Below, piece after piece: positions 1-64,000 of a DNA stretch of 64,000 nt. Within the stretch, counting starts at the first letter, position 1, and each line of letters starts with the position of its first letter. The notes below the pieces were generated by a model. The model made no database searches. It was not told the origin of the DNA and saw only the letters and a list, made by a program, of their open reading frames with translations. The stretch lies in contig CANPYM010000022.1 in the NCBI GenBank assembly GCA_947588685.1, positions 309 to 64,308 of the forward strand, in the 5' to 3' direction. The translations under genes were made by a program, and so were the position numbers. The DNA is from an uncultured Bacilli bacterium. GTDB taxonomy: Bacteria; Bacillota_I; Bacilli_A; RF39; UBA660.

Positions 1-2
1 GC

Positions 3-707
3 TTCCTTGACAGCACTAAAGATGATGTTAGTCAATTAAAAAATAACTGGCAAAAATATGCGGAAGCTGCTGTTCAAGGCATTCTAAACTATATTAATTC
101 TAGTAATGATTTATATGTTGTTAAACCAGGTGATACTTTATATAGTATCGCCCACAAATATAACACCACAGTAAATGAAATTAAAAAGCTTAACAATCTT
201 ATTAGTGATGAATTAAGTGTGGGTCAAAAATTAAAATTGCCAGTTACGCAAATTGAAGGAGAATATTATATCGTCAAGCCGGGCGATACTTTATACTCAA
301 TAGCTTTAAATAATATGCTAACTGTTCTAGAACTTAAAAGGCTTAACAATTTAACAAGTAATGATTTATATGTTGGTCAAAAGCTTCTTTTAAGATCTAA
401 TCAAGAAAATATAAATACTAATAATGAAAACACATATATCGTCCAAGTAGGAGATACATTATATAGTATTGCTAAAAAATATGGTATATCCGTTGATGAA
501 TTAAAACAAGCTAACAATATTACCAATAATTTATTATCAATAGGTCAAAAGTTAATTATTCCGACTTCTAAAAACATATATATTGTAAGACCTGGTGATA
601 CTTTATATCAAATAGCTAGTTTAAATAATACAACAGTTCAAAAACTAAAAGAGCTAAATAACTTATCTAGTGATCTATTATCTGTTGGTCAAAATTTGTT
701 CATATAA
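3..707 (+). CDS. N-acetylmuramoyl-L-alanine amidase-like cell-wall hydrolase with four LysM repeats (5' truncated by window edge)
   Basis: Frame is open from nt 3 (FLDSTKDDVSQLKNNWQKYAEAAVQGILNY, resembling an Amidase_3 C-terminus). It is followed by four Y-x-V-x-x-G-D-T-L-Y-x-I-A LysM units; the ORF track misses the first. LysM is certain, the amidase call less so. Confidence 0.8.
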   Translation, partial: FLDSTKDDVSQLKNNWQKYAEAAVQGILNYINSSNDLYVVKPGDTLYSIAHKYNTTVNEIKKLNNLISDELSVGQKLKLPVTQIEGEYYIVKPGDTLYSIALNNMLTVLELKRLNNLTSNDLYVGQKLLLRSNQENINTNNENTYIVQVGDTLYSIAKKYGISVDELKQANNITNNLLSIGQKLIIPTSKNIYIVRPGDTLYQIASLNNTTVQKLKELNNLSSDLLSVGQNLFI

Positions 708-711
708 ATTG

Positions 712-740
712 AAAAAGCAAGCATTATAGCTTGCTTTTTT
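712..740. terminator. Bidirectional intrinsic terminator
   Basis: AAAAAGCAAGC-attata-GCTTGCTTTTT perfect inverted repeat between convergent genes. Confidence 0.85.
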
Positions 741-1606
741 TACATATTATATCCAGCAATTAATGGGAAGATAAACTTTAAACAAAGGATAATAATAACG
801 ACAATGGCGCCAATAAAGATTATTTTCTTTCTTGTATCAGCTTTATCCATTTGTTTATCACTTAAAACATCATCAGTCAAATTATTGCTTCCACTTGCGT
901 TGCTATCCAAATCTCCAGCATTGAAACTAGGAACAAATCCGCTACCATTGTTTGAATTATCAAGAACAATATCTTGAGTCGTATAAAGTGGTTTGTTTTC
1001 TGGTTGTTGTGGTTGAACATCGGTTATATCTTTTGATTCAATTCCATATAAAGCATTATAATCAAAAGTAACGTCTTTAGCATCGCCCTCACCCTCATCA
1101 TTTACAACAGATTGTTGTACAGGTGTATTATCTACTTTTGCTCCTGACAATCCCGCATTAATATCAGCTATACTTGTAGCTACTGGTCTAATAATAACTT
1201 GTTTTTGAGGCATTGCCATTGTTTGTGGAACAGCCATCTCTTCGCGACTAGCAGCCATTGGATTAGGTGCGACTTGCGTAACTGGTGTTGTTGGTAATGG
1301 TTGTGATACAGCTGGAGCCTGAGGTACAGGAGCAACTGGTGCTTGTGCTACCTGTTGTGCTTGAGGCATAGGACTAGCTGGCACTGGTGCGGCCACAGGT
1401 GCTGGTGACACTTGTTGTGGTATAGGTTGTTGCACAGGCACTTGAGGTACACTCATTTGAGGTTGAACTGGCGCTTGAGGTACGGGACTAACTGGTGTTG
1501 GTGAAGTTACAGGTGCTGGAGCTACTGGACTAGCAGGGGTAGTAGCTGGGCCTGCTGCAAATGGATTCATTTCCATACTGGCATTTTGATTATTATTTTC
1601 ATTCAT
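740..1606 (-). CDS. Pro/Gln/Ala/Val-rich low-complexity protein with a single C-terminal transmembrane helix (hypothetical)
   Basis: 288-aa ORF with SD-like AAAGGGG upstream, a PAPV/QQP-rich N-terminal half and C-terminal hydrophobic IIFIGAIVVIIILCLKFIFPLI. Confidence 0.8.
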   Translation of the reverse strand: MNENNNQNASMEMNPFAAGPATTPASPVAPAPVTSPTPVSPVPQAPVQPQMSVPQVPVQQPIPQQVSPAPVAAPVPASPMPQAQQVAQAPVAPVPQAPAVSQPLPTTPVTQVAPNPMAASREEMAVPQTMAMPQKQVIIRPVATSIADINAGLSGAKVDNTPVQQSVVNDEGEGDAKDVTFDYNALYGIESKDITDVQPQQPENKPLYTTQDIVLDNSNNGSGFVPSFNAGDLDSNASGSNNLTDDVLSDKQMDKADTRKKIIFIGAIVVIIILCLKFIFPLIAGYNM

Positions 1607-1624
1607 ATAACAATCCCCTTTCGA

Positions 1625-2374
1625 TTATGCCGCTTTAGGCGGATTTATATTCTTTTTGACAAGCTGCTTACTTTTAGCTTTTTCTTGAACAGCTTGGTTT
1701 GTATCTTGTGAGATAACTTGATATACACCATCACGCTTCTCTATTGAATACACTACACTATTATCATATATTATTTTGCGATTTAAATCAATATCTACTG
1801 GATGTCCAATTTGTTCTTCAAATGCTTTAGCAACTCTAGCTATTTCTTGTTCTTCGCCATTTTGCTTTGAAATATCAAGGTTACTAGTACTTTGTTCATT
1901 TGGAGTAATCTTAATATTATCTTGCATATATTTGAAAACATCTAAAGAATTACGATTGCCATTTTCTTGAAATTGTTGGTGTTCCTTTTGAACATCACGC
2001 ATTTGATCAGCTATATCACGGGTTTGTTGACCAGTTTCAACAGTACGTACTTCTTTAGTCTCATCATCATAAAATGATGCATATTCTCGGCCATTAACAG
2101 TCGTTTTTTCTAATTTGCTTGTATCTAACTTAGTTTTTTCAGCCTGTTCTTGTTTAATCATCTCTAGTATTTCTTTATAGGCATTATCGTCCATAACAAA
2201 ATATCCATGTGTTCTAATGATACCCAAAAGATTTCGATCAAATTGACGTACTGATGGACTTTTAGTTAGTAACTCATCGACGCTTTTAATGCCTTCTTTT
2301 TTCATATATGCTTCAATTGTTTGTTTAGCAAACTCTTTACCAGTTTTTTGCTTATACATATCAATAATGGACAT
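1625..2374 (-). CDS. Hypothetical protein; probable distant paralog of 45488..46564
   Basis: 249-aa ORF, SD GAGGTG, extended -10 TGTTATAAT upstream; no family recognised. Confidence 0.75.
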   Translation of the reverse strand: MSIIDMYKQKTGKEFAKQTIEAYMKKEGIKSVDELLTKSPSVRQFDRNLLGIIRTHGYFVMDDNAYKEILEMIKQEQAEKTKLDTSKLEKTTVNGREYASFYDDETKEVRTVETGQQTRDIADQMRDVQKEHQQFQENGNRNSLDVFKYMQDNIKITPNEQSTSNLDISKQNGEEQEIARVAKAFEEQIGHPVDIDLNRKIIYDNSVVYSIEKRDGVYQVISQDTNQAVQEKAKSKQLVKKNINPPKAA

Positions 2375-2470
2375 ATTCCACCTCTATTATTAATGACATT
2401 ATAACATATTACTCTATTTAGGATAAGCTATAAAAACAAAATAATACCTTAAAAGACACAAATTTTACAC

Positions 2471-2496
2471 AAAAAAAGCTAGTAAATATACTAGCT
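2471..2496 (-). terminator. htpG intrinsic terminator
   Basis: AGCTAGTA-tatt-TACTAGCT followed by a T run on the minus strand, overlapping the htpG stop. Confidence 0.8.
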
Positions 2497-4375
2497 ATTT
2501 AGAAATCATATCACAAACAATATTACTTATCTCCGTAGGATTATCCAAAGGAAGGCCTTCAATTAACCGAGCTTGAGCATATAAAACTTTAGTATACTTC
2601 TCTAAAGCATCTTTATCGCTTGTATATAAATCCTTTAATTTTTGCGCTATTGGATGACTTTCATTTATTTCTAGGATAGCTGAAGCCTTAATTTTATCTT
2701 CTGTTGGCATAGCACGCATTACCTTTTCCATTTCAATAGAAACAGGTCCTTCCGTAGTTAGACATACTGGATGTTTTTTAAGACGGCTTGTAAAACGAAC
2801 ATCATGAACATCGTCACCCAAAGTTTTATGCATAAGTTCAAGTAAGTCTTTATTGTCCTTGTTCTCTTTTTCAATTTTCTTACTATCTTCTTCATCATCA
2901 AGACTTAAGCCTTCACTAGAAACATTAGCAAACTCTTTGTTATCATAGTTCATCATAGCTTGAATAGCGAACTCATCGACATATTCCGTTAAATATAAAA
3001 CATCTAAATCTTTTTCTTTGAATTGTTCAATTTGTGGCATTAAATCAATCTTATCTTTAGATTCACCACAAGCATAATAAATCTTGTCTTGATCATCTTT
3101 CATATTGGCAACATATTCTTTTAAAGTAATTAATTTCTTTTCTTTAGAAGAATAGAAAAGTAATAGATCTTGTAATTCATCTTTGTGAATGCCAAAGTCA
3201 TTATAAACGCTAAACTTTAGTTGCATACCAAAGGCATCAAAAAACTTTTCATAATTTTCTCGATCGTTCTCTAACATATCTTCAAGTTCTTTTTTGATTT
3301 TCTTCTCAATATTTTTAGCAATTAATTGAACTTGATGATCCTTTTGAAGAATTTCCCTTGATATATTTAAAGATAAATCACTACTATCAACAAGACCCTT
3401 AACAAAGCTAAAATAATCAGGTAATAACTCCCCACACTTATCCATAATTAAAACGCCATTAGAATATAATTGTAAACCCTTTTCATAATTTTTAGAGTAA
3501 AAATCATATGAAGCATGGTTAGGAATATAAAGTAAGGCATTATAGCTGCATAGTCCTTCCACACTTGTGTGAATCGTCTTAAGTGGGTCTGCATAATCGT
3601 AAAAATTATTGTGGTAGAAGTTATTGTATTCTTCTTCGGTTATTTCACTTTTATTCTTTTTCCAAAGAGGTAACATACTATTAATCGTTTCATTTTGAGT
3701 AATGACCTCATATTCATCTTTGCTACCCTTTTTTAACTGTTCTTTTTCAACATCCATTTTAATTGGATAGCGAATATAATCAGAATACTTTTTAATAATT
3801 TCTTTAACTTTATTAGCATCTAGATAGTCACTAAACTTATCGTGTTCTGTATCTTCTTTGATAGTAAGAATAATCGTTGTTCCATAACCATCTTTGGTAG
3901 TTTCACTAATAGCGTAACCATCTGCGCCATATGACTCCCACATATTGGCGTCTTTACTACCATAGGCTTTACTTATAACTTGAATATGATCACTAACCAT
4001 AAATGCTGAATAAAAACCGACACCGAATTGACCAATTATATCTACATCTTTCGGTTTATTTTCTTCTTTAAAAGCTAAAGTCCCACTTTTAGCGATAGTT
4101 CCTAAATTGTTTTCTAACTCATCGGCTGTCATACCACAACCGTTATCGCTAATAGTTAAAGTTCTTTTTTCTTTATCAATACTAACATTAATAGCAAAGT
4201 CATCAGGATCAACTTTAACTTTTTTATCAGTTAATGAACGATAATGAAGTTTATCAATCGCATCACTAGCATTAGATATTAACTCTCTTATAAATATTTC
4301 TTTATTGGTATAAATTGAATTAATCATTAAATCTAATAATTTTTTAGATTCCGCTTTAAATTGTTTCTTTTTCAT
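2495..4375 (-). CDS. htpG: Molecular chaperone HtpG (Hsp90)
   Basis: KEIFIRELISNASDA, DNGCGMT, IGQFGVGFYS and DLSLNISRE motifs. Start moved to ATG 4375 (MKKKQF) behind SD GGGAG. Confidence 0.97.
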   Translation of the reverse strand: MKKKQFKAESKKLLDLMINSIYTNKEIFIRELISNASDAIDKLHYRSLTDKKVKVDPDDFAINVSIDKEKRTLTISDNGCGMTADELENNLGTIAKSGTLAFKEENKPKDVDIIGQFGVGFYSAFMVSDHIQVISKAYGSKDANMWESYGADGYAISETTKDGYGTTIILTIKEDTEHDKFSDYLDANKVKEIIKKYSDYIRYPIKMDVEKEQLKKGSKDEYEVITQNETINSMLPLWKKNKSEITEEEYNNFYHNNFYDYADPLKTIHTSVEGLCSYNALLYIPNHASYDFYSKNYEKGLQLYSNGVLIMDKCGELLPDYFSFVKGLVDSSDLSLNISREILQKDHQVQLIAKNIEKKIKKELEDMLENDRENYEKFFDAFGMQLKFSVYNDFGIHKDELQDLLLFYSSKEKKLITLKEYVANMKDDQDKIYYACGESKDKIDLMPQIEQFKEKDLDVLYLTEYVDEFAIQAMMNYDNKEFANVSSEGLSLDDEEDSKKIEKENKDNKDLLELMHKTLGDDVHDVRFTSRLKKHPVCLTTEGPVSIEMEKVMRAMPTEDKIKASAILEINESHPIAQKLKDLYTSDKDALEKYTKVLYAQARLIEGLPLDNPTEISNIVCDMISK

Positions 4376-4398
4376 AATCCATCTCCCTAACAATAAAT

Positions 4399-4427
4399 AT
4401 TGTAATACTATCTTTAGCACTTGTCAA
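4399..4427 (-). promoter_or_regulatory. SigA promoter of htpG
   Basis: TTGACA (4427-4422), 17 nt, TACAAT (4404-4399) on the minus strand. Confidence 0.8.
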
Positions 4428-4440
4428 GTGGAAGTGCTAA
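4414..4440. promoter_or_regulatory. CIRCE element (HrcA operator)
   Basis: TTAGCACTT-N9-AAGTGCTAA perfect inverted repeat (consensus TTAGCACTC-N9-GAGTGCTAA) overlapping the htpG -35 box. Confidence 0.9.
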
Positions 4441-4494
4441 AGGGTGATGACATAATTTATTGCCTAAATCGTATGATATTATAGAGGTATTTAA

Positions 4495-4941
4495 ATGAAA
4501 AAAGTATCTTTAAAACTTTTATCTATTATGCAGTCTTATTATTTTAGCTTTTTTAGCATATTAGCTATTTTATTTACCAATTATAAGGATTTTCCTTTTA
4601 TGAATTATTCTTTTTTAATTGGGCGTAAATTATTTTTTATTACCCTTGCTTTAGAGATAATTTTATTAAATTATGTTTTCCAAAAAAGTGTTATATACCT
4701 AAGGGGTAATGATCATACTCGCTACCAGTTTCACTTACTTTTAATCGTTATATGGAGTTTTCTTTTCTTTACTTATCACGAATATTTATTAAGCTTTTTA
4801 ACTATGCTAGGAAGTTATTTGCTGCTAATTCCTTTATTAAAACTTTTTCATAAAAACAATTCTCAGGCCTTTAAATTAAGTATTATCTATTTTATTTGGC
4901 TTAGTTATTTATTAGGAATTAATTTATTAATACTTTTTTAA
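4495..4941 (+). CDS. TspO/MBR-like integral membrane protein (divergent)
   Basis: About five hydrophobic segments; IWSFLFF and AFKLSIIYFIWLSYLLGIN resemble the TspO W-x-x-L-F-F and P-Y-x-x-W-x-x-F-x-x-x-L-N motifs. Confidence 0.55.
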   Translation: MKKVSLKLLSIMQSYYFSFFSILAILFTNYKDFPFMNYSFLIGRKLFFITLALEIILLNYVFQKSVIYLRGNDHTRYQFHLLLIVIWSFLFFTYHEYLLSFLTMLGSYLLLIPLLKLFHKNNSQAFKLSIIYFIWLSYLLGINLLILF

Positions 4942-4950
4942 GGAGATAAG

Positions 4951-5490
4951 ATGGGATATATTGAATTATTATTTGTTAGTATCGGTTTAGGGATGGATGC
5001 TTGTGCGATGGCTGTATGTAAAGGGCTATGTATGAATAAAATGAACTGGCGTAAAGCATTTATTATTGCCATATATTTTGCGACTTTTCAACTTTTTATG
5101 CCTATTATTGGTTATTATATGGGAAACTATTTAACTTACGTTAAACAGTATGATCACATTATTGCTTTTATTCTTCTTACCCTTTTAGGAATAGGAATGA
5201 TTAAAGAGTCTTTTAATACGTTAGATCAGACATTAGATGATGATGTTAGTTTTAAGAAAATGCTTCTTCCCTCTCTAGCAACAAGTATTGATGCCTTAAC
5301 TGTTGGTATTACCTTTTCCCTATTAGAAGTATCTTTATATCCAGCTGTTATTATCATTTTTGTTGTGACCTTTCTTTTATCCATTTTAGGAACACGTTTA
5401 GGGCAGATTTGTGGAGCTAAATATCACGCTAAAGCCGAACTTGTCGGAGGAATAGTTTTAATTATTATGGGGTTAAAACTATTACTTTAA
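4951..5490 (+). CDS. mntP: Manganese efflux pump MntP family
   Basis: SIGLGMDACAMAV and ATSIDALTVG, the duplicated xMDA/SIDA signature; six TM segments. Confidence 0.88.
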   Translation: MGYIELLFVSIGLGMDACAMAVCKGLCMNKMNWRKAFIIAIYFATFQLFMPIIGYYMGNYLTYVKQYDHIIAFILLTLLGIGMIKESFNTLDQTLDDDVSFKKMLLPSLATSIDALTVGITFSLLEVSLYPAVIIIFVVTFLLSILGTRLGQICGAKYHAKAELVGGIVLIIMGLKLLL

Positions 5491-5533
5491 AAATAATTAT
5501 TTATATTGTATAATCAACTTAAGAGGTGAGATA

Positions 5534-6478
5534 ATGACAGCTGAGATAAAAAAGTTTTTAGAACGCGTTGAAAAATCTAATCCTCAAAATTATCTTTACC
5601 TTTGTCGATTTTATTATCAACCGGAAAAATCTCTTGGATCTAGCGAAGAAGAAACAATCGAGAACTACCAAGATTATGGCGATATTAAAGCACTAGTTTT
5701 AAACCCTAGTTTTTTCCATTTTTTAACTTTACTAGAAAAAGAACCACATTTCTATAGTGGGTTAAGTTTAAACTTACTTAGAAAATTACGTTTTATTCTA
5801 TATGATAGTAAAGAGTTTATTGAAAACTATACTCCGGAATTAACTAATCCAGAATTACAAGCTATCTTTAAAGAACGCAAACCTCTTTCTGAAAGCATCA
5901 TTAAAAAATATAGCCGACTAAATCTTATTAGTTTAGCTGGTATATATTATCAATATGCTTGGATATATGATTTAGATATTTCAAAGAAAGTATTAGATAA
6001 GATTAATGTTACTACCTTAGATAATTTACTTTTTTACTTAGCTTTAAGATATGATTTTAAATATTCGCATGAGGTAGAGCCATTAAAAGAAAAAGAGCGT
6101 ATCTATAATCGCATCAAAAATGATGATTATAGTGACTTCCAAAATTGTTTATTAGCTAAATATGAAGGTAGTAGTAATATTGCTTTCCGTTATTTGGTCT
6201 GCGAAAATGCCTTTCTTGATGTCGTTCAAAATGATTTATTACCGCAATATCTTCCTAAAGTTGTCATTGAACACATTATTGAAATATTGACAATTAGTGT
6301 TGACTTCAAAACGATGAATGCCAAATATGAAAACTTTTGGGCATTGTATGAATCTTTGGGCAAAGAAAGGCTTAAAAACTTTGACTATGAGCGGGCTAAA
6401 AAACTAATTACTTTATTACAGTCTAAAATGGAGCAGCCCAAACTTAAAATTATTAAAGGAAGTAAAAAGCCACAATAA
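5534..6478 (+). CDS. Hypothetical protein
   Basis: 314-aa ORF with SD GAGGTG and TGTATAAT upstream; no motif recognised. Confidence 0.7.
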   Translation: MTAEIKKFLERVEKSNPQNYLYLCRFYYQPEKSLGSSEEETIENYQDYGDIKALVLNPSFFHFLTLLEKEPHFYSGLSLNLLRKLRFILYDSKEFIENYTPELTNPELQAIFKERKPLSESIIKKYSRLNLISLAGIYYQYAWIYDLDISKKVLDKINVTTLDNLLFYLALRYDFKYSHEVEPLKEKERIYNRIKNDDYSDFQNCLLAKYEGSSNIAFRYLVCENAFLDVVQNDLLPQYLPKVVIEHIIEILTISVDFKTMNAKYENFWALYESLGKERLKNFDYERAKKLITLLQSKMEQPKLKIIKGSKKPQ

Positions 6479-6504
6479 AAGTAATGCAATGCATTACTTT
6501 TATT
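6474..6504. terminator. Bidirectional intrinsic terminator
   Basis: AATAAAAGTAATGC-aat-GCATTACTTTTATT 14-bp perfect inverted repeat between convergent genes. Confidence 0.8.
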
Positions 6505-6536
6505 GGTTGTATTATAAATAGTGCTGGTTTATCTTT

Positions 6537-7376
6537 CTAATCAAACAACTTTTTGATAATCAAATCTTGTGAATGTAAATTATTATTTTTACCCAATAGT
6601 AAATTTTCATAAAATTTAATTAAATAACTATTATCTTCTTTTATATTTAAATAATTATTAAAATAATTGCTTCTTACTAAGGCATTTCTAAAATATACTG
6701 ATTTATCTTTAAACAAAGTATTATCTACTTCATATCCTAGATTTATTAAATATTTTTCTATAAATACTGCTGTGGTTCTTGTATTTCCTTCTCTAAAAGG
6801 ATGTACTTGCCAAATATTTGATGAAAAATTAGTTATGTTATTAATTACTTCAACAATACTCATTTCTTCATAGTTTTTTCCTTTTTCTAGTGACATATCA
6901 TAATCTAGTGATTCTTTTAATGTTTTATAATCACCATAAGCTACTGAATCATTATTTAATATTTTTTCATGTTTAGAAAAATCTATTTTTCTAAATTCTC
7001 CAGCGAATTCATAAACATCTTGAAATAAATATTTATGAACATACTTGAAATAATCAACAGATAGTTCGAAATTATCAATTTGCAATAATTCTACAATTCT
7101 AGTAGAAACTAAGTCGCATTCCATTTCGTTATGATTTATATCATTTTGTTTTTCTTTTTCAATGTAGTATTCTTTTAAATCCTTTTCTACCTGTTCTATA
7201 GTTAGATTCCCTTCTACATTGTCCGTAACAAGTTTTTCAAAATACTTAGACGGCTTTAAATTATCTACTTCTTGAAGACCAATTGCCATATCCCATTGTA
7301 ATTGTTTAACATAATTGCTGGATTTATATTCTTCTTCATATTTATTGATACTAGAATCTAATTCTTTTTCACTCAT
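6537..7376 (-). CDS. Fic-domain protein with N-terminal VbhA-like inhibitory helix
   Basis: HPFREGNTRT Fic motif; N-terminal WDMAIGLQEVDNLKPS; SD AGGAGG. Confidence 0.9.
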   Translation of the reverse strand: MSEKELDSSINKYEEEYKSSNYVKQLQWDMAIGLQEVDNLKPSKYFEKLVTDNVEGNLTIEQVEKDLKEYYIEKEKQNDINHNEMECDLVSTRIVELLQIDNFELSVDYFKYVHKYLFQDVYEFAGEFRKIDFSKHEKILNNDSVAYGDYKTLKESLDYDMSLEKGKNYEEMSIVEVINNITNFSSNIWQVHPFREGNTRTTAVFIEKYLINLGYEVDNTLFKDKSVYFRNALVRSNYFNNYLNIKEDNSYLIKFYENLLLGKNNNLHSQDLIIKKLFD

Positions 7377-7657
7377 TCAAGTACCTCCTATCTAATTGAG
7401 ACATAGTCAAATCATAAATTGTTGCCTATATATGTTACAATAAACTTTTTATTAATGGCTCATTAACACTAAATTCAAAAAACTATTACGAATATGTATT
7501 TATGATTAATATTTAAGTTTAATCTTTATTACCCATATAATTATCATTTATTTCGTAATAATATTATAGCATTTCGTTACAATTAAGTAAATCAAAGTTA
7601 CACTCAAAATAAGTGGTATTTTTGAATGTACTACTTAGAATATAGTATTTAATATCT

Positions 7658-7856
7658 TTACTCCAATAATTCCATTAAAAGTCTAATTATAGCAACTGGA
7701 TTATCACTTATCAATTCTTTGAAATCATTAGACATCTTTTTCGCTTCTTCTAATTTTTGCTTTCTTCATGTAAATAATTTGCATTTGTTTCAGAAAATAA
7801 TAAATCTTGGTATTTTACCAAATAATCTAAATTGCATTTGTTCTCACTGCAACATT
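7658..7856 (-). pseudogene. Possible frameshifted gene remnant
   Basis: Protein-like text in two frames joined by one frameshift (CNLDYLVKYQDLLFSETNANYLHEE / KQKLEEAKKMSNDFKELISDNPVAIIRLLMELLE*). No start or SD seen; identity unknown. Confidence 0.25.
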
Positions 7857-7904
7857 TTTATTAATTATAATTAAATTTTAATTAATCTTTACTGATTCAT
7901 AACA

Positions 7905-7934
7905 AAAAATCAAAGGTTTTTCACTTTGATTTTT
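7905..7934 (-). terminator. Terminator of the pilus operon
   Basis: AAAAATCAAAG-8 nt-CTTTGATTTTT just downstream of the last sortase. Confidence 0.7.
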
Positions 7935-7947
7935 GTTTTTCTTTATA

Positions 7948-8550
7948 TCATTCATCTAACAATTTCAAACGAACAGTTGCCCGAAAGTTAGCATTACTAG
8001 TCGTACAAGTGAACAAGGTTAAATCCCATTCACCGCTTTCCATTAGCTCGACATCATCTGTAGATAACCGCTCTTTTTTAATGACCTCATATTTAAAGAA
8101 ATGACCATCAATATCTTCAAATAGAACTTGATCACCGAGTTTTAATTTTTGGATATGCTTAAACTGTGAAGCATAACTATGAGCCGCAATAATAGCGTTC
8201 TTTTGATAGATTGTTCCTTTATATAGAACTGGCGCTATCTTCATATTCTTTTCACTATATTCTTCTAAAACTGGTAATTTAATATTAATACTAGGTATCG
8301 TTATAATACCAATATAATTCTTACCATCGATATCAATAGCCGGCATTTTAGTATTACTATCATCTTCATGATTTGTATCAGCACTAGATCTATCTTCAAT
8401 TTGTGCATCAAGTTTATCTAAAATAACTTTGGCTTTTTTCCCACTTAAATAATCCACTGCAAGATTATATATCGTTGTACCTAAAGCAAGCAATATTAAG
8501 GTTATTCCTAAACATCTTAAAATAACTACTAATGTTTTATTCTTCATCAA
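7948..8550 (-). CDS. Sortase (short, lid-less, N-terminal TM anchor)
   Basis: IAAHSY (His), LTLFTCT (TLxTC catalytic Cys) and downstream Arg (FRATVR). Confidence 0.9.
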   Translation of the reverse strand: MMKNKTLVVILRCLGITLILLALGTTIYNLAVDYLSGKKAKVILDKLDAQIEDRSSADTNHEDDSNTKMPAIDIDGKNYIGIITIPSINIKLPVLEEYSEKNMKIAPVLYKGTIYQKNAIIAAHSYASQFKHIQKLKLGDQVLFEDIDGHFFKYEVIKKERLSTDDVELMESGEWDLTLFTCTTSNANFRATVRLKLLDE

Positions 8551-9502
8551 TACTTTTATCTTTCTTTGTATGATTAATCATAATGCTAAGGGCAACTAAT
8601 ACTAAGCCACATCCCAAAAGAACTGGAACAGGCCACCATACTTGACCCGTTTGCGGTAGATGAGGTAAATTATCCTTATATTTATTTGTAATAATAAAGG
8701 TATTACCATCTCTTTTAATTTCAACATCATATAATTCGCTTATATTCTTCTCTTCTACTTGATAATCAAAAGCATTATCCAAGTTTTCCCAAGTAAAAGT
8801 CCAATTATTAGATGCATCTAATTTTACTTCTTTATATTCATCATAATCATCACTATTTTTAGGAGCCTTTAACAAAGATATAAGTATTTCGTTAGGTCTT
8901 GATGCTGTATGTCCTTTGTCATCCCATACTTTAATTACTTCAATATTAACTAAATTATCATAATCAGCTAAAGCATATTTAGGTTCACTTTTAACATTAT
9001 AAACCCAATTATCACTAATAAGGCTAGGCAAGCTAATAAAGTAATTAATTGGTGTATATAACTGTACGCCATAAACAAGGGGCGTACCTCTAACCAAATA
9101 TAAGCCTTGCTCACATTCATCAAAATTGATAACACCAGCATCATCCGTCACGCCGGATTTAGTTGGCTCAATTTTATTAGCATCAACAAAATCAATAAAA
9201 GTCTTTGGTAGATTTTTCCATTCATTTTCACTTAATTGATTAAAATCGGTATTTAAAGATGCATATGAATCATTAATTGTCATCGCACCATTTTTATCAA
9301 TATCGGCTACTTTATAGATACTAAAGTTTGTCTCACTTAATGGCGTACCATCAGTAGTTTTAAACTCAACCGTAAACGTTACAGAACTATTTAAATCTAC
9401 TTGTGGTGTTTTATTAGTTACATATTCAAGTGCCAAAACATTAGATGTAACAAATAAAAGAGCCATTAAGAACCAAAAACAATAGCTTATTTTTTTCTTC
9501 AT
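8537..9502 (-). CDS. Minor/basal pilin with CnaB-type domain and LPQTG sorting signal
   Basis: Signal peptide; WVYNVKSEPK (pilin motif WxxxVxxxPK); IKVWDD...RP...WTFTWENLD...YQVEE CnaB domain; LPQTG followed by TM and basic tail. Confidence 0.9.
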   Translation of the reverse strand: MKKKISYCFWFLMALLFVTSNVLALEYVTNKTPQVDLNSSVTFTVEFKTTDGTPLSETNFSIYKVADIDKNGAMTINDSYASLNTDFNQLSENEWKNLPKTFIDFVDANKIEPTKSGVTDDAGVINFDECEQGLYLVRGTPLVYGVQLYTPINYFISLPSLISDNWVYNVKSEPKYALADYDNLVNIEVIKVWDDKGHTASRPNEILISLLKAPKNSDDYDEYKEVKLDASNNWTFTWENLDNAFDYQVEEKNISELYDVEIKRDGNTFIITNKYKDNLPHLPQTGQVWWPVPVLLGCGLVLVALSIMINHTKKDKSIDEE

Positions 9503-9516
9503 CGAATCACCGCCTT

Positions 9517-10395
9517 TTATTGAATTTTCTTTTTATCTTTTTTCCTATGATATTTAATATTTTTATTATAAAAGAAGAACGTTATTAATAGGAGTAATAA
9601 AATTATAATAATTACTACCATTAAGGTTATTAAATTTTTCCTTTGAACATTTTTGGAGATTTTCTTTGGATTATCTTTTTTAGCCGCATTTAATTCAGCA
9701 TCGTTGAATTGTTTTCTATGAGCTCCAATTAATAACCGGTGGGTATTAATGCCATAAGGGGTACAAGTTATTAAAGTAAGATAATCTTTATCATCATATA
9801 TCTTCAAAGAAGATAATGCGTCAGGTTCCACTACTTTAACATCATCAACTTCATAGACTAAATCCAAATTAGCTGTTTTAAGATAAATAATATCGCCTTT
9901 AGCTAATTTATCTAAAGATGTAAAAAGTTTAGAACTAGGTAGTCCTCTATGCCCCATCAAAACCGTATGGGTATTTTCACCACCTATCGGTAACGATGAT
10001 CCTTCAATATGACCAATTCCTCTTTGTAAAACACCTTCACTAGTTCCATGATAAACAGGAAGGACTAAATCTATTTTAGGAATGGTAATAATACTCATTA
10101 TATCTGTATTACTAAACTTTAATAAATCATCGTATTCGTCATTGGCATCAGCATTAGTTATATTGCGATTATCCTCATAAAGCTTTTCATTATACGTTTG
10201 TGCTTCTTTTAGTAATTCATCATTTAAATCGTCATCCTTATTAACGATATCTAAATAATTAGATATTGTTTTTGATTGATTTAAAGACGATATATAATTA
10301 CTCAAAAGAGGATATAAAATTAAAGATACACCTACTACTAATAGCACTATAATGATGACATCCAATAATCTATCTTTTAATCTGCTTTTTTTCAT
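9517..10395 (-). CDS. Class C (pilus-polymerising) sortase
   Basis: GIGHIEGSSLPIGG, GHRGLPSSKLF and LITCTPYGINTHRLL; N- and C-terminal TM helices. Confidence 0.95.
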   Translation of the reverse strand: MKKSRLKDRLLDVIIIVLLVVGVSLILYPLLSNYISSLNQSKTISNYLDIVNKDDDLNDELLKEAQTYNEKLYEDNRNITNADANDEYDDLLKFSNTDIMSIITIPKIDLVLPVYHGTSEGVLQRGIGHIEGSSLPIGGENTHTVLMGHRGLPSSKLFTSLDKLAKGDIIYLKTANLDLVYEVDDVKVVEPDALSSLKIYDDKDYLTLITCTPYGINTHRLLIGAHRKQFNDAELNAAKKDNPKKISKNVQRKNLITLMVVIIIILLLLLITFFFYNKNIKYHRKKDKKKIQ

Positions 10396-10404
10396 TTTAA
10401 TAAT

Positions 10405-11946
10405 CTATTCATGCTTTCTTTTAATAATTAAAGTAATAGATAAAACTACTAAACTAATACCAAGTGCATAAATAACAATAACCCCAATACCACCGGTTGA
10501 TGGTAATAATATTCCAGGAACATTTTTAACGGTTATAGAAACCTTACCAGAAGTAAGATCTCCTTTTACTTTTTCGTCACCATCAAGCGCTACTGTAAGA
10601 TCCTTTAACTCGGAAGTTAAAGAGCCATCAACGCTTAAAGTATCTTCAATTACTAATTTTAAATCAGAAATAGAATTATATCCTGGTAGAGTGTATGATT
10701 CATTAAGATAATAAGTTCCAGAAGCTAGACCAGCAATGGTTATCTTACCATCTTTCGTTTCTAACTCTGTTGCTGAAGCGATATCATCTTCTAAAACCCA
10801 AGCACTAATAAAGCCATTTTCAACTTTGGCATATTTTTTAACACCATTTTCATATTTATATAGCCTAAACTTAACACCAGATAAAGTCTCATTATTTTTA
10901 CTATTTATTTTATTAATTTCTAATTGATAAGTATATATTGTTGCTTCATCTTGAACTGTCTTTTGTCTGTCACTAGCATGATCAGCATTAGGATTACTAG
11001 AATACTCTAACATAGCTGTATTCATATTTCCTATTAATCCTAAAGCAGGATTTAATACCGTTGCATCATAAGTAACAACTATTTTAGTTTCCTCTGTAAT
11101 ATGGAAAGATGCATTAAGTGTAGCTAAATCATCAATAGCAATATCAAGAGTATCATCGTTAGTAATGGTAAACATATCTGTTGCATCAACGCCATCAATT
11201 GTTACTTTAAGACTACCTTTAATATAGTCTAACCCACTAGGTAAATTATCAATAAAATGATAGTAATATGTTTTATAATCAGCATAGGTATCTGGTAAGG
11301 TTCCCGTTAATTTGAATGTTACTAATGCCCCACTTTCGGCACTTATAGTATCATGGAAATCTTCTAACCCATGATGGCTTACTTGCTTAGTAAGCGTTGG
11401 CGCATCAGCTTTCACTTTAATAGCTGTATCATTAGTTACTTTTAAAATATATCTAGTAGCTGCTGAACCAACTTCAATAGAATTAACATCCTTAATGAAA
11501 TAATATCCAGCATCTAAACCACTAATAGTATGTTTATTTTCACTAAATGATGAATTAACAACCTTATCATCTTGTAAGTATTTGCTAACAACTTCAGCAA
11601 ATTGCTTAATTTCATCAGCATCATCTGAAGTAACAATTTCACTTAATGTCAAAACAACATCATAAGCATCGCTAGCTTCTATAAAATGATCTTTTAAAAG
11701 GCTATCTTGCTTTAACGCCGTAAGGAAAGCACTTGGATCTTCAATACCCGTTCCCCAATCAATATTACTAAGCACACCATCATGAACATTACCTTTAAAT
11801 ATTTGCCAAGCGCCATACGTATGCACACTACTTGATCCCGTTATTTCAATTTTATAGTCGCTAAGAGCACGAGAAAAAGGAACGATAATACATAAAGAAA
11901 TAATCGTTACAATAAATAATGTGGCTCGATTAATAATTTTTTTCAT
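10405..11946 (-). CDS. Major backbone pilin (isopeptide-forming fimbrial subunit, SpaH/EbpB-like)
   Basis: Signal peptide; IKVKADAPTLTK; FIDNLPSGLDY; NTAMLEYSSNP; E-box-like YYLNE...PGY; LPSTGG sorting signal with TM and KRKHE tail. Confidence 0.9.
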   Translation of the reverse strand: MKKIINRATLFIVTIISLCIIVPFSRALSDYKIEITGSSSVHTYGAWQIFKGNVHDGVLSNIDWGTGIEDPSAFLTALKQDSLLKDHFIEASDAYDVVLTLSEIVTSDDADEIKQFAEVVSKYLQDDKVVNSSFSENKHTISGLDAGYYFIKDVNSIEVGSAATRYILKVTNDTAIKVKADAPTLTKQVSHHGLEDFHDTISAESGALVTFKLTGTLPDTYADYKTYYYHFIDNLPSGLDYIKGSLKVTIDGVDATDMFTITNDDTLDIAIDDLATLNASFHITEETKIVVTYDATVLNPALGLIGNMNTAMLEYSSNPNADHASDRQKTVQDEATIYTYQLEINKINSKNNETLSGVKFRLYKYENGVKKYAKVENGFISAWVLEDDIASATELETKDGKITIAGLASGTYYLNESYTLPGYNSISDLKLVIEDTLSVDGSLTSELKDLTVALDGDEKVKGDLTSGKVSITVKNVPGILLPSTGGIGVIVIYALGISLVVLSITLIIKRKHE

Positions 11947-11969
11947 TTATACCACCTTCGCTATTATTG

Positions 11970-14900
11970 TTATGCTTTTTTCCCGTGACGAAGTTTTAGG
12001 AAAAGACCTAATCCTAAAATAAAGGCACCTAAAACATAATATAATACTATTCCTTTGCCGCCCGTTTCTGGTAAATCAACTAGAGCAGCATCATTAGTGA
12101 TTGTTATAGAACCATTTGGTAGAGCAACCCTAGCATCAGGATATTTTTCTCTATCAATTTTGTTTTCCGCACCAAAATAGAAAATAATTGGTTTAGAAGC
12201 TAAAACATAACCTTTAGGAGCTTCTCTTTCAACTAAAATGTAGTAATTACCTTCCTCTAAACGCCAATTCATAGCTTTTTCAATCTTAAATTTACCATTT
12301 TCATCAGTTACAACATTCCAATTTGCTTCACGATAAACATTATAGCCATCTATCGTATCTGTCTTTTCAAGTGGTGAGTCATCCGGTAAAACGATATAGA
12401 AGTCAAACTTGGCATTAGGTAAAAACTTAGTTTTATCTTTACTATCAACTTTATTGATTGTAAGTTCAAAGGCTGTACCGCCACCGCCACCAATTGTTGT
12501 ACTGACATCTAAAATCTCATCATACGTATCACTAGCGCGATTAACATTACCAATTGTTGCTTGATTAGTAACCGATACTTCTTGACCAGTTATATAGGTT
12601 AAAGCATCATATTTAATTGTTAAAGCCTTATTATCCGGTACAATAAGTTTAAAGACATTTTCATCATTAGTTTTTTCAACTCTATACGTCTCTTCTAAGC
12701 CTTCTTCATTAGTTACTTTTATGGAATCAAAATCGATTTGAATACCGGTACTGGTATCAGTTATAGTTAAAAACTCGCTATCTTTATCTAAATCAACAGC
12801 ATTTGGATTAATCTTTAAAGTAAAATGAATTAAGTTACTTTGTCCTTCTTGTTCTGCATCCTTTAAAACTCGAGCTGGAAAGAATGGTACTTCACTTTGG
12901 GCGTGAAATTGTGCTCCTGTTGGGTCTTCTGAAGTTGTCATCATAGCTGTGTTTTTAACAATAGTATCATTATCATCGCTAGCATGTTCTTTTAACCAAC
13001 TATCTTTCGCTTTAAGAGTATAGACAAAATCAATACTATCAATCTCCATACGACTATATAAATAATTTTCTGGATAGTCAGAAGCTACTATATCATGAGT
13101 ACTTTCTTCATGAGAAAGGAGAAAAGAACGATAATTAGCTTGAATACGGCCTTTTTTAAGATCCGGATCATTATATTCTTCTGGACGCCAACGGTCACCT
13201 GTCTCATCATTGCCAACATAATTAAATGTTAAATAAGTACCATCTTTAAACTTATAGATAAGCTTTAATGTTCCTTCAACATATTCAAAGCCATCATCAT
13301 AATCATCGACAAAAGTAACAGAATCACCCCAAGGAGTATAAAATTCTTCACAAATTCTTTTAATAAAATAATAACTTTCAGTATCATCAACATCAATAGA
13401 TACAGTGTAATCAATTGTATTTTTTCGATTATTTACTACGGCCTTTTTTTCCAAATCATTACCATTGGCAAAATAAACTTCGTTAAAACTTTCATAGTTA
13501 TTATATCTAAGATCTGCATTATTGGTAATTCCAACTTTCAATAACTCCTCAAAAGTTAATTTTTGGTCACTGCCATAAAAGGTAACACCATCAGATAAAT
13601 CAATTTGATATTCAAATTTAAAGAATCGATTTTTACCATAAGAATAACTTGAAGTTTCCTTATCTTTATCATAGCCAAAAAAATAAGATGTAGCTGTTGG
13701 TCCTTCATTAAAAATTACCGAATTCATATCTTTTGGATCATATGGAGCGCCATTTATTAACTCTTCATTTTTAATAACTTTAAGTTGTTCTAATTTATTT
13801 TCGTATTTTGCGATTATAGAATCAGAATTTGTTATGGAAAACATTTCATAATCTTCTATATCAGTGGCATATACTTTAACATCACCCTTAATTAATTGAC
13901 TATTTAATGAGTGACTTGCTAGTTCATAATATACATTTAAATAGTCATTAAGCCAAAAATTAAAATAAGTTCCTGCCTTTACTTCAGCATATATTCTATA
14001 TGTAAGTGTTTTTGTGTCAGGATTCCATTCTTGCTTTTTAATAATTGAAACAGTATTAGGAGCAACAGGCGAAACATAAAGAGTTGTAAACCCTCCAGTT
14101 GATGAAGGTGTTTTACTTCCATCTAGTCCTATAACATTTCCACTAAATTCAGCTGCATTTATTACTGTCGCATAATATGTACCCGTTTGAGTTTCAACAA
14201 ACTCCGTTTTGTAATCATAATTAACGATTAACTCATCACCCGCTGATAATTGTTTATATTGACTTGTTTCTTTAATTTTAATCTTAAAATGCATGTTATC
14301 AATACATTCTACCTCATAATCATCAGTCGTTAAATCTATTTCTGTTCCTCCATGTTTTAATTTAACATTGATAGATTCTGTTACTATTTTTATTTTAATA
14401 GCATCATTATAATAAGGTAAAATATTGTCTTCTATTTCAACGTCATTAAGTGTACCACTAGATACTTTAGCTGTTACTTGGTAGCTTAAAAGTTGTTCAC
14501 TTCCATTATATGAGCCTATTTTTTCAAGTGATAAGTCTGGATTACTATCTACTTGGAAAGTAAATTTGTGATCGTCATTTCCAAAATTAAATGATTCATC
14601 AGGATTCCCTGTTACAGCTCTTACAATAGCTGGTAGATTAAACTCTAACGATAAATCATTTGAAGCTCCTAAGGCTTGTATACCTTGTTCAGTAAAAGTA
14701 ATTGTTAATAAGCCATTATCATCCACACTATAAGTACCTAAAGTGACAGGAGTTCCCACAAGCGTAACCTCCAATTTCTGGTCAACTGTCGGTGGGACAT
14801 TAAAGTTTGCTGGAAACTGATAGGTCATTGTATGATTATCAGAGTTAGGTGAAAACTGAGCGCCAACAGCGCCTTGTTCTTTAAAAACTAACTTAATATT

Positions 14901-15161
14901 ATATTTACTTCCAACGTGTAACGTATTATCAACCACAGTGTTTCCTTCATCATCAGTAATCTCAACACCACTCAAAAAATTGGCAAGATTATCGCTATCA
15001 ATCTCTGCTTCTCTTGTCATCATTAAATTAAATAAACCATTAGTTTTAATACTATTTTTAATATATTTTACTATACGCCCAGTTGGATTAGGGTAAATAC
15101 TAAAGCACCCAAAAACAAATAAACTGATTGCTAGTATTAAAAACGGTATTTTCTTCCTCAC
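11970..15161 (-). CDS. Large LPETG-anchored tip pilin/adhesin with multiple Ig-like folds
   Basis: Start moved to GTG 15161 behind SD GGAGGT. N-terminal collagen-binding-like Ig fold, C-terminal SpaA-like domain with E-box (YILVEREAPKGY), then LPETGG, TM and basic tail. Confidence 0.88.
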   Translation of the reverse strand: MRKKIPFLILAISLFVFGCFSIYPNPTGRIVKYIKNSIKTNGLFNLMMTREAEIDSDNLANFLSGVEITDDEGNTVVDNTLHVGSKYNIKLVFKEQGAVGAQFSPNSDNHTMTYQFPANFNVPPTVDQKLEVTLVGTPVTLGTYSVDDNGLLTITFTEQGIQALGASNDLSLEFNLPAIVRAVTGNPDESFNFGNDDHKFTFQVDSNPDLSLEKIGSYNGSEQLLSYQVTAKVSSGTLNDVEIEDNILPYYNDAIKIKIVTESINVKLKHGGTEIDLTTDDYEVECIDNMHFKIKIKETSQYKQLSAGDELIVNYDYKTEFVETQTGTYYATVINAAEFSGNVIGLDGSKTPSSTGGFTTLYVSPVAPNTVSIIKKQEWNPDTKTLTYRIYAEVKAGTYFNFWLNDYLNVYYELASHSLNSQLIKGDVKVYATDIEDYEMFSITNSDSIIAKYENKLEQLKVIKNEELINGAPYDPKDMNSVIFNEGPTATSYFFGYDKDKETSSYSYGKNRFFKFEYQIDLSDGVTFYGSDQKLTFEELLKVGITNNADLRYNNYESFNEVYFANGNDLEKKAVVNNRKNTIDYTVSIDVDDTESYYFIKRICEEFYTPWGDSVTFVDDYDDGFEYVEGTLKLIYKFKDGTYLTFNYVGNDETGDRWRPEEYNDPDLKKGRIQANYRSFLLSHEESTHDIVASDYPENYLYSRMEIDSIDFVYTLKAKDSWLKEHASDDNDTIVKNTAMMTTSEDPTGAQFHAQSEVPFFPARVLKDAEQEGQSNLIHFTLKINPNAVDLDKDSEFLTITDTSTGIQIDFDSIKVTNEEGLEETYRVEKTNDENVFKLIVPDNKALTIKYDALTYITGQEVSVTNQATIGNVNRASDTYDEILDVSTTIGGGGGTAFELTINKVDSKDKTKFLPNAKFDFYIVLPDDSPLEKTDTIDGYNVYREANWNVVTDENGKFKIEKAMNWRLEEGNYYILVEREAPKGYVLASKPIIFYFGAENKIDREKYPDARVALPNGSITITNDAALVDLPETGGKGIVLYYVLGAFILGLGLFLKLRHGKKA

Positions 15162-15291
15162 AGCGTTACCTCCAGCTTCAAAAAGTCGATAGTAATGTGT
15201 TTTTATAGGTTGTAAGAACAAAACATAATTAAAAATAGTAATGCATATAGATAAAACGTAGGTATTATTAAAACACTCGACTACTATATAA

Positions 15292-15320
15292 ATTATACCT
15301 GAAAAAATAAGATAAGTAAA
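15292..15320 (-). promoter_or_regulatory. Putative SigA promoter of the pilus operon
   Basis: TTTACT-17 nt-TATAAT on the minus strand, about 130 nt upstream of the adhesin start. Confidence 0.5.
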
Positions 15321-15461
15321 GGAAATAATTCTTAAAGTGTCAAATGAAATTGCGAATATTTAAATTTGCGCTATTTTAATAGTACTACTTATAGATTGAA
15401 ATAAACATAAAGAGTGCTTTTTTAGGAACTCTATGCTATAATTAGTCTAGGAGAATGATGT

Positions 15462-16310
15462 ATGGAAAAGAAGCAAAATAAAAAAGGAAAAACACCTATT
15501 ATTATATTAATTATTGGACTTTTACTTGGTATATCCCTAATCACCATAGGTGTATTGAAGCAAAACGAAGGTAAAGAAAAGGAAAGTCAAGAGAGCATCC
15601 AAGAAAAACTTGATCTTGAAAAAAAGAATCTTGAAGGGAAAAGACAAGAATTAGAAAAAGAAATAGAAAATAGTCTATCTAAAGAGAAAGAAAATCTTGA
15701 AGAAAAAAGGGAAAATCTAGAAAAAAAGGGAATTAAGTATAGTACGTTTGCTACTTATAACGATGGCGAGAAATATGATTTAAAAATCATTACTGAAGCC
15801 TTAGACCCTAGCTTTAATTATTGTAGTTTTGACGAATATAAAAGCAATGACTTAACTTCTACATACTGTTCTTTATCTAACCAAACTGATGATAACTCTA
15901 AAAAATTAAATACCATTAATAGTGTTTTATCTAGTCCTGTTAGTTTATGTAACCTTGATGTATATAAAAACAATGACTTAACTTCTACATATTGTTCATA
16001 TCAACAAAAATTAAGTAGTTTTACAAATCTTACTAAAACTAATAACACCGCTAAAAGTATGCCATTTTATATCTTGGGTGGATTTATCGTTATAGTTAGT
16101 TTTATCATTGCTACTATTTCTTATGTAGTAGCAAAAAGAAAAGATATTATTTCCTACACTTTAGAGCAAGCTAAACCGCTTTACGAGGAAGGAATGAAAA
16201 TGACTGAAAAGATCAAAGAGGAAAATCTTCCACCATTATGCCCACATTGTGGCGCTCCAACTAACAAAAAAATTGTATGTGAATATTGTGGTTGTAAAAT
16301 TGTATGGTAA
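15462..16310 (+). CDS. Two-TM membrane protein with coiled coil, 42-aa Cys-containing tandem repeat and C-terminal zinc ribbon
   Basis: TM at the N-terminus and near aa 200-225; repeats CSFDEYKSNDLTSTYCS and CNLDVYKNNDLTSTYCS; CPHCG...CEYCG. Confidence 0.8.
   Translation: MEKKQNKKGKTPIIILIIGLLLGISLITIGVLKQNEGKEKESQESIQEKLDLEKKNLEGKRQELEKEIENSLSKEKENLEEKRENLEKKGIKYSTFATYNDGEKYDLKIITEALDPSFNYCSFDEYKSNDLTSTYCSLSNQTDDNSKKLNTINSVLSSPVSLCNLDVYKNNDLTSTYCSYQQKLSSFTNLTKTNNTAKSMPFYILGGFIVIVSFIIATISYVVAKRKDIISYTLEQAKPLYEEGMKMTEKIKEENLPPLCPHCGAPTNKKIVCEYCGCKIVW
15822..15998 (+). repeat. Intragenic direct repeat, 126-nt period
   Basis: caatgacttaacttctacata(c/t)tgttc occurs twice, 126 nt apart. Confidence 0.85.
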
Positions 16311-16387
16311 TTATATTTCTTTAATAGCCCTAATATAAAGTAAAAAAAGAGAAGTAATTTCCCTTTTTTTATTTCCTTTTATGGTTT

Positions 16388-17998
16388 CTATCTTTGCTTT
16401 TGCCCCTCGGTTGCATATTCGTATAGTTGTTCAGATGTCATAGGAGCCGCACCAATAAAGCCAACTGAAGCAGCTTGTCTTAACGCTGGTAGAACTTCTT
16501 CCAAGTGACTTACACCTCTTTTAATAATTTTAGAAGCGGAACCAGCCATATATGTCGCAGCCCCAACACTACTATCAACGACTCGTCTACCATAATCATT
16601 ATAAACTCTTACAGCCTCGTCAGCAACCTTCGTTCTTAAAACCTGTAATTGTTTAATTCGTTCTTGAGCTCTTTCCATTATTACTTCTCGGTTAGCCTGA
16701 ATAGTACTTGCTCGTTCAACTTTTCTAGCAGCAGTGTTATATTTTGCATTAACCATACAATATTGTTGGGTAGCCACAACCAATTGTCGACTTTGAAGTT
16801 CAGTAATTAATCGTTCTAAATGTTTGCCACGAGCGGCTGAAATATAACGTGATAAGGCACTTGTCTTAGGTTGATTTTGAGCCAATCGTTGTTGTAATGA
16901 ATCAAGTTGTTGTTGATTTTGAGCCATTCTTTCATCATGCTTTTGCGCTCTTTTACCTAAATTTAAATCGAACTCATCACTTTTTAAAGTTTCAATTTGA
17001 AGATGGAGTGATTGTAATCTAGCAATTTGTGGTATAGGAACTTTTTTACCACTTTTCTTGATTTCTTCAACATCAGCACTTAACTGTTGAACTTCTTTTT
17101 CTAATTGTTCAATTTGATAATCTAAAATGATTTTTTGAACAGCTTCAGCATAACTTTCGCCTTCTTTAGGAACATATTCTTTGGCAAATTTTTCAAGTTG
17201 TTGTTGAAGTTCTTTTGGCATATTGTCCTTTTGACGAGCTTTGCGGTTTTGATCTTTAACTTGTTGTTCAGCTTTTATCTGTTTTCTTGTTTTATGACTA
17301 GCGGGAGCTGAAGCTGGACCAATATTTCTTTTCCCCTTATTATCTTCATCTATGGACGCTTGCTCAGACTCTTTTTCCTGATCTTCTTCAGCTTTTCCCT
17401 TTTCTTTTTCGGCAGCTTTAATTATTTCATCAATAGCAGCCTTTTGCTCGTCAGTTAACGTTTCATTTTGAAGCAAATCCTTAGCTTCTTCAATAGTCAT
17501 ACTTCCCGACTTAAGCCAATCACTCAATTTATCTACATAAACTTTTTGGAGTTGTTCCATATAATCATTCATTTTAGAGGTTTGGTCAGAAAAAGTACTA
17601 ATGTCAGTATTTAATCTTTGAACTAAAGGAACCATTCCTTTATTATCCTTGCTAGATATAATTTTATTAAAATCTGCGTCAATGCCTTCAAGGGTTTGAA
17701 TACTTGCGTCGATACTAAACGTAATATCATGCATCAAATGACTATCAATAAAACCTGAAAATTTTTCAAGCAAATCGCGCATTTTCTTTAATGATTCAAT
17801 TCTTTTTTGGACATCATCTTTAAAATTTTTAAAATAATTTTTTCGCTCTTCTTTAGCTTTTTTAGAAGAGTTAGCCCGGGCCTTTTCACCCATTTTTTGT
17901 TTAGCATCAATCAAATTTTGATGTAATGCATTTTGAATATTATATGACGCAAAAAATTCTGTAAATGCCGTAATATCTTGATAATCCATACTATTCAA
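16388..17998 (-). CDS. Long coiled-coil hypothetical protein
   Basis: 536-aa ORF rich in K/E/Q heptads, no TM; overlaps the stop of the upstream gene. Confidence 0.75.
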   Translation of the reverse strand: MNSMDYQDITAFTEFFASYNIQNALHQNLIDAKQKMGEKARANSSKKAKEERKNYFKNFKDDVQKRIESLKKMRDLLEKFSGFIDSHLMHDITFSIDASIQTLEGIDADFNKIISSKDNKGMVPLVQRLNTDISTFSDQTSKMNDYMEQLQKVYVDKLSDWLKSGSMTIEEAKDLLQNETLTDEQKAAIDEIIKAAEKEKGKAEEDQEKESEQASIDEDNKGKRNIGPASAPASHKTRKQIKAEQQVKDQNRKARQKDNMPKELQQQLEKFAKEYVPKEGESYAEAVQKIILDYQIEQLEKEVQQLSADVEEIKKSGKKVPIPQIARLQSLHLQIETLKSDEFDLNLGKRAQKHDERMAQNQQQLDSLQQRLAQNQPKTSALSRYISAARGKHLERLITELQSRQLVVATQQYCMVNAKYNTAARKVERASTIQANREVIMERAQERIKQLQVLRTKVADEAVRVYNDYGRRVVDSSVGAATYMAGSASKIIKRGVSHLEEVLPALRQAASVGFIGAAPMTSEQLYEYATEGQKQR

Positions 17999-18245
17999 CC
18001 TCTTGCGCTAAATTTTGAGTTAACATTTGCTCAACAACATTACGTTCTTCTTCAGTAACTGTATCAAGATTATATATGCCATTTTTCAATGTTAAATTAG
18101 AAACAAAAATTTGTTCTTGCTTGGCAAAATTGTAGCAAATATACATCTTTGTCGTTTCGGTATCTTCAATAATATCAATAACATTAATCGTCGCAAATTT
18201 ACCTTGCTTATTTCTTACCCTTAAAGTAGTATCCAATTCGACCAT
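17991..18245 (-). CDS. Small acidic protein, DUF1292-like
   Basis: 84 aa, SD AGGAG; pattern NVIDIIED...KMYICY...IFVS...LDTVTEEE...VEQML resembles DUF1292. Confidence 0.55.
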   Translation of the reverse strand: MVELDTTLRVRNKQGKFATINVIDIIEDTETTKMYICYNFAKQEQIFVSNLTLKNGIYNLDTVTEEERNVVEQMLTQNLAQEVE

Positions 18246-18375
18246 CTCCTATTATCAATTTATAATATCAAGTATTTAAAGTCAATGACATAAAAGCCTA
18301 GTTTACATACAAACTGATTTTTATTTACACTTTATTATTAAATAAGTTTATGATAGAATACCTTTAGGTGAGAAT

Positions 18376-20763
18376 ATGTTAAAAAAATATAAAGGATTGT
18401 TGCTAACATCAATCCTATCTATTTTTATAACACTAGTAATTTTTTACTTAAATGGTGTTTTTGACAACACTATTTTTATGAGCGATTTAAATGCTGAATA
18501 TGCTCCCTTACTCCAAGGTATTGGAAGAGGATATTTTAATTTATACAATTTTCAAACCGCAATGGGTGATAATTTCATCGGTACTTTCTTTTACTATATG
18601 TCTTCTCCTTTAAACATTCTATCGCTAGTTATTAAAGACTTAAACATACTTGTCATCACGCTTGTTCTAATTAAGCTTGCCTTAGCTAGTTCCTGCAGTT
18701 ACTTGTTATTCAAATACCTTTTTAAAAATGCAAAAGATAGTTATCTAATTGCTTTTAGCTTGATGTATGCTGTATCATCATTTTCCCTATCTTATTACTT
18801 GCATATTATGTGGTTAGATATATATGCTCTTTTTCCTTTAATTATTTTAGGGATTGAAAAGATTATTAACGAAAAAAAGCATCTTCTTTATATCATAAGT
18901 TTAATGCTTATCATTTTCTGCAACTACTATTTTAGTTATATGATTGTTATTTTCTCTTTTATCTACTATAATTACCGCCTATTAGTAAATAACGAAGATA
19001 GTTTAAAGAAAAATGGACAATTTATCATTTTAAATCTTTTAATCATTTTAAGTTCTAGTTTTATTCTATTACCAATTATGAGTGAGATTGGATCTTATTC
19101 TAGACAAAATGGCATTATTTTTGGTAATGAAAACATTCATTTTGCTTTCAATTTTAAAGATATCTTCAAGCATTTTATCTTAGGTGATTACCAGGATGTC
19201 GAACTGCTTAATGAGCATAACTTTTACTTACATACCAGTATTATTATGGCTCCGTTAATCTATTTATATTTCATAAGTAAAAAAATTAGCATAAGAGAAA
19301 AAGCTTTTTCTTTACTTATGCTTTTAGGTTTTATCTTATCTATTAGTTGTAATTACGTTAATTATATGTGGCATGGCTTTGTACCAACAAGTTTTTTTAA
19401 CGGGCGATATACTTTTATGTTTATCCTTTTTATGCTTATTACGGGTCTTAAAGCTGTATCCAACTTAGATACCAAACATATCCTACATTATCTCATTATA
19501 GCTTTATTATTAATTGGTGGGACAATCTTATTAGGTCAATTGACAACCTTTAATATCATCAAATTAGCTATTCTCATCCTTTTGCTTATCATGTTAAAAT
19601 ATAAAGTCTCACCAATCTTCTTCCTTAGTTTAATTATCTTAGAAATGACACTAAATGGATATTTATATCTTGACCGGTTTAGCTTTATGAGTAAAGAAAA
19701 AATTAAATATGATGAAGAGAATGCCATATCTTTTATTAAAAGCTATGATGATAGTGCCTTCTATCGCATCGAAGATAATAGTACGGATAGTTCTAACTTT
19801 CCTATGCGTTACAACTACAATGGTATTGATTACTTTATGTCGACGGTCAAAAAGCCAATTGTTAATTTCTTAATTAAAATGGATAATAACAATCACGCCT
19901 ATACTAAAAATACCATTTCATATAACGGCGCTAATGTATTATTATCATCACTATTAAATGTCAAATACTATGTTGAAACCAAAGGCTTAACCAACAATGA
20001 TTACTATAAATTAAGCCATATTAAAGATAACATCGATGTCTATCAAAATCCTTATGCCTTAAGTCTAGGCTTTATGGTAAATAGTGATATCTTAAAGACA
20101 AAACTAAATGATAATGGTCTTCAAAATCTTAATGCTATCTATCAAGACATGAGTGGAAAGACTATTTTTACGCCAATCACATTAATCAAAGAAAATTATC
20201 ACTATACATTTAGTAATCCTGATAATAAACCTTTTTATCTTCTCGTTAATTTTAATAATTGGCCATATTATAGAGACTTTAAAGTGTATGTTAATAATAA
20301 AGGAATAAGTGATGTTAATAACACTTACCTTTATAATGTCTCTAATAGTCCTAGTGACGTTACCATTAGTTTTTCTAGTAATCTTGAAGATATGGAGCAT
20401 TTTAGTGGTATCTACGCCTATTACTATGATATGGAAATTTTTGAAGAAACTATCAATAAGTTAAAGCAAAATAGTTTAGAGATAAGTGATGTCAAAGCTA
20501 ATTATCTTAAAGGAAAAATTGATGTTACAGAGAATCAAATTCTTTTTACAAGTATTCCTTATCACAAAGATTTAAATATCTATGTTGACGGTAAAAAAGT
20601 TTCTAAAATTAAACTATTAGATACTTTCTTAGGAGCTAAACTTGATAAAGGTCATCATACTATTACTATTAAGTATCAGCCTAAAATACTATATTATTCT
20701 TATATTCCTAGTTTAATAGGTATTGTATTACTTATATTATTTACCAAAAAAAGATGTCATTGA
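18376..20763 (+). CDS. YfhO-family polytopic membrane protein (GT-C type cell-wall polymer glycosyltransferase)
   Basis: SDLNAEY, YYMSSPLN, ALFPLIILGIEK, NYYFSYM, WHGF, LFTSIPY and G-x-H-x-I-x-I-x-Y-x-P motifs of YfhO. Confidence 0.9.
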   Translation: MLKKYKGLLLTSILSIFITLVIFYLNGVFDNTIFMSDLNAEYAPLLQGIGRGYFNLYNFQTAMGDNFIGTFFYYMSSPLNILSLVIKDLNILVITLVLIKLALASSCSYLLFKYLFKNAKDSYLIAFSLMYAVSSFSLSYYLHIMWLDIYALFPLIILGIEKIINEKKHLLYIISLMLIIFCNYYFSYMIVIFSFIYYNYRLLVNNEDSLKKNGQFIILNLLIILSSSFILLPIMSEIGSYSRQNGIIFGNENIHFAFNFKDIFKHFILGDYQDVELLNEHNFYLHTSIIMAPLIYLYFISKKISIREKAFSLLMLLGFILSISCNYVNYMWHGFVPTSFFNGRYTFMFILFMLITGLKAVSNLDTKHILHYLIIALLLIGGTILLGQLTTFNIIKLAILILLLIMLKYKVSPIFFLSLIILEMTLNGYLYLDRFSFMSKEKIKYDEENAISFIKSYDDSAFYRIEDNSTDSSNFPMRYNYNGIDYFMSTVKKPIVNFLIKMDNNNHAYTKNTISYNGANVLLSSLLNVKYYVETKGLTNNDYYKLSHIKDNIDVYQNPYALSLGFMVNSDILKTKLNDNGLQNLNAIYQDMSGKTIFTPITLIKENYHYTFSNPDNKPFYLLVNFNNWPYYRDFKVYVNNKGISDVNNTYLYNVSNSPSDVTISFSSNLEDMEHFSGIYAYYYDMEIFEETINKLKQNSLEISDVKANYLKGKIDVTENQILFTSIPYHKDLNIYVDGKKVSKIKLLDTFLGAKLDKGHHTITIKYQPKILYYSYIPSLIGIVLLILFTKKRCH

Positions 20764-20774
20764 CATCTTTTTTT
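20746..20774. terminator. Bidirectional terminator overlapping the yfhO and polC stops
   Basis: AAAAAAAGATGTCA-t-TGACATCTTTTTTT perfect inverted repeat. Confidence 0.85.
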
Positions 20775-23700
20775 AAAATAGACTTAATTGATTTGATTCT
20801 TCCATACCATCAAAAATATGCATTACTTTCATTTTATCAATTAACGTGCCAGATATTTTAGCTCGACTTTGACAATCTTCAATACTTAGGAAAGGTGATT
20901 TGTCACGTTCTTGGGCAATGTTATTCGCAACGGTATCCCCTAACCCATCAATAGCTGAGAAAGGCGGATATATTGATGTATCATCTTTAACTCCCCAAGA
21001 AGTTGCCAAAGAATGGTCTAAACTAACTTGTAAGAACTTAATGCCGCGGGCCGCAGCCTCTAGACATACCTTTAAACTTTCTAATTGACCCATCTCTTTA
21101 TTAGATGCTTCATAGCCTTTATCTTGAATTTCAATTATCTTAGCTTTGATAGCGTCATAGCCACCAATCATAGCTTCGACATCGACATCTGTCGCCTTAC
21201 AAGTTAACCAAGAAGCATAGAAATAAACAGGCATATGAACTTTATACCAAGCAATTCTAAAGGCGCTCATAACATAAGCTGCAGCGTGGGCTTTCGGGAA
21301 CATGTACTTAATCTTGCCACAAGAATCAATAAACCACTTTTCAATTCCCGCTTGTTCCATCGTTTCTTTATGCTTAGCCCAAGTTTCAGGATCTTTACTA
21401 GCTTTACCTTTTCTTACAAACTCCATTATTTTAAAGGCTTTAATTGGTTCTACACCATGATACATAAGGTAAACCATAATATCATCACGACAACCAATAA
21501 CCTCTTTAAAAGGAACAACTTTGTTTTTAATCAGTTCTTGAGCATTACCAAGCCATACATCAGTTCCGTGGGATAAACCAGATATTTTAACTAATTCCGC
21601 AAAAGTCGTCGGTTTTGTCTCAGCAACCATGCCAACCGTGAATGGGGTTCCAAACTCAGGAATGCCAAGGGTACCTGTATCATTCATAATTTGCTCCGTT
21701 GTGACTCCTAAAGCCTTAGTAGAAGTAAAGATACTCATCGTTTCTTTATCATCCATTGGTACTTTCAAAATATCGGTACCGGTCAAATCTTGAATCATCC
21801 GAAGCTGGGTTGGATCAGAGTGACCTAATATATCTAGTTTTAATAAATCTTGATCGATAGCATGGTAATCAAAGTGGGTCGTTCGCCAAGCACTTGTTAC
21901 ATCATCAGCGGGATATTGGAAAGGCGTAAAATCAGAAACATCCATATAATCTGGAACAACAACGATACCACCTGGATGTTGCCCGGTCGTTCTTTTAACA
22001 CCCGTACAGCCGATAGCTAAACGTTCAACTTCAGCGGTTCGCATAACTTTATTATGATCTTCACAATACCCTTTAACAAAACCAAAAGCGGTTTTATCAG
22101 CAACGGTACCAATTGTTCCAGCGCGGTAAACATTATCAACACCAAATAATACCTTAGTATATTCGTGAGCTGAAGCTTGGTTTAAATCAGAGAAGTTAAG
22201 ATCAATATCCGGTACTTTATCAGCATTAAAACCTAAGAAAGTAGCAAATGGCATATCTTGGCCATCTTTATACATCTTTTTACCACATTTAGGACAATTC
22301 TTATCTGGTAAATCAAAGCCACTTGAATAAGTCGCACCTAGTTCATTACCATCTTCATCTTGAAAGAAACTAAGTTTACAATCAAGGCAACGATAATGCG
22401 CTGATAAAGGGTTAACTTCCGTAATACCCATCATTGTTGCGACAAAGCTAGATCCAACGGAACCTCTTGAACCAACTAAATAGCCATCATCATTAGAGTG
22501 TTTTACTAGTCGTTGAGCGATTAAGTAGATTGGATCAAAGCCACCACCGATAATACCACCTAATTCTTTCTTTATTTTCTTATTAAGGGCATCATCGATA
22601 GCTTCACCATCTTCGCTTGACCAATTATCTTTAAAATAATTGCGTAGTAAGTCCTTAACAGCATCAAAGCCTTTAACGATAACATCGTGAAGCATAGCAA
22701 ACGTTTCACTTTCGAGTTTCTCATCACTAGCTTTTGGGTTTTTAGCTTTGATAATATCATAACAAACCTTATAGACAATATCACCATATAACTCTTTGGC
22801 AATCCGCTCCTCAATATTATGTGGTAGTGGATCACCATACCAAGAGGCAGCCTTTTCATAGACAAGGTCAGTAACGACCCGTGGGCAATCTAGATAAGAC
22901 TCTCCATCATCACTTTTAACACGTGGTGAGAAAGGAATACCGCCGGTATCGATAATAACTTCAATTTCATCAACCATATCTAGAACTTTATTAGTATTAG
23001 TAACGACAATTTCATAGGCTAACTCATCACCTAGAAAAGCGAAATCATCAAGCATTTCTCGTGTCGTCCGATAGTGTTGCGAAGGAATTTCTTTAATTGA
23101 ACTTTTAGCTAGAGGATGCCTTCCTCCGCCAGGTACTTTTTGATTGACAATAATTTCCCGGTAAATCCGGTCACTACGTTCAAAGTGGTGAACATCACCA
23201 GTAGCGACAATAATCTTACCTGCTTCTTTTGTCGCATCAATAATCTTTTTGATATGATTTTCTAATTCTTGTTCATCAGCAAAATCACCTGTCTGAATTA
23301 AATGGTTATAAACTTCCGGTGGTTGAACTTCAACATAATCATAGAAATTGATAATATTGGTTAACTCTTCCCCTTCTTTACTTCTGGCTTGAATAAAGAC
23401 CTCGGATTCATAACAACCACTACCGATAATTAAACCTTCCCTTAATTCATTTAATTTACTCCGTAAAATACGAGGCGTCTTAAATAGATAAACCGTGTTA
23501 GCTAAAGATATAATCTTAAACAAGTTTTTTAAGCCTGTTTTATTTAAAGCTATCGCATTAAAATGATATGTCCGACCAAATTTATGGATTTCATCTTTAG
23601 CAATCAAGCGATTTAAATCATCAATGGTTTTAAAGTTTTGCGATAACAATTTCTGTAACATTTTATGGAAAACATAAGCGGTACCTTCGGCATCATAATC

Positions 23701-25533
23701 AGCTCGGTGATGAGCATCCTCATCCCAAGGTACATTATATCTTTTGACTAAAGCTGATAAACTATGACGGGCAAAGCCTTGATCTAAAGTACGTGATAAT
23801 TCCAAAGTATCAATAACTGTATTTTTAAACTCACCCAAATTATATTTATGCATAGCCATTTCGATAAAAGAAATATCAAACTTAGCATTGTGAGCAACCA
23901 TTGGATTATCGCCAGCCCACGCTAAAAAGCGTTTCGTAACTTCTTCTTCACTATCTTTACCCTTAACCATATCGTCAGTAATACAAGTTAACTCAACAAT
24001 TTTTTGAGGTAAAGGGCGATGTGGATCAATTAACTCATCAAAGCGATCAATGATTTCGCCATTGCAAATTTTAACAGCACCAATTTCAATCATCTGATCG
24101 TCGCCACCAGCATTAAAGCCCGTTGTCTCGGTATCAAAAACGACATAAGTAGCATCTTTTAAAACAACATCGCTAGGTCTAACGACGATATTAACTGTAT
24201 CATCAACAAGAGTTAATTCAGTTCCGTACAATCCTTTAAAGATTGGTGGATTATCAATATCCTTTAAGACTTGGTCTAACTCTTTTTTAAGAGTTTTAAC
24301 ATCATCTTCCTCACTAGGATTTGCAATCTTATCTTCTAACTCTTCTTTTTTAACTTTTAATTTCTTACGAAGGCCTTTATTATATGAATCAATTATGCCA
24401 AAAGCAATAGGAAAAGCCTGACAACCATTATGATCAGTTATTGCAACACCCCTATAGCCCATATCCATTGTTCTAGATACTAGTTCACAAGTATGTTTAC
24501 CTAGATCAACTTTTGTAAGGCCATCCATCTGACTCATCATCGTATGAGCGTGAAGTTCAACTCTTTTAACGGGAGCATCATCATAGATAGCTTTCTTTTC
24601 ATGTTCAACTTTATTGATATCATAAAGTGATAAAACATCTTCATTGGAATATTTATCATCTTTAACATTACCACGGAACTTATACCAATTACCTTTCTTT
24701 AGTAATTTAGATATCCGTTTATTTTCGTCAGCATCATTGATAAAAATCTTACCATAAATACTATCGGTATAATCGGTAATCTTTAAAGTATAAATAACCA
24801 AGTCTGTTCTTGTTTCTCTAACATCTAAATCAAATAGTTCGCCTTCAATAGTAACGCCATTTTCAGGACCAGTAATACTATCAATTCTAACAGCTGAAGT
24901 ATCAATAATCCGACCTAAAACAGCATCAGGATGATCTTCTGTCTCAATTTTTTTTCTTGTAAATTGTCTTTTAAATGGTTGAGATGGTTCCTCTTCCATA
25001 GCTTTTTTAAGGCGCGCTTCTGATACCACGACTGGTTCCATATCTTCTAAGACTGTCTCTTTTTCTACAAGAAGAACTTGAACATCGCTTATTTTAAAAC
25101 CGGCTCTTTTATAATCTAAAACAATATTTTTAGCAATGCTTTCAAGTTTTTTCTTTTCAGCTACATTATTAGCTTCAATGACTAATTTATCGTCTTCCTC
25201 ATAAGCTTTATTATCGCCAAAAGAAGATAAAATAGGACATTTAGCGCTATAACGATGCATTAGATATTTATAATAGTCACTAATAAGCTCTAAATTAGGA
25301 TTTAAAACATCTAAAGCAATAATTGTCTTATCATTATCATAAGCACCTTTTAATTTATCAATAAGGTGTTGATAAACATCCGGTGGGAGTGTTTCATTTA
25401 TTTGCACGATAAAAGTAAAAGTATCTTTTTCTTTTGATGCCACAACCTTTTTTAAAATTGCTCCATCAAAATAGTGATAATATTCTTCTTCTAATGCCAT
25501 TTTAGTTAATAATTTTTGTAAGTTCTCATTCAT
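20773..25533 (-). CDS. polC: DNA polymerase III PolC-type alpha subunit with two large insertions
   Basis: OB fold; PHP (VELHAHT, AITDH); DEDD exonuclease (VVFDTETTG, VAHNAKFD, HRADYDA); GSRGSVGSS; CxxC zinc finger; KVPDIDLNF; LKLDILGH; YMFPKAHAAAY. Confidence 0.98.
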   Translation of the reverse strand: MNENLQKLLTKMALEEEYYHYFDGAILKKVVASKEKDTFTFIVQINETLPPDVYQHLIDKLKGAYDNDKTIIALDVLNPNLELISDYYKYLMHRYSAKCPILSSFGDNKAYEEDDKLVIEANNVAEKKKLESIAKNIVLDYKRAGFKISDVQVLLVEKETVLEDMEPVVVSEARLKKAMEEEPSQPFKRQFTRKKIETEDHPDAVLGRIIDTSAVRIDSITGPENGVTIEGELFDLDVRETRTDLVIYTLKITDYTDSIYGKIFINDADENKRISKLLKKGNWYKFRGNVKDDKYSNEDVLSLYDINKVEHEKKAIYDDAPVKRVELHAHTMMSQMDGLTKVDLGKHTCELVSRTMDMGYRGVAITDHNGCQAFPIAFGIIDSYNKGLRKKLKVKKEELEDKIANPSEEDDVKTLKKELDQVLKDIDNPPIFKGLYGTELTLVDDTVNIVVRPSDVVLKDATYVVFDTETTGFNAGGDDQMIEIGAVKICNGEIIDRFDELIDPHRPLPQKIVELTCITDDMVKGKDSEEEVTKRFLAWAGDNPMVAHNAKFDISFIEMAMHKYNLGEFKNTVIDTLELSRTLDQGFARHSLSALVKRYNVPWDEDAHHRADYDAEGTAYVFHKMLQKLLSQNFKTIDDLNRLIAKDEIHKFGRTYHFNAIALNKTGLKNLFKIISLANTVYLFKTPRILRSKLNELREGLIIGSGCYESEVFIQARSKEGEELTNIINFYDYVEVQPPEVYNHLIQTGDFADEQELENHIKKIIDATKEAGKIIVATGDVHHFERSDRIYREIIVNQKVPGGGRHPLAKSSIKEIPSQHYRTTREMLDDFAFLGDELAYEIVVTNTNKVLDMVDEIEVIIDTGGIPFSPRVKSDDGESYLDCPRVVTDLVYEKAASWYGDPLPHNIEERIAKELYGDIVYKVCYDIIKAKNPKASDEKLESETFAMLHDVIVKGFDAVKDLLRNYFKDNWSSEDGEAIDDALNKKIKKELGGIIGGGFDPIYLIAQRLVKHSNDDGYLVGSRGSVGSSFVATMMGITEVNPLSAHYRCLDCKLSFFQDEDGNELGATYSSGFDLPDKNCPKCGKKMYKDGQDMPFATFLGFNADKVPDIDLNFSDLNQASAHEYTKVLFGVDNVYRAGTIGTVADKTAFGFVKGYCEDHNKVMRTAEVERLAIGCTGVKRTTGQHPGGIVVVPDYMDVSDFTPFQYPADDVTSAWRTTHFDYHAIDQDLLKLDILGHSDPTQLRMIQDLTGTDILKVPMDDKETMSIFTSTKALGVTTEQIMNDTGTLGIPEFGTPFTVGMVAETKPTTFAELVKISGLSHGTDVWLGNAQELIKNKVVPFKEVIGCRDDIMVYLMYHGVEPIKAFKIMEFVRKGKASKDPETWAKHKETMEQAGIEKWFIDSCGKIKYMFPKAHAAAYVMSAFRIAWYKVHMPVYFYASWLTCKATDVDVEAMIGGYDAIKAKIIEIQDKGYEASNKEMGQLESLKVCLEAAARGIKFLQVSLDHSLATSWGVKDDTSIYPPFSAIDGLGDTVANNIAQERDKSPFLSIEDCQSRAKISGTLIDKMKVMHIFDGMEESNQLSLF

Positions 25534-25604
25534 ATTATCACCCTCTTATTTATTTTATCAAATTTAAAATCTTTTTTAAACGAATTTCTAAAAATTAAAA
25601 CAAC

Positions 25605-26522
25605 TTAATCAAGTTGTTTTAAAAAGGTCATTAAATTACTAGTTAAAAAGGCGATATTATCCTTATCAAAAATAATATCTCTTTTGGTATGAATCCGGTT
25701 CATATATAATCCTAAGGCGTTTTTATGCATAGCTGAGCAAGCAATATAAACTGGAAAGTTTATCTGATCAGATGGATAATATGTTGTACTAGATTTCTCG
25801 ATATGAATAACTTTATTATCCGTATTTTTAAATACATTCATAATTTTATCATGATACTTGTTTCGGGCTTTTTTATTTTCAATAATAAGGAAATGATTCC
25901 CATCAGATACACAATCAATATTAATAACTAATTTATCTTTAATAGCACTCTTATGTTCCTTGGCAAAGAACATTGAACCAAATAGGCCATTTTCTTCATT
26001 ATCAAAGAAAACAAAGGCGACTCTTCCTTGTAATTCACTAGGCATTTGCATAATCATTTCACATAAAGATATAACACCAGACGTATTATCATTGGCTGTA
26101 TGCTTATTAGGAACACCAATAAGTAAAAATAGAACAATATATAAGCAGTATAAAAGAGAACAAATATTAGTAAAAAGATATATATCTATTTTAAAGGCTA
26201 AATAGGCAAGAGTTGCTAGAATGGCAAAAGGTATTGATAGTACAATAATTAAAAGGAAACTATATAAAATACTAATAATAATATTTTTAGGCATAACGAA
26301 ATTAGGCATTGGTAAGATAGCACAAGTATCATAATGCGCAGTTATGATGACATCTGCCTTATCAACATCGCCAACAATAATATTATGGTTGTGTAAAAAG
26401 CCTCCTTCTTCAACCTTTAAATCAGGGATATATTCCTTTAAGAAGTTAATAAAACTAATCTTTTGCTTCTTTGTTCTTCTTACTTGATAATCTTTTAAAA
26501 TCTTTTCTGATAAATCAGTCAT
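25605..26522 (-). CDS. M28-family metallopeptidase with two TM helices
   Basis: AHYDT, ANDNTSGV and FFDNEENGLFGS motifs. Confidence 0.88.
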   Translation of the reverse strand: MTDLSEKILKDYQVRRTKKQKISFINFLKEYIPDLKVEEGGFLHNHNIIVGDVDKADVIITAHYDTCAILPMPNFVMPKNIIISILYSFLLIIVLSIPFAILATLAYLAFKIDIYLFTNICSLLYCLYIVLFLLIGVPNKHTANDNTSGVISLCEMIMQMPSELQGRVAFVFFDNEENGLFGSMFFAKEHKSAIKDKLVINIDCVSDGNHFLIIENKKARNKYHDKIMNVFKNTDNKVIHIEKSSTTYYPSDQINFPVYIACSAMHKNALGLYMNRIHTKRDIIFDKDNIAFLTSNLMTFLKQLD

Positions 26523-26554
26523 ATCATCACCACATTCATTATAACATAAAAGAG

Positions 26555-27517
26555 CTACTTATCTAGCTCTTCTTTATACTTTTGACATTGCTTATCTAAA
26601 GTAGCAATAATTTCATCAACAACTTCAAAATTAGGTGCTTTAACACCGGAAGCAAGGGCATGTCCACCGCCACCAAAGGGCGCTAAAACATCATTGACTG
26701 CTGGGCCTCTTGATCTGATATTACCCCGAATATTATTATTGGTGTTATCCTCTGAGAAAAAGCCCCAAGCTAACATTTCATCAATATAATTAAAATTATT
26801 AATAAAGTTACCGGCTGTTGCAGCATCAACACCATATTGAGTTAGAATATCGTTCGTAAGTTTGATATAACCAAATCCATTTGGTGTAACAGTAATATTA
26901 GACATAATATAGCCTTGAAAACGCATATCTTTTAAAGGTCGCATATATAATGGTTCATATAAAGACGTAAAATTAAGATCCGTCTTTTTAATCATATCAA
27001 CAACTAATTCAAAAGTTTCAGCTGTTGTATAGTCATATAAAAAGCGTTCAGTATCCGCAATTAGACCTGAAAATAAGCACATAGCTGCAATCTTAGTCAT
27101 TTTAAGTCTTGTTTTAGATATCAATTTAATAATCATCTGTGAGACACTAGAACATCCATCATCAATCCATTCAATTTGACCAAACTTCTCAATAAATGGG
27201 TGATGATCAATTTTGATGCACATTTTAAAGTCTTTCGGTGTAACACCATCAATGCGCTTTAAATCAGGAGTATCAACAACAATAAGTAGTGATTTACTGA
27301 TAATATCATCATTAATTTTATCCGGAATGCCAAGATAGCGAAACTTACTAGCTGTTGATCCTGTGACATAAACTTTCTTTTGTGGGAAAGTTTTTTTAAT
27401 GACATCCTTTAAGCCAAAAGAACTACCTAAGGCATCAGGATCAGGCCCAATATGATGGGCAATAACAATTGAATCATACTTTTTAATTTGTTTATATATT
27501 TGGCGATACAAAGTCAT
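26555..27517 (-). CDS. nrnA: DHH/DHHA1 phosphoesterase (NrnA-like nanoRNase/pAp phosphatase)
   Basis: HIGPDPDALGS, IKIDHHP, GLIADTERF and GGGHALASG. Confidence 0.9.
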   Translation of the reverse strand: MTLYRQIYKQIKKYDSIVIAHHIGPDPDALGSSFGLKDVIKKTFPQKKVYVTGSTASKFRYLGIPDKINDDIISKSLLIVVDTPDLKRIDGVTPKDFKMCIKIDHHPFIEKFGQIEWIDDGCSSVSQMIIKLISKTRLKMTKIAAMCLFSGLIADTERFLYDYTTAETFELVVDMIKKTDLNFTSLYEPLYMRPLKDMRFQGYIMSNITVTPNGFGYIKLTNDILTQYGVDAATAGNFINNFNYIDEMLAWGFFSEDNTNNNIRGNIRSRGPAVNDVLAPFGGGGHALASGVKAPNFEVVDEIIATLDKQCQKYKEELDK

Positions 27518-27565
27518 TATATCACCCTTTCTATTCTCTATTTTAACATATATTATGTTTTTATT

Positions 27566-28357
27566 CTACTTCTTAAACGTAACATAAATGGCTTTATGAT
27601 CGGTTATTTCTGATATGTTTGTATCTTCGACAATGCCATAACTTACTAGCTGATATTCTTTAGAAATAAAGATATGATCGATGGCACTTTTATTACGATA
27701 CTTTGAGGCATTAGTTTTATCAAAAATAGGTACGTGAATAATATTTATCTTTTCTAGTTTTTTAATAAAATTATCAAAGATTTCATCACCAACTTCAAGA
27801 TTAAAGTCACCTGTTAAAATAATGGGGTATGATAACCTTTTGATGTAGATATGGTTATAAAGTTTATGAAGCTGTCTTTTTTGAACATTCTTAATCGCAT
27901 AATCAAGATGGGTATTGATAATATAGACTTTACCTAGTTCTTTAGTTTCAACTAAAGCACCACTAGCAATCCGTCGCATTAACGAACGTCTTTTAATAGC
28001 ATGATATAATTCCTTAGGATTTGTTGGTATAAATGGTAAGCGGATGGTTTTTTCGGATATTATTTTATCCTTAATAATAATTTTATTATTCTCACGATAT
28101 GTTCCTAATTTAGGAATTAAATGTCTTAGAATTTTAAAGTCACTCCGATATTGACCAGAAAACTTATAATCTGTTAAAAGTTGTTGCAAGCGTTCCGTGA
28201 AGTTAATGGACATTTCCTGGGTTCCTACAAAATCATAATCGTTATCCAAGATGTGATTAGCAAGCATCATACTATAGTCATAACCTGATAAAGCTCGTCC
28301 CCCACGTCTATTTGTTTCATTATTTTGACAATTGATACTCATAACTTTCATATGCAT
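27566..28357 (-). CDS. Endonuclease/exonuclease/phosphatase (EEP) family protein
   Basis: MSIN, GTQE, INTHLD, ILTGDFN, IDHIF and TDHKAI. Confidence 0.9.
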   Translation of the reverse strand: MHMKVMSINCQNNETNRRGGRALSGYDYSMMLANHILDNDYDFVGTQEMSINFTERLQQLLTDYKFSGQYRSDFKILRHLIPKLGTYRENNKIIIKDKIISEKTIRLPFIPTNPKELYHAIKRRSLMRRIASGALVETKELGKVYIINTHLDYAIKNVQKRQLHKLYNHIYIKRLSYPIILTGDFNLEVGDEIFDNFIKKLEKINIIHVPIFDKTNASKYRNKSAIDHIFISKEYQLVSYGIVEDTNISEITDHKAIYVTFKK

Positions 28358-28448
28358 TACCTACCATCTTTATTATACTATAAAAAGTTTTGATATGGTT
28401 ATTTTCTATCAAAAAAATCTACCATTATTATGGCAGATTTTTAAGCTT

Positions 28449-29642
28449 TTATTTAACAGCTTCGTAAGCATCACGAGCAATCATTACTTCTTCATCAGTT
28501 GGAATAACATAAATTGGGCAAACTGATTTAGCGCTAGAAATAAGTCCTTCTTGTTTATCACGATATCTAGCAATGCCATCGTTAGCTTCTTCATCAACTT
28601 CAAGGCCGAGGCAGTTAAGGCGATCAATTACATCTTTTCTAAAGGCAATAGCATTTTCACCTAAACCAGCGGTAAAGATAATGGCATCAACTTTGCCCTC
28701 TAACTCAACATAGTAATCAGCTATATATTTAGCAATGCGATTAACATACATATCATTAGCAAGGAAAGCTTTTTCTTCACCACGAGCCATAGCATCTTCG
28801 ATATCACGATGATCAGAATAATCACCCGTTATACCAAGTAAGCCACTCTTTTTATTTAAAGCATTATCAACTTCTTTTTGGCTTAATCCTTTATCCATCG
28901 CATAGAAAGCTAAAGAATAGTCGATATCACCACAACGCGTACCCATCATAATACCAGCATTAGGACTAAAGCCCATCGTTGTATCATAACTCTTACCATC
29001 TTTAATAGCTGTTATACTACCACCACTACCAATATGGCAACTGATAATGTTGATATCTTCCTTATTAAGCATCTTTTTTACATATTCTGTAATGTAGCGA
29101 TGACTAGTTCCGTGGAAACCATATTTACGAATCTTATACTCTTCATACCAACTATATGGAACTGGATATAAGTAATTTACTTCTGGCATTGTTTGATGGA
29201 AAGCTGTATCAAAAATAGCAACATGAACAGCATCTTTAAAGCTTTCCATACAAGCTCTAATACCAACTAAGTTAGCTGGATTATGAAGAGGCGCTAAAGA
29301 AGAAATATCTTCAACGGTCTTAATAACACCATCATCGATAACAACAGATGCAGCATACTTATCTCCACCATGAACAACACGGTGTCCAACAGCTTTAATT
29401 TCACTTAAATCACTGATAATATTATAAGCTAACAATTCTTCAATTACTTTTTCCGTAGCTTCTTGATGATCTTTAATTAAAACATCTTTCTTTATTTTCT
29501 CACCATTTAATTTTAAGGTATAGAAACTATCCTCTAAACCAATTTTTTCAATGTAACCAGACATTAATACTTTTTCTTCTGGCATTTCATAAGCCGTAAA
29601 TTTTAGTGATGAACTTCCGGCATTTACAGATAATATTTTCAT
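28449..29642 (-). CDS. ackA: Acetate kinase
   Basis: NAGSSSLK, GHRVVHGG, APLHNPAN, FDTAFH, YGFHGTSH, FTAGLGEN and IPTDEE. Confidence 0.98.
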   Translation of the reverse strand: MKILSVNAGSSSLKFTAYEMPEEKVLMSGYIEKIGLEDSFYTLKLNGEKIKKDVLIKDHQEATEKVIEELLAYNIISDLSEIKAVGHRVVHGGDKYAASVVIDDGVIKTVEDISSLAPLHNPANLVGIRACMESFKDAVHVAIFDTAFHQTMPEVNYLYPVPYSWYEEYKIRKYGFHGTSHRYITEYVKKMLNKEDINIISCHIGSGGSITAIKDGKSYDTTMGFSPNAGIMMGTRCGDIDYSLAFYAMDKGLSQKEVDNALNKKSGLLGITGDYSDHRDIEDAMARGEEKAFLANDMYVNRIAKYIADYYVELEGKVDAIIFTAGLGENAIAFRKDVIDRLNCLGLEVDEEANDGIARYRDKQEGLISSAKSVCPIYVIPTDEEVMIARDAYEAVK

Positions 29643-29652
29643 TTTATTCCTC

Positions 29653-30069
29653 CTATTTATACTTTTTTAGTAAATCTATTAATTTATTAACATCTTCATT
29701 TTGGATATTACAACCTTTTATTACATACTTTTTTAATCCTTTATATAGTTTAATGGTCTCACAGTATCCACCTTCAACTTCGATACCAACATCCTTACCA
29801 TCTAAAGATTTTATATTATCACTAAAAGCATAATTAATTATTTCTTCATACTCTTCATGAGATAATTCTTTAGCTCTAAATCCATCTAAATCCGTTCTTG
29901 AAGAAATAATTTTTTCATCATCATATAATTCAATAACATCATAGACAGCATCTTTAACGCCACTAGCGCCACCTTGATAGCTAATAACAAGATTAGAATT
30001 TGATTCATTAGTACCTTTACTACATCCAACAAGGATTAGTAGAAACAAACATATACATATTTTCTTCAT
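29653..30069 (-). CDS. Lipoprotein, hypothetical
   Basis: MKK start, hydrophobic stretch and LVGC lipobox. Confidence 0.8.
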   Translation of the reverse strand: MKKICICLFLLILVGCSKGTNESNSNLVISYQGGASGVKDAVYDVIELYDDEKIISSRTDLDGFRAKELSHEEYEEIINYAFSDNIKSLDGKDVGIEVEGGYCETIKLYKGLKKYVIKGCNIQNEDVNKLIDLLKKYK

Positions 30070-30605
30070 TACTTTACCTCATACTCAATAACTCTTAAAT
30101 TAGGTATTTCAATTTTTGTTAAATCTCCATCTTCAGGAATGCGACCTAATAAATAATGGATAGCTCTTAAAACGGCACTATGGGCAACAACTAAAACTTT
30201 CTTATCTTTATAGCGAACACTGATGTCTTCAATAAACTCAGAAATACGTTTCATAAAGTCTTGAACTTTTTCAATGTTTTGAACGCCAGTATTTAAAATA
30301 AAATCCCAGCAATCAATTTGATCAATCGTATCAACGACGGCCCCTTCATTCATTCCCCAATCACGTTCAATAATCCGGTCATCAATATTAACAGGTAACT
30401 TGTTATCAACGATTATTTTAGCTGTATCACGAGCTCGTGAGAGAGGTGATGAGATAACAACATCAATATCTAAACTAGCAATTAGTGGTCTTAGCGTTTT
30501 CGCTTCTTCTATTCCTTCTTTGGAAAGCGGAATATCACTAATCCCCTGACAGCGATGAAGTTTATTCCACTCTGTTTGACCATGTCGTACAACATATAAT
30601 ATCAT
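30069..30605 (-). CDS. Histidine phosphatase (phosphoglycerate mutase-like) family
   Basis: RHGQT, SSPLSRA, IERDWG and VVAHSA. Confidence 0.93.
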   Translation of the reverse strand: MILYVVRHGQTEWNKLHRCQGISDIPLSKEGIEEAKTLRPLIASLDIDVVISSPLSRARDTAKIIVDNKLPVNIDDRIIERDWGMNEGAVVDTIDQIDCWDFILNTGVQNIEKVQDFMKRISEFIEDISVRYKDKKVLVVAHSAVLRAIHYLLGRIPEDGDLTKIEIPNLRVIEYEVK

Positions 30606-30619
30606 ATAATCCCCTTATT

Positions 30620-31039
30620 CTAATCATAACCTCGGTCTTTTATCTTCCACTTGCCTTTATTAGAACGAACTAGTACCCATTCATAATCATCATAAGTCGT
30701 ATTTTTATTTAACCCGAGATCAGAAACATCATCATTTGTCTCAAATGTAGTTGTTATAATGATACATTCATCGGCATTATAGCTATCAGCATATTCATCA
30801 CCAGAAAGAAAAGTTTCATCTTCATCAAAAGCGATGACTTTTAAGGTGCAGCCGGTGTAGTCTTTCTTAAATGTTTCAATAACAACATCCATAGCAGCTT
30901 CAATATCCTCACGGCTATAAAACTCCGAATCTTCAATTATTTTTTCATAATCATCAACACTAGTATTCGTATCCTGACAAGCCGGAAGACTTATGACAAT
31001 AACTATTACCCATAAATAGTTAAGAACTTTTTTAAGCAT
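30620..31039 (-). CDS. Lipoprotein, DUF4829-like
   Basis: LPAC lipobox; DIEAAMDVV...YEWVLVR...WKIKDRGY. Confidence 0.65.
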   Translation of the reverse strand: MLKKVLNYLWVIVIVISLPACQDTNTSVDDYEKIIEDSEFYSREDIEAAMDVVIETFKKDYTGCTLKVIAFDEDETFLSGDEYADSYNADECIIITTTFETNDDVSDLGLNKNTTYDDYEWVLVRSNKGKWKIKDRGYD

Positions 31040-32520
31040 TAGTTTCTTTCTTTCATGGTTGGGAATAAGATAACATCTCTAATAGAGTCTTGTTCTAGAA
31101 ATAACATACATAACCGGTCAATACCATAACCGATACCACCGGCTGGTGGCATACCATATTCTAAGGCTTCAATGAAGTCCATATCGATATCGTTAGCTTC
31201 ATCATTACCTAAATCACGTTCTTTTAACTGGTCTTCAAAACGTTCAAGTTGGACAATTGGATTGTTAAGTTCCGTGTAAGCATTAGCAAACTCTTTCCCA
31301 CCGATAAATAATTCAAAGCGATCAACAAATCTTGGGTCGTCAGGATTATTTTTCGTAAGTGGGGAAATCTCAACCGGATGACCATAAAGGAACGTTGGTT
31401 GAACTAATTTTTCTTCAACATATTTTTCAAAGAAAGCATTAATAATATGACCAACACCGAAGTGATCCTCTACTTCAATATTATGTTCTTTAGCTAAGGA
31501 TTTAGCTTCATCTAAAGTCATTTCTTTCTTGAAATCAATACCCGTTTCTTCTTTGATAGCATCGACCATACTAATTCTTTTCCAAGGCCCTTCAAGATTG
31601 ATTTCATTACCACACCAATTATAAGTCATCTTACCAAAGACTTTACGAGCGATTTCTTGGAACATAGCCTCCGTTTGATCCATCATTCCATCTAAATCAG
31701 AATAAGCAAGATAAGCTTCCATTAAAGTGAACTCGGGATTATGTTTAGGATCCATTCCTTCGTTTCTAAAAACACGACCTATTTCATAGACAGCTTCCAT
31801 ACCACCAACTAATAATCTTTTAAGTGGTAACTCTAAAGCAATCCTTAAATACATATCCAAATCTTGCGTATTGTGATGCGTTACAAAAGGACGCGCAGCA
31901 GCTCCGGTTAAAAGAGTTGTTAAAACGGGTGTTTCAACTTCCGTATAACCTAAATTATCCATAAATTGTTGAATACAACGAATAATTTTTGGCCTTAAGA
32001 AAGCGACCCTTTTAGCGTCTTCATTCATAATTAAGTCAACATAACGACGACGATAACGCTCCTCAATGTCTGTTAGACCATGGAATTTCTCTGGTAATGG
32101 TCTTAAGGCTTTAACTAAATGAACATATTTAAAAGCTTTAACAGATAATTCGCCGGTATGCGTTACAAACAATGTTCCTTCGATTCCAACGATATCACCG
32201 ATGTCAGCTTTATTAAATAATTCATAGTTTTCTTCACCAACATTATCCAGTTTCATATATATTTGAATTTGACCATCACGGTCTTGGATGTGCATAAATC
32301 CGGCTTTACCCTTACCACGTTTAGTCATAATCCGTCCCGCTACTTTGACATTAACACCCATCTCTTCTAATTCTTCATTAGTTTTAGTAGCGTATTCTTT
32401 AATGATTTCACCTGATGTGTGCGTCCGATCAAAACGATGTCCAAAAGGATCCATACCAGCTGAGGCGATAGCATTCGCTTTTTCACGTCTGACTAACTCT
32501 TGTTCTGTAAGTTCGCGCAT
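31039..32520 (-). CDS. lysS: Lysyl-tRNA synthetase (class II)
   Basis: [31 protein letters not shown]...HNPEF and [15 protein letters not shown]. Confidence 0.98.
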
Positions 32521-32592
32521 TTTCTCACTTCCTTTTCTTAATTGCGTTTTTTACTCTTATATAATATCAAAAAAACACTATAAATACTAGTG

Positions 32593-33192
32593 TTATTGAT
32601 GATTTTTTACCTTAATAATTTTTGCCATTTCCGTGTTGCTAAGGATATCTTGAAGTCCTCTTTTGTTTTTGGTAAACATAATCATATTAGCTGAAAAAAC
32701 CGCTAACACAATTTGAAGAAGACCGACGATTGAGATAACTAAAAAATAGTATTTGCTAGGTAATATATATATACCTAGAGTCCTAATTAATAAGTAACCA
32801 AGTCCGATGACAATAAAATTACGGATAAATAGTTGATGTAAGAAAAGATATCCTTTATCAAAACGTTCAACTTGAATACCATTAATATAAGTACCAATGG
32901 TTCTTCCCTTCCATAAAAAAGGCAGTAACACGAAATAACATAAGATAAAAATTAAATATATAATGTTAACAATTTTTTGCTCTTTATCTAAATTATAGAC
33001 AACCTCACCATATTCTGTAAAATAGTCTTCAAAAGTTATATTTCTTTGCATATAATTTTCGGTTATTTCATTTTGTTCTGCTTCTAAAGCTTTCACACTT
33101 CTCGTTTTAGGAACAGCTACATTAATAAGATAAAAAGCTAGAGCCATAATGATAAAATCAATGATAAAAGCTCTAAATCGTTTGATGCGCAT
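32593..33192 (-). CDS. RDD-family membrane protein
   Basis: KRFRAFIID, G-R-T-I-G and R-G-L-Q-D pattern. Confidence 0.85.
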   Translation of the reverse strand: MRIKRFRAFIIDFIIMALAFYLINVAVPKTRSVKALEAEQNEITENYMQRNITFEDYFTEYGEVVYNLDKEQKIVNIIYLIFILCYFVLLPFLWKGRTIGTYINGIQVERFDKGYLFLHQLFIRNFIVIGLGYLLIRTLGIYILPSKYYFLVISIVGLLQIVLAVFSANMIMFTKNKRGLQDILSNTEMAKIIKVKNHQ

Positions 33193-34162
33193 AATAATCC
33201 TCCATATAATTATCTAATAATGATAATAACTCTTCTTTAGTTTGCGTCTTAAAAATAGCCATTTTAAGTTCTTTACCTTTAGGTAAACCTTTTAAGTAAT
33301 ATGCCGCGTGCGTTCTAATTTCTAACATAGCTACTTTATAAGGCTTCGTTTCTAATAAATTATTTAAATGGTGTTTAATCATATTTATTTTATCTTGAAT
33401 AGTTACTTCTTTAGGAATAATACCCTTTTCAATATAATCAATACATTCTTTAATAAGCCAAGGATTACCTAAGACGCCTCTTCCTATCATCACCGCATCA
33501 CAACCGGTTTCTTTTAACATTCTTGAAGCATCATAACAGCTTTTAACATCACCATTACCAATGACGGGTATCGATACATTTTCCTTTACTTCTCTTATAA
33601 TATTCCAATCAGCTTTACCGGCATATCCTTGCTTTCTCGTTCTAGGATGAACACTAATGGCACTAGCACCAGCCGCCTCGATTTGTTTAGCTATTTGAAC
33701 GGCATTAATACTATTTTCATCCCAGCCACTTCTTATTTTGACTGTTACCGGAATCGATACACTAGATACAACTGCCTTAACAATTTCATAGACTTTATCA
33801 GGATCTTTTAATAAGGCACTCCCGGCTTGCGCTCTTAAGGCAACTTTGGGAACAGGACACCCCATATTGATATCGATAATATCAGGATGCATAACCTTTT
33901 CAACATATTTAGCGGCAATAACAAAAGATTCAACATCACTACCAAATATCTGTTGGACGATTGGTCTTTCATCTTCGGTCATATAAAGAAGTTCTTGGGT
34001 CTTTTTATTTTCATACATTAAGGCTTTATCACTAACCATCTCAGCGACCATCAAGCCACAACCCATTTCTTTAATAATCCTCCGGTAAGCATTATTACAA
34101 ATGCCCGCCATTGGCGCTAAAACGATTTGATTTTGAATTTCAACATTACCAATCTTCCACAT
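33173..34162 (-). CDS. dusB: tRNA-dihydrouridine synthase DusB
   Basis: LAPMAG, IDINMGCP, VKIRSGW, HPRT, GNGD and MIGRG. Start moved to ATG 34162 (MWKIG) behind GAGGT. Confidence 0.95.
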   Translation of the reverse strand: MWKIGNVEIQNQIVLAPMAGICNNAYRRIIKEMGCGLMVAEMVSDKALMYENKKTQELLYMTEDERPIVQQIFGSDVESFVIAAKYVEKVMHPDIIDINMGCPVPKVALRAQAGSALLKDPDKVYEIVKAVVSSVSIPVTVKIRSGWDENSINAVQIAKQIEAAGASAISVHPRTRKQGYAGKADWNIIREVKENVSIPVIGNGDVKSCYDASRMLKETGCDAVMIGRGVLGNPWLIKECIDYIEKGIIPKEVTIQDKINMIKHHLNNLLETKPYKVAMLEIRTHAAYYLKGLPKGKELKMAIFKTQTKEELLSLLDNYMEDYYAHQTI

Positions 34163-34226
34163 TTTTATTACCTCTAGTAATAGTATACAAGAAAAGGAAA
34201 CAAAAAAAAAGAGAATAATCTCTTCA

Positions 34227-34469
34227 TTAAAACATTTTATCAACATCTTTAGGAACATTATCATTCATAACTGCATTAACGATTTTATTTTCTTGTTCTG
34301 TTGATACCGACTTACCCGTCATCGCACTTAATTTATGAATAACATTACGCAAAGTATGTTCATTTTTTAAATCATTATCCTGCAACTCTTTAGCTAGTTC
34401 TAAAATTGTATTTTTATCAACCTTAGTCCGTTTTTCAATACGATTAAACAATCCATCAGAAAAAGCCAT
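34227..34469 (-). CDS. spoVIF: Stage VI sporulation protein F
   Basis: LFNRIEKRTKVD...LAKELQ..DLKNE..LRNVI..LS....K.VS...ENKIV matches B. subtilis SpoVIF as I recall it (FFKNIEKKT.VN...LANSLQ..NFKDE..VR.VI); SD AGGAGG. Confidence 0.82.
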   Translation of the reverse strand: MAFSDGLFNRIEKRTKVDKNTILELAKELQDNDLKNEHTLRNVIHKLSAMTGKSVSTEQENKIVNAVMNDNVPKDVDKMF

Positions 34470-34486
34470 ACCTACCTCCTAAGAAT

Positions 34487-34494
34487 AGTATATG
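34487..34494 (-). promoter_or_regulatory. SigK/SigE-type -10 box (CATATACT) upstream of spoVIF
   Basis: CATATACT a few nt before the SD, identical to the octamer upstream of sigK; no clear -35. Confidence 0.5.
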
Positions 34495-34515
34495 CAAAAA
34501 AGAAAAAAGCAACAA

Positions 34516-35115
34516 TTATTTTGTTGCTAAATGACGTGGTTTCTTCAAACATTTAAAGCCAAGATTAGTTAATTCTTTCATGGTTACTAGATGACTATTT
34601 AAGGCAAACTTAATGGTATATTCACTGCCATTGATTCGAACATAAATACAATTGCTTTGCATCGTCCGAAAATAATAAGTGTACTCGCTATCTTGGTAAA
34701 ACTCATCTAACGCCTGTAAGCTATTACTACCACATTTATTTACTATTTGCATTTTGCCAGTTGTAACAACTCCTTCATCCTTTAAAGGAATATTGGGAAT
34801 AGTAACAGGCTTGTTGGCATTACTATTTACGTTAGTATTACTATTACTAGTACTAGTTACATTACTATTCGAATTACTATTACTATTTGAAGTTGGTGCT
34901 GGACTTATATTATTACTTTCATTAGATTCCTGTTCATCCTTATTGTCATCTTTCTTAGCTACATCATCTATTCTAACACCCTCATCGTTTGTTAAAGGGC
35001 GGGTATTAGATGTTTCTTTATTTTTAAAAGAAAATGAACTAATAAAAATGCCAGCTATAGCAATACATATAACTATTAAAATAACACTACTACTAAAATA
35101 CTTCTTTTTTTGCAC
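34516..35115 (-). CDS. Membrane-anchored hypothetical protein with Ser/Asn-rich linker
   Basis: N-terminal TM, SNSNSNSN low-complexity stretch and C-terminal domain with C...C. Confidence 0.75.
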   Translation of the reverse strand: MQKKKYFSSSVILIVICIAIAGIFISSFSFKNKETSNTRPLTNDEGVRIDDVAKKDDNKDEQESNESNNISPAPTSNSNSNSNSNVTSTSNSNTNVNSNANKPVTIPNIPLKDEGVVTTGKMQIVNKCGSNSLQALDEFYQDSEYTYYFRTMQSNCIYVRINGSEYTIKFALNSHLVTMKELTNLGFKCLKKPRHLATK

Positions 35116-35117
35116 AA

Positions 35118-36425
35118 CTATTCTCCTTTGTTTTTAAATTGTAAGACGATTGGCGTACCCGTAAAATCAAAAGCCTCTCTAATCTTATTTTCTAAATAAC
35201 GCTCATAAGAAAAATGAACTAAACCCTTACTATTAACTTGAATATTAAATGTTGGTGGTTGGACACTAACTTGATTAGCAAAATATATTTTAAGTCTTTT
35301 ACCTTTATAACTAGGTGGTAAATTAAGATCATAAGCATCCGTTATAACATTATTTAAAAGACTCGTCTTAATTTCTTTTTTACTATTTTCATAAGCTTTT
35401 AAAACTTCCGGCATAAGCGTATGAATCCGTTTTCTCGTTTTAGCTGATAAAAAGACAATTGGGGCGTAACTTACAAATTGAAACTGCGCTTCGATATCAT
35501 TTTTCCATTTTCGCATAGCGCTATCTTTATCATTTATCGTATCCCATTTATTAACAACAATAACAAGGGCTTTACCGGCTTCAATCGCATATCCGGCAAT
35601 ATGTTTATCGTGTTCAATAATACCTTCTTCAGCATTAATAACAAGGCAGCATACATCCGAGCGATCAATAGCTTTCATACTTCGAAGAAGGCTGTAACGC
35701 TCAATACTTTCATATACTTTACCTTTTTTACGCATACCAGCTGTATCAATAACAACACATTCTTCACCATGATAAGTAAACGTGGTATCAATCGCATCTC
35801 TTGTTGTTCCTGCTACTTCACTTACAATAACACGTTCTTCATTAAGTAAGGCATTTACTAAACTGCTTTTACCAACATTCGGGCGGCCTATAATAGAAAA
35901 CTTAAGCATATTTCTATATTCTTCACTGACAGGCTCGAACTCTTTAACCACTTCTTCAAGAAGATCAATAATGCCAATATTATGTTCACCACTAACTTTA
36001 AAATACTTTTCAAATCCTAGTTCATAAAACTCGTATTCCGTTTCATTAATTTTACTGTTATCACACTTATTAATAGCGACAATGACTTTTTTATTGGCTT
36101 TCATAAGCATATCACGGACAGCAAAATCATTAGCGGTTAAGCCTTCTTTCGCATCAACAACAAAGATGATAACATCCGCTTCATCAATGGCAAGTTCAGT
36201 TTGAACTTTAATTTCATCATTAAAAGTGGCATTTTCTAAATCAATTCCCCCTGTATCAATCAAGTGGAAATTATAATCTTTATATTCAACACTTCCATAC
36301 AAACGATCTCTTGTTATACCGGGCGTATCCTCGATGATGGCCATTTTCTTACCAACCAATCGATTAAAGATTGTACTTTTACCAACATTCGGACGTCCTA
36401 GTAAAGCGACAACTGGTTTTTTCAT
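35118..36425 (-). CDS. der: Ribosome biogenesis GTPase Der (EngA)
   Basis: Two G domains (GRPNVGKS x2, DTGG/DTAG, NKCD/NKWD) and a KH-like C-terminus. Confidence 0.98.
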   Translation of the reverse strand: MKKPVVALLGRPNVGKSTIFNRLVGKKMAIIEDTPGITRDRLYGSVEYKDYNFHLIDTGGIDLENATFNDEIKVQTELAIDEADVIIFVVDAKEGLTANDFAVRDMLMKANKKVIVAINKCDNSKINETEYEFYELGFEKYFKVSGEHNIGIIDLLEEVVKEFEPVSEEYRNMLKFSIIGRPNVGKSSLVNALLNEERVIVSEVAGTTRDAIDTTFTYHGEECVVIDTAGMRKKGKVYESIERYSLLRSMKAIDRSDVCCLVINAEEGIIEHDKHIAGYAIEAGKALVIVVNKWDTINDKDSAMRKWKNDIEAQFQFVSYAPIVFLSAKTRKRIHTLMPEVLKAYENSKKEIKTSLLNNVITDAYDLNLPPSYKGKRLKIYFANQVSVQPPTFNIQVNSKGLVHFSYERYLENKIREAFDFTGTPIVLQFKNKGE

Positions 36426-36475
36426 ACCATCATCCCTCTTTCTGGGAGTATTATATCATAGTTTTCTTTATTATT

Positions 36476-37477
36476 CTAGCCAGAAAAAATAGTATTAAGA
36501 GCTTGCCCTAAAAGATGGGATAACAAAGAAATAATATAGTCAATTTCATTAGGCGTCACGATAAGATTATAGCCGATAGGTGTTAAAACATCATTAAGTA
36601 AGGCTTTTAATTCAGAACCATTTAATTTGCCCACCAGTCCTAATAAAGATTCTTTATCTTCTTCCTTAATATGAATATCTTCTTTTAAGTAATTATGATT
36701 AATCATTAACTTATATTTGGGTTTATCTATATTTTCTTTCGCATAGACATAATGTTTAATCATATAGTTGATCGTATCACTTACAATCGTTATCGCATCA
36801 ACAACAGTAGGTATGCCAATCGCAATAACGGGAATATTTAGAGTATCGATGCTTATTTCCTTACGCCGATTACCAATGCCACTGCCTGGGAAGATACCAC
36901 TATCGGTTATTTGAATAGTTTTATTTAATCGTTCTAAGGCATTACTAGCTAGTGAATCAATCACAATAATTAGTTTAGGCTTGATACTATCTGCAATACT
37001 TTTAATAATCATACTAGTCTCAAGACCCGTTTTTCCCATTACACTAGGTGTAATGGCGGCAACCCGTTGGTAATTTTTATCCACAACCCCTAATTCATAT
37101 AAGTGGTTAGTTACTTCTACAGCATCAATAGTAAGAGGACCTAAGGAATCGGGAGTCGATGTATCATTACCAAGACCAATAACAAGAACCAAATCTTCCT
37201 TACTATCTAATTTAATAAATGTCTTTAACTCATCAGTGAGAACTTTTAAAACTTTATTTTTATTCGTCGTATCCGTCACATCTTCAAACTCAATAGTCAC
37301 GTATTTTCCAACTTTTTTATCAATTAATTTACTACTTTCCTCATCAACTACTATCTCTGTCACACTAACATTACCGATACTTCTTTTTTTCGAAATTAAT
37401 CCATCAACATTTTCCGTAGCTTCAATTAATAAATCACTCCGCAAATTATAATTAGCTAAGTCTACTTCATGCTTCAT
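36476..37477 (-). CDS. gpr: Spore germination protease GPR
   Basis: RSDLLIEA, GKYVTIE, VIGLGN..STPDSLGP, TGLET, IVIDSLAS, IQITDSGIFPGSGIGN, IAIGIPTVVDA and VTPNEID; divergent from rpsT as in spore formers. Confidence 0.95.
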   Translation of the reverse strand: MKHEVDLANYNLRSDLLIEATENVDGLISKKRSIGNVSVTEIVVDEESSKLIDKKVGKYVTIEFEDVTDTTNKNKVLKVLTDELKTFIKLDSKEDLVLVIGLGNDTSTPDSLGPLTIDAVEVTNHLYELGVVDKNYQRVAAITPSVMGKTGLETSMIIKSIADSIKPKLIIVIDSLASNALERLNKTIQITDSGIFPGSGIGNRRKEISIDTLNIPVIAIGIPTVVDAITIVSDTINYMIKHYVYAKENIDKPKYKLMINHNYLKEDIHIKEEDKESLLGLVGKLNGSELKALLNDVLTPIGYNLIVTPNEIDYIISLLSHLLGQALNTIFSG

Positions 37478-37518
37478 CTAATCACCCTTAATATTTTTTA
37501 CAAAATAGCTTATTTTAT

Positions 37519-37547
37519 TTGCAATTTAAGAAAAGTTTTGCTAAAAT
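37519..37547 (+). promoter_or_regulatory. SigA promoter of rpsT
   Basis: TTGCAA-17 nt-TAAAAT with TG extended -10. Confidence 0.75.
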
Positions 37548-37577
37548 ATGTATGTATGTGACTTGGAGGTGAAAATT

Positions 37578-37841
37578 ATGCCAAATTTAAAAAACGCTGA
37601 AAAGAGAATTTTAGTAAATATCAAAAAAGAAGAAAATAATAATCGTTATGCAGCAACGATGAAAAACGCTATTAAGAAAGTTGACAAAGCTGTTGCTAAT
37701 AAAAATAAAGAAGAGGCTGCTGAAGCTTTAAAAGTTGCTACCAAAGCTATTGATAAAGCTTGTGAAGCTGGAGTTACAAGTAAAAATACAGCCGCTCGTA
37801 ATAAATCTCGTCTTACAAAAAAAGTTAGTGAAATGGAGTAA
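37578..37841 (+). CDS. rpsT: 30S ribosomal protein S20
   Basis: MPNLKNAEKR...IDKA...G....NTAARNKSRL; start at 37578 behind GGAGG; hairpin GGAGTA-aaa-TACTCC followed by T run at the stop. Confidence 0.95.
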   Translation: MPNLKNAEKRILVNIKKEENNNRYAATMKNAIKKVDKAVANKNKEEAAEALKVATKAIDKACEAGVTSKNTAARNKSRLTKKVSEME

Positions 37842-37892
37842 AATACTCCTTTTTTTTGTCTCGATATGATACAATTAAAATGGTGATAATTT

Positions 37893-38843
37893 ATGAAGCA
37901 TAAAATCCTTAAAATATTAGCTAACGTTATCTTTTTTGCTTTAATTATCCTAATTGTCATCTATAATAAGGAAATCTCAACTTTTATTGTTGAAAAGTTT
38001 ATTTATAATGAAGATGCAACGATTGAAATTACTAAAAATGCGTATGCCTTAAATACTAATTACGAGTATGTTCAAATTACCGATGATTTTGTTGCTAAAG
38101 ATTATCAGCAACTATTAAATATCATTTATACCATTCTAGATAGTGGTGAGGATGAGTTTTATTTCTTCTGTGATCGTAAATACAAAAACTGTCTAAATGA
38201 TATTGATGCACTTATTCCTAGCAGTGATAAAAATGACACATATGATGTTTTAGATGATATCAATAATTTAGTTCATCCATACAATTCGTATCATCGTCTA
38301 ACGGCTGCTATCAACAATTATGGTAAAATTATTATCAAAGTTGAAAAGCAATATGATGCTGATGAAATAGAATATGTTAATGATAAAATATCTGAAATTG
38401 AAAAGACCGCTATCAAAGATGATTTATCAACGACGGATAAAATCAAAGCCTTCCACGACTATATTATCAATAATACGATGTATGATAAAGAAACAGCCGC
38501 TAATATGGATAACTATGATTATGAAGTAAGTGAAAGTCATACAGCTGTAGGCTTACTTAAAAATCATCTTGCTTTATGTGGTGGATATAGTGATATTATG
38601 TCTATTTATATGACCAAATTAGGTGTTCCAAATATTCGAATATCTGCTGATAAACACGTTTGGAATCTTGCCTATACAAATAAGCAGTGGTTACATTTGG
38701 ACGCTACTTGGGATGATCCAGTTACCAATACCGGTGCGCAAATTCTTATCGATGAATATTTCTTAATTGATACACCAACTCTATTTAAACTAGATAGTGA
38801 AAAGCATAATTATAATAAAAAGTTCTATTTAGAAGCTAATTAA
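37893..38843 (+). CDS. Membrane-anchored transglutaminase-like (Cys-His-Asp) protein
   Basis: N-terminal TM; AFHDYII, LCGGY (Cys), HVWN (His) and LDATWDD (Asp). Confidence 0.88.
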   Translation: MKHKILKILANVIFFALIILIVIYNKEISTFIVEKFIYNEDATIEITKNAYALNTNYEYVQITDDFVAKDYQQLLNIIYTILDSGEDEFYFFCDRKYKNCLNDIDALIPSSDKNDTYDVLDDINNLVHPYNSYHRLTAAINNYGKIIIKVEKQYDADEIEYVNDKISEIEKTAIKDDLSTTDKIKAFHDYIINNTMYDKETAANMDNYDYEVSESHTAVGLLKNHLALCGGYSDIMSIYMTKLGVPNIRISADKHVWNLAYTNKQWLHLDATWDDPVTNTGAQILIDEYFLIDTPTLFKLDSEKHNYNKKFYLEAN

Positions 38844-38868
38844 AACCGCACTAGTTGTGTGGTTTTTT
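38842..38868 (+). terminator. Intrinsic terminator
   Basis: AAAACCGCAC-tagtt-GTGTGGTTTTTT. Confidence 0.75.
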
Positions 38869-38933
38869 GGTGCAATAAAAAGAGTCCCACCCAGCAAGGA
38901 GGACTCATAAATACATTATATACAATTAATGGG

Positions 38934-38963
38934 AAAAAAGAAAGATTGTTTTGAACAATCTTT
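38934..38963 (-). terminator. tig intrinsic terminator
   Basis: AAAGATTGTT-3 nt-AACAATCTTT followed by a T run on the minus strand. Confidence 0.75.
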
Positions 38964-40222
38964 TACTTTTTATTTTCACCTTTTAAAATATCAAACACTT
39001 TACGAACTTTTAATTCATAACGAATCATTTCGCTACCAAAATTATTAGTGAACTCTTCTTTGCTCATATTATATTTTTGAGCTAAATCTTCTAATTCTTT
39101 ATCAACTTCTTTTTCGTCAGCTTCAATTTTTTCTTTCTTAATAATTTCATCTAAAATTAAGCGGTATGTAATTCTCTTTGTAGCTTGTTCTTTATATTCT
39201 TCTCTTAATTTATCTTCACTCATACCTGTAAATTGATAGAATTGTTCTAGGCTGATACCTTGCATTTGAAGATTTTGACCATATTCTTTGATCATTCGAT
39301 CTAATTCAGCTTTTACCATAGCGTCAGGAATATCTATTTTAGTTGTCTTAGATACCTCATCTAATAAGGCATCAGTCCATTTGTCTTCAACTTCTTTTTC
39401 TTTTTGAGCTTTAATGTTTTCCTTAACTTGTTTTTCTAATGACTCTTTTGAATCAATTCCTTCCATACCTAAATCATCGAAGAAATCTTTATCTAGTTCA
39501 GGAATAACAACTTGCTTTACTTCATTAACTTTAACTTTGAAAGTAACAGCTTGTCCTTTTAACTCTTCAGCATGGTAATCTTCTGGGAAAGTAAGATTGA
39601 TATCTTTTTCATCGCCAGCTTTAAGGCCAATTAATTGTTCTTCAAAGCCAGGAATGAAGGTATTACTACCGATTTCTAATGAATAGTTTTCGCCTTTACC
39701 ACCTTTAAAAGCAACACCATCTTTAAATCCTTCAAAATCAATAACCGCGATATCACCATTTTCAATAGGTGCTTCCTTAGTAACATTTTCTTTATAATGT
39801 TCACGCATATGATTGATAGAATCTTCAATCTCTTCTTTGGTTACCGTAACTTTTTCTTTTTTAGCTTTTAAATCTTTATATTTACCTAGTTTAACATCTG
39901 GTTTTAACGTTAAAACAAATTTATATTCAATACCATTTTCATCTAAACTATTAATACTAACGTCTGGTTCAGCAACAACTTCTAAGTTTTCGTTTTCTTC
40001 TAATAAGCGATCATAAGCTACTTCAATAGCCTTATTTGATGCTTCATAATAAAGGCTTTCTTTGCCATAATGTTTAATATAGACATTCTTTGGAGCTTTA
40101 CCAGGACGGAAACCAGCTATTTTAGCTTTACGATTAGCTTTTTTGAAGGCATCATCTAATAATTTTTCCCATTCTTCGCCTTCAATTTTAATTAAAATTT
40201 CTTTTTCGTTCTTTTTTTCCAT
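38963..40222 (-). CDS. tig: Trigger factor
   Basis: GFRPGKAP signature; FKBP domain (IDFEGF..G..F.GG, LEIGSNTFIPGFEEQL). Confidence 0.97.
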   Translation of the reverse strand: MEKKNEKEILIKIEGEEWEKLLDDAFKKANRKAKIAGFRPGKAPKNVYIKHYGKESLYYEASNKAIEVAYDRLLEENENLEVVAEPDVSINSLDENGIEYKFVLTLKPDVKLGKYKDLKAKKEKVTVTKEEIEDSINHMREHYKENVTKEAPIENGDIAVIDFEGFKDGVAFKGGKGENYSLEIGSNTFIPGFEEQLIGLKAGDEKDINLTFPEDYHAEELKGQAVTFKVKVNEVKQVVIPELDKDFFDDLGMEGIDSKESLEKQVKENIKAQKEKEVEDKWTDALLDEVSKTTKIDIPDAMVKAELDRMIKEYGQNLQMQGISLEQFYQFTGMSEDKLREEYKEQATKRITYRLILDEIIKKEKIEADEKEVDKELEDLAQKYNMSKEEFTNNFGSEMIRYELKVRKVFDILKGENKK

Positions 40223-40285
40223 AATTCATCACCACGATATATAGTATATAATAAAAATCTTTTTTAAGCAAGGAAATTAAGACAT

Positions 40286-40897
40286 TTATCCCAATATCTT
40301 ACCAATTGTTTCAGCATAATTATCACTTAGTGTCACATAACTTCCAACAGCTAAAATATCGGCTCCTACGCACTTATCTTTAGTCTTATCATTAATACCA
40401 CCATCAACCTCAATTAAATAGTTATAGCCATATTCCTCACGAAGACGCACAAGTTCTTGAATCTTATTTGGACTAGTTTCAATAAATGCTTGACCACCCT
40501 TACCTGGTACGACCGACATTACTAATACAACATCAACTTTATCTAAGTATGGTAAAAGTTTTTGAATAGATGTATCCGGACTGATAGCTAAACCAACTTT
40601 CATATTTTGCTCTTTAATGTAGTTAATATTACCAATGACATCATCAGTAGCTTCGATATGAAATGTAATCCATTCTGGCTGATATTTTTTATACATATCA
40701 ACATACTCTTTAACGTTATTAACCATTAAATGAACTTCAACCTTATTTTTTAAAGGTGGTAAAGAAAGAAGGTCTACTTTACTGTTGACAAACTTTCCAT
40801 CCATAACATCAATATGTAAGTAGTCGACATTTTGGTTATCCAATTCTTTTATTTTCTCTATATCATCTTTTATGCTTAATAGAGTCACAGATATCAT
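40286..40897 (-). CDS. rpe: Ribulose-phosphate 3-epimerase
   Basis: HIDVMDGKFV, EVHLMV, ITFHIE, VMSVVPGKGGQ and EVDGGIN; start moved to ATG 40897. Confidence 0.95.
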   Translation of the reverse strand: MISVTLLSIKDDIEKIKELDNQNVDYLHIDVMDGKFVNSKVDLLSLPPLKNKVEVHLMVNNVKEYVDMYKKYQPEWITFHIEATDDVIGNINYIKEQNMKVGLAISPDTSIQKLLPYLDKVDVVLVMSVVPGKGGQAFIETSPNKIQELVRLREEYGYNYLIEVDGGINDKTKDKCVGADILAVGSYVTLSDNYAETIGKILG

Positions 40898-40955
40898 AAC
40901 ATCACCTATAATAAGTATACAAAACATTACTTTTAAAAGCAAATAAAAATGTAGA

Positions 40956-41804
40956 TTAATAATCTACATTTTCTTTGCGATCAATAAATTTTAAGTAATT
41001 TTCATAACGTGAGGAAAGAATATTACCACTTTCTACTTGTCTTTTAATTTCGCAATCAGCTTCACTTTTATGCATACAATCTTGGTATTCACACTTATCA
41101 CGATACTGATTAAACTCTATAAAACTATCTCTAATATCACTATTTTTCATACCGATAAAATCGAGTGAGGAAAAACCTGGTGTATCAGCAATTAATCCTC
41201 CTAATACCGGCAATAATTCGACATGACGCGTTGTATGACGACCCCGGCCTAACTTAGCGGATACATCAGCTGTCGCAATATTTAGTGTTTCATCTAAATG
41301 ATTTAGTAAAGTACTTTTACCGGCTCCACTTTGGCCGGCAAAAACCGTGACTTTATTCTTAAAAATATCTTTTATTTTTTCATCCGTATTTAGATACACA
41401 TCATAGCCAATACGCCTGTAATAATTGATATAAATATCTATTTCCTTACGATATTCGTCATCAATTAAATCTAATTTGGTAAAACAAATAATCGGCTTAA
41501 TATTGTTATATTCAATAATGGTTAAAAGTTTATCTAAAAGATTTGATGAAAAGTTGGGAATATGAACACTCGTAATAATAACAGCTTGATCAACATTAGC
41601 AATACTAGGTCTAATTAACTCATTTGTGCGAGGTAATATTTCCATAATATATTTATTTTGGTAATCGATAATGACCTTATCACCTACTAAAGGAGTGAGA
41701 TGAAGATTGCGAAACTTACCGCGAGCTTTACAAACAACTAATGTATTATCATCAAGTTTAACAGTATAATCATTACTGATCTGTTTAACTATTGTTCCTT
41801 GCAT
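40956..41804 (-). CDS. rsgA: Ribosome small subunit-dependent GTPase RsgA (CpgA)
   Basis: TKLD, GQSGAGKS, GRHTT, DTPGF and C-x4-C-x-H-x5-C zinc site. Confidence 0.95.
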   Translation of the reverse strand: MQGTIVKQISNDYTVKLDDNTLVVCKARGKFRNLHLTPLVGDKVIIDYQNKYIMEILPRTNELIRPSIANVDQAVIITSVHIPNFSSNLLDKLLTIIEYNNIKPIICFTKLDLIDDEYRKEIDIYINYYRRIGYDVYLNTDEKIKDIFKNKVTVFAGQSGAGKSTLLNHLDETLNIATADVSAKLGRGRHTTRHVELLPVLGGLIADTPGFSSLDFIGMKNSDIRDSFIEFNQYRDKCEYQDCMHKSEADCEIKRQVESGNILSSRYENYLKFIDRKENVDY

Positions 41805-41806
41805 AA

Positions 41807-43597
41807 CTATTCGGCTGGAGCTTGATTAGACGCATCGTTAGATGTATCTGGCGTTGGCTCTTCCGTCGCATTTGGATTTTTATTTGTAGCGATTTCTATT
41901 TTTAAAGTAACACCTGGCTTAACTTCAACACCGGCAGCTCTACTTTGTGATAAAATCGTACCTTTTTTCTTTTCTGGTTTATAAGTTTCTTCAAAAGTAC
42001 ATTTTATACCATTATCATCACAGAAAGTTTGGATTTTATCTCTATCATAAGTACCATCAGTGAAATCTGGATATACCGTAATTAAAGTAGCATAAGTAAG
42101 CTCTAAAACGCCACCTTCATCAAGTCTTTCACCTTCAGCTTTACTTTGACTTAAAATCATACCTTCGAAAGCATCTTTATAATCGTCTTCTTCTGTTGAT
42201 ACTTTTTTAGCTGTCTTAACAACTTTTAATCCTAATGTCTCTAGTTCAATTTGAACAGCATTAACATTTCGACCAACATAATTATCTAGTTTAACACCAG
42301 AAGCTCCACTTGATATCAAAAGGGTTACCGTCGTACCTGATTTTACTTTTGAGCCTTCCTTACGTGATTTATATCCAACAACTAATCCTTCTTCAATAGA
42401 TTCACTTGCCGTATCTTCTTTTTGATAATAAACGCCTATCTCATTTAAAGCTTCTTGAGCATATTCTTCACTTTTACCGGCAACATCAGGTAAAATGACC
42501 GTCTTTGTCTCGCTAGACTTTAGTAAACCAAAGAAAGCAACTAATAAACCAATAACGACAATTGTTGCAATTACACCAACAAGCGTAACTATAATTTTAA
42601 ACTTCTTCACGCCAACTTTTCCTTCCTTATCATCACGTTCTTCATCTTTTTCTATTTCTTTATCTTGAACGTCTTGTTCTTCCTCTTTTTCTTCCTTAAG
42701 ACGTTCTTTTAACTTAGCAGCTTCTACTTCTGTATCAGGATATTTATAAATTAATTTTTCTTCATCACGACGAGCTTCCGATAGAACTGTTTTTAAGTCT
42801 TCATGCATTTCACTAACAGAATCATATCGATTCTTAGGGTTTTTAGCACAGGCTCTTAATACAACATTTTCAACACTCTGAGGAATACTAGCATTTTCAG
42901 CCACAATACTAGGTAGTGGATCTTTCATTTGCTTAATAGCTATTTCAACAGCATTGTCACCTTTAAATGGTAACTTACCGGTTAATAATTCATACATTAG
43001 AATACCTAATGAATAAATATCACTTTTGACTGTTGCCACATTGCCATTAGCTTGTTCTGGTGGAAGATAATGAACTGATCCCATAACAGAATTAGTCTGC
43101 GTTAACTCCGTACTATTTAACGCTACCGCAATACCAAAATCCGTTATTTTAACGCGGCCATCTTCTAAGATTAAAACGTTTTGGGGTTTGATATCACGGT
43201 GAATGATAAAACGTTCATGAGCACAGGCAATACCACTTGTTAATTGAAGCATAATATCAATTGTTTCCGATAATGATAAAGCACCTCTTTTTTTAATTAA
43301 ACTTTTTAGAGTCTTTCCATTAACATATTCCATAACGATAAAGTAGTTGCCATCATCTTCACCAACATCATACATTTCAACGATGTTAGGATGATTTAAA
43401 GAACTAGCTGCTTTAGCTTCGCGTTGAAATCTTTTAACAAACTTCTCATCGCTAGCTAAGTCGCCTCTTAAAATTTTAACGGCTACTTCGCGTTCTAGAA
43501 TGGTATCATAAGCAAGATAGACATTGGCCATACCACCTTCACCAATCGTTCGAATGATTTGATAACGACCATCTATTTTTTGACCTTTAACAATCAT
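41807..43597 (-). CDS. prkC: PASTA-domain Ser/Thr kinase PrkC/PknB
   Basis: IGEGGMANVY, VAVK, HRDIKPQN, DFG and GSVHYLPPEQ; TM; about three degenerate PASTA repeats. Confidence 0.96.
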   Translation of the reverse strand: MIVKGQKIDGRYQIIRTIGEGGMANVYLAYDTILEREVAVKILRGDLASDEKFVKRFQREAKAASSLNHPNIVEMYDVGEDDGNYFIVMEYVNGKTLKSLIKKRGALSLSETIDIMLQLTSGIACAHERFIIHRDIKPQNVLILEDGRVKITDFGIAVALNSTELTQTNSVMGSVHYLPPEQANGNVATVKSDIYSLGILMYELLTGKLPFKGDNAVEIAIKQMKDPLPSIVAENASIPQSVENVVLRACAKNPKNRYDSVSEMHEDLKTVLSEARRDEEKLIYKYPDTEVEAAKLKERLKEEKEEEQDVQDKEIEKDEERDDKEGKVGVKKFKIIVTLVGVIATIVVIGLLVAFFGLLKSSETKTVILPDVAGKSEEYAQEALNEIGVYYQKEDTASESIEEGLVVGYKSRKEGSKVKSGTTVTLLISSGASGVKLDNYVGRNVNAVQIELETLGLKVVKTAKKVSTEEDDYKDAFEGMILSQSKAEGERLDEGGVLELTYATLITVYPDFTDGTYDRDKIQTFCDDNGIKCTFEETYKPEKKKGTILSQSRAAGVEVKPGVTLKIEIATNKNPNATEEPTPDTSNDASNQAPAE

Positions 43598-44331
43598 TTA
43601 CTTTCCTCCTTATATAATAACGCAACCGATATATTATCATTTCCCCCACGATTATTAGCTTTAAAAACTAATTTTTTAAGTTTATCATCTAAAGCACCTT
43701 CACCATTTAAGACACGACTTATTTGTTCTTCTGTTAACATATTAGTTAAGCCATCACTACAAAGCATAATACCTTGAACATTAAGTTCAACATTAAAGAT
43801 ATCAGCTTCGACATTGGTATTAGCACCTAATGCTTTCATAAGTACATTCTTACGAGGATGATCTTTAGCTTCTTCCTCTGTTAAATCACCACTTTTAACT
43901 AGAAGGTTAACTAACGTATGATCAACCGTTATCTTATGTAATTTATTATTTTTAATAACATAACCAGAAGAGTCACCAATATTTCCAAATAGTAAAAACT
44001 TATCTGTTAAAATCGTCATAACTAAAGTTGTTCCCATTCCCATACTTTCAGGATGTTCACCAACATATTTAAAAATTAAAGCATTGGCCTCACTAATAAT
44101 ACTTTGCATCCAGTTAATAGCGTCTTCTTTATTTCCAACACTACTAATTTCTTGAAATCTCTTACTAATGTGATTAATGGCAATGTTAGAAGCAATCTCA
44201 CCATCTTTATGGCCACCCATTCCATCAGCAACAACCATAAGAACTTCTTTTGAAGCATTTTCAACAATAGTAACGCAGTCTTCATTACGCTCCCTTATTT
44301 TTCCTGGATCTGTTAAATAGCTATATTTCAT
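43594..44331 (-). CDS. prpC: PP2C-type Ser/Thr phosphatase PrpC/Stp1
   Basis: RERNED, VADGMGGH, MGTT, NIGDS, CSDGL and GGNDNIS. Confidence 0.96.
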   Translation of the reverse strand: MKYSYLTDPGKIRERNEDCVTIVENASKEVLMVVADGMGGHKDGEIASNIAINHISKRFQEISSVGNKEDAINWMQSIISEANALIFKYVGEHPESMGMGTTLVMTILTDKFLLFGNIGDSSGYVIKNNKLHKITVDHTLVNLLVKSGDLTEEEAKDHPRKNVLMKALGANTNVEADIFNVELNVQGIMLCSDGLTNMLTEEQISRVLNGEGALDDKLKKLVFKANNRGGNDNISVALLYKEESK

Positions 44332-44332
44332 T

Positions 44333-45355
44333 TTAAGCCTCCTCGTAATTTGATCTTAATTGTCCACAAGCAGCATTAACTTTGCTGCCAAATTCACGAC
44401 GAATCGTAACGTTTATGCCCCTTTTTTTCAATGTGTCAAAAAACTTCATAATTTGTTCTTGACTGCTCTTTTTATACTCAATATGACTTGTTTCATTATA
44501 AGGTATTAAATTGACATAACAATTAATACCTCTTAATAAATCACTTAATTCATTAGCGTTTTGAACACTGTCGTTAACACCCTTTAACATTATATATTCA
44601 AAAGTTACCCGCCTTTTAGTTACTTCTACATATTTTTTAACGGCTGGAATTAACTTTTCTAAAGGATAAGCTTTATTAATCTCCATAATGCTTGAACGGA
44701 TTTCATTGTTTGGTGCGTGAAGAGAAATGGCTAAGTTAACTTGTTTATCATATTTCATAAAAGCTTCAATCTTAGGAACAATTCCACACGTCGATATAGT
44801 AATGTGGCGACTTCCTAAATCAAGTCCTTTAGGAGTATTAATGATATCAATAAATGATATAACATTATCATAATTGTCAAAAGGTTCACCAATACCCATT
44901 AAAACAAGATGGGAGATACGAATGTTTAAATCAGCTTCAACAGCTAATATTTGTCTTACCATTTCGGATGCTTCCAGATTACGGACTTTTTTTAAACGAC
45001 CGCTTTCACAAAAGTGACATCCCATATTGCAACCAACTTGGGTTGAAATACATAAACTATTACCATAATCATGTTTCATCAAAACAGCTTCAACTTTATT
45101 ATCATCACTTAAACGAAAAAGATACTTAATAACGTCCACATCACTTTTCTTAGCGATTATTTCTAAAGGTTCTATAACAAAGTCATTAGCTAAATCTTGA
45201 ATGGTTTTTTTGCTAACATTACGCATATCCATGAATAATTTAATTCTTTTTTTATACAACCATTCGAATACTTGCGTAGCTTTAAACTTACCTTCACCCT
45301 TAAGAGTAAAGTAGTCCTCTAACTCTTTAATGGTTAAACCATATATATTTTTCAT
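44333..45355 (-). CDS. rlmN: 23S rRNA/tRNA m2A methyltransferase RlmN (radical SAM)
   Basis: QVGCNMGCHFC, MGIGEP, ISLHA, NLIPYN and AACGQL. Confidence 0.97.
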   Translation of the reverse strand: MKNIYGLTIKELEDYFTLKGEGKFKATQVFEWLYKKRIKLFMDMRNVSKKTIQDLANDFVIEPLEIIAKKSDVDVIKYLFRLSDDNKVEAVLMKHDYGNSLCISTQVGCNMGCHFCESGRLKKVRNLEASEMVRQILAVEADLNIRISHLVLMGIGEPFDNYDNVISFIDIINTPKGLDLGSRHITISTCGIVPKIEAFMKYDKQVNLAISLHAPNNEIRSSIMEINKAYPLEKLIPAVKKYVEVTKRRVTFEYIMLKGVNDSVQNANELSDLLRGINCYVNLIPYNETSHIEYKKSSQEQIMKFFDTLKKRGINVTIRREFGSKVNAACGQLRSNYEEA

Positions 45356-45487
45356 ACCTACACCTATTAATAATTATATCAAAAACTAGGTAAAAAAGAA
45401 ATTACTATGCATATTTTTCAATAAATAGAAGCATATTTTAAAGAATTATGGCCTAATTTTGACACTTGTTTAACAAAAAAAGGATGC

Positions 45488-46564
45488 TTATGCTGCATCC
45501 CCAAAATTATTATTTGGATTGGTAGGACGGGTTCCAAGTGTTTTTTGACGCCCACCGATACTATTTTGATTGCTATTGGTAAAGCCATTATCTGGGAATA
45601 TTCTATTGGTAAGTCCTAACATAGCAATGGTTCTAGCGATTCGAGCAAGAATCCTACTATGACGATCTTGACGTCCTGATAAAGTACTGGCATCGGTTAC
45701 AACCGCACGAATTTCTTCCGCTGTATATTCCTCACCCTTAAAGCTAATTGTCTTATCAACTCTAGCTCCAGCTTCATCAAGTTGAGCTTCATTTTCACTA
45801 ATTTCCATATTAGAACTAAGTTCATCAGCAATTTTGTTGGCAATATTAGCGAATTCGACATCATTGATGTCCGTTAAATCCTCATCATCGTTAGACAATT
45901 CATTACGATTTTGATGACTTATTACCCGAGCACTTTGAATCGTAAGCTTACCTTGATTATCAATATTAGCTTCGATAACATTGTTATTTTCATCAACAAT
46001 GAAAGAATGTTTAAAATTAACATAACGGATCTTTAAAGAAGCTTCAATCGTCTCTTTAGCTTTTAAATATAAGTCTAAAAGTTTTAATAAGGCTCTTTGC
46101 TTAGAATATTCTGGTCGCAAATATTCTCTATATTTACTTTTAAGTGAATGCCTACTAATATCAACAATTGGAATTAAATCAAGTTCAACATTTTTATGGC
46201 GAGCATTATACTCATAAATAGCTTCGGCATTGGCACGCTTATCTGCACTTTGCGCAAAAGAAAGGCTAGATTGATCAGTTCTAAATGCTTGCTCAGCTGT
46301 TGTTGTATTACTAGGTACTTCAACAATTTTTAAACTACGATCTTTAGGATTATAAAATTTGAATAGTTCTTGACCATTATTAGCGCCGTTCTTGTCGGTA
46401 AGTTTAACGTGTTCAATATCACTTAAATTAACACCATAAGCTTTAGCTATTTCAGCTTTTTTTTGTTCCTCCGTTTTTTCTGTTGCCTGTTTCTTTTTCA
46501 TTTCTTCTTCTTTTAATTGTTGTTGATATCTCGGATCTAGATTCTGATTTTGTCCGTTTGGCAT
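45488..46564 (-). CDS. Hypothetical protein; probable distant paralog of 1625..2374
   Basis: 358-aa ORF, SD AGGAG, extended -10 TGTTACAAT upstream; no family recognised. Confidence 0.75.
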   Translation of the reverse strand: MPNGQNQNLDPRYQQQLKEEEMKKKQATEKTEEQKKAEIAKAYGVNLSDIEHVKLTDKNGANNGQELFKFYNPKDRSLKIVEVPSNTTTAEQAFRTDQSSLSFAQSADKRANAEAIYEYNARHKNVELDLIPIVDISRHSLKSKYREYLRPEYSKQRALLKLLDLYLKAKETIEASLKIRYVNFKHSFIVDENNNVIEANIDNQGKLTIQSARVISHQNRNELSNDDEDLTDINDVEFANIANKIADELSSNMEISENEAQLDEAGARVDKTISFKGEEYTAEEIRAVVTDASTLSGRQDRHSRILARIARTIAMLGLTNRIFPDNGFTNSNQNSIGGRQKTLGTRPTNPNNNFGDAA

Positions 46565-46744
46565 ACCATCACTCCTATTTTCAAGTTTATTGTAACATAC
46601 CTAAAAATATTTTTTACCATTTTTCGTTAATAATTCAATCTACTTTACACTTTTAATATCAACAAAAAAAATAAGAATATTAGTATGAATATCATTTTTA
46701 TTCCTAAAAGACAAATTTTATTCATATAAAATTCTTATTTTAAT

Positions 46745-47911
46745 TTAAATAGTCAATCCTAAATAGATAAGAAAACCGATTAGTATCGTTAACATCACAC
46801 CGCCATTAATGCGATCTGAAGTCGTCGTTTTATATTTTACACCAACAACTTTAGCAACTAAAAAGCCGCCAATAATTCCGCCAATATGGGCTCCCATATC
46901 AATATTAGATATACATATTCCTAAAATAAAGTTTAGAATAATCAAAGGAATAATTTGCGATTTGATTATTCCACCAAAATAAACGCGGTAATGATATCCA
47001 AAGTAAAGGAAAGCACCAATAAGGCCAAAGATACATCCGCTCGCACCAACAGTTACAATATTATCTGGTAAAAAGAGCATCGATGTTAGTCCCCCAACAA
47101 TACCGCTCACTAAATAGATAAACAAATATTTAGCTTTACCAAAGAAACTCTCTAACTGTGGCCCTAAAATATATAAGGCATAAAGATTTAGAAGTAAATG
47201 AAGAATATTGGCATGCAAAAACATACTTGATATTAAAGTTAGATAACTTAATGGTCCTTCCATCATCCGATGATTTACTAAAGCACCAAACTCATATAAC
47301 AAATTGGCATCAACGTTAAAAGGATTGCCACCAGCTAAAACAACCATTAAAAACATAATAATATTGCTAATGATTAAAGCGTATGTAATAATTGGTCTTT
47401 TTTTACTAAATATCTCATCAGCTTTAATCGCATCATCACGATTTTTTTGATTAATTTCCTCCGTCAATTTCATAAATAACTCAAGTCCTTGCTCGGTTAC
47501 TTTATCAATTTTATTTATCGTTGGAAAACTTTCTGTAACAAAATCATATTTCGTTATATCAGAAATATTTTTTAATTCAATACAATCAATATTGTTGTGA
47601 TTACTTTCTTCCAAATGAACATTATCACCTAGATTAACAAAAATACTTAAAGCATTCATTTTAAAGCTAAAAGTTTTACGTTTAATGGTTCGAATAATTT
47701 GTTTAGTACGATAAATGTCCCAATCAAATTGTTCATCATTGTGAATATAATTCGTAACAATCCGAACAATTTTATAATCTTGTTCCGTATTTTCAAGCCA
47801 AATCTCGTCTTTAGCACCATGCAGAATAATCGGATTATAACCTTGTTCTGTTATAAAATAATGTAAAAGTTTCATCACAATTTCATCATTTTTATCAAGT
47901 GTAATATTCAT
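46745..47911 (-). CDS. Rhomboid intramembrane serine protease with N-terminal soluble domain (YqgP/GluP-like)
   Basis: SMFLHANILHLLLN, VGASG (catalytic Ser) and AHIGG (catalytic His); start ATG 47911 behind GGAGG. Confidence 0.93.
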   Translation of the reverse strand: MNITLDKNDEIVMKLLHYFITEQGYNPIILHGAKDEIWLENTEQDYKIVRIVTNYIHNDEQFDWDIYRTKQIIRTIKRKTFSFKMNALSIFVNLGDNVHLEESNHNNIDCIELKNISDITKYDFVTESFPTINKIDKVTEQGLELFMKLTEEINQKNRDDAIKADEIFSKKRPIITYALIISNIIMFLMVVLAGGNPFNVDANLLYEFGALVNHRMMEGPLSYLTLISSMFLHANILHLLLNLYALYILGPQLESFFGKAKYLFIYLVSGIVGGLTSMLFLPDNIVTVGASGCIFGLIGAFLYFGYHYRVYFGGIIKSQIIPLIILNFILGICISNIDMGAHIGGIIGGFLVAKVVGVKYKTTTSDRINGGVMLTILIGFLIYLGLTI

Positions 47912-47956
47912 TTTCTCACCTCCCAATATTGTAATATATTTTTTCTTTTAAGTAAA

Positions 47957-48856
47957 CTAATTATCTTCTTTAAAGAGCGACATTATTCTTGTAAAACATT
48001 CTGGTAACTCACTATCAAACTCCATATATTCTTTTGTTCTTGGATGTGTAAAACCTAAGGTTTTAGCGTGCAAACACTGACCAGTATCATCGATTAATTT
48101 ATGATGACCATAAACAGGATCATTAACAATTGGATAGCCAATATAATCTAGATGAACTCTAATTTGATGGGTTCGGCCAGTCTCTAGGCTAAGTTCTAAT
48201 AGTGTAGCATTTTTATAGCGCTCTAAAACCTTAAAATGCGTAATAGCTGGTTTACTATTGATAGCTGTTACCGCCATTTTTTTACGATTTTTTGGATCCC
48301 TACCAATTGGGGCATCGATTGTGCCGGTATCATGTCTAATCACACCCCACACTAACGCCCAGTATTTACGAACCGTCTTTTTCTCACTTAACTCATTAGC
48401 TAAAAAAGCATGCGCTTCATTATTTTTAGCAACAACCAAAAGACCAGTTGTATAGGCATCAATACGATGAACAATACCAGGGCGAAACTCACCATTCATA
48501 TCACTTAAGTTTTTAGAATGATATAAAAGCCCATTAACAAGGGTATGTTCATTATTGCCAACTGCCGGATGCACAACCACCCCATTAGCTTTATTGATAA
48601 CTATAAGGTCATCATCTTCATAGACGATATCTAAATCCATTTTTTCGGGAGATGATGACATCGCCTCTTCTTCATAAGGAAAAACCTTAACTTTATCGCC
48701 TATTTTTAACTGATAACTTGCCTTGATGGGTTTATCATTGACAATGATTTTTTCATCTTTTAACATTTTATTAATCTTACTGCGACTAAATGTTAAAAGA
48801 TTAGAAAGATATACGTCTATTCTTCCACTTTCTTCTTGGATTTCGTATTCTTCCAT
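47957..48856 (-). CDS. rluD: RluA/RluD-family pseudouridine synthase with S4 domain
   Basis: GIVHRID, TGLL, LETGRTHQIRVH and GDP-like NDPVYG; follows lspA as in Bacillus. Confidence 0.93.
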   Translation of the reverse strand: MEEYEIQEESGRIDVYLSNLLTFSRSKINKMLKDEKIIVNDKPIKASYQLKIGDKVKVFPYEEEAMSSSPEKMDLDIVYEDDDLIVINKANGVVVHPAVGNNEHTLVNGLLYHSKNLSDMNGEFRPGIVHRIDAYTTGLLVVAKNNEAHAFLANELSEKKTVRKYWALVWGVIRHDTGTIDAPIGRDPKNRKKMAVTAINSKPAITHFKVLERYKNATLLELSLETGRTHQIRVHLDYIGYPIVNDPVYGHHKLIDDTGQCLHAKTLGFTHPRTKEYMEFDSELPECFTRIMSLFKEDN

Positions 48857-49305
48857 ACATCCTCCTTAAGATTTAGGATTAATAATGTAATAACGGATAC
48901 CACAATACATATGTCAGCAAAGTTAAAGATTGGGAAATGATAACTAAAAATGATAAATTCTAAATAATCAATCACATATTGAAAAATAACGCGATCTACA
49001 AAATTACCTAAAATACCACCCAAAAGCATACCGATAAAAAATACTTCAGATTTTTTAAGTGATTTGTCTTTAACAAAGCAATAATAGACAATTACAAGTG
49101 AAAATAAAGTCATACCAATTAGGAAGACGGTATTGCCACTAAAAGAAGAAAAAGCAGCACCATCATTATGAACATTGGAAATGTAGAAAAAATTATTTAT
49201 AACTTTAAGACTTGTACCATAACTAATAAAATGTCTTATAACGGCTTTTAATATTTGATCTAAAGCCAAAAACAAAGTTGTAAAAATCAACAATCTCTTT
49301 TTCAT
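48817..49305 (-). CDS. lspA: Lipoprotein signal peptidase II
   Basis: LDQILK, NDGAAFS, GGILGNFVDR, VIDY and FNFAD. Confidence 0.97.
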   Translation of the reverse strand: MKKRLLIFTTLFLALDQILKAVIRHFISYGTSLKVINNFFYISNVHNDGAAFSSFSGNTVFLIGMTLFSLVIVYYCFVKDKSLKKSEVFFIGMLLGGILGNFVDRVIFQYVIDYLEFIIFSYHFPIFNFADICIVVSVITLLILNLKEDVWKNTKSKKKVEE

Positions 49306-49378
49306 CTTATCACCAATTCTATTATATCACATCTAAGTGCATATGTTAAGGAACAAAAAATAGAAAGCATTAAGCTTT

Positions 49379-49525
49379 CTACTTCATTTTTTCTAGTTTT
49401 TCTGTAGCTGTGTCAATTGCTGTATCCATTAAGCAATCCATTTTTTCTTTTATTGGCTGCTTATATTTTTGATAGGCTAATACACCTAACGCACCTAAAG
49501 CTATCATAGCCATATCTCTACCCAT
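49379..49525 (-). CDS. Unannotated 48-aa small protein (N-terminal hydrophobic helix plus amphipathic tail, YtxH-like)
   Basis: MGRDMAMIALGALGVLAYQKYKQPIKEKMDCLMDTAIDTATEKLEKMK*; SD GAGGTGA 10 nt upstream; fills an otherwise empty gap. Confidence 0.75.
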   Translation of the reverse strand: MGRDMAMIALGALGVLAYQKYKQPIKEKMDCLMDTAIDTATEKLEKMK

Positions 49526-49606
49526 CTGCACAATATCACCTCACACTAGAAAATTGTATATATTAATCCATATATACATTATTAAGATGAACTGATAATC
49601 TAAATA

Positions 49607-50098
49607 TTATGCAAAATCAGATAACTTTTTACATTGATAAATTTCCCTATTCTCTAAATCATATAAATCCATTAAATCTTGTTGCGATCCATATACTCTA
49701 ATATCATACATTTTAGAATCAAGTAAAGCAGTATATCCATAAGTCCAACTACCATTTTTAAATCTAGTATGATATCCTACAACTTTATATTCACCATTAA
49801 TACTCGATTTAGTAGCACTATCTAAATCATATATTTTGAAGGTATTATCACTAGCATTAAAAGAAATAGTTTCATTACTATCGCATTCCCATTCACCATC
49901 TAGATATTTGGCCGTTTTTTTCAATTGTGTAAATAATAATACCATGCCAACAACAATTAAAATAACAAAAACTAAAATCGGTATTACAATAAATGGCCAT
50001 ATTCTTTTTTTCTTAACTTGATTATTACCATAATAATTAGGATAATAATTAGACTGATATTGATTGGGATACATATTATAATTCACATTTTGATTCAT
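49607..50098 (-). CDS. Single-TM hypothetical protein (N/Y/Q-rich cytoplasmic N-terminus, beta-rich outer domain)
   Basis: 163-aa ORF, SD GAGGT; TM IWPFIVIPILVFVILIVVGMVLLF. Confidence 0.75.
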   Translation of the reverse strand: MNQNVNYNMYPNQYQSNYYPNYYGNNQVKKKRIWPFIVIPILVFVILIVVGMVLLFTQLKKTAKYLDGEWECDSNETISFNASDNTFKIYDLDSATKSSINGEYKVVGYHTRFKNGSWTYGYTALLDSKMYDIRVYGSQQDLMDLYDLENREIYQCKKLSDFA

Positions 50099-50144
50099 AC
50101 TTCTTTTAACCTTACCTCTCTTTTACATTATAGCAAAAGTTATG

Positions 50145-52367
50145 TTAAAAAGCACTATCCCTAGCATCGTCTTTTAAAAGATCGAGCATATCGCTTTTAC
50201 GTGTTTGTTCAAAATTACTATGAACACTCATTTCAAAAGCATCTGCATCACCGATGATAATTAATTTTTTCTTAGCTCTCGTAATACCTGTATATACGAG
50301 TTTACGATATAACATTCTATGATAACTATGGGTAATTGTCATAACGACAATATCAAACTCACTCCCCTGGGCTTTATGAATACTTATAATAAAACCATGC
50401 GTAATATTATTTAAATCTTTTACTTGATAATTAACTAAATTACCTTCAAAATCAATAACAACTTCGACTTTACCTGATTTAGTTTGGACACCACTTTTGA
50501 TAGCTGTAATAATTCCAATATCACCATTATAAACATTATTATCAGGATCATTTACTAATTGTAAAACTTTATCACCTTCACGATATGTAATATCGCCATA
50601 TTTAATCTCTTTTTTATCAGAAGATGGAGGATTAAATATCTTTTGTAACACTTTATTTAAATTATCAATTCCATTAACTCCCGCATACATTGGGGCCATA
50701 ACTTGAAATTGTTTATACTCTTTACCGGTCTCGACAATCATTTGACAAACTTCTTGTAATTTTTTGATTATATTACTTTCAGTACACTTTATAAAAGCAT
50801 AATCATCTTTTTTCTCTAAGAAATTTCCTAAATTGTCTGTCCTAATTTCATCAGCTAAAATAGGAATATAACTGTTTTCTTCTTGCCGATATAAAATGTC
50901 AAGGTGAATAGTGTCAACAATTTCACTATCAATTAAATCTTTAAGAAGGGTTCCGGGCCCAACACTTGGTAATTGATTATAATCCCCTACTAGAACAATC
51001 TTAATATTATTAGTAAGGCCTCGAAGTAAATTATCCATAAGAGGGATATCTATCATACTAACCTCATCAATAATAATGAGATTGCTAAAGTCAGGATTAT
51101 ATTCATTAATAGTAAAAAGATTATCTTCTTTATTCCACTTTAAGAAGCGATGAATCGTACTTGCTGGCATTAACGTAGCTTCACTTAATCTTTTACTAGC
51201 ACGACCTGTTGGCGCAAGTAAGGCAACTTCCTCACATAATTCTTTTTGCGAATAATTATTTAAAACTTTGTATAAATCAACAATAGCTTTAATAATCATA
51301 GTCTTTCCTGTTCCTGGGCCACCCGTAATAATGGTTATATTGTTTTCCATAGATGATCTAATAGCTAATAATTGCTTATCATTATATTTAATTCCGCTAG
51401 AAGTTTCTAACTCACTAATTAAACCATCCAAATTAGAATACTTACTTTTTTGTTTATGAACTAAATAATTGATTTTATAGACAATATTATTCATAGCTGT
51501 ATATATATCTTCTAAATAATATTTATTATCTTTTATTTCTATTTTTAATTCTTGTTTTAGCTCATTTAATAATTCATTAAAATAATTATCGTCAACACTA
51601 AACCCTAAATATTTAGATGTATAGTTATAAATATCTTCTAAATATAAGTATGTATCACCAGTTTTAAAAGTTAAGTCTTTCATAACATAATAAATACAAG
51701 CTTTGATCCTTTCAATGGAATCATATTCATCATGCATAGCGCACGCAATCCGGTCAACCTTAACAAAGCTTAATTCTTCAATATCATCAATAAGACTATA
51801 TATATTATGCTCAATAACATTTATGGTATTACCTTTATAGGTATTATAAATAAGAAGAGCATCACGCATCGTAAATCCTAACTCTGTAAGATAGACAATC
51901 ATCTTATGACTTTCTTCATATTTAACTAGAGTATTATAAATCAGTTTAGCTTTTTTAGCACTTAGTTTAGGCACAAGCATTAATACACTTTCATCTTCTA
52001 GAATACGGTCTAATGCTTTATCACCTAAAGTATCAACAATTTGGCTAGCCATTTTCTCACCAATACCTGGGAATAAATCGCTTGATAAAAACTCGACAAT
52101 CCCATCTTTATCTTCTGGTTTAACGCGTTCATATTCTTTAACATTAAACTGAAAACCATATTTAGGATGAATTGTTTCTTCGCCTTTAAAATAATAGTTT
52201 TCATTTTCATTTAATTCGTGAAAATAGCCTGTGATGGTTATGGTTTTATTGACATAATCTTTCATTGATTCCATATCCGTACTTTTAATCTTAAAAAGGC
52301 CAATTATATAACCTTTATCAGATGCGAAAATTTTTTGTCTAAAACTACCCATTATATAATTTTCCAT
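50145..52367 (-). CDS. recD2: ATP-dependent RecD2-like DNA helicase
   Basis: GYFH...HPKYGFQF, PGIG, TGGPGTGKT, LAPTGRASKRL, IDEVSM, GDYNQLPSVGPG, SIHKAQGSE and YTGITRAK; start ATG 52367. Confidence 0.96.
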   Translation of the reverse strand: MENYIMGSFRQKIFASDKGYIIGLFKIKSTDMESMKDYVNKTITITGYFHELNENENYYFKGEETIHPKYGFQFNVKEYERVKPEDKDGIVEFLSSDLFPGIGEKMASQIVDTLGDKALDRILEDESVLMLVPKLSAKKAKLIYNTLVKYEESHKMIVYLTELGFTMRDALLIYNTYKGNTINVIEHNIYSLIDDIEELSFVKVDRIACAMHDEYDSIERIKACIYYVMKDLTFKTGDTYLYLEDIYNYTSKYLGFSVDDNYFNELLNELKQELKIEIKDNKYYLEDIYTAMNNIVYKINYLVHKQKSKYSNLDGLISELETSSGIKYNDKQLLAIRSSMENNITIITGGPGTGKTMIIKAIVDLYKVLNNYSQKELCEEVALLAPTGRASKRLSEATLMPASTIHRFLKWNKEDNLFTINEYNPDFSNLIIIDEVSMIDIPLMDNLLRGLTNNIKIVLVGDYNQLPSVGPGTLLKDLIDSEIVDTIHLDILYRQEENSYIPILADEIRTDNLGNFLEKKDDYAFIKCTESNIIKKLQEVCQMIVETGKEYKQFQVMAPMYAGVNGIDNLNKVLQKIFNPPSSDKKEIKYGDITYREGDKVLQLVNDPDNNVYNGDIGIITAIKSGVQTKSGKVEVVIDFEGNLVNYQVKDLNNITHGFIISIHKAQGSEFDIVVMTITHSYHRMLYRKLVYTGITRAKKKLIIIGDADAFEMSVHSNFEQTRKSDMLDLLKDDARDSAF

Positions 52368-52383
52368 TTTAATCACCACACCC

Positions 52384-52413
52384 ATTATAGCATACGAACA
52401 AATGTTTTTGCAA
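52384..52413 (-). promoter_or_regulatory. SigA promoter of recD2
   Basis: TTGCAA-18 nt-TATAAT with TG extended -10 on the minus strand. Confidence 0.7.
52395..52408. promoter_or_regulatory. LexA (SOS/Cheo) box-like site
   Basis: CGAACAAATGTTTT versus Bacillus consensus CGAACRNRYGTTYC; lies in the recD2 promoter spacer. Confidence 0.6.
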
Positions 52414-52439
52414 TAATTTTATCATAATCGACATATACT
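52411..52439 (+). promoter_or_regulatory. SigE/SigK-type promoter of sigK
   Basis: CAATAAT-14 nt-CATATACT, matching the SigE spacing and consensus (ATA..N14..CATAnAnT). Confidence 0.6.
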
Positions 52440-52456
52440 TCGTTAGGAAGTGATTT

Positions 52457-53149
52457 ATGTTTAAACTTTTAAAGTGGCTATTCAAAGATTTCCATCTTTT
52501 TTGTGCAGCCTACTCCAATAATGTTTTCCCTGATCCGCTATCAAAGGAAGAAGAAGAAGACCTTTTAGAGAAAATGAAAAACGGCGATACGAATGCCCGC
52601 AACACTTTAATTGAACACAACCTGCGTTTAGTTGCCCACATTGTTAAAAAATACGATAATAAAAATGAAGATATCGATGATCTTATCAGTATTGGAACCA
52701 TTGGTCTTATTAAAGGTATTGACTCTTTTAATACGAAACATAACGCTAAGCTCACAACCTACATTGCTAAATGTATTGAAAATGAAATTCTTATGTATTA
52801 TCGTTCAAATAAGCGTAACAACCGCAATATTAGTCTTAATGAAGCTATTGGTTATGATAAAGAAGGCGATGAAATTACCCTTCTCGATATTTTAAAAACA
52901 CCTAATCCCGATTTTGCCCTTGATATTCATAACCAAAATAATATTAAATTATTAGATAAATACTTTAAAGTTTTAACAACAAGGGAAAAAGAAATAATTA
53001 CTAAAAGGTATGGTTTAAATGATGAAGATAAAATGACGCAAAAAGAAATTGCTAAAATGTTTAACATCTCTCGTAGTTATGTATCAAGAATTGAAAAAAG
53101 AGCTTTAACGAAAATGTTAAAAGAATATATTAAAAACAAAGATAATTAA
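52457..53149 (+). CDS. sigK: Sporulation sigma factor pro-SigK, uninterrupted
   Basis: Pro-sequence then YSNNVFPDPLS, NTLIEHNLRLVAHIVKKY, DLISIGTIGLIKGIDSF, ENEILM and ISRSYVSRIEKRAL. Confidence 0.93.
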   Translation: MFKLLKWLFKDFHLFCAAYSNNVFPDPLSKEEEEDLLEKMKNGDTNARNTLIEHNLRLVAHIVKKYDNKNEDIDDLISIGTIGLIKGIDSFNTKHNAKLTTYIAKCIENEILMYYRSNKRNNRNISLNEAIGYDKEGDEITLLDILKTPNPDFALDIHNQNNIKLLDKYFKVLTTREKEIITKRYGLNDEDKMTQKEIAKMFNISRSYVSRIEKRALTKMLKEYIKNKDN

Positions 53150-53170
53150 AAGGGATATTTAATCCCTTTT
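53148..53170. terminator. Bidirectional terminator between sigK and PFOR
   Basis: AAAAGGGAT-attta-ATCCCTTTT. Confidence 0.85.
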
Positions 53171-56100
53171 TTGTTGCTCTTTATCTAATTTTTCATAGTA
53201 ATTAAACGTTTTAATGGCGTTATCTTTATTAGCCTCTAATAGTTCACTTGCTTTATTAGGATTGATAACTTTTAACATATTGAATCTTGTTTGACTATTT
53301 AAAAACTCTTCATATAAATCAAAGTCAACATTCTTGCTATCAAGCGTGAAACCTGTTTCCGGATGCCTTCTAAAAGTTAGGAAATAACCCGAATTAGTAG
53401 CTAATTTTTCCATATCAACGCTATGTTCCATACCACCTTTAATACCGTGTGAAATACATGGCGTATAGGCAATTATAATAGCTGGTCCATTATATTCATT
53501 AGCTTCTTTAAAGGCTTTAACAACTTGCATTGGATTAGCTCCTAAAGATACTTGCGCTACATAGACATGTGGATAAGCCATCGCAATACGAGCTAAATCT
53601 TTTTTGTTTGTTTTCTTACCGGTTGATGCGAATGATGCAATAGCGCCTTTGGGACTAGCTTTAGATGATTGGCCACCCGTATTAGAATATACTTGACTAT
53701 CTAAAACTAAAATTTTGATATTATCTGAACTTGCAAGGACATGGTCAATACCACTAAAGCCGATATCATAAGCCCATCCATCCCCACCGATACACCAAAT
53801 ATTACGAGTGGTTATATAATCTTTCAATTCTAATAATTCTTGTGGTAGATTATCGGTTAGATTGTCATAAACTTCTTTAGTATTTTCATAACTTTCAGGA
53901 TTGTCTAACCATTTTTTAAATAAGGCACTATTTTCATTATCCATATTTTGTTCCATCAAGCTAGCAATACGCTTCCGCATAATATTATTAGCAACAAGCA
54001 TACCATAACCATATTCAGCATTATCTTCAAATAAACTACTAGCCCAAGGAACAGCATAAGGAGTTGAAGGCGCACTACCACCATAGATTGATGAACAGCC
54101 AGTCGCATTAGCAATAATCAAGTGTTCACCAAATAATTGGGTTAATAGCTTAATATAAGCTGGTTCCCCACATCCGGCACAAGCCCCTGAAAAGGCAAAT
54201 TTAGGCTTAACAAATTGACTATTTTTCGTCGTATAAATATTATCAATTGACTTTGGCTTAATGTTATTATCTAGATATTCAAATATATCTTGTTCTTTAG
54301 GATTTATCTTATCCATAATAAGAGCTTTATTAGAACGCATACCTGGACAATTATTAACACATACCCCACAACCAGTACAATTAGCTACACATACACTAAC
54401 AATATAATAATAATTCATACCGATAGCTTTAACGCATCGCTTTTGAATCTCTTCTGGAGCCTGCTTATACTCTTCTTCATCTAATAAGAAAGGTCTAATC
54501 ACACCATGTGGACAATATAAAGAACATTGATTACAATTAGAACAATTTTCTTTAATCCATGATGGCGTTAAAGAAGTTATATATCTTTTCTCCGTAGCAC
54601 TTGTTCCACTTTCAAAAGCACCATCAGCCCGATTAACAAAATCAGATGTCTTTAAAGTATCACCTTTACGTTTCATAATCGTTTTAACAAGTGATAATGC
54701 TTCATCGTTAGAAGTAGCATCATAAGAACTGATAGTTACTGGCAATAGATTTTCACTAACTAAAGTAATAGCTTCATAATTAGCTTTAACAACACTATCA
54801 CCCTTACGAGCAAATTTCTTATCAATGCCATCTTTCATTTTATCTAAAGCGACATCATAAGGTAAAATATCCGTTAGTCGCATAATAGCACTTTCCATAA
54901 TGGTACTAATTTTACCCTTTAATCCTACTTGATCAGCTAAATCATAAGCATTAATCAAATATACTTTAGCTTTATTATCAATAAATAATTTTCTTAAATG
55001 ATGGTTTAACATTGCATCAACTTCATCAGTACTATGAATCGAATTGATAATGACTTTAGCACCTTCATCTAAATCCTCTAATAAATCGTATTCCTCTAAA
55101 TAACTATCTTTAGAAATAACAACTAATGATGGTTTAGAAACATAATAAGCCGAATGAATAGGATTAGGACTAAAGCGTAAATGACTGCATGTAACACCGC
55201 CACTTTTTTTCGAATCATATTGGAAATATCCTTGAACATAATCATCGGTATTATCGCCAATTAGTTTAATAATTGATTTAGAAGCACTAACCATACCATC
55301 ACTACCATAACCATATAATAGCCATTCACTACTTTTTTCTGTTTCAATTGGGATAGGTTTTAGACTTAAATTAGTTACATCATCAACAATACCAATTGTA
55401 AAATTATTAACAGGATTATCTAGCATATGATATACGGCATTGATATCAGCTGGGGTTGTATTTTTACTTGATAATCCATAACGACCACCAACAATGTTTA
55501 TATCTTTTCCTTTTAAGGCATTAACAATATCTAGATATAGTGGTTCACCATTACTACCTGCTTCTTTTGTTCGATCTAAAACAGCGATATTCTTAACCGT
55601 CTTTGGTAAAACATTTAGTAAGTATTTAGTACTAAATGGGCGATATAAATGAACTTCGATAAGGCCTAGATCATTATTATCTTTAATAACTTCTTTAATT
55701 GTTTCACAAACAGATCCCATCGCTACAATAACCTTGGTAGCATTAATTCCGCCATAATAGTTAAATGGCTTATAAGAAGTTCCTGCTTTAGCATTAATTT
55801 TTTCCATATAATCACTAACGATATCAGGTAAGGCATCATAATACTTATTTCGGGCTTCTGTTACTTGAAAGTAAATATCTTCATTTTGAGCTGTTCCATA
55901 AGTTAGTGGGTGATGCGGATTTAAAGCTCGATTACGGAATTTATTTAAAGCATCATAGTCTAACATATCAGCATAATCAGAAGCTTGTAAGACATCTATC
56001 TTTTGAATCTCATGACTTGTTCTAAAGCCATCAAAGAAATGCATAAAAGGTAGACTTGCTTTAATACTTGATAAGTGGGCAACCGCACTTAAATAAGCAG

Positions 56101-56539
56101 CATCTTGAACAGATGAAGAAGCTAACATAGCAAAACCTGTTGCCCGGCATGCATATATATCTTGATGATCGCCAAAAATACTTAGAGCATGCGTCGATAG
56201 ACTTCTTGCTGCTACATGGATAACACAAGGTAACATTTCCCCAGCTATTTTATACATATTAGGAATCATTAAAAGAAGACCTTGACTAGCCGTAAATGTC
56301 GTCGTTAAACATCCGGCCTTTAAAGAGCCATGAACAAATCCTGCTGCTCCGGCTTCACTTTGCATCTCAACGACTTTGACATGACTATTGAAAAGATTTA
56401 ATCTTTGATCACTCATCTCATCAACATGTTCAGCCATCGGACTAGATGGTGTTATAGGGTAAATACCAGCTACTTCTGTAAACATATATGCAGTATAACT
56501 GCAGGCTTCATTACCATCAACTGTCATTTTCTTTTTCAT
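53159..56539 (-). CDS. nifJ: Pyruvate:ferredoxin (flavodoxin) oxidoreductase
   Basis: YPITPSS, EMQSEAGAAG, TASQGLLL, FDGFRTSHE, GGRYGL, two 4Fe-4S motifs, FSGACAGCGE, NATGCSSIYGG and GGDGWAYDIG (TPP). Confidence 0.97.
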   Translation of the reverse strand: MKKKMTVDGNEACSYTAYMFTEVAGIYPITPSSPMAEHVDEMSDQRLNLFNSHVKVVEMQSEAGAAGFVHGSLKAGCLTTTFTASQGLLLMIPNMYKIAGEMLPCVIHVAARSLSTHALSIFGDHQDIYACRATGFAMLASSSVQDAAYLSAVAHLSSIKASLPFMHFFDGFRTSHEIQKIDVLQASDYADMLDYDALNKFRNRALNPHHPLTYGTAQNEDIYFQVTEARNKYYDALPDIVSDYMEKINAKAGTSYKPFNYYGGINATKVIVAMGSVCETIKEVIKDNNDLGLIEVHLYRPFSTKYLLNVLPKTVKNIAVLDRTKEAGSNGEPLYLDIVNALKGKDINIVGGRYGLSSKNTTPADINAVYHMLDNPVNNFTIGIVDDVTNLSLKPIPIETEKSSEWLLYGYGSDGMVSASKSIIKLIGDNTDDYVQGYFQYDSKKSGGVTCSHLRFSPNPIHSAYYVSKPSLVVISKDSYLEEYDLLEDLDEGAKVIINSIHSTDEVDAMLNHHLRKLFIDNKAKVYLINAYDLADQVGLKGKISTIMESAIMRLTDILPYDVALDKMKDGIDKKFARKGDSVVKANYEAITLVSENLLPVTISSYDATSNDEALSLVKTIMKRKGDTLKTSDFVNRADGAFESGTSATEKRYITSLTPSWIKENCSNCNQCSLYCPHGVIRPFLLDEEEYKQAPEEIQKRCVKAIGMNYYYIVSVCVANCTGCGVCVNNCPGMRSNKALIMDKINPKEQDIFEYLDNNIKPKSIDNIYTTKNSQFVKPKFAFSGACAGCGEPAYIKLLTQLFGEHLIIANATGCSSIYGGSAPSTPYAVPWASSLFEDNAEYGYGMLVANNIMRKRIASLMEQNMDNENSALFKKWLDNPESYENTKEVYDNLTDNLPQELLELKDYITTRNIWCIGGDGWAYDIGFSGIDHVLASSDNIKILVLDSQVYSNTGGQSSKASPKGAIASFASTGKKTNKKDLARIAMAYPHVYVAQVSLGANPMQVVKAFKEANEYNGPAIIIAYTPCISHGIKGGMEHSVDMEKLATNSGYFLTFRRHPETGFTLDSKNVDFDLYEEFLNSQTRFNMLKVINPNKASELLEANKDNAIKTFNYYEKLDKEQQKRD

Positions 56540-56570
56540 GTTATCACCACATCAATTATAACATAACATA

Positions 56571-56604
56571 AAAAAAAGTAGTAGTTTAGATTGCAACTAC
56601 TACT
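56571..56604 (-). terminator. Terminator at the end of the T7SS locus
   Basis: AGTAGTAGTT-8 nt-AACTACTACT plus T run on the minus strand, overlapping the DUF4176 stop. Confidence 0.8.
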
Positions 56605-57542
56605 CCATTTTCATCAAACTTATAGTTAGCTAATGTTGTTTTTTTTTCCTTACGAGCTGTATTATCAGCTATAACAACGCCATTTTCATCAAATTCTATG
56701 TCTTTCAATATATCCCAATTACTTGGCTCTAACTCTGTTGACTCTCTTTTTTTATCATAAAAAGTTAAAAAGGGGTTTTTAACGGATAGCTTATCAGCTA
56801 TAACAACGCCATCTTCATCAAATTCATAATTAGAAGATGATGATGAATCCGCCGTTTCATCAGATATAACGATGCCGTCCTCATTAAATTTATATTTTGA
56901 ACTAGTTGGTGTTGATGAAGTTGCTGTACCATCAACTATAACAACGCCATTTTCATCAAACTTATATTTTGCAACAGTTTGTGATTGTGGTGCTGCAGAA
57001 CTATCAGATGTAACAACACCGTTTTCATCAAATTCATAATCTGATTTAGCTTGTAATTTAGTTGTAATTGTGCCGTCAGCTATAACAACGCCATTTTCAT
57101 CAAACTTATATTGGCCATTTGGTCTAACTTCAGCAGGTGCTGTGTTATCAACTATGACAACACCATTTTCATCAAATTTATAATTACTATCAGGTTTAAC
57201 TTCAGTAGATGCTGTATTATCAGCTACGACAACGCCATTTTCATCAAACTTATATTGGCCGCTTGTTCTAGTTTCAGTAGGTGCCGTATTATCAGCTACA
57301 ACAACACCGTTTTCATCAAACTTATATTGGCCGCTTGGTCTAGTTTCAGTAGGTGCCGTATTATCAGCTACAACAACGCCATTTTCGTCAAACTTATATT
57401 GGCCGCTTGGTCTAACTTCAGCAGATGCCGTATTATCAACTACGACAACACCGTTTTCATCAAATTTATATTTACTATCAGGTTTAACCTCAGTCAATGT
57501 CGTGCCATCAAAGACAACAACACCATTAGCGTCAAATTTGTA
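56586..57542 (-). repeat. Coding tandem repeat: 72-bp/24-aa period for units 1-10, irregular for 11-13
   Basis: Tyr codons start at 57542, 57470, 57398, 57326 and so on; units 3 and 4 differ at 4 of 72 nt. Confidence 0.95.
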
Positions 57543-57875
57543 ATTATTAGACTCTTCAACTCTAACCACTTCTTTTTTAACTGGTTTTTCTTGTTCTTTT
57601 GTAACTAAAGGTTTACCTGTTTTTAATAAACTAGTGTTTAGTTTTTTATATTCATCATTTTTATAGCCATCAAATATTACTTTTTTAACTGTTGCATGGT
57701 CAAAATGTAATGTATCATCTAAAGAACTAAGGCCATCTGGATATTTAACACCAACATAATTGCAATCAGTACTATTCTCTTGCTCTTGTAAATATCCAAT
57801 TATCATAATATCATCTTTATTATTTTTTATTGAACATATCGTTCCAATTGGTAGATATTTTCGACCCTTTGCCAT
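56586..57875 (-). CDS. DUF4176-domain protein with 13 YKFDENGVV repeats
   Basis: N-terminal YLPIGTICSIK....IMIIG....NYVGVKYPDG...FDHATVKKVIFDGY is the DUF4176 pattern; the C-terminal two-thirds is a repeat array. Confidence 0.85.
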   Translation of the reverse strand: MAKGRKYLPIGTICSIKNNKDDIMIIGYLQEQENSTDCNYVGVKYPDGLSSLDDTLHFDHATVKKVIFDGYKNDEYKKLNTSLLKTGKPLVTKEQEKPVKKEVVRVEESNNYKFDANGVVVFDGTTLTEVKPDSKYKFDENGVVVVDNTASAEVRPSGQYKFDENGVVVADNTAPTETRPSGQYKFDENGVVVADNTAPTETRTSGQYKFDENGVVVADNTASTEVKPDSNYKFDENGVVIVDNTAPAEVRPNGQYKFDENGVVIADGTITTKLQAKSDYEFDENGVVTSDSSAAPQSQTVAKYKFDENGVVIVDGTATSSTPTSSKYKFNEDGIVISDETADSSSSSNYEFDEDGVVIADKLSVKNPFLTFYDKKRESTELEPSNWDILKDIEFDENGVVIADNTARKEKKTTLANYKFDENGVVVAI

Positions 57876-57894
57876 ATATAAATCACACCCTTTT

Positions 57895-58206
57895 CTATTT
57901 TATAATTTCTCTTTGCTTTTCCACGGAATTAGTTGGCAATAAGCTGACACCGCCCGATAACTCATTTTCTACAGCGTTACATAAATTAATACTTTTATTT
58001 ATCCAACTACTCATATCAGATAACTCATTGTATATTTCATTAATTCTTTTAGTAAATTCATTATAACGAGAACGATACGAAAAGTCTGATGGGGCATATA
58101 GTCTTTGAGCTATACCCCTAGCATATCCTACATATGTTTTAGAACTATCAACACTAGATAAAACTACAGTTTCTAAAGAACTTCTATTTACAACTAATTT
58201 TGTCAT
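57895..58206 (-). CDS. WXG100-like helical hairpin protein (no canonical WXG)
   Basis: 103 aa, helix-turn(APSDFSY)-helix, SD AGGAG; last of the six-gene array. Confidence 0.6.
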   Translation of the reverse strand: MTKLVVNRSSLETVVLSSVDSSKTYVGYARGIAQRLYAPSDFSYRSRYNEFTKRINEIYNELSDMSSWINKSINLCNAVENELSGGVSLLPTNSVEKQREIIK

Positions 58207-58207
58207 A

Positions 58208-58495
58208 CTATCTCCTTACCTGATTTACGATTTCATCATAAGCATTCGCACAATTGATAAGATATTCTCCATACTTATACAAATCTTTAGCAAAATTCAT
58301 ATAAGTTGGCTTATTCCCTAGCACTGCTGCCGAATATTTTTCAGCAGTAGGTCCAACCCACTCTCGTGTTTCTGTAGGAATTTTTTCAAAACGTGTAAAC
58401 ATTTCGTTATATGTTAGCTTTAGCTCTTCAACTAGCTTTAGTATATCATCGCCACATTCACGAATTCTTTTAGTATCTACTTTTATCTCTTCCAT
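58208..58495 (-). CDS. WXG100-family protein
   Basis: 95 aa; IKVDT N-terminus, central WVG motif and C-terminal helix ..ANAYDE; SD AGGAGG. Confidence 0.85.
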   Translation of the reverse strand: MEEIKVDTKRIRECGDDILKLVEELKLTYNEMFTRFEKIPTETREWVGPTAEKYSAAVLGNKPTYMNFAKDLYKYGEYLINCANAYDEIVNQVRR

Positions 58496-58505
58496 ACGTC
58501 CTCCT

Positions 58506-58534
58506 AAAAAGAAAGACTAGCTGACTAGCTAATC
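58506..58534 (-). terminator. Internal terminator in the WXG100 array
   Basis: GATTAGCT-agtc-AGCTAGTC (one G-U) followed by TTTCTTTTT on the minus strand, between the 4th and 5th small genes. Confidence 0.75.
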
Positions 58535-58546
58535 CTCATAATTAAT

Positions 58547-58831
58547 CTACATCACGCTATTTATAGCTTTCTTAACATTAGAAATCTTTTGATTTATACT
58601 AGGAATACAAGTGTTTTGAAGAAAGTCTCTTTCAGCAACTAATCGATTATAAATAGAGTTAATCTTTCCTTCATCAGCTTTCGAATCATCTAAAGAGAAA
58701 CTACTATCGACTTTATCTTTTGACGATTCTAGAAGAGAAATAGCATTATTTAAATAACCGATCATTCGATAAATTTCATTCTTAAAATACTCATAATTTC
58801 CTTTATCGCGTATTAAATCTGATGTTTCCAT
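58547..58831 (-). CDS. WXG100-like small helical protein (Lap/YwqH-like candidate)
   Basis: 94 aa, two long amphipathic helices around FSLDD; 5 nt from the upstream stop. Confidence 0.55.
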   Translation of the reverse strand: METSDLIRDKGNYEYFKNEIYRMIGYLNNAISLLESSKDKVDSSFSLDDSKADEGKINSIYNRLVAERDFLQNTCIPSINQKISNVKKAINSVM

Positions 58832-58836
58832 TTATT

Positions 58837-59325
58837 CTATTTTGTTTCAGTGTAAACAGTGGAATTATCACTAAGTCCTGATGTTGAACTAGAAATATTT
58901 CCAGCAAAATTTGCAGAACTTGTTTTCCAAGCGTTTTCAACATCAGCTAATTTGTCAGAAAAAGCTAATAAATCGCTAATTAATGCACTACAATAGCTTT
59001 TTACAGATTCAACATAAGATACAACTGCTTGTTGTATTTCTTCACTTTTATAAGCACCTGATGCATCAGCGTTAGCATCGATTTCACCTATTTTTGCTTG
59101 TAAATTACTAACAGATGTTCTTATTGCTTCACGCATTGTAGGAACTTTAGCAGCATTAATACCAACGACATCTAAACCGCCGCCACCAAAAAGTGATCCT
59201 AGAGATCCTAAAATACCGCCACCATCTGCAGCTGTACGTGTAGCAGCTCTTCCATCCATTGCTGCTTGTGCAGCTTGTTTTGCATCAAATTCTGATACTG
59301 TTTGTGTTGCTTCCCAATTTGCCAT
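58837..59325 (-). CDS. WXG100-like protein with about 50-aa Ala/Gly-rich N-terminal extension
   Basis: 162 aa; extension ending GGGILGSLGSLFGGGG, then hairpin with GAYKS turn; SD AGGAGG. Confidence 0.65.
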   Translation of the reverse strand: MANWEATQTVSEFDAKQAAQAAMDGRAATRTAADGGGILGSLGSLFGGGGLDVVGINAAKVPTMREAIRTSVSNLQAKIGEIDANADASGAYKSEEIQQAVVSYVESVKSYCSALISDLLAFSDKLADVENAWKTSSANFAGNISSSTSGLSDNSTVYTETK

Positions 59326-59336
59326 AATTATCCTCC

Positions 59337-59645
59337 TTACTCACCAATCATATTTTCGTCCTGATTATAATAATAGTTTGCTAACTCTGATAGTCTTGCA
59401 TCCAAATCATTATACTCAGCCGTTAAATCGCTTTTTATTAAATCGATTTCAGCTTGTAACTGCTCCTTAAATCTGTCACATGAAACTCCTACCCAACCAC
59501 CGTCAACAGCTGTTACGATATTTTGGTATTCAGTATCAAGGTTTTCTGACATTGTTGTTAAAATTTGAGTTTTTAAATTTTCTTTATAAGTGTTCATTCC
59601 TGAACTTGATACACCAATGTCTAAATCTCCAATTCCTAGACTCAT
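59337..59645 (-). CDS. WXG100-family protein
   Basis: 102 aa, central GGWVGVSCDRF and C-terminal YYNQD (YxxxD); SD AGGAGG. Confidence 0.85.
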   Translation of the reverse strand: MSLGIGDLDIGVSSSGMNTYKENLKTQILTTMSENLDTEYQNIVTAVDGGWVGVSCDRFKEQLQAEIDLIKSDLTAEYNDLDARLSELANYYYNQDENMIGE

Positions 59646-59646
59646 A

Positions 59647-60003
59647 CTACAATTCCTCCTTCATATTTTCTTTTTGACGGACTTGCCTTTGAGCCTCATT
59701 TATCAATTCAGTAGCTTCAACTTCAAGCTTACTATAATTGCCTTTTAATTTTAACAAGTCGTCATTATAAACTAAGATATTTTGGTTAACAGTATTTATA
59801 GTTGGGACAAGTTGCTCAAACTTGCTTCGAAATAAATCAGCTTCAGAACTAACATAATATTCTCTCGTTTCACGAATTAACATTTCAATAGCATTAGTTA
59901 TCCGCTTACTTTTTTCCGCATAGTCTATAACATCAACCATAAGCTTATCTAGTTTCGATGTCGATACACCAAGTGTATTAGAGCTATTATCCACTACTAT
60001 CAC
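59647..60003 (-). CDS. WXG100-like protein (Y-x-S turn)
   Basis: Helix-EYYVSSEADLF-helix and C-terminal YSKLE (YxxxE). The true start may be GTG 59994 behind AGGTGA. Confidence 0.7.
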   Translation of the reverse strand: MIVVDNSSNTLGVSTSKLDKLMVDVIDYAEKSKRITNAIEMLIRETREYYVSSEADLFRSKFEQLVPTINTVNQNILVYNDDLLKLKGNYSKLEVEATELINEAQRQVRQKENMKEEL

Positions 60004-60034
60004 CTACTATTAAATTAAACTATCTTACATTTTT

Positions 60035-60063
60035 ATATTAACATAATATATTACTAATTTCAA
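60035..60063 (-). promoter_or_regulatory. SigA promoter of the WXG100 array
   Basis: TTGAAA-17 nt-TAATAT with TG extended -10 on the minus strand. Confidence 0.65.
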
Positions 60064-60097
60064 CATTTTTTTGACAAATTTAACCCATTTTAGGTAC

Positions 60098-61771
60098 TTA
60101 TTTACGATTTGTTAGAACTACATTAGTAGGTTTCATACCAACATTTTGAGTGTTATATTTTGTTAAGTATGAAATTTCATCATCACTTAAAAGATTACTA
60201 GTAGATAAATTTTCATCCGACATATAGTAATTATTGTACATCGTAAACACATCTTGTGATGTAATACCTAATTGCTGAGCAAGACATCCGAAGAAAGTTT
60301 GTTGCACATTGTCATAAAAAGCAATAAAATCACTATTATACTCATCTCTAGAACTATCGTTATATTTAACTAAACGATTCATATCATTTTCAAATAGTTT
60401 TATTAATCCAAAAATTGACTCTAAACTTTCTCCTTTATTCCCTATAGCATCTAATAAATTAGTATAGAAAATTTTAGTCAAAGTTTGAGCGGCTGAACTA
60501 TATAGGGAAAACTCGTATTTATATGGCACTTCTATCTGACAATTATCATAAAAGGCTTTATTTCGACCATAAATTATTTCAAAGGAAAACATCATCTTTA
60601 TTATTTCTTCGACGTCTTCTTCACTATTTGCATTAAAAATTCTTAAAAACTTATTTAAATCAGGTTGCAAAGATAATCTTGGAATAGTTAGTTCAGATAC
60701 ATCATCACGGAGAATAGTAGCTAAAGTTAATGTATCAATAGTTTTCATATATTCGGGATAAACAATATTTTCTCCACTAACATCATTATATACATTCATC
60801 AACTTTTCAGCGCATCCCTCAACAAACCATTGATAGCTTAAAGCATTAACTGGTAAATCAGCCCATTCATAATATATTCCCGTGTTTTTTGTGTATCCTT
60901 CATGTTCTTTTTCTTCATTACTGCTCGCTTGAATTAAATGGTTAGTCTCATGACATGCTACTTCATAAAAGAAATCCATGCCGCCAAAAACTTCAATAAC
61001 ATTTATATTCAATGACAATATCTTATCATCTTCAACCATTACCCCATTACCTTGACCATGATTACACAAAATTTTTAATTCCTGTAAATTTTTATCAAGT
61101 TGATTAACATCAATATTTTGTTCATAATCTTCAGCCAAATTTTTATTAATTGTCGCTACAACGGCATTAAAAGCTTGTTCAAAATACGAACTTGAAAATT
61201 CTTCATATAATGCCCCAGTATAAGAAGCCATATATGCATTGTTATTATTAACAACTATTTCATGTAATTTATTAGCATCAACTTGACGATTGTTAATAAT
61301 TTTTAAATCACTACTTGATTCATATTCAACCATTGAATTATATTTGGCTAGAGCATCTTGGATATGAAAAAATTCACTATTTGCATAATTAGTATGATGC
61401 CCTGAAAGCAAATTCCTAAATGCCGACGTATCAACACCATTAAAATTTATTTGTTGATTATACATTTCTAAATTAGCAGTGCTTGCAGTATCCTCTTGTG
61501 GCTGAATAGGTGTAGCAGTAGAACTTGTCATCATAGAAGAGTCATCTACTGCTACTTCAATATTTTGATTATTTTCATCAATAGTATTTCCCTCATTATC
61601 ATATATTTCTACATAATATGATCCTTCATCAGCCCGAGCTGATACTTTAAAAACAGTTGCCGTTGAAACACTAAAGCCAATTATTGTAGCTAGCGAAATA
61701 GCCATTAATTTAATCCTTTTAGTTCTATTTTTAAACCATTTTACATTTATATTTCTTATCACTATAATCAC
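60098..61771 (-). CDS. Secreted or N-anchored protein with HEXXH zinc-metalloprotease-like motif
   Basis: Basic and hydrophobic N-terminus ending ARA-DE; ACHETNH (60938-60952) and downstream FVEGCAE. Confidence 0.7.
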   Translation of the reverse strand: MIIVIRNINVKWFKNRTKRIKLMAISLATIIGFSVSTATVFKVSARADEGSYYVEIYDNEGNTIDENNQNIEVAVDDSSMMTSSTATPIQPQEDTASTANLEMYNQQINFNGVDTSAFRNLLSGHHTNYANSEFFHIQDALAKYNSMVEYESSSDLKIINNRQVDANKLHEIVVNNNNAYMASYTGALYEEFSSSYFEQAFNAVVATINKNLAEDYEQNIDVNQLDKNLQELKILCNHGQGNGVMVEDDKILSLNINVIEVFGGMDFFYEVACHETNHLIQASSNEEKEHEGYTKNTGIYYEWADLPVNALSYQWFVEGCAEKLMNVYNDVSGENIVYPEYMKTIDTLTLATILRDDVSELTIPRLSLQPDLNKFLRIFNANSEEDVEEIIKMMFSFEIIYGRNKAFYDNCQIEVPYKYEFSLYSSAAQTLTKIFYTNLLDAIGNKGESLESIFGLIKLFENDMNRLVKYNDSSRDEYNSDFIAFYDNVQQTFFGCLAQQLGITSQDVFTMYNNYYMSDENLSTSNLLSDDEISYLTKYNTQNVGMKPTNVVLTNRK

Positions 61772-61812
61772 CTAATACAATTTTAACACATAAAGTTAAT
61801 AAACTTCATCTT

Positions 61813-62067
61813 TTAAATCAAAACAATGCTACTCCCATTTCTTATATTTGTTTCTCTAATCAATTGGTTTGTACCATATATTTCGCCTGTTTCACGATCG
61901 TATAATCTTACTTTATCATCAGGATTATATTCACCGCTTGTAAGTTCAAAAACAGATTTTTTTAGAAGAATTATTACGTTACATATCCTAGCATTTATGG
62001 GTAAATATACATTATATATTTCGTCAATTGTAGGTACATATAAACGAACGGCAAATTTATCATTCAT
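61813..62067 (-). CDS. Ubiquitin-like T7SS accessory protein YukD/EsaB
   Basis: 84 aa; beta-grasp pattern VRLYVP...YNVYLP...I..V...L...LIRETNIRNGSSIVLI; overlaps the essC stop. Confidence 0.8.
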   Translation of the reverse strand: MNDKFAVRLYVPTIDEIYNVYLPINARICNVIILLKKSVFELTSGEYNPDDKVRLYDRETGEIYGTNQLIRETNIRNGSSIVLI

Positions 62068-64000
62068 TTTCTTCTTCCTCCTCAACCATGTATTTTATAA
62101 TTGTATGATTTCCTTTAACGATTGAATAACCAATGCAAGGGAAATTCATTTTTCTTTCTTCAATAGTAATATTTGGAACATTAATAACCAACTGATTAGC
62201 AGCATCTTCGGCTAACCATATACCAGTTGAATTATCAACGTTAGATTGATACCACAAATCAACTTGAATATTTTTATAAGATGATAACACATCTATCAAA
62301 ACCACTTTTGCATTATTAATTGAGGTAATATTAGAAAATAATCTATTTAATAAATCCTTACTATTGTTATTTAAATACTTTTTATAGGCACCAATTCCCA
62401 AGAAAAAGTAAACTGTAACATCACTAGAATCTCTACCCTTTACAATTTCGTTATTAACTTTAACAAGATTACTGTCATAGTTGTCTTTATAACATTCTAC
62501 ATTTTCAATATCCTTTTCATAAGCTTGAACAAAATCAAATACTTTTACCTTTGTATTTTCCAGTTTTGAGCATATCCTTATAAGTGAATTAATAAAACTC
62601 ATTCGTTCAGGCGACATAGCATTAGTTACAATTTGGGTAAATGTATTGGTACTAAAGTCAAAATTAACTATTTCCTTTGTCGTTATACTATAACCAATTG
62701 GTACTTCTTTAAGATCTGTTAGTTTATCATAGAATTCACTAGCAATCACTTTGTTTGGTATTGTAGGTATACGTTTAGCCTTAATTTTATAAGCGTTATT
62801 ATATGTTTCACTAGCCCGCATAATAAATTCGTTTATTTGCTCTTTGGCTACATAGAAAGCTGTTTGAAATTCATATATTCCCTTATCCAAGAAACAAAGT
62901 CCACGGCCAAAAAATTTAGATGGAAATAGACCCTTTGGAGCACCTAGTTGGTTTCTATAATCCTCATCGTTTGGTAATTGTAGACAAAGTTTATTAGGGA
63001 AATTTTGTACTTGTCTAGATTTAAGAGTTAAAGGTGAAAGTTCACTTATAATAAATACTAATCCATATCTTGAACCATCACGATATATAGTATATAAGCT
63101 TTCAGCAAAACGTCCATACGTCTCTGTAAATACCTCTAAATTATTAATTATCGTCACAATTAAAGGTAACTTTTTATCATTGTGTTTAATATATTCTTCA
63201 TAACTACCACCAAAATCAGACATCATTTCTTTACGACGATCTAATTCTTTAAAAAGCATATCAAATATGTCATATACTTTATTTTCTTCATCGATTGTTG
63301 CAATGTCACCAATATGAGGCATCTTATTAAATATTTTTAACGATTCTGTTCCACAATCCACAATATAAAAATTAACTTCAGATGGAGTATGATCAGTAAT
63401 TGTAGATAGAAGAATGGTTGTAATTAAGTTTTCTTTACCACTACCTTGTTTACCTATAATTAAAGTATTACCTTCGTGGGTTAGGTTAAGGTGAAGAAGA
63501 TTTTGCTCTTGTGACGCTGGAACATCATATTCTCCAATGACTGGGTCAATAACATATGGTTGCTTTTGGTAATCATATTTAGTTTTCAAATTAGGGACAA
63601 AAATATTAGCTGGTATGGCATCTAGCCATAATTTATTGGAAACAATATTTTCTTTAACACCCAAATCATAAATATATTTAACAATATTAGTAAGTTGATC
63701 ACCTAAATCTTCAACAGGTGTATCATTTTTTACATTTTCTTTAGCACTCTTGATGATAGTTCCTGAATCATCGATAAAGTTGATTGAGTCGTCAACTTTT
63801 TTAACAATTTTATCACTTGGAATGTATTTGGCTCCAGCCCAACCTGATTGTCCTTTATCAAAAAAGTCATCATATCCTACCTGTAAGTAGAAACGTCCTG
63901 CTTCTTTAATACTTGCTGCATCTGGTTTCTTCAACATTTCCATACTGTCGCCACGATCCTGAACTTTAAGGCAAACCTTAAATTTAGAGTTAGACCATAT
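62060..64000 (-). CDS. essC: Type VII secretion FtsK/SpoIIIE ATPase EssC/YukB (5' truncated by window edge)
   Basis: Frame open to the window end (IWSNSKFKVCLKVQDRGDSMEML, end of ATPase D1); AGRFYLQVG, WLDAIP, GEYDVPASQEQ, GKQGSGK, YIVDCG, ELDRRK and GRGL. Confidence 0.93.
   Translation of the reverse strand: MWSNSKFKVCLKVQDRGDSMEMLKKPDAASIKEAGRFYLQVGYDDFFDKGQSGWAGAKYIPSDKIVKKVDDSINFIDDSGTIIKSAKENVKNDTPVEDLGDQLTNIVKYIYDLGVKENIVSNKLWLDAIPANIFVPNLKTKYDYQKQPYVIDPVIGEYDVPASQEQNLLHLNLTHEGNTLIIGKQGSGKENLITTILLSTITDHTPSEVNFYIVDCGTESLKIFNKMPHIGDIATIDEENKVYDIFDMLFKELDRRKEMMSDFGGSYEEYIKHNDKKLPLIVTIINNLEVFTETYGRFAESLYTIYRDGSRYGLVFIISELSPLTLKSRQVQNFPNKLCLQLPNDEDYRNQLGAPKGLFPSKFFGRGLCFLDKGIYEFQTAFYVAKEQINEFIMRASETYNNAYKIKAKRIPTIPNKVIASEFYDKLTDLKEVPIGYSITTKEIVNFDFSTNTFTQIVTNAMSPERMSFINSLIRICSKLENTKVKVFDFVQAYEKDIENVECYKDNYDSNLVKVNNEIVKGRDSSDVTVYFFLGIGAYKKYLNNNSKDLLNRLFSNITSINNAKVVLIDVLSSYKNIQVDLWYQSNVDNSTGIWLAEDAANQLVINVPNITIEERKMNFPCIGYSIVKGNHTIIKYMVEEEEENE

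Follow-up and report, generated by a model that had tools for sequence, protein, structure and literature searches.

An EssC-centred cassette with six conserved small proteins, an apparent undescribed variant of type VII secretion in uncultured gut Bacilli

Introduction

What kind of secretion system is encoded when an EssC motor ATPase is followed by six small proteins and no toxin gene? The question is raised by the last part of a 64,000-nucleotide stretch of DNA (hereafter the window) from an uncultured gut bacterium with a small genome (88.7% complete, 30 contigs), for which an original prediction had proposed an EssC-centred type VII locus of unusual architecture in an uncultured lineage. 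Both parts of this proposal were borne out, and the cassette described here appears to be an undescribed variant of type VII secretion, distinct from the canonical T7SSb. Its function is read from sequence analysis of uncultured gut bacteria, and our literature search found no paper describing its layout.

Results

The block 56586-64000 carries ten intact and tightly packed ORFs, all on the minus strand, which form an operon closed by a terminator. The genes originally listed (essC, a yukD-like gene, an HExxH gene, six small genes and a DUF4176-repeat gene) were all recovered where they had been placed, and so was the terminator proposed at the operon end. In the order of transcription, the features are:

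62060..64000, minus strand: EssC motor ATPase, C-terminal 646 aa in the window (TIGR03928; Pfam FHA and FtsK_SpoIIIE)
61813..62067, minus strand: 84-aa ubiquitin-like protein (Ubl), EsaB/YukD-like by predicted fold (AlphaFold2 and Foldseek)
60098..61771, minus strand: HExxH protein, 557 aa, with a predicted N-terminal signal or anchor (motif and homologue alignment)
59647..60003, minus strand: s1, 118 aa, triad A, putative small helical protein (an orthologue holds this position in 10 other loci)
59337..59645, minus strand: s2, 102 aa, WXG100-like, triad A (invariant WxG; EsxA match)
58837..59325, minus strand: s3, 162 aa, putative helical protein, triad A (alignment and orthologue profiles)
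58547..58831, minus strand: s4, 94 aa, putative small helical protein, triad B (conserved orthologues)
58512..58537, minus strand: terminator-like hairpin with an 11-pair stem, within the 51 nt that separate s4 from s5
58208..58495, minus strand: s5, 95 aa, WXG100-like, triad B (invariant WxG; EsxA match)
57895..58206, minus strand: s6, 103 aa, putative small helical protein, triad B (conserved orthologues)
56586..57875, minus strand: 429-aa DUF4176-repeat protein (Pfam DUF4176, PF13780, N-terminal)
56575..56606, minus strand: intrinsic terminator at the operon end (12-pair stem, then a T-run)

The full-length EssC (1534 aa) extends past the window to a TTG start at position 66972 of contig C22, which leaves 276 bp to the contig end. 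The protein passes the NCBI model for T7SSb EssC (TIGR03928, 922.5 bits for a cut-off of 778.4) and matches Pfam FHA (4.2e-8) and FtsK_SpoIIIE (3.7e-47, two stretches), its make-up being FHA domains, two membrane helices and three ATPase-like domains. By sequence reading, the Arg and Ser that bind phosphothreonine seem to be missing from the FHA domains. A canonical Walker A motif (GSTGSGKS) is present only in D1, the motifs of D2 and D3 being degenerate as a rule in EssC proteins. The same genome also carries a second, simpler EssC locus with only two small helical proteins and, on C1, a candidate substrate module, in which two WXG100-like genes come after the gene for a ~500-aa protein; neither figured in the original prediction. 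The cassette-class EssC and its paralogue share 69% identity in D1 and 24% at the C-terminus, diverging mainly outside D1, and the alignment of the cassette class to TIGR03928 ends near model position 1147 of 1296.

The 5' end of the Ubl gene and the 3' end of essC share 8 nt. A Pfam search of the 84-aa product matched neither YukD nor any other Ubl model at significance. Its AlphaFold2 model (63 homologues; pLDDT 95, pTM 0.83) retrieved with Foldseek ubiquitin and Ubl folds, including the Ubl domain of ESX-5 EccD5 (TM 0.71-0.72), and it is at this level of predicted fold only that the protein appears to be of the EsaB/YukD type. Its homologues form at least 483 clusters, all unannotated.

The six small proteins range from 94 to 162 aa. 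Their amphipathic-periodicity profiles with central Pro/Gly positions, together with weak profile matches, are the only grounds on which a helical-hairpin fold may be proposed for them, and to this extent the original description of a locus rich in small helical proteins holds. Its reading as a six-gene WXG100 array fared differently: all-against-all hhalign comparison of the six families gave no significant pair, none of the six proteins reaches the Pfam cut-off for WXG100 (PF06013), and all the WXG100 matches obtained in HMM searches fall below curated cut-offs. Only s2 and s5, the two families in which W-x-G is conserved, appear to be recognizably WXG100-like. In s2, G50-W51-x-G53 is invariant, as is D96, part of a (Y/W/M)xxxD motif at the C-terminus, and the best match among solved structures is S. 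aureus EsxA (2vs0, E=1.1e-3); in s5, W46-x-G48 is invariant and the best such match is EsxA 3zbh (E=1.7e-3), with additional similarity to NCBIfam ESAT6_2 (E=3.2e-3) and to a WXG100-like paralogue on C1 (E=2.1e-7). Pfam WXG100 E-values are 0.057 and 0.14 for s2 and s5, respectively, both below the gathering score. The signal is weaker in s1 (WXG100 in one of six members, E=0.026; E=1.4e-3 to a WXG100-like paralogue on C1) and in s3, whose orthologues weakly match T7SS_ESX_EspC (two of six, 7.6e-4) and LXG (one of six, 8.4e-3). The s3 protein varies in its N-terminal segment, has a tail rich in Ser and bears a conserved Y-x-E at the C-terminus; its family occurs in 14 of the 151 genomes surveyed below and lies ~1-3 kb from EssC wherever the two share a contig among the matches listed. 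For s4 we could find no family or solved-structure match, and searches with s6 gave generic heptad-repeat matches only.

Comparison across MAGs, which had been suggested with the original prediction, recovered the order EssC–Ubl–s1 to s6 in 10 other loci from at least six genera. An eleventh locus (L010), cut upstream by the contig end, reads HExxH–s1 to s6–DUF4176. The six small proteins are conserved one-to-one across at least nine genera, with identity to the window down to 18-30% in the most distant orthologues, and the cassette is flanked by housekeeping genes that are unrelated between genomes (in L005, Pfam identifies FtsH, FemAB, MurJ-like and PAP2 neighbours). The features of the cassette are far beyond chance expectation, the whole block recurring in order in other genomes. 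In one locus (L045) the two halves of the set, of three genes each, have changed places to give s4-s5-s6-s1-s2-s3, which suggests that the small proteins are organized as two triads, s1-s2-s3 (A) and s4-s5-s6 (B), each with one WXG-motif protein. The terminator-like hairpin between s4 and s5 lies inside triad B and not at the boundary of the two triads. Five syntenic loci lack the HExxH gene, and four of these also lack the DUF4176 gene; these two proteins appear to be optional additions to a conserved core.

The HExxH protein belongs to a family of 486 representatives, all of 500-630 aa, and matches nothing in Pfam, NCBIfam or the PDB. Across 14 homologues, H274, E275, H278 and E318 are invariant and E322 nearly so, a pattern that may correspond to the HExxH and downstream Glu ligand of gluzincins, which have a thermolysin-like fold. 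At the N-terminus, all homologues have a charged segment plus a hydrophobic one, with a lipobox in three. The protein is probably extracytoplasmic, membrane-tethered and zinc metallopeptidase-like, Sec-exported either as a lipoprotein or as a membrane-anchored protein, its putative protease activity being read from the motif alone; the AlphaFold2 model (pLDDT 58.7) is too poor for fold comparison. Homologues in Clostridia often lie outside any T7SS context, so that the link with secretion may be loose.

In the protein closing the operon, a DUF4176 domain (residues 7-77, about nt 57645-57857; 4.5e-18, 65.5 bits for a cut-off of 25) is followed by ~13 units Y-x-F-D-E-N-G-V-V with a 72-bp period, hairpin-like and set on S/T/P-rich linkers. 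The same architecture is found in at least 290 homologue clusters (235-470 aa). DUF4176 had been put forward as a recurrent T7SS neighbour; the Pfam match is clear, but the view of a mere neighbour is outdated, as DUF4176 proteins (Ltc) are now characterized as toxin-stabilizing chaperones, described in classes of 70-130 aa and 200-250 aa, beside LXG toxin, Lap or DUF443 immunity genes (PMC12478183). The cassette protein, with its 429 aa and repeat tail and no LXG in the genome, falls outside both size classes and this gene neighbourhood.

The other T7SSb components were searched for in 151 genomes of the order, mostly more than 92% complete, with B. subtilis as a positive control in which EssC, EssB and EsaA were each detected. 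EssC was above cut-off in 78 of the 151 genomes, whereas EssB (PF10140) was above cut-off in none of them, nor in any of seven genomes with related loci, and EsaA (TIGR03929) in none of the 151. Sub-threshold EsaA matches (50-73 bits) correspond to ~650-aa ORFs which, among the matches listed, do not adjoin essC. For EssA (PF10661), a short and poorly conserved protein, we obtained no more than marginal scores (24-27 bits), which came from 8 of the 151 genomes and mostly lay inside ORFs of ~450-600 aa, and no match in the genome of the window. By HMM, EssB and EsaA would thus be absent lineage-wide, though divergent equivalents invisible to HMMs may exist. With EssB and EsaA at 0/151 against 78/151 for EssC, the T7SSb label originally given to the locus is not justified. 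The original statement that no toxin-immunity pair is visible proved correct: most loci have no toxin or immunity gene adjoining the module, and a search for the LXG domain in six cassette genomes, the neighbourhood of the window locus included, found none.

Discussion

The cassette shares with the T7SSb systems of S. aureus (Ess) and B. subtilis (Yuk/Yue) an EssC that belongs to the same equivalog class and carries FHA domains at its N-terminus, a separate small Ubl, WXG100-like small proteins, a DUF4176 gene in the cluster, and several putative small helical proteins downstream of essC, comparable to EsxB/C/D. However, its lineage has no EssB or EsaA above cut-off and only marginal EssA matches, it carries no LXG toxin or immunity genes, its six small proteins are conserved rather than variable, its operon includes a putatively Sec-exported HExxH protein, and its DUF4176 domain is fused to a long repeat tail. 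It also has counterparts of the universal trio of T7SSc-j, TsxC (ATPase), TsxB (Ubl) and TsxA (WXG100), with which it has in common extra small WXG100-related proteins and the lack of T7SSb membrane parts (Garrett, Higginson & Palmer 2024, PMC11217815). Nevertheless, no published subtype from c to j appears to fit by gene content, on which, rather than on TsxC phylogeny, this separation is based: in none of them is there a metallopeptidase-like protein, a core gene for DUF4176 or a set of six helical proteins, and the text of that survey contains neither 'metallo', 'peptidase' nor 'DUF4176', and 'protease' only for the mycosin MycP and in one reference title (PMC11217815). In the simple T7SSg, the ATPase lacks FHA and is accompanied by a beta-propeller, while the FHA-bearing T7SSf combines a phosphatase with an FHA protein and an AAA+ ATPase (PMC11217815), none of which adjoins the cassette. 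Beside the cassette ATPase we could not find the TsxD kinase, TsxF phosphatase, TsxJ FHA protein, vWA, EspG-like, beta-propeller or Ig-rich TsxI proteins.

A further parallel is offered by the LXG-Lap1-Lap2 and Ltc proteins of S. intermedius, where helical proteins also come in threes, with DUF4176 in the same operon, and a longer LXG/EspC-like member, here s3, is preceded by two ~100-aa partners (PMC12478183; 10.1101/2023.07.21.550046). Yet s3 has no toxin domain and stays below the LXG cut-off, and the cassette DUF4176 gene lies at the operon end and not between lap and toxin genes, encodes 429 aa with repeats as against the 70-130 and 200-250 aa classes, and has no immunity gene in its cassette (PMC12478183). 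The HExxH protein resembles the mycosin MycP, known from actinobacterial ESX systems, and S. aureus EssH (PMC13059805) in being a T7SS-encoded, probably Sec-exported, hydrolase-like protein on the external side of the membrane. MycP is a subtilisin anchored by its C-terminus and EssH a CHAP-type wall hydrolase, whereas the HExxH protein belongs to an orphan family, whose members carry their anchor or lipobox at the N-terminus, and is encoded by an optional gene.

We lean, by somewhat more than even chances, towards a core made of the EssC motor, the Ubl and the two small-protein triads, which would export bundles without EssB or EsaA. Each triad would form an elongated helical bundle, like EsxA/EsxB-type dimers, LXG-Lap1-Lap2 or PE-PPE complexes, and the divergent C-terminal ATPase domain of the cassette-class EssC would recognize this bundle for export. 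The conserved C-terminal tail of s3, the longer, LXG/EspC-like member, may act as a docking signal. Outside the membrane, the HExxH protein may act on substrates as they emerge or else on the wall, in a position analogous to MycP or EssH, and the N-terminal DUF4176 domain would probably hold a hydrophobic or amphipathic segment of its partner, as in the Ltc chaperones. LXG-Lap tripartite complexes are presented as export signals in a preprint (10.1101/2023.07.21.550046), and reduced component sets occur among T7SS variants (PMC11217815).

The cassette could instead be an ordinary EssC variant followed by a variable module, of the kind seen with S. aureus essC1-4, in Listeria and in group B Streptococcus, which we regard as rather unlikely; the small proteins would then be Lap-like targeting factors and chaperones for toxins encoded elsewhere (e.g. 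on C1) rather than cargo. Such a module would agree with the co-variation of the EssC C-terminus with what lies downstream, with DUF4176 being a toxin chaperone family (PMC12478183), and with the ~500-aa protein and two WXG100-like genes of C1, which s5 and s1 resemble. It sits poorly with six proteins that are kept one-to-one across at least nine genera instead of being polymorphic, with six cassette genomes devoid of LXG proteins and most loci devoid of a neighbouring toxin or immunity gene, and with a lineage lacking EssB, the receiver of LXG complexes in T7SSb according to a preprint (bioRxiv 10.64898/2026.03.12.711312). More speculatively, and in our view with a low probability, the original prediction of a multi-subunit pore, filament or scaffold would hold, and s1 to s6 would be building blocks and not cargo or adaptors: two EssC-exported heterotrimers would assemble into a wall-spanning filament, conduit or pore in place of the missing EsaA and EssB, and the HExxH lipoprotein, where present, would process, trim or mature the assembly. 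The lineage-wide absence of EsaA and EssB, the six conserved and stoichiometric-looking small proteins, the extracytoplasmic HExxH protein predicted in the operon and the weak EspC likeness of s3 orthologues are all consistent with such an assembly, EspC being reported to form filaments in mycobacteria. However, half the loci lack the HExxH gene, and at the second EssC locus of this genome there are just two small helical proteins, so that six are not required for a working machine.

Two simpler explanations concern the state of the genome. With 88.7% completeness, 30 contigs and a contig that breaks off 276 bp before essC begins, a canonical T7SSb could have lost essA, essB and esaA to MAG fragmentation. 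Nonetheless, in four loci whose upstream sequence is intact (L009, L011, L012 and L018), unrelated housekeeping genes precede essC, and EssB and EsaA are missing from all 151 mostly >92%-complete genomes, 78 of which have EssC; this explanation, very improbable, is effectively refuted by these two observations. We likewise give almost no credence to a decaying, functionless remnant: reduced genomes, here of 0.6-1.6 Mb, commonly lose systems, and the canonical Walker A is kept only in D1, but D2/D3 degeneracy is ordinary for EssC, and ten intact, tightly coupled ORFs keep their order across genera at low identity.

How T7SSb substrates pass the membrane and the wall, and what EssB, EsaA and EssA do, are unsettled questions in the field. 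A lineage with a T7SSb-class EssC and a Ubl, and with no EssB or EsaA above cut-off, would offer a natural minimal system in which to ask what EssC achieves by itself and what can replace its missing partners, and six small proteins in two movable triads would provide a toxin-free test of the helical bundle as an export signal; the practical value hinges on heterologous reconstitution. The DUF4176-repeat proteins (at least 290 clusters) represent an architecture outside the two described chaperone size classes, and the HExxH proteins (about 490 representatives) a sizeable orphan family, both tied to a secretion operon in these Bacilli. Were the small proteins to build a wall-spanning assembly, this would be a structurally new way across the Gram-positive envelope.

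Organization of the operon and its EssC

The cassette consists of 10 minus-strand ORFs, all in the same orientation, at positions 56586-64000 of the window: EssC, an 84-aa ubiquitin-like protein (Ubl), a 557-aa protein with an HExxH motif (HEXXH), six small genes (s1 to s6), and a protein carrying a DUF4176 domain and repeats. The window corresponds to 309-64308 of contig C22, and essC overruns its end; in the assembly sequence, the gene has a TTG start 276 bp short of the contig end and codes for a product of 1534 aa. Against a cut-off of 778.4, NCBIfam TIGR03928 (T7_EssCb_Firm) gives this EssC 922.5 bits, and Pfam identifies an FHA domain and two FtsK_SpoIIIE stretches. The Walker A motif (K728) is canonical in the first ATPase domain only. 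Spacing is tight: essC overlaps the gene that follows by 8 nt, and most of the small genes are 1-19 nt apart, the s4-s5 gap being the only sizeable one in their run. Two hairpins are predicted:

56606-56575, minus strand: terminator closing the operon
58512-58537, minus strand: terminator-like hairpin of 11 pairs, between s4 and s5, which are 51 nt apart

The second hairpin could act as a transcriptional attenuator for s5, s6, and the DUF4176 gene. Directly downstream of the operon lies a 1126-aa ORF (53159-56539, minus strand), which by eye only resembles pyruvate:ferredoxin oxidoreductase and marks the cassette boundary.

A conserved core and two apparent blocks of small genes

Related loci were reached through the HEXXH family first, and five further loci, in other genera, through the s3 family. 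The identical order EssC-Ubl-HEXXH-s1-s2-s3-s4-s5-s6-DUF4176 is present in four loci (L009, L011, L012, and L018) from uncultured Bacilli and Bacillota MAGs of rabbit, human, and other sources, while a fifth, L010, which is cut at a contig end, begins at HEXXH and then follows the same order. The original prediction had been made from the window sequence only; its arrangement recurs, as synteny across related MAGs brings back EssC-Ubl with s1 to s6 in several of them, flanked by unrelated housekeeping genes that differ from genome to genome. The most distant small-protein orthologues share 18-30% identity with those of the window.

The five loci obtained through s3 contain EssC-Ubl and all six small genes and lack HEXXH, and DUF4176 is also absent from four of them (L044-L047). 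One of these, L045:664-7644 (contig C2 of genome G034), has the order EssC-Ubl-s4-s5-s6-s1-s2-s3, with neither HEXXH nor DUF4176, and this permutation is the only evidence so far for two movable triads. From the shared and permuted loci, the conserved unit is therefore EssC, Ubl, and the six small proteins; s1-s6 behave as two blocks of three (triad A, s1-s2-s3, and triad B, s4-s5-s6), with HEXXH and the long DUF4176 protein as optional additions.

The ubiquitin-like protein

No Pfam model matched the 84-aa product encoded after EssC. The Foldseek matches of its AlphaFold2 model, built from a 63-sequence alignment (pLDDT 95, pTM 0.83), are ubiquitin and Ubl domains, among them that of EccD5 in the ESX-5 complex at TM 0.71-0.72. 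By these matches, the product has a ubiquitin-like fold and can be grouped, at that level, with EsaB/YukD. The family comprises at least 483 clusters, every one without annotation.

The six small proteins

For each small gene, an alignment was made with the orthologues at the corresponding position in five other MAGs. A central W-x-G is invariant in s2 and s5, whose profiles have EsxA proteins as best solved-structure matches (2vs0, E=1.1e-3; 3zbh, E=1.7e-3), both families staying under the Pfam WXG100 cut-off. The WXG100 likeness of s1 is faint, matches of s3 orthologues to EspC and LXG are weak, and s4 and s6 have no relevant match in family and solved-structure searches; against PDB sequences, the profiles of s1, s3, s4, and s6 retrieved generic coiled-coil or heptad matches only. 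An all-against-all hhalign comparison of the six families gave no significant pair. The best, s1-s3 (P=2.5e-4, 19% probability), was taken as unrelated, with the reservation that global mode may understate local similarity. The six-gene WXG100 array of the original prediction thus does not hold, W-x-G being restricted to s2 and s5. Amphipathic periodicity in most of the six sequences would fit two helices about a central turn.

Concerning possible signals, s2 (59337-59645) has a C-terminal (Y/W/M)xxxD motif with an invariant Asp, which resembles the YxxxD/E export motif of mycobacterial substrates, and s3 orthologues (58837-59325 in the window) share a Ser-rich tail followed by a conserved Y-x-E at the extreme C-terminus. 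Both elements may possibly represent export or docking signals. The Gly-rich segment ILGSLGSLF of s3 was considered as a conserved membrane-active helix and discarded, because conservation is lowest and gaps are most frequent there in the family alignment.

The HExxH protein

We could not find any match to HEXXH in Pfam, NCBIfam, or PDB-sequence searches, nor any peptidase family with Pfam on 14 homologues or a PDB-sequence profile search. In the alignment of these 14 homologues, H274, E275, H278, and E318 are invariant. The AlphaFold model from a 6-sequence alignment is poor (pLDDT 58.7), and Foldseek of this poor model against the PDB gave no match below E=0.4. All homologues start with basic residues and then a single hydrophobic helix, and a lipobox occurs in three of them (LLLTGC, LLLTAC, and TLTGC); HEXXH therefore probably lies outside the membrane, where it would be tethered via an anchor or a lipid.

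In an exhaustive profile search, the family proved to be orphan and uniform, with about 486 representatives. Distant homologues (22-25% identity) occur in Clostridia MAGs, at L013:1-10741, L015 and L016 around 9800-11600, and L006:672-14090. One lies a few genes past an RHS/YD-repeat protein, two are in unrelated contexts, and one is in a T7SS-like locus of a different type (L006/L007), which also encodes a PP2C phosphatase, an FtsK-like ATPase of 1026 aa, a WXG100 protein, and Sel1/TPR proteins. A role as universal T7SS partner was rejected, this being the one inspected Clostridia locus with T7SS-like context; L013, L015, and L016 have none.

The DUF4176-repeat protein

The last gene of the operon contains a clear DUF4176 domain (residues 7-77, Pfam 4.5e-18), followed by about 13 Y-x-F-D-E-N-G-V-V units with S/T/P-rich linkers and a 72-bp period. 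The same architecture recurs in proteins of 235-470 aa that form at least 290 clusters, and precomputed Pfam matches on the repeats of homologues are weak (PF25023, PF07661, and PF22400). The repeat core Y-x-F-D-E-N-G (56589-57548) shows a likeness to YD/RHS-type and MORN-variant hairpins, copy number ranges from about 5 to 14 among orthologues, and the array is broken by a conserved NPF...W-D/E-I-F element.

DUF4176 proteins (Ltc) are toxin-specific chaperones of two size classes, 70-130 aa and 200-250 aa; in LXG toxins, they bind to an amphipathic segment that is disordered (PMC12478183). The form encoded in the window fits neither size class and is without an LXG partner.

Missing partners across the order and other loci in the genome

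We searched 151 genomes of the order, which represent 86 genera and measure 0.6-1.6 Mb; 150 have a completeness of 90% or more. EssC is over the cut-off in 78 genomes, often in 2 or 3 copies, and none of the 151 passes it for EssB/YukC (PF10140) or for the N-terminal model of EsaA (TIGR03929); EssA (PF10661) gave marginal matches only, mostly in large ORFs of about 450-600 aa. B. subtilis, as control for these components, was positive each time. The loss of partner genes through MAG fragmentation is therefore effectively excluded. HEXXH occurs in 7 genomes, s3 in 14, and DUF4176 in 46, the latter mostly in its small form and in many cases no more than a few kb from an essC.

The genome of the window has a second, simpler EssC locus at C2:9070-15975 (L024:5071-11976), which codes for an 83-aa Ubl paralogue, two small helical proteins (one of 92 aa and a WXG100-like one of 85 aa), a 449-aa DUF4176 protein with a Pro/Glu-rich tail of ~370 aa, and a 1545-aa EssC2 (TIGR03928, 992.7 bits). 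EssC and EssC2 share 69% identity in D1 and 24-39% elsewhere. Beyond this locus, on the opposite strand, is a putative SpoIVA-like gene, recognized by eye only.

Relationship to known systems and possible function

T7SSc-j were defined from RefSeq genomes by Garrett, Higginson and Palmer (PMC11217815). All have the ATPase and most have Ubl and WXG100 proteins, with specific partners that include kinases, phosphatases, FHA proteins, vWA, EspG-like, beta-propeller, and Ig-rich proteins (PMC11217815). None of these subtype-specific partners was found with the window cassette; neither a metallopeptidase nor DUF4176 is mentioned in PMC11217815, and the later literature found names no further subtypes.

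In the main rival explanation, the small proteins would serve toxins whose genes lie elsewhere in the genome. A candidate T7SS substrate module is present at C1:118725-121055 (L023:2726-5056), where a ~500-aa protein with no family match is followed by two WXG100-like genes (Pfam E of 2.2e-4 and 4e-4); an NlpC/P60-like end of the ~500-aa protein had no support from Pfam and PDB search and was dropped. No LXG domain reached the cut-off in the six cassette genomes. We assign a low probability to the secreted multi-subunit assembly of small proteins put forward originally.

The best-supported reading is that the cassette represents a lineage-specific T7SS variant, with a core of EssC, Ubl, and two triads of small helical proteins. 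Each triad would form a helical bundle, recognized and exported by the variant C-terminal domain of EssC (residues about 1250-1534), and the DUF4176 protein may be a cytoplasmic holder for one of the small triad proteins. The HExxH protein would act outside the membrane, and Sec-exported hydrolases serving a T7SS have precedents in MycP (PMC11217815) and EssH (PMC13059805).

Follow-up and report, generated by a model that had tools for sequence, protein, structure and literature searches.

A DUF4176 protein with a tail of thirteen predicted beta-hairpins in a compact type VII secretion-like gene cluster of an uncultured Bacilli bacterium

The window analysed here, a stretch of 64,000 nucleotides from an uncultured Bacilli bacterium of the rabbit gut, encodes a 429-aa protein (P0001) in which a DUF4176 head is followed by 13 copies of a short motif predicted to fold into isolated beta-hairpins. 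This arrangement is no one-off fusion: P0001 is one member of a large family, of which we count about 190 cluster representatives. DUF4176 proteins were shown to be type VIIb toxin chaperones only in 2025, and the hairpin-bearing family adds a third architecture, a head with a conserved multivalent hairpin tail, to the two size classes published so far. We hypothesize that P0001 is a cytoplasmic chaperone or adaptor of a type VII secretion system (T7SS) with a multivalent docking tail, a reading based on analogy to which we give about an even chance of being right.

The features of the gene and of its surroundings are collected in Table 1. The stop codon of the upstream 103-aa gene lies at 57895 and adjoins the likely ribosome-binding site of P0001, and the terminator-like hairpin at the other end reads as the end of the operon. 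Among the RNA runs searched, none contained the gene of P0001. The stem of this hairpin is built from codons of the last hairpin unit (GGA GTA GTA GTT) together with sequence 3′ of the P0001 stop; Val-Val is written as GTA GTA in unit 13 only, as if the terminator dictated codon choice. A search of P0001 for a transmembrane segment or a signal peptide found none, the maximum Kyte-Doolittle score being 0.52 over a 19-residue window, in line with what had been read from the sequence at first.

Table 1. Features of the P0001 gene and its upstream neighbours (positions of the window).
Feature	Position	Strand	Basis or remark
Whole gene, 429-aa DUF4176-hairpin-repeat protein (P0001)	56586..57875	(-)	Intact ORF, ATG 57875, TAA 56586-56588
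Likely ribosome-binding site AAAAGGGTG, 10 nt before ATG	57886..57894	(-)	Read from sequence
DUF4176 head, residues 7-77, then helix to ~residue 85; small-type Ltc-like fold (predicted)	57645..57857	(-)	Pfam, AlphaFold2, Foldseek
Helix end and K/E-rich disordered connector, residues 78-111	57543..57644	(-)	pLDDT <50 at residues 88-109
Hairpin units 1-11, residues 112-361; 12-aa cores YKFDENGVV(V/I)xD alternating with S/T/A/P-rich 12-aa linkers	56793..57542	(-)	Repeat scan, AlphaFold2
Conserved spacer with NPF and W-D-I-L-K, residues 362-392, after unit 11	56700..56792	(-)	Comparison with homologs
Last two hairpin units (12 and 13), residues 393-429; the W...IEFDENG hairpin belonging to the minimal module of the family is unit 12	56589..56699	(-)	Repeat scan, AlphaFold2
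Intrinsic-terminator-like hairpin, 12-bp stem, then T run	56565..56606	(-)	Overlaps the last four codons and stop of P0001
Six small helical WXG100-like genes (118, 102, 162, 94, 95, 103 aa), directly upstream	57895..60003	(-)	
557-aa HEXXH protein, 90-aa YukD-like gene and EssC (1534 aa, running off the window)	60098..64000	(-)	
The 557-aa protein of the preceding row (leader sequence, HETNH), between the YukD-like and small genes	60098-61771	(-)	

By sequence and by predicted fold, the head of P0001 belongs to DUF4176. Pfam PF13780 is matched at residues 7-77 with 65.5 bits against a cut-off of 25 (E 4.5e-18), and AlphaFold2 models the head with a pLDDT of about 90 and a helix at residues 74-85. 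In Foldseek, the predicted head matches the chains of 9DCS (E 8e-5, target TM 0.66-0.72) and also 9DCR, 9DCT and 9MNO, including the C-lobes of LtcA and LtcB; the conserved C-lobe fold, a four-stranded sheet plus helices as in 9DCS, is present in the predicted model. The function of the domain is no longer unknown, since its small and large forms are chaperones (Ltc) of LXG toxins (Gkragkopoulou et al. 2025, PMC12478183). These chaperones are dimeric, bind a disordered amphipathic helix in the LXG toxin and stabilise the toxin, and are themselves retained in the cytoplasm rather than exported (PMC12478183). The two size classes span 70-130 aa (small) and 200-250 aa (large), and the coupling of chaperone release to export is named in the same work as an unknown step (PMC12478183). 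A cytoplasmic location of P0001, suggested before, fits both its want of a signal peptide or transmembrane segment and the published retention of Ltc proteins in the cell (PMC12478183).

P0001 has in common with the Ltc chaperones (9DCS is MQE10_09270 of Streptococcus intermedius GC1825; 9DCR and 9DCT are LtcA/LtcB) the Pfam domain and the predicted fold, a place within a T7SSb-type gene cluster and the lack of an export signal. It departs from them in its length, which falls outside both size classes, in the hairpin-repeat tail of 320 aa that it adds, and in its surroundings: genes of the large class are linked to an LXG toxin and those of the small class to DUF443-type immunity genes, but the genome of P0001 carries neither an LXG toxin nor EssB, and no DUF443 immunity gene lies nearby. 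The client of P0001 must therefore be of another kind, and a chaperone role is an extrapolation, because in a genome without LXG toxin and EssB/YukC the published type of client is absent. In the DUF4176 literature, in a search centred on PMC12478183, we found no description of a repeat-bearing form.

The tail was modelled with AlphaFold2 on the single chain of P0001 with an alignment of 106 sequences. Next to the confident head, the model contains 13 separate hairpins of 3+4 residues with pLDDT of about 70-85 (moderate confidence), joined by linkers with pLDDT below 50, and has a pTM of 0.34; the image of beads on a string, offered in the preliminary description, agrees well with it. The same picture of a confident head and separate hairpins was obtained for the 193-aa minimal homolog P0244, likewise as a single-chain prediction. 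The C-terminal 320 residues are thus predicted to be an acidic, intrinsically flexible tail bearing isolated beta-hairpins.

A regular-expression scan finds 13 cores of the form [YI][KE]F[DN][AE][ND]G[VI]V between residue 112 and the C-terminus at 429, starting at residues 112, 136, 160, 184, 208, 232, 256, 280, 304, 328, 350, 393 and 418. The first nine intervals from core to core measure 24 aa each and the last three 22, 43 and 25 aa, so that the 72-nt period claimed for units 1-10 is exact, counting from the start of unit 1 at 57542; Tandem Repeats Finder reports periods of 72, 144 and 216 nt. Our recount also confirms the 4 differences in 72 nt between units 3 and 4. Units 1 and 5 have the linker TEVKPDS in common and differ at 19 nt, the lowest value for unit 1, and units 2 and 6, with the common linker AEVRP.GQ, differ at 7 nt. 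Both pairs are mutual nearest relatives outside the group of units 2, 3 and 4, which makes plausible a duplication of a two-unit block, as had been proposed, in addition to local duplications (2 to 3 to 4). The last unit, thought at first to be truncated, is not: unit 13 has a complete core of 12 residues and is without its linker only, and a hairpin forms the very C-terminus of many homologs too. Elsewhere in the genome (1.16 Mb, 31% G+C), no other ORF of at least 100 aa contains even a single F[DN]E[ND]G, which speaks against a chance occurrence, and none has GPGLPG.

Core and linker differ in how they change from unit to unit. Among units 1-10, the differing codon pairs in the nine codons of the core are synonymous in 115 cases and non-synonymous in 45, against 56 synonymous and 370 non-synonymous in the 12 codons of the linker, a pattern indicating that the cores are kept by purifying selection and that the linkers, in which T, S, A and P abound, drift. 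The same core is found throughout the family: over 190 proteins it reads [YFI][KQE]-F-D-E-N-G-[VIT]-V-[IV]-x-[DE], with F in 98%, D in 96%, E in 83%, N in 86%, G in 100% and the second V in 79%, and this among proteins whose heads are only 30-45% identical. We also considered that the tail might be an inert "bristle", acidic and disordered, whose hairpins have no specific partner and which serves to keep chaperone and client in solution or to make their complex too large for export. The net charge of the tail, -28, would suit such a role, as would the long acidic stretches that many homologs have added and the acidic tail of 350 aa, free of hairpins, in a paralog on contig C2. A passive bristle, however, would not keep F-D-E-N-G at 83-100% over 190 proteins with such diverged heads, nor would it give a synonymous excess confined to the core, and we regard it as unlikely.

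A search of 5.8 billion clustered proteins returned 290 relatives. PF13780 is present in all 120 matches listed of these 290, with hairpin units in those looked at, and every one of the 106 aligned family members has a DUF4176 match. Starting from the repeats instead, a phmmer search with the tail against 1.84 billion representatives gave 220 matches. Among the best 150 of these 220, a local HMM finds the DUF4176 head in 97; of the others, several are pieces of head-bearing proteins, and the remainder are weak matches to true choline-binding proteins (P0181, P0236 and P0237) or to large repeat proteins without the strict motif. The hairpin motif therefore appears almost confined to DUF4176 proteins, and the expectation that repeat and DUF4176 head would occur together in a T7SS setting was borne out.

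The representatives that combine a DUF4176 head with hairpins have 2-13 units, most often 5-6, which puts P0001 at the maximum. Their lengths range from 142 to 471 aa, and the units are mostly spaced 20-31 aa apart by linkers of variable composition. The minimal form (P0244, P0245) consists of the head, hairpin 1, the NPF spacer and then a W..IFK..FDENG hairpin. The NPF element is found in 122 of the 190 homologs, usually after unit 1 or 2; its position after unit 11 in P0001 indicates that, compared with most relatives, the array of P0001 has grown on the opposite side of the spacer. Runs of near-identical units inside single homologs, e.g., P0003, P0016 and P0116, indicate that arrays expand independently in each lineage. 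A subgroup with P0037 and P0104 (L014 9871-11034) is distinguished by close pairs of hairpins at a spacing of 14 aa, a MORN_2 match and a second conserved motif, P-I-G-P-G-L-P-G-Y, and may be nearer to an ancestral packed form of the repeat.

A DNA pattern search for two tandem FDENG units in 400 other genomes of the class found none. Across 40 further genera of the GTDB family to which this genome belongs, DUF4176 was seen in 11 genomes, always in open frames of 94-159 aa. The long-tailed form is thus patchy in the genomes sampled. Most relatives come from metagenome protein sets, and a contig scan with P0001 as the single query protein gave 5 loci. Those relatives that carry a name are "uncultured Bacilli" MAGs, including, by their record names, Hadza human-gut and rabbit samples.

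Regarding known repeats, Pfam scans of P0001 and of 106 homologs gave no match to the choline-binding or Rhs models. MORN_2 (PF07661) has no match in P0001 at E <= 0.1 but is matched by 38 of the 106 homologs (best E 1.7e-13). Judged by these profile matches, MORN_2 is the nearest curated model for the hairpin family. Both have a [YF]-x-[FY]-x-E-N-G-x-[VIL] beta-hairpin and a period of about 22-24 aa; the second half of the P0001 unit is, in contrast, a disordered S/T/P linker, and so no continuous sheet is predicted. Conceivably, the tail neutralises a toxin as a degenerate array of MORN-variant repeats of the YwqK type; P0001 would then be a fused chaperone-immunity factor that protects its producer from a toxic cargo. 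Besides the matches in homologs, the 24-aa period fits the 22-position MORN_2 repeat; MORN-variant proteins bear the NCBI name "YwqK family antitoxin", and YwqK reportedly protects B. subtilis against the LXG toxin YwqJ. We nevertheless consider this quite improbable: P0001 itself falls outside MORN_2, its predicted hairpins are spaced by disordered linkers and not packed into a sheet, and there is neither a recognisable toxin in the nine loci compared nor an LXG domain in the genome.

The preliminary description also compared the core with the YYFDxNG hairpin of choline- and glucan-binding repeats, adding that their paired aromatics were missing. The second point is correct; the likeness is real in the hairpin core and in weak phmmer cross-matches, but the closest Pfam repeat is MORN_2, and the choline-binding models (PF01473, PF19127 and PF19085; Choline_bind_1/2/3) are matched by none of the 106 family members. 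Moreover, the YG repeats form a solenoid of 20-aa units, in contrast to the 24-aa period and flexible linkers of P0001. Were P0001 exported all the same, its hairpins might, like these YG repeats, attach to the cell wall or to a surface polymer. The phmmer search with the tail does reach the true choline-binding proteins named above (E 6e-9 to 1e-5), and one protein, P0214, combines a signal peptide, three units and a transmembrane anchor. The missing aromatics, the missing signal peptide and the finding that DUF4176 chaperones are not exported (PMC12478183) all speak against export of P0001, which we hold to be very unlikely.

P0214 (L013 56-508) deserves mention on its own account. This small protein of 150 aa, unrelated to P0001, has a signal peptide or N-terminal transmembrane segment, three FDENG hairpins and a C-terminal transmembrane segment followed by RKRKK, and its gene adjoins that of glycyl-tRNA synthetase. 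Its hairpins would face outward. Since P0214 appears to put three units outside the membrane, the motif is not strictly cytoplasmic.

The Y-x-[YF]-D-x-x-G hairpin pattern of Rhs/YD repeats (Tse15, PDB 8UXT) is also similar, and phmmer gives a weak match (E 0.004). RHS_repeat (PF05593) is not among the Pfam matches of P0001 at E <= 0.1, and no Rhs match was obtained in the 106 homologs; unlike the Rhs repeats, the 13 spaced units of P0001 are not predicted to make a contiguous, shell-forming sheet. DUF6980, DUF5640 and DUF6705 scored above their cut-offs and were rejected, as these scores are sums of weak repeat matches with 0-1 significant stretches. NCBIfam returned nothing informative on P0001.

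There is a negligible chance that faulty assembly produced the array or that the gene is a pseudogene in decay, for although this is a short-read MAG and repeats fragment unitigs, the units differ from each other by 4-40 nt (divergence that had been put forward from the start as an argument for a genuine array), the longest exact internal repeat is 39 nt, the array is covered without any difference by the unitigs from two rabbit-gut runs, the frame is intact and the architecture is common to about 190 homologs. The number of hairpins changes through in-frame duplication of 72-nt units. One contig of 367 nt from run X3, which belongs to another study, contains an extra in-frame unit of 72 nt adjoining unit 1 (window 57454-57525), with 5 SNPs. 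This is thin but direct evidence of copy-number polymorphism, with 14 units in another strain against 13 in the window, and together with the range of unit numbers across the family it confirms the suspicion that copy number is changing.

For the gene neighbourhood we compared the window with eight further loci from different samples. The same block of six small helical genes (about 110, 105, 160, 100, 96 and 103 aa) directly precedes the DUF4176-hairpin gene in all nine loci, and EssC and a YukD-like gene (84-92 aa) are in the same cluster in all nine; FtsK_SpoIIIE/FHA Pfam matches are present in the homologous loci. A protein of about 535-601 aa with a leader sequence is encoded in seven of the nine, in the same place between the YukD-like gene and the small genes, L003 and L016 being without a gene of that size. 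An HEXXH motif (HETNH) was seen in the copies of the window and of L004, and the protein has neither a Pfam nor an NCBIfam match. In two loci a minimal form of 193-196 aa stands immediately before the long form. No recognisable toxin is encoded in any of the nine.

The wider genome, which is 88.7% complete, was searched for the usual components of such systems. LXG (PF04740) is absent from it and was not visible in the homologous loci either; no YukC/EssB was found, EsaA had no match above cut-off, and WXG100 gave sub-threshold matches only. At this level of completeness the absences are provisional, and the whole looks like a stripped-down type VII system with two EssC genes in the 1.16-Mb genome of a spore-former.

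With these elements, P0001 would serve a compact secretion system of T7SSb-like type as an accessory protein in the cytoplasm. By analogy with the Ltc chaperones, the head (N-terminal 85 residues) would dimerise and would shield part of an exported protein from one of the upstream genes, a segment of hydrophobic or amphipathic character. The hairpins, [YF]-x-F-D-E-N-G-V-V-[IV]-x-D, would present a small hydrophobic face (Y, F, V, V), and we infer that, as short motifs in a multivalent array, they dock on one conserved partner. This partner might be a cytoplasmic component of the machine (EssC or the YukD-like protein) or be found among the small helical substrates. By docking, the hairpins would keep complexes of chaperone and client at the machine, and the chaperone would stay in the cell.

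A more specific version would have the hairpin array couple cargo to motor. The tail would then be a multivalent tether, which docks through its 13 hairpins (26 per dimer) either on the EssC hexamer, at its cytoplasmic domains, or on the YukD-like protein and delivers the six small helical proteins bound to the head. In a system that has neither LXG nor EssB, nor an EsaA above cut-off, such a tether might stand in for the missing membrane adaptors as a soluble element made of repeats; we see this as a long shot. If the hairpins do dock on machine or cargo, they would provide a simple handle on the handover of chaperone-bound substrates to EssC. The motif is easy to test with peptides because it is short, strongly conserved and almost exclusive to the family.

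A different sort of C-terminus is found in 24 of the 190 homologs, including P0005, P0007, P0012, P0016, P0039, P0043, P0058, P0061 and P0089. These proteins end with a long acidic stretch and then (K)KKK[KR]GFF[NGS]FG[RK], e.g., KKKRGFFNFGR, which is absent from P0001. We take this ending to resemble the amphipathic membrane-targeting tail of MinD. By that analogy, it would place those 24 homologs at the inner face of the membrane, fitting a role beside EssC.

One relative, P0184 (L012 710-2509; 599 aa), consists of the first 480 residues of EssC, with FHA domains and the transmembrane region, joined to four FDENG-like hairpins. We rejected it as a genuine EssC-hairpin fusion: it comes from a single contig of 2.9 kb and is most simply explained as a chimera of the assembly or as the remnant of a deletion that removed the inside of the operon.

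The gene order is permuted in L016 (15693-20738), where the six small genes are followed by the DUF4176 gene, EssC and the YukD-like gene, and then by at least five tandem paralogs of 283-304 aa that have no Pfam match. A second compact T7SS-like cluster lies on contig C2 at about 9070-15975 (L001 656..3223 and beyond). Its order is a YukD-like gene (83 aa), two WXG-like genes (92 and 85 aa), a DUF4176 protein of 449 aa and the second EssC (1545 aa). The 449-aa protein is the paralog mentioned above, and its acidic disordered tail is rich in P, E and V and free of FDENG hairpins. SpoIVA is encoded just downstream of this cluster.

Follow-up and report, generated by a model that had tools for sequence, protein, structure and literature searches.

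A conserved array of six helical-hairpin genes beside EssC in uncultured gut Bacilli, a probable toxin-less pre-secretion complex of a type VII secretion system

Gene content and layout of the operon

The window, by which we mean the whole 64,000-nucleotide stretch of DNA analysed, carries six consecutive minus-strand open reading frames, here termed g1 to g6. They encode proteins of 118, 102, 162, 94, 95 and 103 aa and are separated, from g1 to g6, by gaps of 1, 11, 5, 51 and 1 nt. These sizes and gaps, together with the central turns YVS, WVG, YKS, FSLDD, WVG and PSDFSY, were all found as quoted in the initial annotation of the sequence. Strong ribosome-binding sites precede g2, g3, g5 and g6; g1 (59647..60003, minus strand) starts with GTG behind a weak site. 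All six are real genes rather than chance reading frames, as they are intact and occur in the same order across orthologous and paralogous loci and in about 13 other genera.

The surrounding operon runs from EssC through a YukD-like gene, p557, g1 to g6 and a DUF4176 gene to a terminator. EssC, the first gene, is represented in the window by its C-terminal 646 codons (62060..64000, minus strand) and extends beyond it to contig position C22:66984. The full protein of 1534-1538 aa matches the Pfam models above their cut-offs for FHA (33.9 bits) and for two FtsK_SpoIIIE stretches (161 bits), so that both the FHA and the FtsK/SpoIIIE ATPase domains of canonical T7SSb EssC are present. Genes upstream of EssC in the relatives are unrelated housekeeping genes. 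Directly 3' of EssC, here (61813..62085, minus strand) as in almost all related loci examined, lies a gene of 84-90 aa (83-92 aa over the conserved set), which we take as a putative YukD/EsaB-like ubiquitin-like protein because of its position and size. Its Pfam matches are a weak one to UBL_ZFAND1 (E 0.025) and, for one relative, one to YukD at E 0.24; the Pfam YukD model does not recognise it, and a sequence search returned no PDB relative.

The next gene, p557 (60098..61771, minus strand), encodes 557 aa that include an HExxH motif and, at the N-terminus, a hydrophobic leader; neither Pfam nor NCBIfam places it in a family. The genus and five other genera (G337, G169, G138, G106 and G187) possess the gene, but it is missing from about eight genera that retain the six-gene array; p557 is an accessory gene outside the conserved core. 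In the 94-nt gap between p557 and g1, a consensus scan that returned 52 sites against 45.5 expected marks promoter-like hexamer pairs (60035..60077, minus strand), TTGTCA-18-TAATAT and TTGAAA-17-TAATAT with an upstream TG, which are sites by consensus match only. A gap of 51 nt separates g4 from g5, at what is also the longest junction in relatives (median 22.5 nt), and it holds a terminator-like hairpin of 11 pairs with a T run (58512..58537, minus strand; pattern scan). The last gene of the operon (56586..57875, minus strand) joins a DUF4176 domain (Pfam E 4.5e-18, 65.5 bits) to a 13-copy YKFDENGVV repeat tail, and a further pattern-scan hit, an intrinsic-terminator-like hairpin of 12 pairs with a T run (56575..56606, minus strand), marks the operon end. 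The operon contains no candidate toxin or immunity gene and no toxin-immunity pair.

The lineage consists of uncultured gut Bacilli; it forms a large family, has genomes of roughly 1 Mb and is represented solely by metagenome-assembled genomes. The window genome itself is such an assembly, of 88.7% completeness, so that machine parts or toxins could have been missed in this one genome. EssB, EsaA and LXG, however, went unfound in all 20 genomes of the genus: no above-cut-off hit to PF10140 or TIGR03929 was obtained for EssB/YukC and EsaA/YueB, and six-frame searches returned no LXG protein. [quoted passage not shown]

Four diverged members of the WXG100 superfamily

The initial annotation described six WXG100-like genes as old paralogs with no DNA-level similarity apparent by eye. 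All six products are predicted or inferred helical hairpins encoded within a T7SS operon, and no DNA-level similarity is detectable, as all-versus-all blastn yields short chance matches only. The paralogy stands for g1, g2, g3 and g5, which HHalign connects at 97% for g1-g3 (106 columns), 89% for g2-g3, 88% for g2-g5, 76% for g1-g2 and 74% for g1-g5; g4 and g6 are not detectable paralogues. Judged from these profile alignments, g1, g2, g3 and g5 are old, diverged members of one superfamily, WXG100.

Profile-to-PDB searches with g1, g2 and g5 give weak matches to EsxA, EsxB or ESAT-6 structures. All six stay below the curated thresholds: against the Pfam WXG100 cut-off of 27.3 bits, g2 scores 14.1 and g5 12.8, g5 attains 13.4 bits on TIGR03930 against a cut-off of 44.85, and g1, g3, g4 and g6 of this genome have no hit to either PF06013 or TIGR03930. 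The WxG motif is invariant in g2 (27/27 orthologues) and g5 (28/28) and absent from all g1, g4 and g6 orthologues; it occurs in 5/28 g3 sequences at non-homologous positions.

Each of the four proteins adds a feature of its own. The g1 protein is a WXG100-superfamily hairpin that has lost its Trp, with the turn YF.CESGD.FR in relatives and YYVSSEAD here. Below-threshold Pfam WXG100 matches were obtained for 8 of 15 g1 orthologues (best E 3.4e-4), and its profile matches 4lws_A (E 0.0098), B. anthracis EsxB (4j7k, E 0.15) and LapA4 (8gmh_C, E 0.5). The g2 protein (59337..59645, minus strand) combines its invariant WxG with a conserved C-terminal motif, and its profile matches S. aureus EsxA (2vs0, E 1.1e-3), SAG1039 and ESAT-6. 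In g3 (58837..59325, minus strand), an N-terminal extension of about 50 aa precedes a g1-like hairpin at residues 52-160 that has no WxG. The extension opens with a conserved MANWEATT and continues as a variable Gly/Ala/Phe-rich linker; it is found in most genera and missing in G008b, G312, G160 and G157. No transmembrane segment is predicted in g3 (maximum 19-residue hydropathy 1.45), no PDB or Pfam relative was found for it, and per-member Pfam scans gave no recurrent family. The g5 protein (58208..58495, minus strand) is a WXG100-like hairpin in which EW.G is invariant and D7, G15, K62 and G76 are conserved. Its profile matches Geobacillus EsxA (3zbh, E 4e-3), and its HMM finds a gene that itself scores above the TIGR03930 WXG100 cut-off (E 4.5e-17 for the HMM match).

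The C-terminal HxxxD/E motif of WXG100 proteins was defined by Poulsen et al. (2014; PMC3935865). The full 12-residue pattern of that study, HxxxD/ExxhxxxH, occurs at chance level in all six families. A shorter YxxxD/E had been pointed out in two of the proteins, and both instances are present, YSKLE in g1 and YYNQD in g2; only the second is conserved. The g1 form is no more frequent than chance (5 of 28 orthologues). In g2, [YWMFI]xxxDxx[LMI][VI] occupies one and the same alignment column in 25 of the 27 orthologues, where shuffled sequences lead one to expect 0.42. A conserved C-terminal HxxxD signal-like motif is thus confined to g2 among the six, which makes g2 a candidate carrier of an export signal.

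Two separate hairpin families, g4 and g6

The g4 protein (58547..58831, minus strand; 94 aa) is a helical hairpin whose turn conserves [FY].ID...AD; AlphaFold2 models it with helices 2-44 and 48-93 (pLDDT 88.7). The basic g6 protein (57895..58206, minus strand; 103 aa, pI 8.8) is likewise a helical hairpin, marked by a conserved [IV]P.DF loop, by Trp68 and by a short helix at the C-terminus; its AlphaFold2 model (pLDDT 82.9) places helices at 8-35, 45-87 and 92-102. Neither protein matches a Pfam, NCBIfam or PDB family, Pfam scans of the individual members gave no recurrent family for either, and sequence comparison ties neither of them to LXG or to a solved T7SS partner.

Several candidate relationships were rejected. 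Homology between g4 and g6 is suggested by reciprocal HMM hits and an HHalign value of 61%, but the alignments are non-colinear and shift register between sequences, and we regard these cross-hits as coiled-coil noise for that reason. Foldseek returns generic antiparallel hairpins at E>0.1 for both models, with WXG100, PE and Lap chains scattered among Rad50, PI3K iSH2 and designed bundles, so that the fold alone cannot assign g4 or g6 to a family. PDB profile hits of g3, g4 and g6, including those from deep alignments, fall on viral heptad repeats and V-ATPase stalks and were judged compositional. The LDxD domain (Zhang et al. 2012, PMC3482391), compared by description only, is a tentative lead for the identity of the g6 domain; its motif spacing differs. 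By these searches, g4 and g6 represent families unseen by current Pfam and NCBIfam models.

Homologues of g6 at the N-termini of toxins

The size of the g6 family became apparent in an exhaustive search of representatives, which gave 583 clusters at E<=1e-3, where a word-index protein search had found 8 proteins only. Among the best 150 of these 583 representatives, 126 are stand-alone proteins of about 100 aa, and 13 are proteins of 313-1711 aa that carry the g6 domain at residues 1-87. The C-termini of the toxin-fused homologues are ADPrib_exo_Tox (ADP-ribosyltransferase) with HD, or Peptidase_C39_2. The Pfam LXG model (PF04740) had no hit on ten toxin-fused g6 homologues at E<=1e-3.

The neighbourhoods of these effectors resemble the array. 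Eight loci of effectors with a g6 N-domain had a readable upstream context. WXG100 genes and a g4-family gene precede the effector in 6/8 (L087, L088, L090, L092, G166 and G008:C1), as g4 and g5 precede g6 in the window; DUF4176 adjoins the effector in 6/8, mostly just downstream, and EssC adjoins the locus in 8/8. Typically, two WXG100 genes or one fused 204-aa double hairpin are followed by a g4-family gene, the effector, DUF4176, EssC and a YukD-like gene. A locus from the same genus reads EssC, YukD-like, g5-like, g1-like, g4-like, a 650-aa effector with the g6 N-domain, and DUF4176. The g4 HMM matches the small gene upstream of the toxin-fused g6 homologues with E values from 3e-16 to 2e-10, and the DUF4176-repeat gene of the window sits where plain DUF4176 chaperones sit after g6-type toxins.

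On this evidence, g6 is the stand-alone form of an N-terminal effector-carrier domain, and g4 falls in a new family of small partner proteins whose genes lie just ahead of those for g6-type effectors. An analogy to the composite secretion signals of Lap-LXG complexes, proposed initially from the window sequence, gains strength from the homology of g6 to toxin-effector N-domains and of g4 to the small gene that precedes them. The window genome itself lacks both LXG proteins and large proteins bearing a g6-like N-domain.

Conservation of the array with its EssC

Sixteen of the 20 species in the genus share the same order of the six genes, as do two paralogous loci and about 13 other genera; wherever a contig of the genus spans the array at an orthologous locus, the six genes are intact and follow that order. 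Gene number and order in relatives are therefore conserved, and variable content or order was not found. The order depends neither on the orientation of the array relative to EssC nor on the presence of p557 or DUF4176; in about eight genera the array is kept but followed after g6 by unrelated membrane or housekeeping genes, with no DUF4176. Within the genus, the array is present in 16/16 genomes that have the orthologous EssC and in 0/4 that do not. A search for related loci with a close g3 set gave nine genome loci and only one metagenome locus.

Proposed assembly of the six proteins

The observations can be best explained by a toxin-less pre-secretion complex of T7SS effectors: we consider it probable that the six are soluble cytoplasmic hairpin proteins that form helical bundles and are exported together via EssC. 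The array would be a toxin-less effector-targeting complex because g6 appears to be a free toxin-carrier domain and g4 its small partner. The six hairpins would assemble into elongated helical bundles. The complex may consist of g6 as a free-standing version of the N-terminal "shaft" domain that is fused to large polymorphic toxins in related loci, the same genus included, of g4 as its dedicated small partner, and of a pair made of one WXG and one non-WXG protein, joined by a further pair of WXG100-superfamily hairpins. The adjacent EssC ATPase would recognise and export all six together, with the C-terminal HxxxD/E-type motif of g2 presumably forming part of the export signal, as in known WXG100 proteins. 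We hypothesize that the array became the fixed companion of one EssC type in a lineage without recognisable EssB and EsaA. EsxA is needed for the machine to function in T7SSb, and the complex described here might be needed in the same way.

A more far-reaching reading, which we regard as unlikely, is that the six build a self-contained, cargo-less shaft that serves as the obligatory secreted core of a minimal type VII system consisting of EssC and the ubiquitin-like protein only. Such a shaft could prime or open the channel, could partly replace EssA, EssB and EsaA, or could act as a reusable adaptor that exports non-covalently bound cargo, for instance the DUF4176-repeat protein. On this reading, g6 would be a new effector carrier and g4 its partner, as a pair separate from LXG and Lap.

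Three obligate heterodimers were the leading reading of the initial annotation. The spacing of the genes in the window invites such a grouping, in which neighbours form three obligate heterodimers (g1-g2, g3-g4 and g5-g6), each exported alone as an EsxA/EsxB-like four-helix bundle. Gaps within these pairs are 1, 5 and 1 nt against 11 and 51 nt between them, and heterodimeric WXG100 proteins encoded by adjacent genes are known (PMC3935865). In the relatives, however, this pattern is not general except for g5-g6, the only conserved tight coupling of neighbours, with a median gap of 1 nt and at most 5 nt in 24 of 28 loci; the g1-g2 and g3-g4 gaps have medians of 12.5 and 12 nt, the same as g2-g3. 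Toxin loci moreover place g4 with a g6-type domain and not with a g3-type protein, and permuted arrays hold g4-g5-g6 together while shifting g1, g2 and g3 as a group. Rate covariation, exploratory and calculated from p-distances without a significance test, is lowest for the neighbour pairs (-0.02, -0.22 and -0.14) and highest for g2-g3 (0.75) and g4-g6 (0.53). On balance, three separate heterodimers are improbable.

Alternatively, the six could be cytoplasmic targeting factors or chaperones for separately encoded cargo, either the DUF4176-repeat protein or effectors elsewhere in the genome, and would then be neither substrates nor core parts. Lap proteins and EsxBCD help to export a larger effector in this manner. 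A gene for DUF4176, which is a family of chaperones for T7SS toxins, does follow g6 here and in many relatives, and effectors with a g6 N-domain are encoded at other loci in the genus. We nevertheless find this account quite improbable, given that the window genome has neither a large protein with a g6-like N-domain nor an LXG protein, that the array persists in the genera where DUF4176 is missing after g6, and that the toxin loci have g5-, g1- and g4-like partner genes of their own.

Finally, a decayed toxin module that has lost toxin and immunity and left functionless partners would fit a g6 that equals only the first ~87-100 residues of its toxin-bearing homologues, in a locus with no toxin-immunity pair, but it would be expected to show decay or variation between lineages, and it is extremely improbable and close to refuted by the conservation of six intact reading frames with their motifs in at least 28 loci from at least 14 genera, by the prevalence of stand-alone proteins among the best g6-family representatives and by the perfect co-occurrence with the cognate EssC in the genus.

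Comparison with known type VII systems

The toxin-less pre-secretion complex that we favor has a close counterpart in S. aureus, where EsaD together with EsxB, EsxC and EsxD forms a long narrow shaft (Yang et al. 2023, PMC10653861). In the EsaD-EsxBCD and EsxA system, as here, several non-identical small helical proteins have their genes grouped next to EssC, part of them WXG100 proteins and part not, and a dedicated chaperone gene lies nearby. The small proteins there bind the N-terminal transport domain of the effector to form the shaft, a complex that is deduced here from the genes. The number of hairpin units is similar, with four small proteins plus the effector N-domain in the EsaD system and six proteins here. 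In contrast to EsaD, the shaft domain g6 is a free protein of 103 aa that carries neither a nuclease nor any other toxin, and an immunity gene is likewise absent. Neither g4 nor g6 shows a relationship in sequence to EsxC, EsxD or EsaD; DUF4176 takes the place of EsaE as the chaperone, and the machine is without recognisable EssB and EsaA.

LXG toxins rely on the targeting factors Lap1/Lap2 or LapA3/LapA4 (Klein et al. 2022, PMC9600955; PMC10801868), and the LXG domain and two Lap proteins constitute a tripartite signal (Klein et al. 2024, PMC10801868, PDB 8GMH). The arrangement is alike in that small hairpin partners lie directly upstream of an N-terminal helical carrier of polymorphic toxins, that DUF4176 genes occur in the same clusters and that the concept of a composite signal fits both; the g1 profile also touches LapA4 weakly. 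Yet the Pfam LXG model recognises neither g6 nor its toxin-fused homologues, and a deep g6 profile matches no TelA LXG chain and no Lap chain. The carrier is also shorter, about 90-100 aa compared with about 200 aa for LXG, and its partners include bona fide WXG100 proteins.

With the WXG100 family (EsxA, ESAT-6, CFP-10; PF06013, TIGR03930), the array shares the helix-turn-helix of about 100 aa, the WxG of g2 and g5, the HxxxD/E-type C-terminus of g2, the linkage to an FtsK/SpoIIIE ATPase and weak profile hits to EsxA structures. All six nonetheless fall below the curated cut-offs, and g1 and g3 lack the Trp. Firmicute sagEsxA-like genes are mono-cistronic and their products homodimeric (PMC3935865), whereas here four diverged members share one operon with two unrelated hairpin families.

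The T7SS subtypes c to j (Garrett, Higginson and Palmer 2024, PMC11217815) likewise combine an EssC-type ATPase, a ubiquitin-like small protein and a WXG100-type core without the EssB and EsaA of T7SSb, and as described also without the T7SSb-specific EssA. That study put forward "additional small WXG100-related proteins" as partners in co-secretion. None of these subtypes is described with an FHA-bearing EssC, a YukD-like protein and a fixed six-gene array as its only conserved parts; the survey used RefSeq, whereas the present lineage is known only from metagenome-assembled genomes.

Implications for substrate recognition

In the current picture of T7SS substrate recognition, small helical partners bind to an effector and build up with it a long shaft, which carries a composite signal. 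The array would be a natural, toxin-less version of such a shaft. Because it is strictly conserved with its EssC, it would give structural and mechanistic studies of recognition a clean minimal substrate. The g6 carrier family, with at least 583 sequence clusters, and the g4 partner family may also serve to flag otherwise unannotated toxins in gut metagenomes. The locus further points to a T7SS variant without recognisable EssB or EsaA in uncultured gut Bacilli. If the six proteins are essential for secretion, they would extend the puzzle posed by the requirement of EsxA for the function of the machine.

Layout of the Array and Its Operon

The six small genes of the array, numbered g1 to g6 in operon order, lie on the minus strand as open reading frames of 118 aa (g1, 59647-60003, with a GTG start), 102 aa (g2, 59337-59645), 162 aa (g3, 58837-59325), 94 aa (g4, 58547-58831), 95 aa (g5, 58208-58495) and 103 aa (g6, 57895-58206), separated by gaps of 1, 11, 5, 51 and 1 nt. 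The ORF listing agrees exactly with the sizes and gaps stated in the initial annotation, and the turn motifs quoted there, together with the C-terminal YSKLE and YYNQD, are found in the sequences. The claimed absence of DNA-level similarity among the six also holds, with all-versus-all blastn returning short chance matches only. Strong Shine-Dalgarno sequences precede g2, g3, g5 and g6 but not g1 or g4. No transmembrane segment is found in any of the six proteins; all are acidic except g6, which is basic (pI 8.8). The gap between g4 and g5, the longest junction in relatives too, holds a terminator-like hairpin with a T run (58512-58537, minus strand), where array transcription could be attenuated or split. 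In this genome and its closest relative g4 ends at about 94 aa; in nearly all others it continues into a C-terminal tail that is rich in Glu and Arg and between 10 and 80 or more residues long.

The operon, all on the minus strand, starts with EssC (1534-1538 aa), which extends past the window and scores above cut-off for Pfam FHA and, in two stretches, for FtsK_SpoIIIE. Since the genes upstream of EssC in relatives are unrelated housekeeping genes, we regard it as the opening gene. It is followed by a YukD/EsaB-like candidate of 84-90 aa (61813-62085), assigned by position and size; Pfam YukD does not recognize this small gene in the source genome or in five relatives, with the best E value (0.24) in one relative. 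Next comes p557 (60098-61771), whose 557 aa product has a hydrophobic leader and an HExxH motif but no family match in Pfam or NCBIfam. After p557, the array leads into a DUF4176 gene (Pfam DUF4176, 65.5 bits) whose domain is joined to a repeat tail of 13 copies, and a terminator-like hairpin detected by pattern scan marks the operon end. YukC/EssB, the EsaA N-terminal domain and the LXG domain are absent above threshold from all 20 of 20 genomes of the genus.

The source genome is metagenome-assembled (1.16 Mb, 88.7% completeness), and the lineage is represented by such assemblies only, with relatives named "uncultured Bacilli bacterium" and obtained from rabbit, mouse and other guts. This ~1.2 Mb genome also carries what we take, by sequence, to be a SpoIVA-like gene (C2:15995-17482) and a sporulation-type sigma factor (window 52457-53149).

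Related genes also lie outside the window in the same genome. A second minimal type VII-like locus (C2:9070-15975) comprises small genes for a YukD-like protein (83 aa), a protein of 92 aa that matches g6 weakly (E 0.0033) and a WNG protein of 85 aa, followed by a DUF4176 domain fused to a 449 aa Pro/Glu-rich tail and a second EssC (1545 aa, 34% identical to that of the window). A few kb from this second EssC, surrounded by unrelated genes, lies an orphan 88 aa g3-like ORF lacking the N-terminal extension (C2:19515-19781; g3 HMM E 1.3e-10). At C1:118725-121055, a 557 aa protein is followed by WXG100-like proteins of 104 aa (WQG; g5 HMM 1.5e-10) and 122 aa (WAG), which may represent a third substrate cluster.

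Conservation and Order of the Array

Using EssC as an anchor, we fetched the downstream DNA of relatives. Wherever a species of the genus has an orthologous EssC (C-terminal part 50-75% identical) on a long enough contig, this is followed by the YukD-like gene, p557, the array from g1 to g6 and then either one or two genes for DUF4176, always in this order. Two paralogous loci (G008b and G004b) harbor the same six families in identical order on the strand opposite EssC. Within the genus, the g6 family accompanies the orthologous EssC type in 16/16 genomes and is found in 0/4 genomes without it.

When 300 genomes, sampled across the family, were searched with the g6 profile, 17 of 214 genera gave matches. 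The g1-to-g6 order is repeated in 12 of these 17, or 13 when the overlapping g5 of genome G189 is counted, independently of the presence of p557 or DUF4176 and with EssC on either side and either strand. Because p557, kept in the genus and 5 other genera, is absent from about 8 genera that retain the array, it is accessory to the six-gene module. In about 8 genera, g6 is followed by unrelated membrane or housekeeping genes. Two genera have permuted arrays, g2-g3-g1-g4-g5-g6 in G176 and g4-g5-g6-g1-g2-g3' in G121; both leave the g4-g5-g6 block intact, with g1, g2 and g3 shifted together. The variable gene content and order among relatives that the initial annotation had named as a sign of independent cargo genes is not the pattern seen. 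As order and content are kept with or without p557 and DUF4176, the conserved unit is EssC, a small ubiquitin-like gene and the six-gene array.

Predicted Hairpin Families of the Array

Single-sequence searches of Pfam and NCBIfam gave sub-threshold WXG100 matches for g2 and g5 only; orthologue alignments of 15, then 28 sequences were more informative. HHalign links g1 with g3 at 97% over 106 colinear columns, followed by g2-g3 (89%), g2-g5 (88%), g1-g2 (76%) and g1-g5 (74%). The g2 profile reaches S. aureus EsxA (E 1.1e-3), that of g5 reaches Geobacillus EsxA (E 4e-3), and that of g1 reaches 4LWS and B. anthracis EsxB (E 0.01-0.15). Eight of 15 g1 orthologues touch Pfam WXG100, and the g5 HMM matches a protein passing the TIGR03930 cut-off (E 4.5e-17). 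Among orthologues, WxG is present in 27/27 g2 and 28/28 g5 sequences and in none of g1, g4 or g6. The protein g3 corresponds to a g1-like hairpin after an N-terminal extension of ~50 aa, which has a conserved MANWEATT start and a variable Gly/Ala/Phe-rich linker and is missing in four lineages.

Of the two C-terminal YxxxD/E motifs proposed initially, one stands. At a fixed column, 25/27 g2 orthologues carry [YWMFI]xxxDxx[LMI][VI], compared with 0.42 in shuffles, and this is the core of the WXG100 HxxxD/ExxhxxxH pattern (PMC3935865). The YSKLE of g1, however, recurs in 5/28 orthologues, which is chance level.

For g4 and g6, neither HHalign nor HMM searches gave a reliable profile link to g1, g2, g3 or g5, and no Pfam, NCBIfam or PDB relative emerged even with deep alignments. 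Homology between g4 and g6 was rejected, as their cross-matches change register. AlphaFold2 on 10-sequence alignments predicts long helical hairpins for both: g4 with helices 2-44 and 48-93 (pLDDT 88.7), and g6 with helices 8-35 and 45-87 plus a short C-terminal helix (pLDDT 82.9). With these models, Foldseek retrieved generic hairpins only, WXG100, PE and Lap chains among them (E>0.1). The view of all six as old, diverged paralogs is hence borne out for the four genes linked by HHalign but not for g4 and g6; by their profiles, only four of the six are placeable in the WXG100 superfamily, none of them at curated thresholds.

Toxin-Fused Homologues of g6

The g6 alignment HMM, run exhaustively against 1.84 billion representative proteins, yielded 583 clusters at E<=1e-3, in which the stand-alone form of ~100 aa predominates. 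The best 150 of the 583 include 13 proteins of 313-1711 aa whose residues 1-87 form the g6-like domain, with the IP.DF loop and Trp of stand-alone g6. Their C-terminal parts comprise ADP-ribosyltransferase exoenzyme and HD domains, or a C39-like peptidase, and the LXG model does not match them. Their genomic contexts are type VII loci, usually starting with a pair of WXG100 genes or a single fused double hairpin of 204 aa, then a g4-like gene and the effector with the N-terminal g6-like domain; a possible immunity gene, a plain DUF4176, EssC and a YukD-like gene complete the locus. The small gene preceding the effector matches the g4 HMM at E 3e-16 to 2e-10. This design also occurs inside the genus, at paralogous EssC loci. 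On contig G008:C1 of one relative, EssC and a YukD-like gene are followed by g5-like, g1-like and g4-like genes, an effector of 650 aa and DUF4176, and then by a second set (effector 898 aa). These loci identify g6 as a free-standing effector carrier domain, g4 as the dedicated partner family of that domain, and the g5-type and g1-type proteins as the accompanying WXG/non-WXG pair.

Four loci (L087, L090, L092 and L084 of genome G166) encode tandem fusions of two WXG100 hairpins (204-210 aa) upstream of the g4-like and effector genes, which suggests mutual pairing of the two WXG-type units. At two paralogous loci of the genus, L096 (G006:C11) and L097 (G014:C17), domains of the g3-like (266 aa), g5-like (365 aa), g2-like and g6-like types (both 242 aa) are all extended at the C-terminus, indicating that several hairpin families can probably serve as N-terminal carriers.

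Pairing and Proposed Assembly

The initial annotation had envisaged three obligate heterodimers or a higher-order bundle; the heterodimers are taken here as pairs of neighbouring genes. Neighbour pairing agrees with the short-gap pattern in the window and with the consistently tight g5-g6 junction over 28 loci (median gap 1 nt), but median gaps at the other junctions are 12-22 nt over the same loci. The permuted arrays and the toxin-locus design favor g4 with g6, and g1, g2 and g3 as a separate group. In an exploratory analysis of rate covariation (p-distances with background regressed out, no significance test), the highest residual correlations were those of g2-g3 (0.75), g4-g6 (0.53) and g3-g5 (0.45), whereas the three neighbour pairs lie around zero or below. 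On balance, though not decisively, we consider neighbour heterodimers the weaker explanation.

Known pre-secretion complexes serve as precedent. EsaD forms a long shaft with EsxB, EsxC and EsxD (PMC10653861), and an LXG domain builds a tripartite secretion signal with two Lap proteins (PMC10801868). By homology with the toxin loci and analogy with these complexes, from which assembly, stoichiometry and export are inferred, g1-g6 would most likely come together in the cytoplasm as a single elongated helical bundle or as two. Here g4 would pack on g6, and EssC would read a composite signal to which the WXG100-type members contribute WxG and HxxxD. The shaft encoded in the window would be toxin-free. 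That the array is strictly conserved together with one type of EssC, in lineages lacking recognizable EssB, EsaA or LXG, argues for a function of its own. The shaft could be the main substrate, a component that secretion needs, like EsxA in T7SSb, or an adaptor that binds its cargo non-covalently, the DUF4176-repeat protein for example.

Relation to Known Systems

The system would work in the manner of the EsaD-EsxBCD and LXG-Lap pre-secretion complexes. Membership of the LXG family is rejected, since the LXG model gives no match. None of the T7SS subtypes c to j, surveyed in RefSeq only (PMC11217815), combines as its conserved parts an EssC with FHA, a protein of the ubiquitin-like type and an array of six small-protein genes in fixed order, and a full-text literature search found no published description of such an array. 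The initial observation is confirmed, and its interpretation supported in part. The module is a conserved toxin-less set of six predicted hairpins, in which four diverged WXG100-superfamily proteins accompany a previously unmodelled carrier/partner pair, and it forms part of a pared-down type VII system in uncultured gut Bacilli.
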